Positions 1-39,729 of a stretch of DNA of 39,729 nt are shown here, in pieces (position 1 is the first letter of the stretch; every line of letters starts with the position of its first letter). Source of the stretch: Craspedostauros australis. Lineage: Eukaryota. Both the position numbers and the translations under genes were made by a program. The notes beneath the pieces were generated by a model. That model searched no databases. It was not told the origin of the DNA and saw only the letters and a program-made list of their open reading frames with translations. The stretch lies in contig JALAGF010002920.1 of NCBI GenBank assembly GCA_030167865.1, positions 1 through 39,729 on the forward strand, given 5' to 3'.

Positions 1-96
1 ACAGCGAGTGCGCATGGCATTGGCGAGGAAAGTTGTGAAATGGAGCGAAAGAGTGGCGATGATTTCCGAAGTTGTGAGCGGATGACGATGATGTTG

Positions 97-163
97 GATG
101 TGTGATGTGTTTTGTGTGATGTGTTTTGTGTTTTGTGTGATGTGTTTTGTGTCATGTGTGTTG
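97..163. repeat. Degenerate TG-rich simple repeat (TGTGATGTGTTT-like units)
   Basis: Reads gatgtgtgatgtgttttgtgtgatgtgttttgtgttttgtgtgatgtgttttgtgtcatgtgtgttg. On the minus strand it is a CA-rich tract, possibly the 5' leader of a gene leaving the window to the left. Confidence 0.7.
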
Positions 164-672
164 TGACGAGCAAAATGCGAGATCATGTCGCAGATGCTAA
201 CGTGTATTTAACGCGTACCAAACGAACGACAATCCCGGCGCCTATTCCATGACTGGGTGACATACGATAAATGCATGAGAACATAATCGAACTTTCTGCG
301 AAACAACTAGGAATTTTACGGGGATCGACCCATACGACTTCCCAAAACCTTTGAATATGCATAAAACTTAAAATAGGATCTAACTAAAAAATCCATCGGT
401 TAATTATTTGTATTAGACCTGCAAGGATTACGAATATGTGCTTGGTTGGGATATCCAAGATAAAGTTTATAGACGCCAATAACGGAGTGCAGGTCGACTC
501 ACTGATCGGGCTCCTATTCTCCCCCGAGGTGCAATCCACAACCATGCATGCACGACCACCAGTGCCACATGACATTCATTTCCAATTCCACCTCAACGAA
601 TTCCACCAACACCTCAGTCCTCCCAGGCACAGATCGCAGCAGAGCAGAGCAGACCAGAGGCGTGACGAGAGA

Positions 673-1389
673 ATGCCACGACAATCCGGACTGGCAGATA
701 GAGAGCCATGCCCATGGCGCATCGTGGATGACGTGGGTGGCGCGTTCTGCATGGGCAACATCGGCGGCGGCATCTGGCACGCCATCAAGGGAGCCCGCTT
801 GGCTCCGAGCGGCGCGCGGCTGAACGGTTCCTTCAGCGCCGTGCAAGCCAGAGCGCCGGTGCTGGGTGGACAGTTCGCGATATGGGGCGGCCTCTTCGCG
901 TGCTGCGATTGCTCGTTGACAGCGATCCGGCAGAAGGAGGATCCGTGGAACTCCATCGTCAGCGGCGCCGCGACGGGCGGTGTTCTTGCAGGCCGTGCGG
1001 GTCCACGTGCGATGGCGAGCGCAGCCTTGGTGGGAGGAGTGCTGCTGGCATTGATCGAAGGCATGGGCATCATGATGACGCGCATGATGGCACCGCCGTC
1101 GGCAGATGACATGCTGGCGGCGCAGCAGATGGATCCGACCGCGCCTCCGACGGCGGGTGGTCTCTTTCCTTCGTCTGCGGGCAGTGCTCGTGCGCCAGGG
1201 TTGCCGCCACCCAGTGCACCATCCTCGCCACCGCCTTCCACTTCAGCTCCACAAACGCCGTCGTCGCCGGGTGGATTCGATCCGTATGCGACTGAGACCA
1301 CATTCTCCACGGAAGGATCATCATCAAGCACTTCGCAGCAACAGCAACAACAAACGGGATCATCATGGTGGCCGTTTGGATCAAGCTAG
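673..1389 (+). CDS. TIM17: Mitochondrial inner membrane translocase subunit Tim17 (238 aa, intronless)
   Basis: Motifs [49 protein letters not shown] and [10 protein letters not shown] are diagnostic of Tim17. ATG 673 was chosen because the ORF upstream of it (436-672) shows no homology. The C-tail is Pro/Ser-rich. Confidence 0.95.
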
Positions 1390-1588
1390 TGCTGTGCCTG
1401 TCCTCGTTGTGGCCCTCCATAGGTACAGCTTCAAATTGTCTGCGGAGAGAGGACGGCAGTAGATGCAATATAGCCGAGCACTCCATTATATTCTCTGCGA
1501 ACAGAGTAATCCATCCTGTACGAATGCGCATGTACCATAAACATTCGAGGTTATCGACCATTTTGTTTGTTTATTTATTTTTGTTTGT

Positions 1589-4500
1589 TCATTTCTTGAT
1601 ATTGGAGACGTCCGTGGGCGTGATCCCATCCTTGTCTTTCCTCGTCGCCGTAACACCGGCGGCTTCCAGGATCTGAACCATGACAGGGCGGTTGAATTCG
1701 TGTGCCCACCACATCGGGCCACGTCCGTCCTCAGCGCGGATGTGCGCGGTTTCAGGATACGACAGGATTGTCTGGGCGAATTGCTCCACTTGGCCGTTGG
1801 AGATCATCTGGAACATGGCGCTGGTCATCTCCGAGTTCTCCCACTTGGCGTTGAGCTCCTCGATCTTTTGTTCATTCGCGAATCGCGGCACGTCGATCTT
1901 CATGTGCTCCTTGCCATCCACGAGGGTGCGCTCGACCTTCTTCTTGGCCTCGGCCTTGCGCGAGTTATCCTGTGACTGTCGAGACTTCTTGGGCTTGTTC
2001 AAGTTCTCGAAGTACTGCTGCTGGTACTCGGAGTCACCGCCAGCGGTTCCCTTGTTAAAGTCCTCCAACTGCACGAAGTCACGCTTCTGGTTCAGAACTT
2101 TCTGCAGCGCTGGTGGGTACTGGCCTGGACAGTACCACGATCCGGGCGCGTCGCACTTGCGATTGTCCAGCACCCACTGCTTGGATTCTTGCGAGACCTT
2201 GAGCACCTTGAAGATGCGGACCTTGCCGTACTTGGAGCGGAACACCTCGCGGAAGCGTTGTGGGTCAGCTTTCACGTTGGGTGCGATTCCATGGCTGTGC
2301 AAGGTATACAGCAGAGACTGGCGCAAAGGTGGGCTTGGTTGTCCACGCGCGATGAAACCGAAACCGCGGCAGGTTGGTTCGTGGCAGAGACCGTGGTAGA
2401 CGGAGTTGGCGATGCGTCGCAAATGCGGGCTCTTCGCCAAGTCATCACCGCCGCCGCCCGCCCAGACGAGGACGTAATCGGCCATGTGGCGGGCGATGCG
2501 GTGACCTTCCTTTTCGGAGCTGGTCAGTGCACGTCCAAGCAGCGCGATGTGTTCGTGGTTCCAGGTGTTACCATCGGCAATGGTGGTGCGGTTGGCGATG
2601 CCGGTGATTTGGTATCCGTAATCCCACCATGCCATGACGCGGGCGTCCTCTGGCGTGTTCCTATTGAGCCACAGGTAAGCCTCGCGATAGTCGTCCACGA
2701 TGACGTCCTCGCCTGTCCTGGAGTTGCGGCCCTTGACGATGATCGTCGGGTGGCTGAGCTGGGTTGCCATCTTGTGGCAGATTTTGTGGAACTCTTGAGC
2801 CACGGGGTAGGCATTCATCAGCAAGAAGGCAGCGATCACCAACCGGATGATGCGGCTCCAAATTGGATCACCCCAATCGATTGTGGCCTTTGGCTTCTCC
2901 GAGTCTGCGTCGTTTTCTTCCGATGCTGCGCCTCCGGTTTTGGAATCACCACGCGCTTTGTCCGACTTGCTGCCCTTCTTCTTCGATGGATCAGCGCTGT
3001 CCGCTTCGTCGCCAGAATTCTCGCTCAGGAGATGGTGGATGGAGGGGCGGTCGTCATCACCGAAGATAGAGCTTGCCATCCATGACCAGACGAAACCGCA
3101 TGCGATGCCTGCGCAAATACTGGCGATTGGTCCCGTCAAGAGGACCAGTCGGTTCATCTTGTTGGAGAAGTAGTACGTGGTCAATCCGTACAGGATCAGG
3201 AAGGAGCTGGAGGGAGTGCAACCGATGAAGGCCACGATGGCGAATCCGTACGGAGCCAAGGTTCGGACGATGTTGAGGTACTGGTAGTAGGCCTCCGGCG
3301 ACGCGGCCTGATGCTCGGCGACGCTGTCCACCAAGGGGTTGCCTGTCTTGGTGTGCTTCACGAAGAGGCCACGGACGCGCGAGGAGAGCGGTCCAAAGAA
3401 TCCGGTCGAGTAGAGGTAGAAGACGATGGGCGATGCCGCCACGGCGCAGCCGACGAGGACGGCGAGGCGGAAATTCCAGCGATCCGCCCAGCTCTTGGGC
3501 TCCGGTCGGCGCTTCTCCAGCGTGAAGAGGAGCTGCAGGACCTGGATGCCGGCAAAGACGAAGAATGGCCCCAGCTGCTCCAGGGACTTGACCGGCTGCC
3601 AGTTGACGACCGGGAGCTGCATTGCCAGGATGGTGCCAATGGCGTAGAAGATGCTGTAGCAGGTGTAGATCTTGTTCCACGACTGTGTCTTTCGGAAGAA
3701 GACGAGGAAGGCGGCGTGGAGGCCGACGAGGTTGATGACGAAGATGTAGCCACCCCACGAGGCGACCATGTAGAAGTAGGCCACGCCAGCCATGGCGGAC
3801 ACGATGATGGTGGGCAGGCCCTCAGGGACCCACAACGCGGCCGTCCAGGACAGGAACGTGAGCTGCATGGCTGTGGTGGCAACGCTCTCGTTGTCATACC
3901 CGCCTCCGATGGATCGCGTGAGGTGGGCCGGCACGATGGCCATGAAGAAGGCGGTGAAGACCGCGGATTCCAACGCCGGCGGGTTCTTGTGGAACGGCGT
4001 CAGGCCCAGAGTGGTGCCCAACGTCGCCTTGATCTGCTTCTGGACGAATTGCAGGGTCGGGATGAGGGCCTTGTCGGTGACGTAGCTGACCACGGGGATG
4101 TCCTGCAGCACGGAGCGTCGCTTGGGGTCGGTGGACGCGATGGATTGCACACAGACGTAGCAGAGCAGGGCCGTTGCGAAGGTGGCGAGCGAGCCGAACC
4201 ACGCAGGGACGAAGCAGCAGATGTCGTTGATGGACCAATCCGGCAGGAGGAACATCTTGATCCACATGCTGGTGAACTGCATGCCAGGGTAGATGGTGGT
4301 GCCCACAGGACGGCCGAGGGGGTACCAGGACTGGTAGTCGAACCATTGGAAGAACTTCATCGTGCCGTGCTGCCACAGGTACTCGGCGGCGCGGTAGTTG
4401 AAGTAGGGGTCGAATTCGTGGATGATCCTGCCGTACTCGTTGATGGCGTACATGCGGATGCTGAAGGCCTCCTGGAGGCACCACATGAAGGCCTGCAGCG

Positions 4501-4684
4501 CAGCGACGATGTAGAGACCGGAGACGATCTGCCCGAAGATGGTGGACGTCCAGAGGCTGCGTTTGGGCTCTTCGACCTCCTTTGCTTTGCCTGGTTGCTG
4601 CTGCTGCTTCTGATCCTTGGGGTCATTGCTGCCGCTGCCCTTGCCCCTGCCTTTGCCCTTGGCAGCCTTGCCGGAGGATGCCAT
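1589..4684 (-). CDS. STT3: Oligosaccharyltransferase catalytic subunit STT3, kinetoplastid/protist-like, with C-terminal ankyrin-like extension (1031 aa)
   Basis: Contains IIHEFDPYFNYR, WYPLGR..GTTIYPG, GYDNE, SVAEHQ, WWDYGYQI, DGNTWNHEHIA and DDLAKSPH motifs, plus many transmembrane segments. Confidence 0.96.
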   Translation of the reverse strand: MASSGKAAKGKGRGKGSGSNDPKDQKQQQQPGKAKEVEEPKRSLWTSTIFGQIVSGLYIVAALQAFMWCLQEAFSIRMYAINEYGRIIHEFDPYFNYRAAEYLWQHGTMKFFQWFDYQSWYPLGRPVGTTIYPGMQFTSMWIKMFLLPDWSINDICCFVPAWFGSLATFATALLCYVCVQSIASTDPKRRSVLQDIPVVSYVTDKALIPTLQFVQKQIKATLGTTLGLTPFHKNPPALESAVFTAFFMAIVPAHLTRSIGGGYDNESVATTAMQLTFLSWTAALWVPEGLPTIIVSAMAGVAYFYMVASWGGYIFVINLVGLHAAFLVFFRKTQSWNKIYTCYSIFYAIGTILAMQLPVVNWQPVKSLEQLGPFFVFAGIQVLQLLFTLEKRRPEPKSWADRWNFRLAVLVGCAVAASPIVFYLYSTGFFGPLSSRVRGLFVKHTKTGNPLVDSVAEHQAASPEAYYQYLNIVRTLAPYGFAIVAFIGCTPSSSFLILYGLTTYYFSNKMNRLVLLTGPIASICAGIACGFVWSWMASSIFGDDDRPSIHHLLSENSGDEADSADPSKKKGSKSDKARGDSKTGGAASEENDADSEKPKATIDWGDPIWSRIIRLVIAAFLLMNAYPVAQEFHKICHKMATQLSHPTIIVKGRNSRTGEDVIVDDYREAYLWLNRNTPEDARVMAWWDYGYQITGIANRTTIADGNTWNHEHIALLGRALTSSEKEGHRIARHMADYVLVWAGGGGDDLAKSPHLRRIANSVYHGLCHEPTCRGFGFIARGQPSPPLRQSLLYTLHSHGIAPNVKADPQRFREVFRSKYGKVRIFKVLKVSQESKQWVLDNRKCDAPGSWYCPGQYPPALQKVLNQKRDFVQLEDFNKGTAGGDSEYQQQYFENLNKPKKSRQSQDNSRKAEAKKKVERTLVDGKEHMKIDVPRFANEQKIEELNAKWENSEMTSAMFQMISNGQVEQFAQTILSYPETAHIRAEDGRGPMWWAHEFNRPVMVQILEAAGVTATRKDKDGITPTDVSNIKK

Positions 4685-6213
4685 GGTTGGCCGTTGCGTG
4701 CAGCTTGCTGATACAAGTAGTCCTTTGCAAGTGTTGCAGTCCCGAGAGCAGAGCCGAGTGCCTTGCCGCCTGCCTGTGGTGCGTATGCGATTGCGTGCGA
4801 GCTAACCGATGGCACGTCAAGTCAATCCTCGTGATTCCCCAATCCAAGTGTCCTGAATGGCGGTGGCAATGGATCTATTTCCTCCCTCTGTGTTGCTGCG
4901 TTCGCTCGTTCCTTCGCTCGTCCGTCGTTGCTCACTCACAAGAGAAAACCAATGCTCGAAGAGATCAGGATCGAACAGGATTCTTGGCCTTCTGCGGATG
5001 CCCCCTCACGATGACGATCTGTGCTAACGCGCCTTGAACGAGCACGACCTACACGTACGAGCTGTGTGTTTGTATGGTATTGTAATACTATCGATGATAG
5101 ACTCCACCTACTCTGTGCCGAGACTGCGCTTTTGTGTCGGTTTGGTTTGGATACAGATGAAAAATGGAAGCGGACCGTTGTGGTCGTCCGGCCCTCTCCG
5201 AAGTCGTGCTCTCCTCTCTTTGGATGAAATGCGGTGTGGTGGTCATTCTTGGCGGCGCACGACAGGCGTTACGTGTGCTTGCGTACACAACGCCAATAAT
5301 TGCAATCCTCTGTGCGGTTTTCCCATTTCCGGGTGACGCGAAGTCCCAGCCAACGCGCAAAGCCACAAGGAAAAGTTCGCTTCCCTCATTCTCTATTCGT
5401 CCGAGTCGTGCCTTGAAAGATACAGATGTGATCGTGTGGATCGCAGAACCCGAACATGACTCGATTGGAAGGATCGCCACGTTCGTTCGTTGCGGTTCTC
5501 TTCACGGTGTTGCCATGGCGCCGCCATGGTGATGGAGGTGGAGTTCATACACCCATCATGTCCACGCCATGGATCATCGCCGTACCACACGAATACGATC
5601 TGCACTCCGTCTTCAGGTTGTGACAAGAGGGACGAGGTCAAGGACACAACCACAGCCACAACCACAAGCACACACCTTTGGGCCGGAGCATGGACAAGAA
5701 TGGAATTGATCGAAGCTGACAGCAACAACTCCGACACGAACAACGTGGAGCATCATGTGAGGGACTTCTTCGTGGGTTTCACACGTTGTTCATGTGGAAG
5801 CAGTCAGTGTCAATGATCACATCCGCTGGCTTGACATCTTCCTCTTCCGCGGCGTGCCAGTATCATAAAATCAGCGACTTACATGCAATAGGACGCACGT
5901 CACTTCGAAGAGGAACCCAACGCCAATCCAGACGAAATCTCATCCAACGCATCTCAACATCATCAAAGCTGAGCAGAGTGGAGAGCAAGACCAGTGGCGT
6001 ACGTACGTAGATCAAGCCGCCAGCCTGGACAGTTCAAACCACATCCCTCACACGCGTCACGCACATCACAGCGCATCGCATCAACAGGAACCATACGTAC
6101 TATACAAATACTCTTCGTGCTGATTTTGACAGTCGAACCACTCCCCTTCAGCAAAAACGGTTCTCTCGCAGTGCATCACCGACTTCCATCGCTCTGAGGG
6201 CAATATCAAAGGC

Positions 6214-8037
6214 ATGTCCGGCCAGACAGTGCTTCATATTGCCTGCCAACATGAAAGCGGAGAGATGGCGAAGTATTTGTTGGGGTCTGGTCGACTCCGT
6301 CTTATCATGGAGAATGATGAAGGCGCCACCTTGGTGCATTACGCATGCAAAAGCAAACAAGCCGATTTGCTGGAGTGCTTGGTACAATCCGACCATGTCG
6401 ATGTTGACGCCTACATCAACAAACAGAATAAGCATGGCGAAACGCCTCTGCATAACGCATGTGCCATCGGCGGCATCGATGTAGTAAGATACATGATGGA
6501 ATCGGATGAGATCGGCGTCGATATCAACGTCAACGTTCGAAGCAAAATCGGAAACACTCCACTCCATGATGCCTGTCAAGGAGGGGAAAAGGAGATTATC
6601 GCGTACTTGTTGGAGTTAGATGAACTCGATGCCAGTCCTGAGGTGATATCACCAAATCGAGCCGGTAACTCATTGCTACATCTTGTGTGCAATTTTGGCA
6701 CAAGAGATGCGGTTTCGTGTCTGATGGAGTCTCATCGCATCGATATCAATAGCATTCTTGGTATTGATGATCATGGCAACGGCACCATGCAAAACAACCA
6801 AGGAGATACGCCACTTCACATCATCCTGAGGTCTTGGATGGAGGCGGATGCGGTTGAGTTTCTGATAAACCATGATCGTACCTCCACCAGCATCCAGCTT
6901 CGCACCCAGAACAACCGAGGAGATACACCGTTCCACCTTGCGTGCTATCAACCATCATCATCTGAGCGCATATTTCGGTTGTTGATGGAGTTCAACCAGC
7001 TCAACAGCAACGTCAACACCGACATCGGCAGCAACAGCGACATCAACAACATCAATGCAAACATCTGCATCGACGACATCTTCAACATCCAAAACAACCA
7101 CGGGGATACACCACTCCATATCGCCTGCTTGAAAGGAGGCGAAGACTTTATCGAGGAATTCCTGCAGTCACGCAAGGCCGATGCCAGCCTTAACATCCAA
7201 AACAATGACGGCGACACGCCCCTTCACATTGCCTTCAACGAGAGAATGTTCTTCACCTTCAACCACGCCGTCAGACTTCGTCACGTCTTCGACTTCATCC
7301 AACAGCAGATCATTCCCACAACCAACCTCGCTAATCTCTTCGTTCAACAAGACAACCATCATGATATTGGTGATAATGATGTGAGCATCATCCAACGGCT
7401 GATGGAGAATGCCACATCAATCGCAAACATTCAGAATCATGATGGGACCACGCCCCTCCATCATGCGTGCCAGAATGGTGATGTTTCCGTCGTTCGGGAT
7501 CTGATCGGATGTGACTCAGTGGATGCCACATTGCGAAACAGCAGCGGCGATACAGCATTGCACTGTATTTGCAAAGGAGCAGGTAGAAACGCAGACGAGG
7601 CTGAGAACGAGGATGAGAGTGATGATGAGAGTGATGATGGTAAGATGCGAGCGGAGATGATGAAGGCGCTTGTTGAATCGAAGAACGTGAAAGTAGATGT
7701 GAGCATGACGAACGATGAAGGTGATACAGCGCTACACTGTGCGGTGAAAGACAATTGCTTGGAGGTGGCGGAGTATCTGATGGAGTTGGATACGATCAAT
7801 CCGTATACGCGGAACAAGAGTGGTGATACGCCGTTGCGGTGTGCACAGGTCGAAGATCGCGATGGGAGGATGGTGGCATTGTTAGAGTCGAAGATGGATG
7901 ATGACGTCAACGTGTCCAACGACAACAACGACGATGATGATGGCGAAGCCGGGAAAGCTAGAACTACGAAAGCGGAGGCGTTGAGCAGGAAGAGGCGGTT
8001 TGGGGACGCAGTGGATAGTAGTGTCCACAAGAAGTAA
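6214..8037 (+). CDS. Ankyrin-repeat protein (about 12 repeats); the true start may lie upstream
   Basis: Repeated G(D/E/N)TPLH(I/D/N)AC and GDTALH units. The frame is open back to 6133, which follows ttttgacAG. A GTACGT donor at 5999 would join it in frame to an exon starting around ATG 5792 (putative intron 5999-6132). Confidence 0.9.
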   Translation: MSGQTVLHIACQHESGEMAKYLLGSGRLRLIMENDEGATLVHYACKSKQADLLECLVQSDHVDVDAYINKQNKHGETPLHNACAIGGIDVVRYMMESDEIGVDINVNVRSKIGNTPLHDACQGGEKEIIAYLLELDELDASPEVISPNRAGNSLLHLVCNFGTRDAVSCLMESHRIDINSILGIDDHGNGTMQNNQGDTPLHIILRSWMEADAVEFLINHDRTSTSIQLRTQNNRGDTPFHLACYQPSSSERIFRLLMEFNQLNSNVNTDIGSNSDINNINANICIDDIFNIQNNHGDTPLHIACLKGGEDFIEEFLQSRKADASLNIQNNDGDTPLHIAFNERMFFTFNHAVRLRHVFDFIQQQIIPTTNLANLFVQQDNHHDIGDNDVSIIQRLMENATSIANIQNHDGTTPLHHACQNGDVSVVRDLIGCDSVDATLRNSSGDTALHCICKGAGRNADEAENEDESDDESDDGKMRAEMMKALVESKNVKVDVSMTNDEGDTALHCAVKDNCLEVAEYLMELDTINPYTRNKSGDTPLRCAQVEDRDGRMVALLESKMDDDVNVSNDNNDDDDGEAGKARTTKAEALSRKRRFGDAVDSSVHKK

Positions 8038-8193
8038 AGACAATGACAGATACAGCGTGCGTGTGCTGGCACGGTGGGAGAAATCCCATCGGAGTAATCG
8101 TACTTCAATCGTACTTCATCTAATATACCGTACATATGCAGTTCATTTAACAAGAGTCATTCATCGTTGTTGTCGTGATCGTCGCCTCCGCCA

Positions 8194-10440
8194 TCATATG
8201 TCGAGGATTCTGGTGTGATTCATTTGCTTCATCCGCGTCACCTCCTGTCGCAGCTTCATGTTCTCTCGCTCTAACACTGTCTGCCTTTGTTCCAGGGCTT
8301 CCAGTATTTTGGACACCTCCTCCAGCAGCTGGTCCTTCTCTTTCAGCTGGGCTTGCAAGAAGGTGGAATCCGCCTTGCTGAGGTTGGTCGTCGCCTCCTG
8401 CTCGATCAGCTGTTGCCGCAACGTCTGGACCTCTTCGCTCTCCACGCCATCGCCTGTTCCAGCCTTGGCGGCCTCGGCATCGAACTTGTTTTGCAACGCC
8501 ATGGGCGTGGCGTCTGCATCGGTGCGTTGATGGCCGTTGGCTCCGTTCGTTGGCGTTCCTGCTGTCGCGGGACCGTTGGAGGCAACTCCGCGCCTCTGCA
8601 GCACAGTGCCCAGCAAACCACGGATGCGATTGAGCTCCTTCGACAGTTCGTCGTCCTTTTGCGATGGTGTGGTGGTCTGCGGTACATCTCCGTCGGCCAG
8701 TAGATCATCCAGGAGGTCGTCACTCTTCTCTTCCACGCGTTTGCCTCCGCTGGTCCCAAGACCACCATTTGGATCATGTCCACTGGCGTTGTGGTTTCTC
8801 TCGCTATCATCATTGGCCAGCAGATTGATGTCGCTATCCATGCGCTGAGGCAATCTCGTCTTGGAGCCGTTAGCGTCGGCCGCGTCGCCCAAGGCACCTG
8901 GCCTCGATTTCAAGATCAACCGCTCCATGCTCTTGATGGCCTCCACCAGCTCCGATATCTCACCCGTCGCCTCGAGTTCTGCATCTCTGAGGTTGTCCGA
9001 TGCTACCGATGATACCGACGATGACGCATTGGCGCGCTCTTCCAACAGCTTCTGCTGTTCCTTGGCCTCCATCAGCTGATGCTTCAGATCGTCGATCTCT
9101 TCGCGGTAGGTTTGCAGGAGCGTCTTGTCATCGGCAGTCACGTTGATGACGGCCTTCTGCTTGATCCTCTTGGCTCTCGTCGCGAATTTGAAGGTGTTGT
9201 GAGACTCCTCCAAGTGCGAAGCGACGGGATGGATGCAGCACAGCAGCACCATGCGAGCATTGCCGGACAGGCTGGGTTGCAGCAACCGCGTGAGCTTGGA
9301 GTCACGGTAGGGGATATGCCCCTTCGCTCCGTCGCTGAGGCTCAGCACCACCTGCCCCAACGTCATCAGCGATTTGTTGATGTACTGCCCCTCCTCGCGA
9401 CGTGCCGTGCCGTTCAAGCGGACCGACTCGCTGCCCGCCAGATCCACCATCGTCAGCGACGACACCCTCGATGCCGAACCTGCCGAGTGGCTCTCGATCC
9501 ACAGCCGCACCAGGGTGTGGCTGCGGCTGGAATGCTGATTCATGCTCGTGGCGCTGACCTGCCGACGTGCCTCGCCCTCCTTGAGAAGACGAAAGACCTG
9601 GCTGGGCTCCGTCACGACCTCCTCCTTGAGGCCGCGGATGATGAGCCCGTCCGTCTTGTTCTCAAACAGACGGATGGGCTGAGGTGTGGACGCCAGAAGA
9701 TCGCGGATGTGCTCCTTGTAGACCTCAAGGTAGCTCAGACGGATGAGGTACTCCCTTTGCTCCGAGATCTCGTTGAGGTACCGGAAGCAGTCGTTGATGG
9801 AGAGGGGGATGAGGCCGGGCGATTCGGTGGTGCCGGACATGGTGAACGTCTTTCCCGTCGATGTCTGGCCGTAGCTGAGAATGGAGCTGTGGTATCCCTC
9901 CATGGCGTCCTTGATGAGCTGGTGGATGGTGTTGTCGTAGATGTCACGCGTCGTGGAGGTCGGGCCGTACACCCTGTCGAGCGTGTAGGCGTGTGTGCGT
10001 CCCTGAATGAGGTTGCTCTTGGACGATTGCGAAGCGGTGTCACCTTCCGCGTTGACGTCCCACGCCACAAAGTCATTGCTGGCCGCCGATGCTGACGAGG
10101 AGCTCTTCGACTTGTCTCCTTTCGATGGCAGAGGCGCCTTGCGCGTGACCCTCTTGAAGAAGCTCGGCTTGGATGGCGTGGGGGCCTTGAGGCCGGACGG
10201 AGGTTGGAGGCTGCGCTCCGGCTTGGCGCTGCTTTTGTTCTCAAAGAAGCCCTGGCGTTGCACCTTGACGGCCATCGGGCGGATGCGGGCGCAGACCGCG
10301 ATGTGCGCCTTGCCGTCATCTTCAGCGACCGAGCTGCTGGCGTCGCTGTGCAGAGAGCCGCTTCTGCTGTTCCTGCTCAGCCGGCTGCTGGTGACGGACG
10401 AAGCCGACGATGAGCTCTTGCTCTTCCTGCCCCAACCCAT
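8194..10440 (-). CDS. Kinesin motor protein, kinesin-7/CENP-E-like (748 aa from the first ATG)
   Basis: P-loop GQTSTGKT, switch I NQHSSRSH, switch II DLAGSE and HIPYRDSKLTRLLQPSLSGNA, followed by C-terminal coiled coils. The ORF-track start at 10497 is a TTG; the first ATG is at 10440. Confidence 0.93.
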   Translation of the reverse strand: MGWGRKSKSSSSASSVTSSRLSRNSRSGSLHSDASSSVAEDDGKAHIAVCARIRPMAVKVQRQGFFENKSSAKPERSLQPPSGLKAPTPSKPSFFKRVTRKAPLPSKGDKSKSSSSASAASNDFVAWDVNAEGDTASQSSKSNLIQGRTHAYTLDRVYGPTSTTRDIYDNTIHQLIKDAMEGYHSSILSYGQTSTGKTFTMSGTTESPGLIPLSINDCFRYLNEISEQREYLIRLSYLEVYKEHIRDLLASTPQPIRLFENKTDGLIIRGLKEEVVTEPSQVFRLLKEGEARRQVSATSMNQHSSRSHTLVRLWIESHSAGSASRVSSLTMVDLAGSESVRLNGTARREEGQYINKSLMTLGQVVLSLSDGAKGHIPYRDSKLTRLLQPSLSGNARMVLLCCIHPVASHLEESHNTFKFATRAKRIKQKAVINVTADDKTLLQTYREEIDDLKHQLMEAKEQQKLLEERANASSSVSSVASDNLRDAELEATGEISELVEAIKSMERLILKSRPGALGDAADANGSKTRLPQRMDSDINLLANDDSERNHNASGHDPNGGLGTSGGKRVEEKSDDLLDDLLADGDVPQTTTPSQKDDELSKELNRIRGLLGTVLQRRGVASNGPATAGTPTNGANGHQRTDADATPMALQNKFDAEAAKAGTGDGVESEEVQTLRQQLIEQEATTNLSKADSTFLQAQLKEKDQLLEEVSKILEALEQRQTVLERENMKLRQEVTRMKQMNHTRILDI

Positions 10441-11217
10441 GTTGAATCGACGCGATGCTTTTCGTTTTTGTGTGCGTTCGGGCGATGCTCCGTCCAAGGG
10501 TGGCTCCAGAGTGTTGGTGCCTGCGACTATGGAGTGGCCAAGTGGCCTGTGGAGTATTTCCTTCGTTCGAGAAAGAGGGCGAACGTATTGGTACGTACAA
10601 TATTATGTTATAGAATAGAATATTGTAGAATACAATACTTGGCTCTTCTCCTCAGATCGAGCCACTCCTACTGGGCTTCACTTGTGTGAGAGTACCCAAC
10701 TCCAGCAGTCGTCCTCGTATTGTGCAACTCGCAGCGAAGCACTTTGCTGATGTTGGTGTTGCGGAGTTGTATCCAATGAGTGTGGGGAGCTTCGGTACCC
10801 TGCTCGTGTTGGTCGCGTAGTTGTACAATTGTTCCCGTTGTGAAGGTCGCCACCACAACCCGCGGAGGTGCATTGGTGTTTTGTGTCTTTGTTGGTCGAT
10901 GTCTTTTTTGGTTTGCACCCATGCGCAGTACCAACATGAAGGTATCACTGTGTTTAAAGGCGATTGTTCGTGCATTGTTCAAAACACGAATGATACCATG
11001 TGGATCAAAGTTCAAATTTTGGAAAATGGAGAAGCCAGATGCGTGTTTGTGACCAGCCATGTCATGCCAAATTCCATCCAACAGGATGAATCCACATGAG
11101 CCATGTGCTTGCAGATTGGATGTCACATGATGCTTTCGATCACATGCGACTTCGCGACATCGTTCTTTGTAGTAATAGTTGCATGTGCCTGATGGTTGGC
11201 AATGTATTATCCTATTA

Positions 11218-11242
11218 TATGTTATGTTATGTTATGTTATGT
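11218..11242. repeat. (TATGT)n microsatellite
   Basis: tatgttatgttatgttatgttatgt in AT-rich intergenic DNA. Confidence 0.85.
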
Positions 11243-11388
11243 GATGATCATGTTCGAAAATATTGGACGAGTTGAATGTTTCAGTTTGAGTAGGTACCTA
11301 CAATAGATTCGTGGTGCTTCTTCACCTGACCGAGTGGGTCGGCTCGACGAGCTACGACACACAATAATCCACTCTAATCCACTCTACT

Positions 11389-12435
11389 CTATACCTCTTC
11401 ACTTGCCTCCTTATTCTCGAGCACATGCAATTGGTACAATCTCATCTTCATGATCGGATGCCGCAGCAGCCAACCGTTGCCGCGATCCCTCCCATGCTCG
11501 TCTTCCATCTTCTGGGCCTGCTGAAAGAGTTCGTCGAAATCGGTCGACAGCGTGACACGGCGACCAGCATGAAACACCACGCCCTGCCCCCAATGGCGAG
11601 GATAGGAAATGCCGGTGCCGTTGGCCAACGACGTGACCTGTCGTATGACCTGCCGCGCGTTGTCTTTGGACACGACGCGGTTTCCGCTGCCATGGGGGAT
11701 GTGGAGCAACCAGTGGTGCATGTCGGGGATCCACTCGGGAATCTGTTTCAGCTGTTCACGTTGCGATGGCGTGAGTTTGGTTGCATCTGCACCTGCGTTG
11801 GTCGTCTTTCGCTTTGGTCTCACTCTGGATTTGAGCGGGCGCCTTTGTTCATTGTCATCAAAGAAGAAATCCACGCCGGTGGAGATTTCGCACGGTTTGC
11901 GAGCCAATCGACGGCTGACACGCCGTTCCTCCTTACGCTGCATTCGTTTGCTTTGCCGTGACTTCGTCGCCGCCGTCGTCGACGATGCCACCCGCTTCTT
12001 CGCATTGCGCTGCATGTCGCGGAAGGATCGCGAATCCAAACCCTTTGCCTTCAGCAGCTGTTCGTTATGCCGTTTGTTGGCATCCACCATGTCCGTGTAG
12101 GTGGCGTACCACTGTCCATCTTTGGAACGGTGACAATGTTCTTGCGTCTCGATGCTGCTGCTCGTGCTTTTATTGATTTGGCCAGACACCGGAGTTTGAT
12201 TGCGAGTCATCAATGACTTCTGCAGCGACGATGGTGCTTCTGGCGACGCATCCAAGCGATCTGACGTTGTTTCTGTCGACTTGCCGAGGCTTGGCGCAGT
12301 GTTGGTCACTGAGCGCGTGTCTATGTCTACGCCTGTGCCAGCGTATGCATTGCTTGCCCTAGTACGAGCACGAGTGCGACTGCGAGTGTGGACTTGTGCT
12401 TGCTGCGCCATGGATGGTGCTGTGGATAGTGCCAT
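11389..12435 (-). CDS. Hypothetical protein (348 aa) with a basic, probably nuclear, central region and a globular C-terminal domain
   Basis: Long ORF with a disordered N-terminus, a short helical motif YTDMVDANKRHNEQLLKAKGL, Lys/Arg clusters, and a ~110 aa ordered C-terminus (..HWGQGVVF..GRDRGNGWLLRHPI). The first ATG is at 12435. Confidence 0.75.
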   Translation of the reverse strand: MALSTAPSMAQQAQVHTRSRTRARTRASNAYAGTGVDIDTRSVTNTAPSLGKSTETTSDRLDASPEAPSSLQKSLMTRNQTPVSGQINKSTSSSIETQEHCHRSKDGQWYATYTDMVDANKRHNEQLLKAKGLDSRSFRDMQRNAKKRVASSTTAATKSRQSKRMQRKEERRVSRRLARKPCEISTGVDFFFDDNEQRRPLKSRVRPKRKTTNAGADATKLTPSQREQLKQIPEWIPDMHHWLLHIPHGSGNRVVSKDNARQVIRQVTSLANGTGISYPRHWGQGVVFHAGRRVTLSTDFDELFQQAQKMEDEHGRDRGNGWLLRHPIMKMRLYQLHVLENKEASEEV

Positions 12436-14010
12436 TGATGGGTGGCTGCGTTGCGTTGCTTGCTTCCTTGATGGAGTGGGTGACAAAGTATGGCACCCGT
12501 CGGGCAGATCTGATCTGTGGCCATGCGTTCAACAATCAGGATTGCCCGAGAGAGCAACGATGGGCAGAACAGCACTCTTCTTGTGCGTGCCCATCCTCGC
12601 AGTGGTAAGATGACAGGAGGGCAGATGGTGTGTGGACATCAATCTGTGCTGTCAACCAAGAAAGGGGTGGTGGTTGGATCTGGAAAGTGGTCCCGACAAA
12701 AAGAAATGTGGGTGGGAACGTCGTTGAGACGATTTTGTGGCGACAGCGGTTGGAGAGGTGTAACAATGCGATAAATTTAGATTCTTCATTTGGCGCCCAA
12801 CGGACAACGAATCTTGTCGAGTGAGTCAACCGTCTTTGGTTTGTTCGTTGCGTTGTGCACGAGCACGGAGCAGAACGAGCAAAACGAGCAGAACACACAT
12901 GAACGAGAACAGAAGAAACGGTCAACAAGAACGACAACCTGTCGTCACGTTGACGACAACAGCGACAGCATTGGACGCGACCAGCACGACAGTCTCTTGT
13001 CCCTGCCCAGTCGAAAGCCTCTCTCCAGAAGCGGAAGCATTGCTGTATCACCTCATCGTCGCCATCGTCGCTATCATCGCCATCGTCCGCAGCAACAGCA
13101 GCAACAACAGCAACAGCATCGACATCATCGACAGAACCATCATCGACAGCATCCCCATTGTCATCTGTCCAGAAAGCAACCGTCGGTGAGTGCGAAAGAG
13201 CAAGAGTGTGTTGACTGCATCCGCAGCCGTGTCAAGACCAAGATCAACAGCAAGAGCAAGAGCAGGACCAACAGCAAGAGAAACAGAAGCGTTAGCGTCA
13301 GCGTCCACTCCACTCCCATGCCATGGCCTTGCGAAAGTCGCAGCAACGTGCACGCGAAGGTTGAGGCGTGATCGTGCAGCACATCACGATTTGCCATTTC
13401 GGGCGTGGCAGGCGCGGCATGAAGCGCAGCGATCTTTGTTGCGGTGCGCAGATGTGACAAAAAGGCGGTGAAGAGCAGTGAAAAGCAATGACGACAACAA
13501 TGGAGAAGACAACCAAGGGTGTTGATCCCACCAACGCTGAATTCTTCGCGCCCACGAAGCTCTTCCGTTGTTGTCGGTTGTGTCGATTGCGTCGATTGCG
13601 CAGGCTTGGTGGCTTTCTGTCTCCGAACTCCTCCTTTTCTCATGCTCAGAACCTCACCAAGCAGATTTACCTGAGTGCACTTGCTCTGCTCTGCTCTACA
13701 TGGTGTACTGATAATCGCTGCACTGGAACACACACCTATGCAACATATATTCCATTCGACTGTGCTTCGAACGACTGTTTCATCCTCATACTTCCATACT
13801 CACGCAATCACTTCAATCCAACTCACTGCCATCTCCTCGCTCCTTTCAATTGCGGCGACTCCAAACGTGCCGAATTCGATAGCAGACCAAACAGAACGAA
13901 GCAACCAACCACAGCCGACATCTCCCAACACCACTTGCAACAACAGCAACAGCAGCAGAAATAACAGCAACAGCAACAGCAAACAATAGGAGCAAGGAAC
14001 GAGCACCATC

Positions 14011-14930
14011 ATGTCATCCTCCAACTCATACGAACAGCAGCAACAGCAGGGATCTGCACAACAGCCACGGCCGCTCCAACTGGGGGCCAAGGGTGCCTAC
14101 ATTGTGCGATTACTCATGGTCGGAGACTCCTCCTGCGGAAAGACGTCCCTGGTGCTCAGATTCGATCAGAACGTCTTCTCCACCAAATTCGTCACAACCA
14201 TCGGAGTGGATTACCGCGACAAGATGGTCAAGGTACGTGGACTCTCGAGTACTTGGAGTACTTGTAGGCGGGAATATGCATTGTCACGTGTGTGCTAAAT
14301 TTGTTCTCATTGTCGCAACTCTCGCACACGTCTCACTTACCTCCATCGGTCTCTCTCTCTCTCTCCCTGTGTCGATAAATCTCTTCATCTCCAAACACCA
14401 ACCCACAGATCGAAGGCGCGCCAATGCGCCTGCAGCTCTGGGACACCGCCGGACAGGAGCGCTTCCGTTCTCTCACATCCAACTTCTTCGGTCGTGCCGA
14501 TGGCTTCGTCCTCACCTACGATATCTCCAACAGACCATCCTTCGATCACGTCATGGGATGGATGAGAGATATCAAGACCAGAGCGCCACCCGATTGCGAC
14601 ATCGTCCTGTGCGGTAACAAGGCTGATTTGGACGACGACAGAGTCGTCTCGCAGGATGAGGGCAAGCAGCTCGCGGAAGAGTACGGCGTGGCCTTCTTCG
14701 AAACCTCGGCCCTCACGGGTGCCAACGTCGAGCAGATGTTCACAGCCTTGGCCACCACCATCAAGCACAAGAGAATTGATGAATTCGGAGCGCGCCCCAA
14801 TGCGGCGCAGGGCGGAGTCCAGGGCGCACCATCTGCAGACCCATCGACGCAAGCCCAAGAAGGCGCCAGATCGATCAATCTGGGCGCACCGCCCGCCGCC
14901 AATGCGCCACCCAAAGCTGGATGCTGCTAA
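14011..14930 (+). CDS. Rab GTPase, Rab8/Rab1-group-like; join(14011..14232,14409..14930), 247 aa
   Basis: GDSSCGKTS, TTIGVDY, WDTAGQERF, GNKAD, ETSA and a C-terminal CC prenylation motif. A phase-0 intron GTACGT...CACAG (14233-14408) restores KMVK|IEGAPMRLQLWD. Confidence 0.95.
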
Positions 14931-15791
14931 ACCACTTGATGTTCGTCACGACTGGACCAGGCGGGTCATATGCATGTGTGCAGGAAGGAAGGAAGAAATA
15001 AATCGGAGAGGCCCGAAGCGCCATTATGAATTGGATGCACTCGCGGATGGGCACATGGATGGATGGATGGATGCAAAGAGGAAGAACGAATTGGATCATT
15101 GCAGCACGCTGCGCTGTCGCATGGGAACTGCAATTGAGATGCATTGAGAAATATTCCCGGAGCACGAACGTGATAGATCTGGCGCGCGCGGCACGGATGG
15201 TGTTGCAAACATGATCAATCATCGATGTCGATCGCCAGTCAACGGATCCTGCATGTTCGCAAGATACGGCATTGCTGTTCAACCCAAGATTTCTCAACTG
15301 CGAATGGACCATCCACTTGCGCGTCTTCAAGGCGAATGGTATCCCGCATTTGCCTCGCGACGTCTTTCAGCTATCGCATGGAATCTCACTCGATGGAGAT
15401 GGACAATGAAGTGACTCAGTACGGGTCGAAAGGCAAACAGTACGTAGCGTAGAAGTGCAATCACAAATATTACACAAAACTGTTTATGTTATGTGACATC
15501 TTGAAGCTTGCCTTTGTTGAGCAATCGGCATGTGGATCCAAGCGGTCGCACAGCGCGGCACTCCTGTCTGGAGCAATCCACCTGAGTGGTGCTGTGTGTG
15601 TATCGATTGTTCTACTGCTGTTCTCTCTACTATATCTTTACGAGTTGGTGGTTGTTTGTACGGTGGTTGCGAAGGCTCAACTCGTTCCACAGGAGCCATG
15701 CTCTGAACAGGTGCCCATTTCCAACCTCTCACAGAGTAGTCTGCTGGAGAGCGATGTGCCCTAATCTCTCTAGAGCCCTTTACACCTTTGC

Positions 15792-17726
15792 TCATTCATC
15801 CAACACACCCAACGGCACAGCCACAATGCGTTGCACATCCGTCTCCTTCACCCAGCCATCCGGTATCCGAACCATCATTTCCCGCCCTCCACCTTCATTT
15901 CCAGCCCGCTCGCGTAGTTTCATTTCCAATGCCAGCACGATCATATCGCATGGTACCTTCTGCACAACGACGCCACTGTCTTCCTGCCACACCTTCACAT
16001 CATCGTGGAGGCTCTTGTAAAATGCTGGAAACAGACTGGTCGCGGCGGACCGCATGCGCTCGGCATATTCCATCGCGGCTTGCTGGTCGGAGATGGGGCG
16101 CTCATCGTCCACATCCGAAGTGGCTTCGGCGGCACGTGCTTCGTCGTTGCCATTCTCACCGTCGCCGTCGCCTTCGTTGTCACCTCCTCTCTCTTCTTCC
16201 ATCCCTTCTCCATCGCCTTGGTGGTGCTGCTGCTCGCCGCCGAATGTTCGCTGCCGCGCTTGCATCGTGGGTATGTCACTGCGGCAGGTCGGGCAAGATT
16301 GCTGTTGCACCAGCCACTCGCGCAGGCAGGACTTGTGGAAGATGTGGCCGCATCCTGGCAGGCACTTGGAGCTTTGCACCGTCATCTCGTCGCGGCAGAT
16401 GATGCAGATGCTGCCCGCATCGTCGAGCTGCTCCTGCGTCGGTGGGTCGAAGGATTTCATCGACGACATGAGCTTGCGGTACTTGGCGAATGCGACTATG
16501 CGCTCCTTGAGGAGGCGGAAGTTGCTGTAGACCTCGCGGATGAGGTTGAGGGGGATGCCGTTGGTGACCCAGACGATGGCGAAGAAGGTGAGGTAGAAGA
16601 CGAACTTGGCGGCCTGGGCCTGCACCTCGACAGCGAAGACCAGCGTCGCGCGGTGATCCTTCCAAGGGTGGATGAAGTGATGGAACATGGACGTCGGTTG
16701 CGCTGTCGTAATTTCGTGCATGAAATGGATCAGCCCGTCCAGGAGGTGGAGGCTCCAGAGAAGTATGTTGGAAAGGGCAGAGACCAGCAGAATAGCGCTT
16801 TCGAATGCGAAGAGGATCCACACGCTGGGTCCATTTTCCAGCACCTGCTGCGCAGAATACGTGACGGCCCACAGGTCTACCATCTGAAGCGTGATGATGG
16901 CGGTGAGCAGCCCCACGAAGGGTCCGTTGATGGCCGGCCACTTGGAGTTGGGTTGCACGACGATGGATTCCTCCGTCATGCGCAGATGCCCCTCACGCTG
17001 ATCGACCACCCAATGCAGGCACTTGAGGCAGATCAGCGCCACGAAGAGGCACCCCGTTGTGACATCCAGCGATGCGCGGAACATCGTGAGGGCGAGGCAG
17101 GTTTCGGTGATGTTCCAGCGGAAGAAGTCGCCCAGCCCTTCTGCCTCGGGCAGCCGCAGTCCCTTGAGGAAGAAGTTGCAAAAGCCGAAGAAGACCGAGA
17201 TGCACACCGCCACCAAGGCGTTGCCCCAGACTATGTAGGTGAGCTTGGAGCTGGCAAGGAACGTCATGGCGAGGTACCACTGCTGACGCGATCGCAATGC
17301 GTAGTACAGCAGCGCCAAGGCCGCTCCCAAACTGGCCTGGACGTACGAGATCTTGTTGGTCAGTCCGTTCCTGGTGCTGTTCGCATCATGGTCCTGGAAT
17401 CGCGGATCGTGGTCGTGGTCATCATCGTCGTGATCATCGTCGTTGAATCTGTTGAAGTCATCGAAGTTGTTGAAGTCATCGTTGTTGTGATTGTGATTGT
17501 GATGGTTGGCGTCCTCGCCCTCTTGGATGCGGCGATCGTCGTCTCCGCCAGCATCCGCGTTTACGTGCGCATTAGCGCCTCTCGCTGCTGCTTCACCACT
17601 ATGGCTCAAGTCTGCGGCTTCCTCTGCCTCTTCCTGCGCGAGCAGAAGACGTTCAAGTTCCTCCTCGCGACGACGACGATCATCCTCCGTTTCGTGCCCT
17701 GGTTGCTGCCGCTGTGGATCTTCCAT
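15792..17726 (-). CDS. HRD1: HRD1/synoviolin-type ERAD E3 ubiquitin ligase (multi-pass TM + RING-H2), 644 aa
   Basis: HRD1-like TM block (LR..EAE...ITETCLALTMFR, KCLHW...R, FAFE.AIL, IPLNLIR) and RING-H2 CIICRDEM..C-LPGCGHIFHKSCLREWL..QQSCPTCR. Confidence 0.88.
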   Translation of the reverse strand: MEDPQRQQPGHETEDDRRRREEELERLLLAQEEAEEAADLSHSGEAAARGANAHVNADAGGDDDRRIQEGEDANHHNHNHNNDDFNNFDDFNRFNDDDHDDDDHDHDPRFQDHDANSTRNGLTNKISYVQASLGAALALLYYALRSRQQWYLAMTFLASSKLTYIVWGNALVAVCISVFFGFCNFFLKGLRLPEAEGLGDFFRWNITETCLALTMFRASLDVTTGCLFVALICLKCLHWVVDQREGHLRMTEESIVVQPNSKWPAINGPFVGLLTAIITLQMVDLWAVTYSAQQVLENGPSVWILFAFESAILLVSALSNILLWSLHLLDGLIHFMHEITTAQPTSMFHHFIHPWKDHRATLVFAVEVQAQAAKFVFYLTFFAIVWVTNGIPLNLIREVYSNFRLLKERIVAFAKYRKLMSSMKSFDPPTQEQLDDAGSICIICRDEMTVQSSKCLPGCGHIFHKSCLREWLVQQQSCPTCRSDIPTMQARQRTFGGEQQHHQGDGEGMEEERGGDNEGDGDGENGNDEARAAEATSDVDDERPISDQQAAMEYAERMRSAATSLFPAFYKSLHDDVKVWQEDSGVVVQKVPCDMIVLALEMKLRERAGNEGGGREMMVRIPDGWVKETDVQRIVAVPLGVLDE

Positions 17727-20316
17727 CCTTGCTGGTGCTTGATCGGTGCTGCGTGGTCGGTGCTGCGTGTACTACCCAATGTTTCGTTGTGCGTGCCCGT
17801 GCGTGCGGATTGGTCTCACACGACGTAGGAGGTTGAGGGTATGAACACTCTCAGCAATGGATCTTTGATGCTGCTGCTTCCTTTGATGGATGGGATGGAC
17901 GGAAGGCCAAGGAGACAAAGGAAGGGAACTCAAGGGAGTGTGGAGTGGTGGTACGTCGGTTGCGCATGTTTGTGCGTCCTCCTTGTCCGAATTCTCTTTC
18001 AGTTGGTCTTGTCTTGTCTTCTCGTTGTTTGATGACGCCTGTGTCGTGTGGAACCGAGTCCTGTATTGATCACTATGAACGAATGAAACTAGTCATATTG
18101 TGCAGTCGTAGTGTCCAAGGGTGGAAGCTAGAAATAACACAATGACGAGTAATTGGAGGACTCCATCGGCAACAAGAGCACCGGCATCATGTCTGGAGTG
18201 GAGGTTCACAATCGCACTCTCAAGTCGCACTGGGATCGACTCTAGAGGAGCTACCACGACCTATGTGTCCAACTCAGGCGTGAGGCATCGCCGGACAAGA
18301 CGACAGAACATGGCACGGTCAGCCGACAAGCTACTCGAACTCACATGACAGCGTCAAAGTGCAAACGAATCCATCGGGATCGACGGACGGCCATGGATAG
18401 CAAATTCTCTGTCCTTGGGCAAGTGACACTCAATCACAGCAAACGGGATCGTGGACTTTCCTTCCTCCCATCCGTTCGTTCGATCGTTCGGTCAAACTGC
18501 GACGTTGCTGGATGAGAAAGATTCTTTGTTGTCGCTGTCTCAGACGCGTCTGGAGCTTCTCTCGAGAGATACATCGATGATTTCGATGCTCACGATTAGG
18601 TTGTGCCAGTATCCAAAGAATCCATGGCCCAGATTGCTCTGCCCTTCCCTCTTCTACAGGTGATAGTGTGTGTTGACGACGAATCAATCCGCTGCGTGGC
18701 GTGGTGTGGCGTAGCGGGGGCGTTGATGGATGTTTGCTTCCATCGATCAACACGGACAGGGCAAGGGAAATGATGTGTCTATAGACAGTATCCGCTCCGT
18801 GACTCCACCGATGTCTCACCAATACTCACGTTGCAATGCGTAGCTGTCGAGTAGGCACCCGCCAGATAATTGCTCCGAGTACTCGTATTGCGTCGTGTTG
18901 TGCCATCCTCCCACCTCTCGGCTCCCGCCTCTCACCAGAGGCCCGATCATGATAGGATGGGGGCCATTTGCACTTTCTTCCCCAGTCATAGGTATGTGTG
19001 CTTCCGCTGCAGCTTTGTGAAGATTGCACATATTCCTCACAAAGATGGACGTTGGGGTTGGATGGCGCAGCCTGCAGTCGCGGCGTAGCCACAAGCAACT
19101 CCAGCCAGCCTGTGAGAAACAATCCTCCTCATCGAGGTTGAAGCTGATCATGCAATCCGAACGTCATGGAAGAACCATCACACAAGTTCTGCTTCAACGC
19201 CCTCCATCACCTCCTTGGCATCCAGAATAAATGACAAGACCGCAGCCTGTCGCAACTTCTTGTACCTTTGCCTTCTCTCCCTCCTCCAGGTAATGCCTTC
19301 CATGATTTGTCCTTGTGACCACTTCCTGATACTCGTGTTCTCTGTGCGAACGCGAGCCACATGTGCGGCATGGACAGGAGATGCTCTTGGTTCACACGAA
19401 GCTGCGCAGTATCCTCCCCGACTTCATCACCTTGCATGTGTGGCGTTGTCTCTCTTCTCTTGGCGTTGTTGGCACCTTCAGGTGTGCGCAGCCACAAACC
19501 ACAACCACAACCAGACCACTTGGATCATGTCCTCTCCATGACCTCCTCGTACATATTTTATCATACTTGAGTGAAGTGGTGGAAGTACCGACGTGTGCCC
19601 CGTCCAAACGCATGGTGCTTTCATCCATGCCACCCCCCTTCGGCACACATTCTCCACTCTGCCTCTGAGCACAGACTATGCCAACAGCCACACTCTTTCG
19701 GTCAGCGAGGCAATCGGGGAAGCTTGTCCTGTGCGAAACTGAAGCGAGCGGATCTCATCGCGTACTGATGCAAGCAGAAACGCGCTACTCCACTTGTACT
19801 CGTTCGACCATGCCAGACTAGCTCTCGTGATCATGCGCTCGCGCGAACAATACCACGCCATGTCCATCCCATTCATGGCTCTCTTTCGCTCAGAGGAAGT
19901 GCGACAAAGATGCTTGCCGAGGTTGTACCATACGGGTAGAATACCTACAACGAAATCAAACAGCACTGATATTGTCATACTCTCTCTAGAGCTCGTAGAG
20001 TACGTGCGCTTCATCAGTGTTGAGTGCATCCTATCATTCTGCTCGGTCGTTGTTCCAGCAGTACCGTTGTCGTCGCAGACTATGGAATGCTCTTCGTGTT
20101 ACCATCACGAGAAAGGGCCTTGCTCCACCACACCACGATACGAGCATGTACACTCCAGATAAGACAATTCTACGAGTGGTACTTGAAATTACGCGCTCCA
20201 ACCCTCTTTCATCTTCACGCAGTGAGGTACTCCAGAGAGTGCCAGACCCCCCAAGTTGCTGTTGCTGTTGCTATTGTTGTTGCTGCTATTCAAGTTGCTC
20301 CTGCTCGTGTTCCTGC

Positions 20317-23300
20317 TCACACACAAAACCCACAGCAAGTGCAGATGACCTCCGGAGAAGCACCCGCACAGTCAGCTGCGACTGCAAATCCACGTACACC
20401 GGCAAACGCACCTGTGCAAAAGATGGGATCCACGGTTCCGGTGAGATCATTTCTCTCCATGAATACCCTTGACAGCCTCGTCATATTCTTGAATTCCAGT
20501 GGCACGTTCCCGCTCAGACGGTTGTTCCCGAGCAAGAGATTGTTCAAATTCGTCAGTCGACCCAGTTCGGAAGGTATCTTGCCATTGATCGTGTTGATTT
20601 GCAAGGCCAGACTGGTGAGCAGGCTCAATTCTCCAAGTTCGGTCGGAATGGAGCCAATGATCCTGTTGTTACTAAGTCCAATAGAGCGAAGTCCCACCAT
20701 GTCCCCGATGGTTGATGGGATGGGCAAGTCGAGTTTGTTGTTATTGAATAACAAGTTCGTCATCTTCGTCAGCTCACCGACTTCGGTCGGGATTGCTCCA
20801 GACACTGAAGTGGAACCGATTTCAAGTGATAGAAGCTCCGTTAGCATTCCCAAGGTGGAAGGAAGGGGTCCATCCAAGGGAACTGTGTTCATTCTCATGT
20901 CAGTGAGCGCAGTCAAGTTGCCCACTTCGGAAGGGATCCAGCCTGTCAATTCGGTCCCCGCAATGGCTAGCCGCCGCAGGGAAGTCAGCTCACCAAATTC
21001 CGTCGGGATATTGCCCGTGAAAGGGGCCGCCGAGATGTCAAGGTCTTCCAGCTTGGTCAGCAACCCGATCTCTGACGGGAGGTCGCCGTCCATTTCGAGG
21101 TTGTTCAACCGGAGGAAGGACAGTTGATCCAGATTGCTAATTCCTGATGAGATGGTTCCTCGAAGCGTTTCGTAGGAAAAAGAAAGCTCTTGGAGGTTGG
21201 AAAGATGATAGAGAGATTGGTCGATTGTGCCCTTCAATCTGTTGAAAGCGAAAGTCAAGCTCGTTATGATGCCACCTTCATCACAGGTGACGCCGTTTCG
21301 GTTGCTGTTCCAATCGCATGCATTCAAGTCACTGAGGAAGTTGCATTGCCTAGTCCAGTTTGGCCCTTCCGCAGATACGTAAAGGCTCACCAGAGCGTAG
21401 TATTGGAGCAGTTGGGTTGAGTTGTCCTGATGGTAGTCGTCAAGGATCGCCAGGATGTCAGTGTGGTTAGAATTGGCCATCCAATCCAGTGCTTGATGGG
21501 GAACGCTCGTTTCGATTCCAAATGCGGACGACTCGATGAGCGACGGCGGGCCGGTGAGAGTTGGCGCAAGAACTTCGAGGATGGTGAAGAACTCATCGCT
21601 CTGCTCGAAGCTGTACGTTGGTTCGGCTGACGGGATCGCTGAAGTCGTAGGGACGTTGCTTGGAGATAGCGACGGGGCGACCGACGGAAAAGCGGAAGGC
21701 TGGGCGCTGGGCTTCCGCGTTGGGGCCTTTGAAGGCGCCGTGGATGGTACCTGGCTGGGCATGCCCGACGGTGTACTCGTGGGCTGCACGGAGCCTCTCA
21801 ATTGGTCCGAAGCGTTGCTGTTGTTGGCATCAAGGGCGACGAGGACAGACACCACGGTTATAACCACCAGCACCATCACGGTGACAAGACCGCACATCCA
21901 CATGCGCTTGCGCTTGAATACTTCCTCCTCAGTCTCGAAGTCCGCAGAGATGGGCTCTGCCACGATAAGATCGACGGAGACCATCGAGTCTCGTTGGTTC
22001 TCCATGCGCACTTCTTGCCGGATGGTTTCGCGCATCTCCTCCTCGGTCATCGCTTCCTCAGCGACCACCGTGGGAAGGCCTGTCGCTGCGTCGAATGAGA
22101 TCCCCGCAGCCTCCGCTGCTGCTCTGTCTTCTCCCTCCAAGGGCTTTATCTCCGTCTGCACGCTGTCATCGTCATCAACGATCCCGATGCGTTGCGCGAA
22201 GCCTGCTCCTGGGACCTGGGTGACCATGCCGGCGCTGGCATCTGTTGTGCTGACTGTCAGCAGATCGTCAGTGCTGACGCTGTGCCGAGTGCTGCCCACA
22301 TCGACGGAACTCTTGGAGTTGAGGTTGGTCGCGCTGCCCGTGTCCCAGTACTGCGGGGAGTCGTCTGAAGTTGGAGGCATGGTCAAGGAGTTCACATCTT
22401 CCTTGATTCCACCAGGGTACCGGAAATCCGTCATGCGAGGAATGTTTGCTGGTTTCCGGTTCCTGTTGGGATCCGGGATACCAGAAATCTTGGATGCCGC
22501 CGCCTCTACCTCTGCGGATGCCGTCTCCAATGCTGCGGGCATGGAAGCGAAGGCTGGGACAGGTGGCTTTTCGGGCTCAGTCCTAAGACCAACGGCCACG
22601 GCTCCGGGGCGCACAGCCGCCGTGGTAGGAGCGACCTTCCCTGACAACGCCCCCGAGGGAGCGACGGCGTAACTGGCTGATCTTCCGCTGTGTGCAGAGG
22701 TGTCGTGGGAAAGATGCCCCGACTGTTCCCCCTCCAAAGCCTTGGAGATCTGTTCGAATCGCCTTTGCGAGTGATCGCTGAGCGCAGCCATCTTCCCGTC
22801 CTCGCTGCTGGTATCTTCCACACTGCTCGCGTCGAGGCTGCTGCTCCTCATAAAGGACTGCGATGGCTTTGCGAATGAATCTGAACTTTTTGAGAATCTA
22901 GATTTCTCGGGCATTGAGCCGACAGCAACCGCCGTGCCAGGAACCTTCGAATTCTCATCGCCAGATACGCGCCTATGGAATCGACGACTGTAAATCTTCC
23001 TCGTCTTGCGGAATGTATTGCGTGGGTCTTCTGACTGGACCCTTCGAATGGGCGAAGGGCGTTGCACCGCGGGAAGTGTCGCCGCAGGCTTTTTCTCCAT
23101 GTCGTTCAAATCTTCCATTCTGTCCTGTGTACCGTCAGCGTACTGCATTAAATCCTCATCGTCGCTGCTGTCCGTGTGTGCTCTGGGAGGTCTGGGAAGC
23201 CCAGGTACCTTGCGATCTCTTTCGTCTTCATCTGTCTCCGCTCCCGCCTCCGCAGTACTGGTTGCTGCTGGTGCAACGACAACAGCGCGCGTTTTGCCGT

Positions 23301-23838
23301 CATCGTCGTCGCCATCATCTCCCTTATCGTCACTTCCGCCGCCGCCGTTGCCTCTGCTGTTGTTAGCACCATCATCTTGGTCTGCCTCGTCCTCCTTCTT
23401 GTCGTCGTTGCCATCATCGTCGTTGCTTCCGATCCTGCCAGGACTTTCAGAGCCAATTTCTTGGTCATCAAGTTTTACTTCGTCAACTCGAGCCCCTTCA
23501 CCCTTGTCATCGTCCTCGTCCTTTTTGGCATCGGCGTCTCGGCCATCATCTTGGTCCTCATTGTTAGCATCATCCTTGTCTTCATGCTCGCGTGCGTCTG
23601 CTTGCTGCATCTGAGGAGGTGTCGTAGGAGGCGTTGTTGAAGGCGTCGAAGGTGATGGTGATTGAGGTGCAGCTGCGACACCGCTGGTGTCTTTGCCCTC
23701 GGTCTGTTGATCGCGGCGCAAGCTCTGATCATCATCCATGTTGTTGCTTGTGCTGCTCATGCTGCTTTCTTTGGTGATGGTATTGTTGAGGTTGTTGTTG
23801 TTGTGGCTGCCTCTGTTGTTGGTCTCTGTGTCGCTCAT
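20317..23838 (-). CDS. Type II membrane leucine-rich-repeat receptor-like protein, no kinase domain (1173 aa)
   Basis: Long acidic disordered N-terminus, AVRPGAVAV motif, a single TM (MWMCGLVTVMVLVVITVVSVLVAL) after KRKR, a PS/PT stalk, an LRR N-cap (PHQALDWM...QYYALVSLY...W..C.W.GVTC), about 11 plant-type LRRs (GxIPTELGxLTxL) and terminal C..C..CC..C. This architecture is typical of expanded diatom LRR families. Confidence 0.9.
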   Translation of the reverse strand: MSDTETNNRGSHNNNNLNNTITKESSMSSTSNNMDDDQSLRRDQQTEGKDTSGVAAAPQSPSPSTPSTTPPTTPPQMQQADAREHEDKDDANNEDQDDGRDADAKKDEDDDKGEGARVDEVKLDDQEIGSESPGRIGSNDDDGNDDKKEDEADQDDGANNSRGNGGGGSDDKGDDGDDDDGKTRAVVVAPAATSTAEAGAETDEDERDRKVPGLPRPPRAHTDSSDDEDLMQYADGTQDRMEDLNDMEKKPAATLPAVQRPSPIRRVQSEDPRNTFRKTRKIYSRRFHRRVSGDENSKVPGTAVAVGSMPEKSRFSKSSDSFAKPSQSFMRSSSLDASSVEDTSSEDGKMAALSDHSQRRFEQISKALEGEQSGHLSHDTSAHSGRSASYAVAPSGALSGKVAPTTAAVRPGAVAVGLRTEPEKPPVPAFASMPAALETASAEVEAAASKISGIPDPNRNRKPANIPRMTDFRYPGGIKEDVNSLTMPPTSDDSPQYWDTGSATNLNSKSSVDVGSTRHSVSTDDLLTVSTTDASAGMVTQVPGAGFAQRIGIVDDDDSVQTEIKPLEGEDRAAAEAAGISFDAATGLPTVVAEEAMTEEEMRETIRQEVRMENQRDSMVSVDLIVAEPISADFETEEEVFKRKRMWMCGLVTVMVLVVITVVSVLVALDANNSNASDQLRGSVQPTSTPSGMPSQVPSTAPSKAPTRKPSAQPSAFPSVAPSLSPSNVPTTSAIPSAEPTYSFEQSDEFFTILEVLAPTLTGPPSLIESSAFGIETSVPHQALDWMANSNHTDILAILDDYHQDNSTQLLQYYALVSLYVSAEGPNWTRQCNFLSDLNACDWNSNRNGVTCDEGGIITSLTFAFNRLKGTIDQSLYHLSNLQELSFSYETLRGTISSGISNLDQLSFLRLNNLEMDGDLPSEIGLLTKLEDLDISAAPFTGNIPTEFGELTSLRRLAIAGTELTGWIPSEVGNLTALTDMRMNTVPLDGPLPSTLGMLTELLSLEIGSTSVSGAIPTEVGELTKMTNLLFNNNKLDLPIPSTIGDMVGLRSIGLSNNRIIGSIPTELGELSLLTSLALQINTINGKIPSELGRLTNLNNLLLGNNRLSGNVPLEFKNMTRLSRVFMERNDLTGTVDPIFCTGAFAGVRGFAVAADCAGASPEVICTCCGFCV

Positions 23839-25015
23839 GATCACAAGCTCGTAAATCTTATGGGGGGTTTGACACTCGTCGGCAGGAGGCAATTCATCCG
23901 ATTGTGATTGTTGGGGCTTTTTGCGTGGTCCTGTTGGCGGTTGTGCGCAATTGTGCGTGTGGATACAAATTACGCAGACAGTCAACCAGTAACAAGAATA
24001 CCGCGGAACTGCGAGGTCCAAGCCGCGCATCACGACAACGGAAGATTGCCGCGTTGGTGAACAGACAGCGACTCTTCACCCACGTGTTGTTGGCACGAAA
24101 AGCGCCAATGCTGAATGCGGCCTTCTCTCTTCCACCTCTTTGGTTGACGCGTGCTCCTCTCTGCCTTGTTTTGGTGCCTTCTTCATCGCCTTACGATGTG
24201 ATGGCGCCTGTTCTTTCAGTGCCTGTGAGCGAACCTGCCTGTAAGTGCAACAACCATGGTGATCGGTTACGGTGATTGCATGGCGAGACCACGGGACAAT
24301 TTCGACAAGAAACAATCGCGCTTCGTAGAAAAAGATCCCTTCGCTGGTTGCGCCGTGCGAAGCGATTGAGGGACTGTGGAGCGCAACGGAAATATCATTT
24401 CTTCTTCTGGGCAATTGGACATGCACTGGGATTGGGCCTAGTCGTATTCAGTTTGTCCGGTTCCGGTGAGAAACGGTTTCGTTCAACTTAAATGTTCGCA
24501 GTTGATCGTGACGATCCATCTCTTGATGACTTATGATGGCACGCGCGCGAGCAAGAAAGCTCGTACTGAGCCATTGATTGTTTCGCGAAGGACTTGTCTG
24601 AAAACTGGTTGGGCGTCGTCCTGGTGACTGAAAACCGGGATCGAAGCAAGAAGCAGATCTAGTCCGACTCCAGTCATGGATGATGAGATTGAAACGTGGA
24701 ATATCATGCCCACGTTTGGAGATATGCCAACGACTCGCAGTCACGCCAGAAAACAAACAACAACCACACGAAAGAAACCACAAGAGAATGACAGCGGACG
24801 TGGCTCGTAGCCAACATCACGACGACACCAGAGTACAACCCACTCACAGAATACTCTGGTCGACTCCGGAGAGTGCGACCATACTGTACTCGCATGAGTA
24901 CTTCCATGATTCCATTGGTGGTGTTCGAGAAAGTATCCGTTGAACAGCAACAACATCAGCATCAGCATCCGTCTCAGTGTCAGCACCGGCCATCGGTGTT
25001 GTTTGCATCGCATCG

Positions 25016-28000
25016 ATGAATCCGCACGAACGAAATGGTGGCGATGGAGACTCCAATGACGCCAAACGGTCCGGCTTGACGATCGCCTTGTCGTCTGGGA
25101 ACAACAATGCGGCGACGGCGCCGACGGCTGTATCCACTGATGATGGTCGGACGTCAACAATCGATGGCACAGCCGGTGGACCAAGCCGCATTGGACAGCA
25201 CAGCTTGAGGCATCGTGGCCACCGACAACACGGCCGTGCAAGTGGAGCATTGTCATTGGAGTCCGTTTCATCATCGTCATCATCATCGTCGTCATCATCA
25301 TCATCAATTCTCTCGTCCAGTGGGTCATCATCGCGCTCCAGCACCGCCCAAGCATCGACGGGGCTTTCCACATCTCCGTACGGCCGCTTCATGAAGAACA
25401 GTCCGTTCTTCACGTCAAGCGTGGGAAGTCGCAGCAGCCAGAGCAGCCAATCCCCGAAGCCGAAAAGGAATCACACGTCTGTTACCAAATCAGACCAGCA
25501 TGCTCAATCGGCACAAGGGGGATCTTCATCTCAGGCTGAAGAGGTTGACGCAGACCCCGTCCCTTCTGCTGCTCACGTCTTCACGTCCGAGGGCGCAAAC
25601 AAGCCGGACGCTTCCCTTCCAACCACGGCAGAACAACATGACACTGGACGCAATCAGCAACAAGATCCATCATCGTCAAACGATGTTGTCAGCAGTGACC
25701 AGGAACGCCAGATCCTGCTGCTCATGCTTTTGGCTCAGGTATGTGCATTGCACGATCCGACGCCCAAGACATTCACCGTGCACGTACTGGAATTGTTCGA
25801 GCGCGGAATACTGGATCGGGAGTCTATTCATTTCCTGTTCGAATTGGGATTGGTCCCTGATGGCATCAGTCCAAGTGCACCCTGCGCGGATGAGACGGGT
25901 GCGCCCCAAACGCATCTCGCCATCAAGTCGCAATTGGACTTGCCGAAGGACTCATCACAGGTGTCGGGACAGTCCGAACGAAAGGAAGATCATGCTACCA
26001 GCTGCGCCACCTTCGTAGTGGAAGAGGGTGATAGTGTTGACGGCGGTGCTGTTGCTGCTGGTGGCGACGATAATGCGGAGATCGACGACGAAGTACATGT
26101 TGTGGAAGCTCCTGATCACACAGCCGGTCAGCTTGGTACGGGCACAGACAAACATGTGGTGGTTGAGCTCGTCCTATCTCCACAGCATGTTAATGCCACT
26201 GCAGCTGATACAAACGCCAGTCCCAGTCAGCAAGAGCCGGGTGATCAAGTGCTGTCTCCCACGGAAGAACCGTTCGGTCGCAAAGCTCGTGCATCAACAT
26301 CAAGATCAGATTTGGCGTCATCAATACGGTCTCACTTGGAAGAGCAGGAGCGATCACAATCCACCTCAAAGCATCGTCGTAGCAGGCACGGTTCATGGCC
26401 TGCAAGCTCTCAAACAAGTTCGGGGGCACAGAATGGCAGCCATCAGCAAGCCTACGACGCAACGCCGCCCAACGCACACCGACCCGAAGGCACACATGGT
26501 AGCGACCACCAGAAGAACTGCAGCAACGACAACAACGTCAACAGACCATGGCAGGTGGAACACTTCCCATTGTCGCTCTCAAGGTACCAACGAGAATTCG
26601 AGCAGATTCGGTTGCTCGACTCTGGGGCATTTGGATCCGTCTTTCACGTCCGCAGCCATCTGGACGGCGCTGAGTACGCTGTCAAGAAGGTTGCTTTTGA
26701 CGCGGTGGGATACTCGTACGACGCCATATCCAAGGTCATTCGCGAGGTGCAGTGTCTTGCGCGTGTGAACGACCATCCCAACATCGTGTCGTACTACACG
26801 AGTTGGCTCGAGCCGAGTTGGATGACCGGAGGCACGACCATCAACATGAACGCCAACGTAAAGACCATCAAATCACCGCAGCAACCGTGGCAACGCCAAC
26901 AGCAACAGCACCTCCTCTTGACAGACCTTCAGCAGCACCTGATGCTGGCAAATACACCCCACAACAAGGACATCGAATCCTCAGCGGCCGATTCTTACCT
27001 GAGCGAAGAGCCTTCATCGCAGTTCTATCAACACCAGTATCAGCATGAACATCATCAGTATCATCGTCAACGACAACCACAGCAAAAATTCTCATTCGAA
27101 GGTGATTTTGACGAGTACAGCGAAGAGAGCCGTGAATGCTTCAACTATCGTCATGATCACGTACAATTCGGCAATCAATTCCTTGACTTCGAATCTGCTT
27201 CGTCAGCAGGTCTACGTGGAACGCCTGTTGGCATTCCTCCTCGGCAGAATCGCCCATCACATCCCAACAGCTCTCAATCAAAGCAGCGCAAGAACACCAA
27301 TTCGCCAAGAACTCCTGCTTACCGATACCAGATCTGTCTCTTTATCCAAATGGAGCTGTGCCATTCCGCGACTCTTGCGGATTGGCTGGAGGCAAGGAAT
27401 GCGCAGTTCGAGGTGCAACGAAAGTCAGGGTCGCCCTCACAGCGGCGCGGTGGCGGGCACAAGGAAAGAGTGGCAGCTGCTCTGTTCATCTTCTCGCAGA
27501 TTGCAAGCGGTCTAGCGCACATCCATTCCAAGGACATCGTGCATCGTGATCTGAAGCCCAGCAATATCTTCGTGGGCGAAGACGGAAAAAGCATCAAGAT
27601 CGGTGACTTCGGTCTCAGCAAGCAACTTGCGAATGTCATGAATAGCCCGTCTGGGCCGAAGATCGTCCGCGTGGACGAAGAGGATGAGGATGAAGACGAG
27701 GGAGATGGAGACGAGCATGACAATGAAGGCGGAGCGACACGAGGTATTGGTAGAGATATGCCTGACGTCGGTCAAGGTACCAACGAGATCTGGCAAAAGC
27801 CGGCCGCGAGTGATGCATTGCTCGTCGCGGCAGCCTTCCCAACTGCACAGCAGCGCCTCAATCCACACCAGCAAGCAACGGCGAGCCCCTTGACGGCTGG
27901 GGTTGGCACGGCAACATACGCATCGCCGGAGCAGGTGAAGTCGCGGTCGTACGGAACACCCGCCGACATGTTCAGCGTCGGCTTCATCCTGTTGGAATTG

Positions 28001-28543
28001 GTTTGCTGTTTCGACACGCAGCACGAACGCCTTGACAACTTCTTCAAGCTACGGCAACGACGCCAGGTCCCCACGTGGTTGGAGGAGCAGTATCTCGTCC
28101 TGGCACAGACCATCCTGGCATGCACCGATCCTGTCCCATCGCGCCGACCGACTGCCTACGACTTGGTCCATCGTTTCAGCACGAGTACGACTGCTACGAG
28201 CAGTACTTCTCCTTCGTCCGCTTCTGGCAGAGGTACCTTTGCACTAGCAATCACGGAAAATGGCGAACCAGGAGTAGAAATGAAAGAAGAGACGAACTCC
28301 GTAGCCACAACCACAGCAACGGCAAAGTCAGCGGAGGCAACAGCTTCCGAGGAAGGGGCGAGAACAGCAGTTGCGGATGAGACACAGAGCAACGACGAGA
28401 CAAATGACATTCCCCATGCGATCACCATCGAGATCCTCATGCAACAACTTGCTGAGAAAACAAGGGAGCTGGAAGTGGCAAAGCAGGAACTGCAAGACAA
28501 GGACCATCTAATTGCAAAGCTCAAGCAGGAACATGGACGGTAA
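25016..28543 (+). CDS. eIF2-alpha kinase, HRI-like (1175 aa from the first ATG)
   Basis: [38 protein letters not shown], a large subdomain IV-V insert, [25 protein letters not shown] and GVGT.TYASPEQ are typical of the eIF2AK family. A C-terminal coiled coil follows. Confidence 0.9.
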
Positions 28544-29288
28544 CCCTTGATTCATGACGACACAAAGCGATGTCCAGGTCGATCAAATTCATGCATGAGC
28601 CAATGGATTAGTCAATGACTTATCCAGCGAATGACTGTATGGTTGGTGCTCGGACGAGCTAGGCAAATAGAATAGCATGGCGAAGACAGGATGTTAGCGA
28701 GCTGTTACATTCCGCAAACTTGGCTCTGAGTATGGCACGGGCCAGGAGTCTGAACAAATCAGCGGGACATCGGTCATTCAGAATCGCACATGGTCGCGCT
28801 TTGATGCAACATGTTCAAAAGTCGATGAGGCGCCGATCCCTGCTATTGCTCGTGGTATTGAGAGCTGGCGATGCCCTGCGCGACTTATTCGTATCATGCT
28901 CCGACCTGTGCCGTTTCCTGGTCGCGCGTTGCCGTTTCGAAAGATTCTTGTTTTTCGCAGCATTTGTTGAGACTTCTTGGCGCGCGTTTGTGTGTCTGTT
29001 CTGGTGACATGTACCAACATCGACTCAATCGATCCGTGTCACCAAAAGATAGATATCTTTGGATCTTTTCTCTTGAAACAAGAACGCCAAGAAGCGACGA
29101 ACCAGGATCTCCTATTCCGTTTGCATCGTGTCCGCGATACTGCCCTTCTTTGATGATGTTTGGCGGCTGCAGCCACAACAGTCATTGCACCGCATCCCAT
29201 TGTATCGCATCGCATTGTATTGCATAGTATCGTTTTACATCGCATCGCAGATCCCTCGTTCCATCTCGTCCACACCTTTGAATCGAAC

Positions 29289-29789
29289 ATGTTCTTGAGC
29301 CGACTTTCCTCATCCCGAGCCATCCAGGCTGCCAAGCATGGACGCGGCGCCTTGGCATCCTTGGTGTCATCGCCAGCATCCGCACCGATGCCTTCGCAAA
29401 CTGCAATGCCAGCCATGGCAACGACCAGACTCATGTCCATCCAACGCATTGGAACGGACTACCCGCCCATGTCCAAGCTCGTCATCCACAACGGCATCGT
29501 CTACATGAGCGGCCAAGTCGACACGGCTGCATCCGACATCGAAGGTCAAACAGCCAACGTCCTCGCCATGATCGACGAAGGGTTGGCGGAGGCAGGGACG
29601 TCCAAGTCCAACCTGCTCACAGCGAGCGTGTGGCTGAAGGACATCGAGAAGGACTTTGAGACCATGAATGGTATTTACACCGCGTGGCTTGACCCGGACA
29701 ACAAGCCGGTGCGTGCCACGGTGGAGTCCCCGATGGCGTTACCAGAGATTTTGATTGAGATCCAGGTCACAGCAACCACAGGAGAGTAA
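29289..29789 (+). CDS. Rid (YjgF/YER057c/UK114) family enamine/imine deaminase, Rid2/YoaB-like, with a predicted mitochondrial presequence (166 aa)
   Basis: Mature region MSIQRIG..MSKLVIHNGIVYMSGQV..QTANVL..ID..L..AGT.KS.LL.A.VWL.D...DF..MN..Y.AW..P.RATV..LIEI retains the catalytic Arg. The first ~48 aa are Ser/Arg/Ala-rich with no acidic residues. Confidence 0.92.
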   Translation: MFLSRLSSSRAIQAAKHGRGALASLVSSPASAPMPSQTAMPAMATTRLMSIQRIGTDYPPMSKLVIHNGIVYMSGQVDTAASDIEGQTANVLAMIDEGLAEAGTSKSNLLTASVWLKDIEKDFETMNGIYTAWLDPDNKPVRATVESPMALPEILIEIQVTATTGE

Positions 29790-30224
29790 AATTGCGGTAG
29801 TTGAAGGCACATCAGCAGTTCCTTCCGAGCGGATGCGTATGCGCTTGCGATCAGGCTGCAGAGTTGCATGGTCCTTCACAAATCTACCGCGTCATAGTGC
29901 TCGACAACTATGATATTATATAATATGATGATACAACAGTTGTCATCGGACTACGAGTAGAGAGTTCCGCAATCATTCCCGCCGTCCTATGGCACTCAAC
30001 ACTCACACGTTGCCATACGGAGTCGAAGCATGCAACAGTATTTTACTAAGAGACTACTTTGCGATACTGGATTGTACTATACAATATTTGGTGACGCTAC
30101 TACAGATACGAAAATGACAGTGGCTGAAGCAGCAGTATTCTGTTTGCCCGTGCTACCGCTACCGCCGGTGGTATTGGTGCGGGCTCATGCCTCTCTGCTC
30201 ATCCCTCGCCATTTGACCAGCGAA

Positions 30225-31646
30225 TTAAGCCTTGACGTTCGCAAATGCTTGCTCCAAGTCCGCGATGATATCATCTACGTTTTCGATGCCGATGCTCAAA
30301 CGCACCATCTCTGGTGCAATGCCCGCGGCCAGTTGCCCCTCCTCGCTCAGCTGGCTGTGCGTGGTGGTCGCTGGGTGGATCGCGAGCGACTTGGCATCGC
30401 CGACATTGGCGACGTGGCTGAAAAGTTCCAGGTGCTCGATGAAGGTTCTGCCGGCGGCTGCCGCATCACCCGTCTTCAACCCAAACACGACCATGCCGCC
30501 ACCCTTGCCCTTGAGGTACTTCTTGTTCTTTTCGTACTGCTGGTCGTCCTCGAGGCCGGGGTAACGCACCCAGGCGACCTTGTCGTGGTCCTTGAGATAC
30601 TTGGCAACTGCGAGGCCATTTTCGCAGTGACGTTCCATGCGCAGACTCAGAGTCTCGATGCCCTGGAGGATGGTCCATGCATTGTCCGGCGACAAGCACG
30701 CGCCCAGGTTTCGGAGAGGGACCGTGAGCGCGCGGAGTTTGAAAGCCAATGGCGCGAGCTCCTCCGGCAAGTCGTGTCCCCAGCGCAAGCCTCCGTAGGA
30801 ACCATCGGGCTTGTCGTAGAGCGGGTGGTTGCCGCCTGCCCAATTGAATCCTCCTTTGTCCACGATCATTCCGCCGATGCACGTGCCGTGCCCTCCGACC
30901 CATTTCGTCAACGACGTGACGATGATGTCCGCCCCATGATCGAAGGGTCGGCACAGGTATGGTGTGGAGAAGGTGGAGTCCACGATGAGGGGGAGGCCCA
31001 GCGATTTGGCCCCCTTCGAAATGGCTTCCAGGTCCGTGACATGCAATGCCGGGTTGGCCACAGACTCGCAGAAGAAGGCGCGCGTCTTGCTGTCAGCTGC
31101 GGCGGCGAAGGCGTCAGGATCTTCCCCATCCACGAAGCGGACCTCGATGCCCATGGTCGGGAGGATGTCGTTGAACTGGGTGTACGTGCCTCCGTACAAC
31201 GCCGACGAACTCACGATGTTGTCGCCGGCGGACGCCAAGTTCAAAATCGCATAGAAGATGGCGCTCGTCCCACTCGCGACCGAGAGGGCGCTCAGTGGAT
31301 GGCCGCCTTCCAACATGGCGTACCGACTCTCCAGCACATGATTGGTGGGATTCATCAGGCGAGAGTAGATGTTGCCCAATTCCTTCAAGGCGAACAGGTT
31401 GGCCGCATGCTCGGTGTCGCGGAACACGAAGGGGGTCGTCCGGTACAGGGGGACGCCGCGAGGCGCACCTTGGCCGAGCCCGAACGTACCTTGCTTATCT
31501 GGCGTGTACCCGCCATGCAGGGCGATAGTGTCAAAACCAGAAAGAGCGCGGATCGCTTCGGTTGTCCTGGCGGATGCGCGCAAATGGGATGGTGAGCGCA
31601 TCGAACCGATCACGCGCGATGCCTTCGAAGTGAAAACTGCCCTCAT
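30225..31646 (-). CDS. metY: O-acetylhomoserine (thiol)-lyase / sulfhydrylase (MetY/MET17 type, PLP-dependent), with a predicted mitochondrial presequence (473 aa)
   Basis: GFDTIALHGG, GNIYSRLMNPT, LYGGT, SLTKWVGGHG (PLP lysine), the MetY-specific FNW...Y.G insert, ETLSLRMERH, ANVGDAKSLAIHPATTTHSQL and VRLSIGIE. The N-terminal ~36 aa are Arg/Ser-rich. Confidence 0.95.
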   Translation of the reverse strand: MRAVFTSKASRVIGSMRSPSHLRASARTTEAIRALSGFDTIALHGGYTPDKQGTFGLGQGAPRGVPLYRTTPFVFRDTEHAANLFALKELGNIYSRLMNPTNHVLESRYAMLEGGHPLSALSVASGTSAIFYAILNLASAGDNIVSSSALYGGTYTQFNDILPTMGIEVRFVDGEDPDAFAAAADSKTRAFFCESVANPALHVTDLEAISKGAKSLGLPLIVDSTFSTPYLCRPFDHGADIIVTSLTKWVGGHGTCIGGMIVDKGGFNWAGGNHPLYDKPDGSYGGLRWGHDLPEELAPLAFKLRALTVPLRNLGACLSPDNAWTILQGIETLSLRMERHCENGLAVAKYLKDHDKVAWVRYPGLEDDQQYEKNKKYLKGKGGGMVVFGLKTGDAAAAGRTFIEHLELFSHVANVGDAKSLAIHPATTTHSQLSEEGQLAAGIAPEMVRLSIGIENVDDIIADLEQAFANVKA

Positions 31647-32485
31647 GTTGATTGGTGTTGGTGTTGGTGTTGATGATTGTGGTGGTGAGGCGGTCGTTGG
31701 ATCTTATCGCTGTTGCTGATTTTGTGGGAACGAGCACAGACAGATTGGGTTCTTGGTGTCATCGCAAGCGAAGGCGTCATTCAACACACTACCGTATCTT
31801 TTGGTCGTCACGCCTGCCGCGGCGTTGAGCATGGCTCATTTCGCCATCAGCGATGCCGAGCGCATGTGGTAGCGCGTTGATCTGTTCCACGCGTTTTGCT
31901 GGGAAGGTTGGAAAGGAGACACGCCGTGTTGATCGGCAGCTTGAAACTGTCAGGCAGAATCCAAACACGCTGTCTGCGCACCGTGTCGTGACTCTTCTGT
32001 CTCCCCTCTTCCCAGATGTTCGCGTTTTAGATTTCAATGGGTAGAGAAACAGTGGTGCACGTGCTTGTGATGAGGAGGCACCTGGCGCGGTCCTGCCTGA
32101 GCGCTTTGGAGGATGCTGATCCATGCGGTGCCAGAATTGTGATGAGTTTGGATTTCAATGGTCGGAACGTGCTTGAAGATCCGATGGACACCCAGAAAAG
32201 TATCTTCCCTCATCCACATAACGTTGACGCGGCGATCCGATTAGGATGGTCGCGATTCTCCACATGAAAATGCACAGGCACGTTGCAGTTCGGGCGTGTT
32301 TGGTGCAGAACGTCCGGTGCTCCGTGGCATTCTGAGGCCGGCGATGAATGGTACGGTAGAATAGATAATATCATGCTATACGATAGATAGCTAGATATTT
32401 TACAATACGATTTTGTCGTCAACAACAGTGGATTGCCACAGAATAGTAGAGAAGAGCAGAGCAGAGCAGAATACTCTGGATTGAT

Positions 32486-34615
32486 CTAACTGAAGGTGTC
32501 GTCCATCATCCGTCGCTTTCCCTTCACCTCGTACTTTCCGTACTTCTTCCATCGTGACTTCTTGATGACATCTTTCGGCTCGGGGATGCGGTGCCAGATG
32601 TTGAAGTCTTCTGTCTGTGTTGGGTGACCAGACACGGTGGCGCCGTCTTGCTCTTCGAAGACTCCAACACCTCCGCAGACATGGATCGTGCCATCAACAC
32701 CGACCACGATGGAATGGACGAATCCGCATTCGACGTCAATCGCCTTGACCGGCGCATCGGCAGTGCCCACGTGTACTCTTCTTGGCAATAGCGCGTTATC
32801 GCACTCAGTGCCAAGTCCAATGCGCCCTCGATCACGCTTGCCCCAGCCGTATACATCACCGGTGGTGGTCACCGCCATGCTGGTGTCCACACCCGCGCTC
32901 ATTTGCACAATCCGAATTTGTTCATCATCGAAGTGCTGAATTCTCATAGGAATCATGGTGGGGTTGGTGTCGCCGTGACCGAGACAGCCGCTGATTCCAG
33001 CGCCGCAAGAGTACATACCACCATGCTCATCAAGCAACAGCGTGTGCCGATGACCTGCGCTTGCGCCCACAATCTTGATCGTCTTCATGGAGTCGATGAT
33101 CTTCGGGATGCACTGATCGCTCGAGTCCTCCAACGACAGCTGTGCGATGCGGTCCAGGTACGCGATCAGCTCTTGCGCTGCGTTCATCACGGGCGGTTCG
33201 GTGTCAGCGCCACCATCATCAGATGCTGATGGCTGTGGTGCTTCTGCTACTTCTTGTGCAGGTTCAGGCGCAGCTGCCGGTGCCGCAGGTGCCTGTGCAT
33301 CGGCTTCTTCTGCGTTCGCCCGATCCGCGAGCGTCTCCATCTCATCCTCAAACCCTGCGAGGGCTGCCTCCGGGTCATGATCGAAGGGGGTGAAGCTGCG
33401 CCCCAGGACGCCGAAATGGCCAAGCCCAAAGGTGAAGACCTCGCCCTCCTCCGTGACTGCGACTGTGTGACGTGCTCCGCAGCTCACCATGGCGATGCAT
33501 TCATCTTCCAGATCCCCAGCCGTGACCTGAACCGGGGACACCTGAGGCCGTTTGTCGGCGTGGCCCAGCTGTCCGCAGAAGCCGTCGCCCCAGGTGTACA
33601 AGTCTCCGTCTGTCGTGATGGCCGCGCTGTGCAGTTCACCTGCCGAGACGCAGACGCAGCGGACGCCCGAGAGCGCATCGACGTACTGCGGCCTCAGCAC
33701 GTCGGGCAGCTGCTTTCCACCAGAGTACCCGTGCCCCAGAGCTCCGTACTGACCAGTACCAAACGACAGCACGCGCCCGGTGGATGTCAGCAACAGCGTG
33801 TGTGCGACGCGCACAATGCCACCACCGGCAGACACCTGCACGATACGAATGCCGTACCCGATGCCACCGAGAATCATCTTGGGCTCCCGCTGATCCATCC
33901 TCCTGCCATGGCCCAGCTGCCCGCGCTTTCCGACGCCCCATGTCGCGATGCCCGAGCCGCCGGCACCTGTCGAGCCTCCGCCGCCGACGCGACAGACGGA
34001 GTGCTCCGGGGAAACGGACACGAACCGGCCGTTGACGAATGGCGGGAGCAGCGCAGGTTCCTTGCCACCATAGTTCTGCGTGGCGTATCCCAGCGCCGCT
34101 TCATCGAGGAACCGCAGGTACGATACGAATTCGTTGACGAAGGTCTTCAACGTCTTGATCTTGACGGTGAGACGACCGGTTTCGCCGCCGCCGTAGGAGC
34201 GCTTGACGATCTCGCGGGCGTCGTCCTGGCTGGCACACAGGTCGATGCGACCCACGGCGCCCTGCATGGCCTTGTCGGGTCTGTGCAAACGAGACATGAG
34301 GATGGGATATCGCCCATCGATCAGCAGCCGGCAGAAGTCCTTGCAGCAGAAGGTCATGACGCCGATGTCACGTGCGGACAGGAACTTGAAGATGTGATGC
34401 ACGAAGTCATCGGGCAAAAGTTGGAAACAGTTGGGTCCAGAGATGGTGGCTGCAGCCCCGCTAGAAAGTGCCGATCCTTTGCTGGATGCGCCATTGGTGC
34501 TGCCGCCCTTGGCTGTCTTTTTCTCCTTCTGCTCCTTCGCGAGCCGCCGTGCCTCGCGCTTCTGCTCCAACAGCAGCTTCTTTTGCGCCTTCTCGGCGAT
34601 GGTCAATTTGGGCAT
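32486..34615 (-). CDS. F-box + RCC1-repeat beta-propeller protein (709 aa)
   Basis: F-box-like [29 protein letters not shown]. Repeats of the form V.AG..HS/T....G.v..WG.g..GqLG occur about 7 times. Lys-rich termini. Confidence 0.88.
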
Positions 34616-35219
34616 CTTCTTTTGTCTCTCGCCTTCGTAGGCACCAACTCGTATGCTGCAGAGTAGAGAGCAGAGAGTATCGTGCTACTGTATAATGCTA
34701 TAATAGCAATGAAAACAGTACTATAGTCGTACTTGGATGGTGGGTGTGGACGGAGCGCTGTTATGTTGTCGCAATCCATTTGTGTGCCTGTGAGAGTGAG
34801 AGCCGAAGTGCGTGCATGTGGGTCATTTGTTGTTTGATGTGTCTGCGTGTGCGTGTGTGTGTGTTGTTCTTCTGTTCTGTTGGTTTTTGTGTGGTGGTGG
34901 TTGTTCTGTGCGACGCAGCGAGATGAGATTCGCCACGACGAATTCTTCGAATCAACCAATGATCGGAGGCATTCATTCACGAGTATCCGAGTCCCGCGTA
35001 AACGCAAGAAAATCTCATGTTGGGTCCAAATCTGGTTTGCATCACCAACATGCAGAAATGGAGCAATTTGGAGTGAATAACGAAGTGTTGCACTCTTTGG
35101 ATTAAGCTGTGCGAGCAATCATATGTTGCACAATAGTATTCTAGGTTGATAGAAGGCCCCTTGCCTCGTTTGCGTGAATGTTTGCTTGCTTTCAAATTGG
35201 CTTTCTCGCACGTGGTGTT

Positions 35220-38200
35220 CTATTTCGAATGATATGGTCCTTCGATTGCCGCCTGTGCCTTCTGCGGCGCTTCCTGTACCATCCGGATTTGCCTCTGATG
35301 ATGCGACGATGCCGTCAGGCCGCTGGATTTTTCCGACGCGGTGTGATCATCCGCATGTATCCAGTACGTCTGCATCTCCCCCTTCCCTTTTGCAAAGACC
35401 TTCACGTCACGAGCCTTCAACCAATCTGCCTTTCCATTGATGATCAAACAATCAGCGGCGGTTTGCGATGCTTGGACGCGGCCCGGGACTCCAGTGCTCT
35501 CCATCCGAGAAGCTGTGTTCACGGTGTCGCCAAACAATTGGAATCGCGACTTGTCTCCTCGCAGCACACCGCCCGTGACGCCTCCCGAATGCATGCCGAT
35601 CCTCAGGGTGAGGTTGCTGGTATCCTCTCCTAGCCGCTCGGCGAGATTGTCGACGATGTGCGCAAGCTTGTGGAGACAATCGCTGGCAAACTTTGCCATT
35701 CGCACGGCGTGGTCGCTTTGCGGTTCTGCGGAACATGTAATCATTGCAACGAGGTGAGATTCGATCTTCAGATCTCATCATGACTTCAACAGATAAACAC
35801 GGCAGAGATAGCAATGCTCAATACAGGTCCTTGCCGTACAGACCGACAATGCTGCGAGACAAATCAAACCGCTGACTTACCTGGAAGACCAGTGACGGCC
35901 ATGTAGCAATCCCCAATGGTCTATCGTATAATACCATATGACAGTATTGGAGACGAGAGGATAGACATTCCAAAGCGATCAGGCAACCCCCAAAAAAAGC
36001 AAGCAAGTGGGTGAGTGTGACAGGGGGTTTGTAATACGGTCAAATGGTAATTCGGAAATTCTACCGGAGTACCGCACTTGTACGAGTAGTATTCTGGAGT
36101 TGTGTGTTTCGATGAGACATGTTGGAAGATCCTGCTGTGCCAACATTATTCTCCAAGATATCGAAATGGACCTACGTGGGCACATACGCACATAAGCAAC
36201 CATACGCGCCGACATCCATGTGTCACGAGGTCACCATACGAGTATTCACATGTGCATGCACTTACCTCGACCTTGAACACCCCTCGTTTCAATGCGATCG
36301 CGTCAAATGCCTTGAACATGGTTTCCAACAGATGGAACACCTGCTCTGGCTCTCGGCTGGAACTCCACTTGGTGAAACCTGCCAGATCGGCAAAGAAGAC
36401 TGTGGTTTCTGGGAATTTCTCGGCGATTGGTGAGCCTCCGATTGTTTGGTTCGCCGCGACATTGAATGTCTTGAAAGCAGTCTCCTTCTCATGATCGGCT
36501 GCCGCCTTTCCATTGCGACCGGTTCTCGCGTGGCCGTCGCCGTCGTTGATGACTCGTTCGCGGACGTTCTCCGGGAAGAGCGTCGATACCAGTGCTGTAG
36601 ATTTCACGGCGCGATCCAGCACGATGCGCTGCCGCCGTTCCACGCAACAATCGTACACAATGAAGATAAAGATGGCCACGATGAAGCTGCACCCGATCGT
36701 GATAGACTCGATTTTCGCATCATCGGTGATGTAAGTATCCCTGAAGTCGTCCGTGGGATACACCCGGATGTTGTAGTCGATGAAATCATTGCTCAGATCA
36801 ACGGCCGTGAATGTCTTCGTTTGGACGTTCGCGTTGCTGTTCACGTAGTCTACCACATTGATCTCGCGGACCATGTCGTCGTACTTGGAGCTGTGAAAAT
36901 CTCCAAAACCGAGAAATGTTGCCTCTGATCCGTCGATTCGATAGGATGCCTGCTGCCCAAGCGTATTGGTCAGCACGAAGAGCAAGCCTCTGACGTTGTC
37001 GGAGAAGATGTTCTTCAAGAAGAGATTCCAGTACATGGTTGTAAAGAGCATGCCAGAAACCTTCCTCCCTGGCCCGAACGTGTCGAATACTGGCATTGAT
37101 AGAGACGTCACAGGATCGAATCTGTAGCGTTCCGCTCGGTGCCGGTATTGGCCATGCTGGAGGAAGAGGTTGTACATGGACGTGGGGGCAGCATGTGCCT
37201 CCTGTGTGTTGTCCAACTGGGACATGACATCGAGCGAGGCCTGTGAACGATTGTAGACAACGTCGATCGAACCTTCCGCGAAAGGCGTTTGGCCCAGGTT
37301 CAACCCAATGACTTGAACAGCCTCCGGCAGCAAGGGCGTTGCCTGCCACACGGGGAAGTATGGTTCCTTGAGCTGTGCAGTGCGGTTGCATGTGGATTGA
37401 ATTCAGAGTAGGTGTGGTTGTCCAAAGCATACAATACGGCGAACACGGTTACGAAGGAATATGTAAGTATGGTATTCGTAGGCATCAGACCACCATGCGA
37501 GTGGCGACGTGTGAGTATGTCCTGACAGAATGTAGTGGTGCATACATTCGGTCAGAGCATCAGAGAGGTTGTGCACAAGTGAAGCAACAAAGATGCCGTC
37601 AATGAAGAGGAGTCGAGGCAATGCCAGCATGGACCCGAGCTCCAGCATTCATCGCCAGCTCGCGGCGATCACGTACCGGTCGCCGTGGTTCGATTGGCGG
37701 ATTCATAACGTCCTTCGGGATGAGATAGTCCTTCACCAGGATACTCGGGTACGAAACATTCACGTGTTCGTGGCCGTAGATGTTATCCTGGATCCGTTTC
37801 TCTATCTCTTCGTTCTGAATGGACCTCACCATCTCGTCCTGTTGGCTCGAGATGTAGGAGAGCCATCCATCTTTGGTCTCCTCCGTGACGAGCGGCGCGA
37901 AATAAATGATGATGGCATCGCCCGCGACGCGTGCGACGGATCCGCTGTATTCGAAGTAAGGCAGCGTGACGTTGGGGAAGGTCGATCCGCTTGACAGAGC
38001 ATGGGTGGTGTAGGTAACGGCAAGGCTGTCGATGGCGGACAGCTTGGAGCGGATGGCGATGGTGAACGCCTCGATGACTCGCGCTGCGTGGAAGTAGAAC
38101 TGATCGTTGAACTCTCCCTTCTCTCTGTCCGAAACGATGTGGTACACACTGAGCGATGCTGCCAGAGCGATGGCGATGAAGACGAAGGCAACGCAAAGGC

Positions 38201-38447
38201 GCAGGATCCAGATGATCTTTGTTTCTTGCTTGGCGAGCGTCTGGCGTTCCTTGAGGGCGGCCTGCTGCTTGATGCCCATCCCGGAAGAACTGCGGTGGTC
38301 TGCGGATGATACTGAAAACTCGCCAGACGGAGATAGAATCCCCACCCCGGGTTCTTCTGAGCCCGTGGAAGACCCATCGCCATCGCGGCTATCTGTCATT
38401 GTCATGAGGAGCTTCGATTCGACGCGAGTTTGTGGCTTTGTTGGCAT
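35220..38447 (-). CDS. Membrane class III adenylate/guanylate cyclase with a CHASE-like extracellular domain; complement join(37677..38447,36266..37372,35881..35920,35220..35725), 807 aa
   Basis: Two TMs flank a sensor region (TFPNVTLP, PLV, PYFPVWQ). The cyclase core reads FPETTVFFADLAGFTKWSS..FKVE|TIGDCYMAVTGLP|EPQSDHA..RIGMHSG.V..GVL..RFQLFGDTVNTASRMES..KGKGEMQTYW. Three canonical GT-AG introns give an uninterrupted frame of 2424 nt. Confidence 0.92.
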
Positions 38448-38466
38448 GTCCAAGTCCAGCTTGGTT

Positions 38467-38508
38467 CTGTGAGTTGGCTGTGAGTTGGCTGTGAGTTGGC
38501 TGTGAGTG
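38467..38508. repeat. 11-bp tandem repeat (CTGTGAGTTGG) x ~3.7, just upstream of the cyclase ATG
   Basis: ctgtgagttggctgtgagttggctgtgagttggctgtgagtg read directly. Confidence 0.85.
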
Positions 38509-38690
38509 GGTGCGAGAGTGTGGTGGTGTTGTTTCGTTTTTGTAAAATCGGGGAGCTGGATTATGTCTGCCTCGTTCCTGTTGTTGTTCACTCTGATCCA
38601 AGCGCGTGTCGTTTTACTGGCAGATTGTCTTCATTGCGTGCAATTCCGTGGATGTTTGTGGGTGGCTTTCTTGTGTTGCTGCCGAGTGTC

Positions 38691-39729
38691 TTAACCCTCT
38701 TTTTCCTTGCGTGTGACCTTGGGGGGGGGGGGGAGAACGGAAAATCGAGGGTTATCCGAAGTATGGAAACTTCACTAAATTTGCGTAAACCAAACAAAGT
38801 TTGCCAAAGTTATCCGACAATATGCCTTGTTTTGGACATTTAGCTTATGCTACACCCAAAGTAGAACAATGTACACAGTAGACAACACAGTGGGAAGCTA
38901 CAAGGGATGCCAAAATGTCGTTGTTGCACAGAATATGCCTCTTCTTGTTTCAGACTTTTGAAGAAAATACAGGATTTTCGATTTGTTCTGAATTGATTGC
39001 TAAAGTTGGTAGTGCGACACAAACTCGCACATTGTTCGGTATTATTCCTATTCATTTCCACGGTGCCCATGCAACTGTGCCAGGCTGGGGTCCTCTCTGT
39101 CTTCCACATGGTGTTTTCATGGCATCGCCCTTTCCTTCCTGAGGTGTATGAGATGCCGTCTGCATGCTGTGCTTTCCTTACCTCCTGCGATTGGGGTGCC
39201 ACTACTGCTGCTCCCGTTTTCGTGTTCACCTGATGATTCGGCTTTCAACTGCTGCTGTTGCTACTGTGATTAGTCTGTGCACCTGATCCTGATGTTGGCA
39301 CTGTTGAAGTTTCTCCATGGCTTTCTGTGCTGTCATCAGTATCTCCTGGTACATTTGGAGCGATCCCATCGGTGCCCTCATGCATGGTGGTGACTTCTCC
39401 ATCGACTTTCTCTGCTCGTCCCAATTCTGTCTCTTCCGTGATTGCTGCTGCTGCTGGTGTGTTTCCAGAAACTTGTCCTCCTCCTCGTCCTGCTGCTTCA
39501 GCTGTGATCAGTGGTGGTGGCGGAGGTGGCATATTGGATACTCCTGCTCCTGCTGTGGTTGCTGGTGGTGGTGGTGATGGTGTGCTTCCAGAAACTCGGT
39601 CTCCTCCTGTTGCTGTTGTGGTTGCTGCTGGTGGTGGTGGTGGTAGTGGTGGAGGAGGTAGCATATTGGATGCTTCTGCTCCTGCTGTGGTTGCCGGTGC
39701 GATTCCGGAAACTCGTCCTCCTGCTGCTC
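38691..39729. mobile_element. Probable terminus of a piggyBac-like (TTAA-specific) DNA transposon or other methylated repeat, continuing beyond the window
   Basis: TTAA followed by CCCT at 38691, then an abrupt fall in GC and CpG content. Subterminal direct repeat GTTATCCGA at 38751 and 38809, and a G13 run at 38721-38733. The other end is not visible. Confidence 0.45.
38840..39729 (-). pseudogene. Partial repetitive Pro/Thr/Gly/Ala-rich reading frame interrupted by one in-frame TGA
   Basis: The frame is open from the window edge to TGA 39245-39247 and continues in the same frame to 38840. Internal repeats (..RVSG..P, TTAGA..SNM.PPPP) have a ~120-132 nt period. Confidence 0.45.

Follow-up and report, generated by a model that had tools for sequence, protein, structure and literature searches.

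A Rid2-type deaminase gene and a MetY-type sulfhydrylase gene lie tail-to-tail in the window (the whole stretch of 39,729 nucleotides analysed here), and we consider it likely that they are unrelated nuclear genes, each with a bacterial origin, which became neighbours by chance and form no conserved two-gene module. The stretch is compact and functionally unsorted and belongs to an alga-like or diatom-like nuclear genome. The Rid2 protein belongs to a clade in eukaryotic algae that carries a conserved mitochondrial-type presequence, within a subfamily described as prokaryotic in the abstract of PMC5619798 ("present only in prokaryotes") and in section 5 of PMC4433059 (Rid1-7 "occur primarily in bacteria"). 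This eukaryotic clade is probably mitochondrial. The MetY protein is a putative algal direct-sulfhydrylation enzyme closest to Verrucomicrobia-type MetY; its N-terminus differs among relatives, and this variation bears on the site of homocysteine synthesis in these algae. A metabolic gene cluster in a eukaryote is a tempting reading of the pair, but the comparisons do not support it.

Table 1 Features of the Rid2 and MetY locus (positions in the window).
Feature	Position	Strand	Remarks
Rid2 leader, 5' of the start codon	29194..29288	+	no ATG; covered by a run X1 contig
Rid-family open reading frame	29289..29789	+	166 aa (ORF listing)
Rid2 N-terminal extension, residues 1-49, ending T-R-L-M/S	29289..29435	+	mitochondrial-presequence-like composition
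Rid2 (YoaB-type) domain and stop codon	29436..29789	+	PF01042, solved matches, YoaB clade
Spacer between the two stop codons, 435 bp	29790..30224	.	run X1 contigs; no Rfam match
Sulfhydrylase open reading frame	30225..31646	-	473 aa (ORF listing)
MetY/Met17-type catalytic part and stop codon	30225..31541	-	TIGR01326, PF01053, solved matches
MetY N-terminal extension, residues 1-35, ending I-R-A-L/S	31542..31646	-	presequence-like; bacterial MetY without it

Gene identities and bacterial affinities

Both predicted proteins align unbroken with their relatives over the full length, so each gene is a single exon across its coding part, and the homology matches (PF01042 for the first; TIGR01326 and PF01053 for the second) show that both open reading frames are real genes. 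Run X1, the sole sequencing run that matches the stretch, consists of contigs and is only guessed to be RNA. One of its contigs, of 879 nt, matches 29194-30072 with 0 differences and shares 15 bases with another (30058-30813) across the 3' ends of both genes. The spacer probably consists of the 3' untranslated regions of the two genes, and an Rfam scan of 28500-32500 returned no match at E <= 0.1. The remaining genes in the window are functionally unrelated (Tim17, STT3, ankyrin, kinesin, RING ligase, LRR, kinase and RCC1/F-box).

The Rid open reading frame matches PF01042 over residues 62-163 (E 3.6e-20). Its top solved-structure matches are PA5083 (E 2.1e-25, 92.2 bits) and PSPTO_0102 (7e-24, 87.3 bits), and RidA-type chains reached at most 46 bits in the same search; Table 3 of PMC5619798 classes PA5083 and PSPTO_0102 as Rid2. 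A tree of Rid sequences unites E. coli YoaB with the window protein and its algal relatives in one clade (76 of 87 rows, SH-aLRT 98) that excludes RidA, RutC and YjgH; the inner order is poorly resolved because the tree came from a quick search on 120 columns. Membership of the YoaB clade and the two best solved matches together identify the window protein as a Rid2. It is 38% identical to YoaB, 28% to RutC, 26% to RidA and 21% to YjgH. Arg142 (29712-29714) and Glu157 (29757-29759) align with the positions of RidA Arg105 and Glu120 and with YoaB, whereas YjgH carries Trp, and both are invariant across 24 relatives; section 5 of PMC4433059 gives Arg plus Glu as the subfamily rule. Assignment to archetypal RidA was rejected, as the TIGR00004 score of 49.2 bits lies below the cut-off of 106.25. 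The protein is a putative imine/enamine deaminase, and imine deaminase activity has been demonstrated for bacterial Rid2 proteins of the YoaB/PA5083/PSPTO_0102 type (PMC5619798, PMC4433059). A Prymnesium relative was among the matches, and literature searches confined to open-licence PubMed Central papers and bioRxiv found no report of a eukaryotic Rid2.

The sulfhydrylase scored 578.6 bits against TIGR01326 (cut-off 495.1), with residues 38-469 covering positions 2-418 of the 418-position model, and matched PF01053 at E 6.7e-123. Its best solved matches, at about 450 bits over the full length, were the O-acetyl-L-homoserine sulfhydrylases 7kb0 and 2ctz, and the yeast enzyme 8ovh reached 377 bits. 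Lys248 (30903-30905), within S-L-T-K-W, is invariant among 26 sequences and is presumably the PLP-binding lysine. In a tree built from tblastn segments, the eukaryote-type clade, to which a 7-residue insert in the window protein (G-L-G-Q-G-A-P) is common, branches next to Verrucomicrobia-named MetY as its sister group. The window protein is about 70-73% identical to these enzymes, and all 8 named bacterial top matches are Verrucomicrobia-type. We regard the protein as a putative O-acetylhomoserine/O-acetylserine sulfhydrylase; direct sulfhydrylation in diatoms has been proposed previously (PMC4523565). The initial annotation had described an intronless, tail-to-tail pair of bacterial-type Rid2 and MetY genes about 435 bp apart, and the layout, both family identities and the affinity of Rid2 to E. 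coli YoaB and of MetY to Verrucomicrobia-named enzymes all bear this description out.

N-terminal extensions and predicted compartments

The Rid domain begins at residue 49/50, level with the start of E. coli YoaB, which leaves an extension of 48-49 residues. This extension has a net charge of +5 and 0 acidic residues, and its maximal 9-residue hydropathy of 1.40 indicates that it has no signal-peptide-like core. It ends in the cleavage-like motif T46-R47-L48-M49/S50 with Arg at -3; Arg at -3 relative to a possible cleavage point is typical of mitochondrial presequences. A basic extension is present in 55 of 56 scorable Rid2 relatives, and R-x-[FLMIYV]-[SAGT] occurs at 33 of 48 distinct junctions compared with 15 of 1460 control windows. 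Within mature Rid2, 0 of 82 windows of 36 residues reach +6. Taken together, these sequence features indicate that the Rid2 extension is conserved and most likely targets mitochondria.

The MetY protein shows a similar N-terminus in the window and a different pattern among relatives. Bacterial MetY starts at window residue 36-38, leaving an extension of about 36 residues with a net charge of +6, 1 acidic residue and a maximal hydropathy of 0.29, without a hydrophobic core. Its cleavage-like motif, I32-R33-A34-L35/S36, again places Arg at -3, and 0 of 402 windows of 36 residues in the mature protein reach +6. Among the 43 eukaryote-type MetY relatives that could be scored, only 12 have a presequence-like extension, and its distribution on the tree requires at least 9 state changes. 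The other 31 of 43 have short or acidic N-termini, and they include the nearest relatives of the window protein (78-80% identity, P0122-P0126). In long forms, the conserved G-F-D-T is often preceded at a distance of about 8 residues by a Met, exactly where short forms begin, and this hints at alternative starts. The window protein lacks a Met close to its mature start, and both of its candidate starts (M1 and M16) leave a basic extension.

The basic, acid-poor extensions ending TRLM/S and IRAL/S that had been noted earlier are indeed present on the two window proteins, and their R-x-hydrophobic/S ends on both make co-localisation possible in the window organism. The further suggestion of a shared mitochondrial location fares less evenly: both window N-termini are presequence-like, but the patchy occurrence of the MetY extension means that a compartment shared with Rid2 is not general for these enzymes. 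Plastid targeting of either protein was considered and rejected, as neither has a hydrophobic signal core or an aromatic residue where cleavage would plausibly occur.

Adjacency of the two genes and competing explanations

The pair was not refound in the loci compared. A MetY match (E <= 1e-5) occurred in 0 of 80 metagenome loci carrying a Rid2 relative, a set with near-duplicates from related samples and many short loci (1.9 kb or more of flank lies downstream in 47 and on one side in 54; for the 44 loci with Rid2 identities of at least 56%, the figures are 25 and 28). A MetY-like gene lies in 1 of 23 bacterial loci (L103), about 7 kb off and beside a Rid that is only 27% identical. Of 5 bacterial genomes that encode a close Rid2, 4 also have MetY, yet outside the Rid loci, and 0 of the 23 bacterial Rid2 loci carry a Verrucomicrobia-type name, unlike the named bacterial top matches of MetY. 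The gene immediately upstream of bacterial Rid2 (34 of 104 ORFs scanned) encodes an FAD oxidoreductase (PF01266) in 6 of 15 loci and a Cys/Met PLP enzyme in 0 of 15. In Seminavis robusta, Rid lies on a contig of 87,552 bp and MetY on another of 122,207 bp. A weak search for Rid-MetY fusions found PF01042 alone in 2 longer relatives, and PF01053 was present in 0 of 14 multi-domain Rid representatives scanned. Since none of the related sequences compared preserves the adjacency, Rid2 and MetY seem to be chance neighbours and not a two-gene module. The functional cluster proposed in the initial annotation is therefore not supported, and among bacteria Rid2 most often follows an FAD oxidoreductase.

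If the two genes are indeed independent, the Rid2 presequence would send a YoaB-type deaminase into mitochondria, where its substrates may be the reactive imino acids and enamines that FAD-dependent amino-acid oxidoreductases, and PLP enzymes generally, give off. MetY, judging from its family, would use direct sulfhydrylation to form homocysteine and possibly cysteine too, with fixation of sulfide or methanethiol and a bypass of B12-dependent methionine synthase as further possibilities raised in the initial annotation. In the window organism it likewise carries a mitochondrial-type extension, and the convergent order and the spacer would be incidental. What speaks against chance is the low prior probability that, for one fixed pair, a Rid gene would lie beside any of the few Cys/Met PLP genes. 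As the nearest Rid locus compared is just 66% identical to the window Rid, a young lineage-specific linkage is possible. On such an account, MetY would have been relocated to mitochondria, Rid2 would quench 2-aminocrotonate/2-iminobutanoate or 2-aminoacrylate arising from MetY, and the tail-to-tail order would couple expression. The presequence-like N-termini of both proteins, the basic extension left by either MetY start, the overlap of the run X1 contigs over the two 3' ends and the occasional clustering of bacterial Rid genes with cystathionine beta-lyase (PMC4433059) are consistent with it. We nevertheless hold it to be quite improbable, given the near-absence of linkage in metagenome and bacterial loci, the separate Seminavis contigs and the lack of fusions among the relatives scanned. 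Moreover, the Rid2 presequence is general and that of MetY is patchy, which implies that Rid2 predates and outlasts any mitochondrial MetY. A broader version, in which chlorophyll-c algae including diatoms have a bacterial-derived mitochondrial Rid2 as the first eukaryotic members of the subfamily and MetY was relocated alike to give a young, lineage-specific pair for homocysteine synthesis and damage control here, appears very unlikely.

It is also conceivable, though unlikely, that MetY acts partly or wholly outside mitochondria. Its extension would then be a weak or dual-targeting signal, and the enzyme would work chiefly in the cytosol, like its yeast counterpart, with no compartment shared with Rid2. 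The prevalence of short or acidic N-termini, even among its nearest relatives, and the Met before G-F-D-T in long forms point in this direction, as does the predicted cytosolic location of the T. pseudonana homoserine acetyltransferase (PMC4523565, Table 1). The window protein, however, has no such internal start, and its strongly basic extension ends in an R-3-like site. In addition, the same table gives a TargetP mitochondrial score of 0.765 (class 3) for a T. pseudonana "MgL-like" protein of 487 aa, the probable orthologue of the window MetY.

Relation to known Rid and MetY systems

Compared with bacterial Rid2 (E. coli and Salmonella YoaB, P. aeruginosa PA5083 and P. syringae PSPTO_0102), the window protein has the same domain and keeps the active-site Arg and Glu. 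It differs in being eukaryotic and nuclear-encoded, in its presequence-like extension, which recurs in algal relatives, and in having no adjoining FAD oxidoreductase gene; a DAO-Rid fusion (P0371) was also present among the sequences. In some bacteria, RidA, Rid1 or Rid2 genes cluster with cystathionine beta-lyase (PMC4433059), and the window Rid likewise adjoins a Cys/Met-family PLP gene, as in the bacterial Rid/PLP or Rid/FAD amine oxidase clusters of Niehaus et al. 2015. The clusters described there are, however, operon-type and recurrent across bacteria, in contrast to the convergent, eukaryotic pair in the window.

Relative to the MetY/yeast Met17 family (TIGR01326), the window enzyme lies above the cut-off and retains the invariant Lys of S-x-T-K. 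It is far closer to Verrucomicrobia-named MetY than to the yeast enzyme, and it carries a basic N-terminal extension that is missing from most relatives. Among eukaryotic Rid proteins, yeast Mmf1 is a mitochondrial RidA-type protein of the archetypal RidA subfamily. The plant protein 5hp7 ("Reactive Intermediate Deaminase A, chloroplastic") is likewise a Rid deaminase directed to an organelle in which amino-acid metabolism takes place; it belongs to the archetypal RidA subfamily and matches the window Rid only at E 3.9e-6.

Family assignment of the convergent gene pair

The open reading frame (ORF) listing of the window confirmed the two convergent, tail-to-tail ORFs described in the initial annotation, with 435 bp between their stop codons. 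Each can be aligned to its relatives without interruption, and their coding parts are thus single exons. The other large ORFs encode Tim17-family, STT3, ankyrin, kinesin, synoviolin-like RING ligase, LRR, kinase and RCC1/F-box proteins and a cyclase fragment; no second sulfur-metabolism gene was found among them. The window is ordinary eukaryotic nuclear DNA. The Tim17/Tim22/Tim23-family gene, ~28 kb from the pair, is unrelated to it by position. A long ORF antisense to nearly the entire MetY gene probably arises as a shadow frame, the coding region there being rich in G+C. Directly upstream of the Rid start, short words of the CATTG/CATCGCA type recur as near-repeats, which translate to H-C-I-A-S repeats in a further ORF.

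Features of the window around and beyond the Rid2/MetY pair
Feature	Position	Strand	Length	Domain match
Rid2 ORF	29289..29789	+	166 aa	
MetY ORF	30225..31646	-	473 aa	
Tim17/Tim22/Tim23-family protein	436-1389			PF02466, E 2.3e-31
ORF antisense to MetY	30030-31595	+	521 aa	
Near-repeated short words	29180-29250			
ORF with H-C-I-A-S repeats	28871..29227			

Judged from its sequence, the small protein is a Rid2. It matches PF01042 (residues 62-163, E 3.6e-20) and stays under the cut-off of the RidA model TIGR00004 (49.2 versus 106.25 bits). The best solved matches were PA5083 (E 2.1e-25), 9bjy and PSPTO_0102 (E 7e-24), compared with E 1e-4 to 5e-11 for RidA-type chains; PA5083 and PSPTO_0102 have Rid2 status in Table 3 of PMC5619798, which also counts YoaB as a Rid2. 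In a tree of 87 rows (quick search, 120 columns, weak inner branches), a 76-row clade (SH-aLRT 98) took in the small protein and its algal relatives together with YoaB of E. coli and proteins from proteobacteria and actinobacteria; E. coli RidA, RutC and YjgH fell outside it. Identity to the small protein was 38% for YoaB, 28% for RutC, 26% for RidA and 21% for YjgH. The Arg and Glu of RidA align with R142 and E157, where YjgH has Trp; the rule for these residues comes from section 5 of PMC4433059. The solved matches, YoaB clade, R142/E157 and identity ranking all bear out the family originally assigned.

The named close relatives are all eukaryotic (Asterionellopsis, Odontella, Thalassiosira, Seminavis and Prymnesium), and the 105-aa relatives are the same Rid2 genes called from an internal Met. 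In the literature, Rid1-7 are given as present in prokaryotes only (PMC5619798) or as primarily bacterial (PMC4433059). No description of a eukaryotic Rid2 was found in open-licence PubMed Central papers and bioRxiv, and the interest of the locus comes mainly from this eukaryotic clade. Some eukaryote-like metagenome contigs hold tandem Rid2 copies (L061:1246-2903, L075:3309-4577 and L078:493-1141), one copy being broken, intron-like, between query residues 83 and 84. Other relatives have two or three Rid domains per chain (P0241, P0248, P0258, P0281, P0244, P0259, P0341 and others), including chains of 374-445 aa with three matched stretches; the idea is that of the '3x-RidA' covalent trimers of PMC4433059, here among Rid2-like sequences.

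The large ORF exceeded the curated cut-off of TIGR01326 (O-acetylhomoserine/O-acetylserine sulfhydrylase) over the whole model (578.6 versus 495.1 bits). Its best solved relatives were the O-acetyl-L-homoserine sulfhydrylases 7kb0 and 2ctz (~450 bits), compared with 377 bits for the yeast homocysteine/cysteine synthase 8ovh; the sulfhydrylase call thus holds. Among the top 120 matches, the named eukaryotic ones were diatoms and Pseudopedinella (66-80% identity) and the named bacterial ones were Verrucomicrobia-type in eight of eight cases (70-73%). A tree of 78 rows set 49 eukaryote-type rows apart by a branch with SH-aLRT 99; their sister group was 23 bacterial-type rows (support 84), and both groups were split (99) from six proteobacterial/actinobacterial MetY of Rid2-holding genomes. 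The bacterial-type rows comprised 22 of the 65 full-length bacterial-type matches plus the relative P0188; P0121 and four eukaryote-type rows that were N-truncated or odd (P0136, P0141, P0154 and P0170) were left out. Sampled from top matches only, this tree gives sisterhood, not the direction or donor of any transfer. The bacterial affinity claimed for both proteins is supported. Within the eukaryote-type group, the 48 remaining rows have the window MetY as their sister (support 91), while the window Rid2 nests among diatoms. P0121, an 816-aa MetY-like protein (1106 bits) that begins mid-domain, could result from a tandem duplication or from gene calls having been merged.

N-terminal extensions

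Both proteins had been proposed to carry mitochondrial-like presequences, a claim that stood for Rid2 but only locally for MetY. Rid2 residues 1-49 lie ahead of YoaB's start point, carry a net charge of +5 and lack both acidic residues and a hydrophobic core. Net charge was at least +2 in 55 of the 56 scorable relatives (Met start and at least 15 residues ahead of the conserved block; 56 of 120, the others including 45 short ones, mostly internal-Met calls, and 18 without an anchor). Directly ahead of the mature block, R-x-[FLMIYV]-[SAGT], which we take to be the R-3 site of mitochondrial processing peptidase, occurred at 33 of 48 distinct junctions versus 15 of 1460 control windows. Positions 29194-30072 are spanned without differences by one contig of X1, a sequencing run only guessed to be RNA, and no ATG lies between 29194 and 29289; if the run is RNA, the AUG giving the full extension is the first AUG. 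In the spacer, 15 bases (30058-30072) are shared by the X1 contig over the Rid gene and the one over the 3' portion of MetY, a pattern that, if the run is RNA, would fit convergent transcripts with meeting 3' ends.

MetY residues 1-36 have a net charge of +6, one acidic residue and R33-A-L/S36. A basic extension of at least 18 aa was present in only 12 of 43 scorable eukaryote-type relatives and absent in 31, with at least nine changes of state on the tree, and the nearest relatives of the window MetY have short acidic N-termini. Several long forms have a Met ~8 residues ahead of G-F-D-T, where short forms begin, which suggests from sequence that some use alternative starts; this Met is absent from the window MetY, which may be mitochondrial or dual-targeted in C. 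australis. An 'MgL-like' protein of T. pseudonana (487 aa), probably the MetY orthologue, has TargetP 'M' (0.765, class 3) in PMC4523565, where homoserine acetyltransferase is predicted cytosolic and direct sulfhydrylation in diatoms was already proposed. A Phaeodactylum protein named 'O-acetylhomoserine' is listed with eight peptides in PMC5070409. The MetY relative P0167 has a hydrophobic signal-like N-terminus followed by G-S-A-F-S-P, resembling plastid cleavage motifs in Table 1 of PMC4523565; MetY may thus be plastid-targeted in some alga.

Linkage between Rid2 and MetY

The initial annotation read the pair as a possible functional cluster, and its chemistry, in which PLP enzymes can release enamines that Rid proteins hydrolyse, is sound in general. 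The linkage data do not support such a cluster. The records for Seminavis robusta place the pair on separate contigs, of 87,552 and 122,207 bp. Scanning metagenome contigs with a Rid alignment yielded 80 taxonomically unassigned loci, oriented like the window (near-duplicates included, highest identity 66%), in which tblastn found no MetY at E <= 1e-5 and only chance-level matches at E <= 10; at least 1.9 kb was available downstream of the Rid match in 47 and on one side in 54, or in 25 and 28, respectively, of the 44 loci with at least 56% identity. Among 23 bacterial Rid loci, a MetY-like gene occurred in L103 alone; it shows 45% identity and lies ~7 kb from the Rid, itself at 27% identity. 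Of five bacterial genomes in which a close Rid2 occurs, four encode MetY elsewhere. On the bacterial side, an FAD oxidoreductase (PF01266) was directly upstream in six of 15 bacterial Rid2 loci and no Cys/Met PLP enzyme was among the immediate neighbours (34 of 104 ORFs scanned in both cases); the PF01266 neighbourhood agrees with published Rid2 partners. Two longer relatives, sought as MetY fusions, hold Rid only, and PF01053 never occurred in 14 multi-domain representatives, which instead carried DAO, rhodanese, HopJ, RRM, a PLP-decarboxylase piece below threshold and extra Rid domains.

These analyses gave no tie between this Rid2 and this MetY other than position in one genome, and the favoured reading is that the genes are independent of each other. 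Rid2 probably acts as an imine/enamine deaminase of general scope in mitochondria, as its family activity, conserved presequence and bacterial contexts suggest, and MetY, going by its family, would make homocysteine through direct sulfhydrylation. Among the fused relatives, P0371 joins a Rid2-like domain to a DAO-family FAD oxidoreductase, and P0352 joins one to two rhodanese domains, a sulfurtransferase-type partner.
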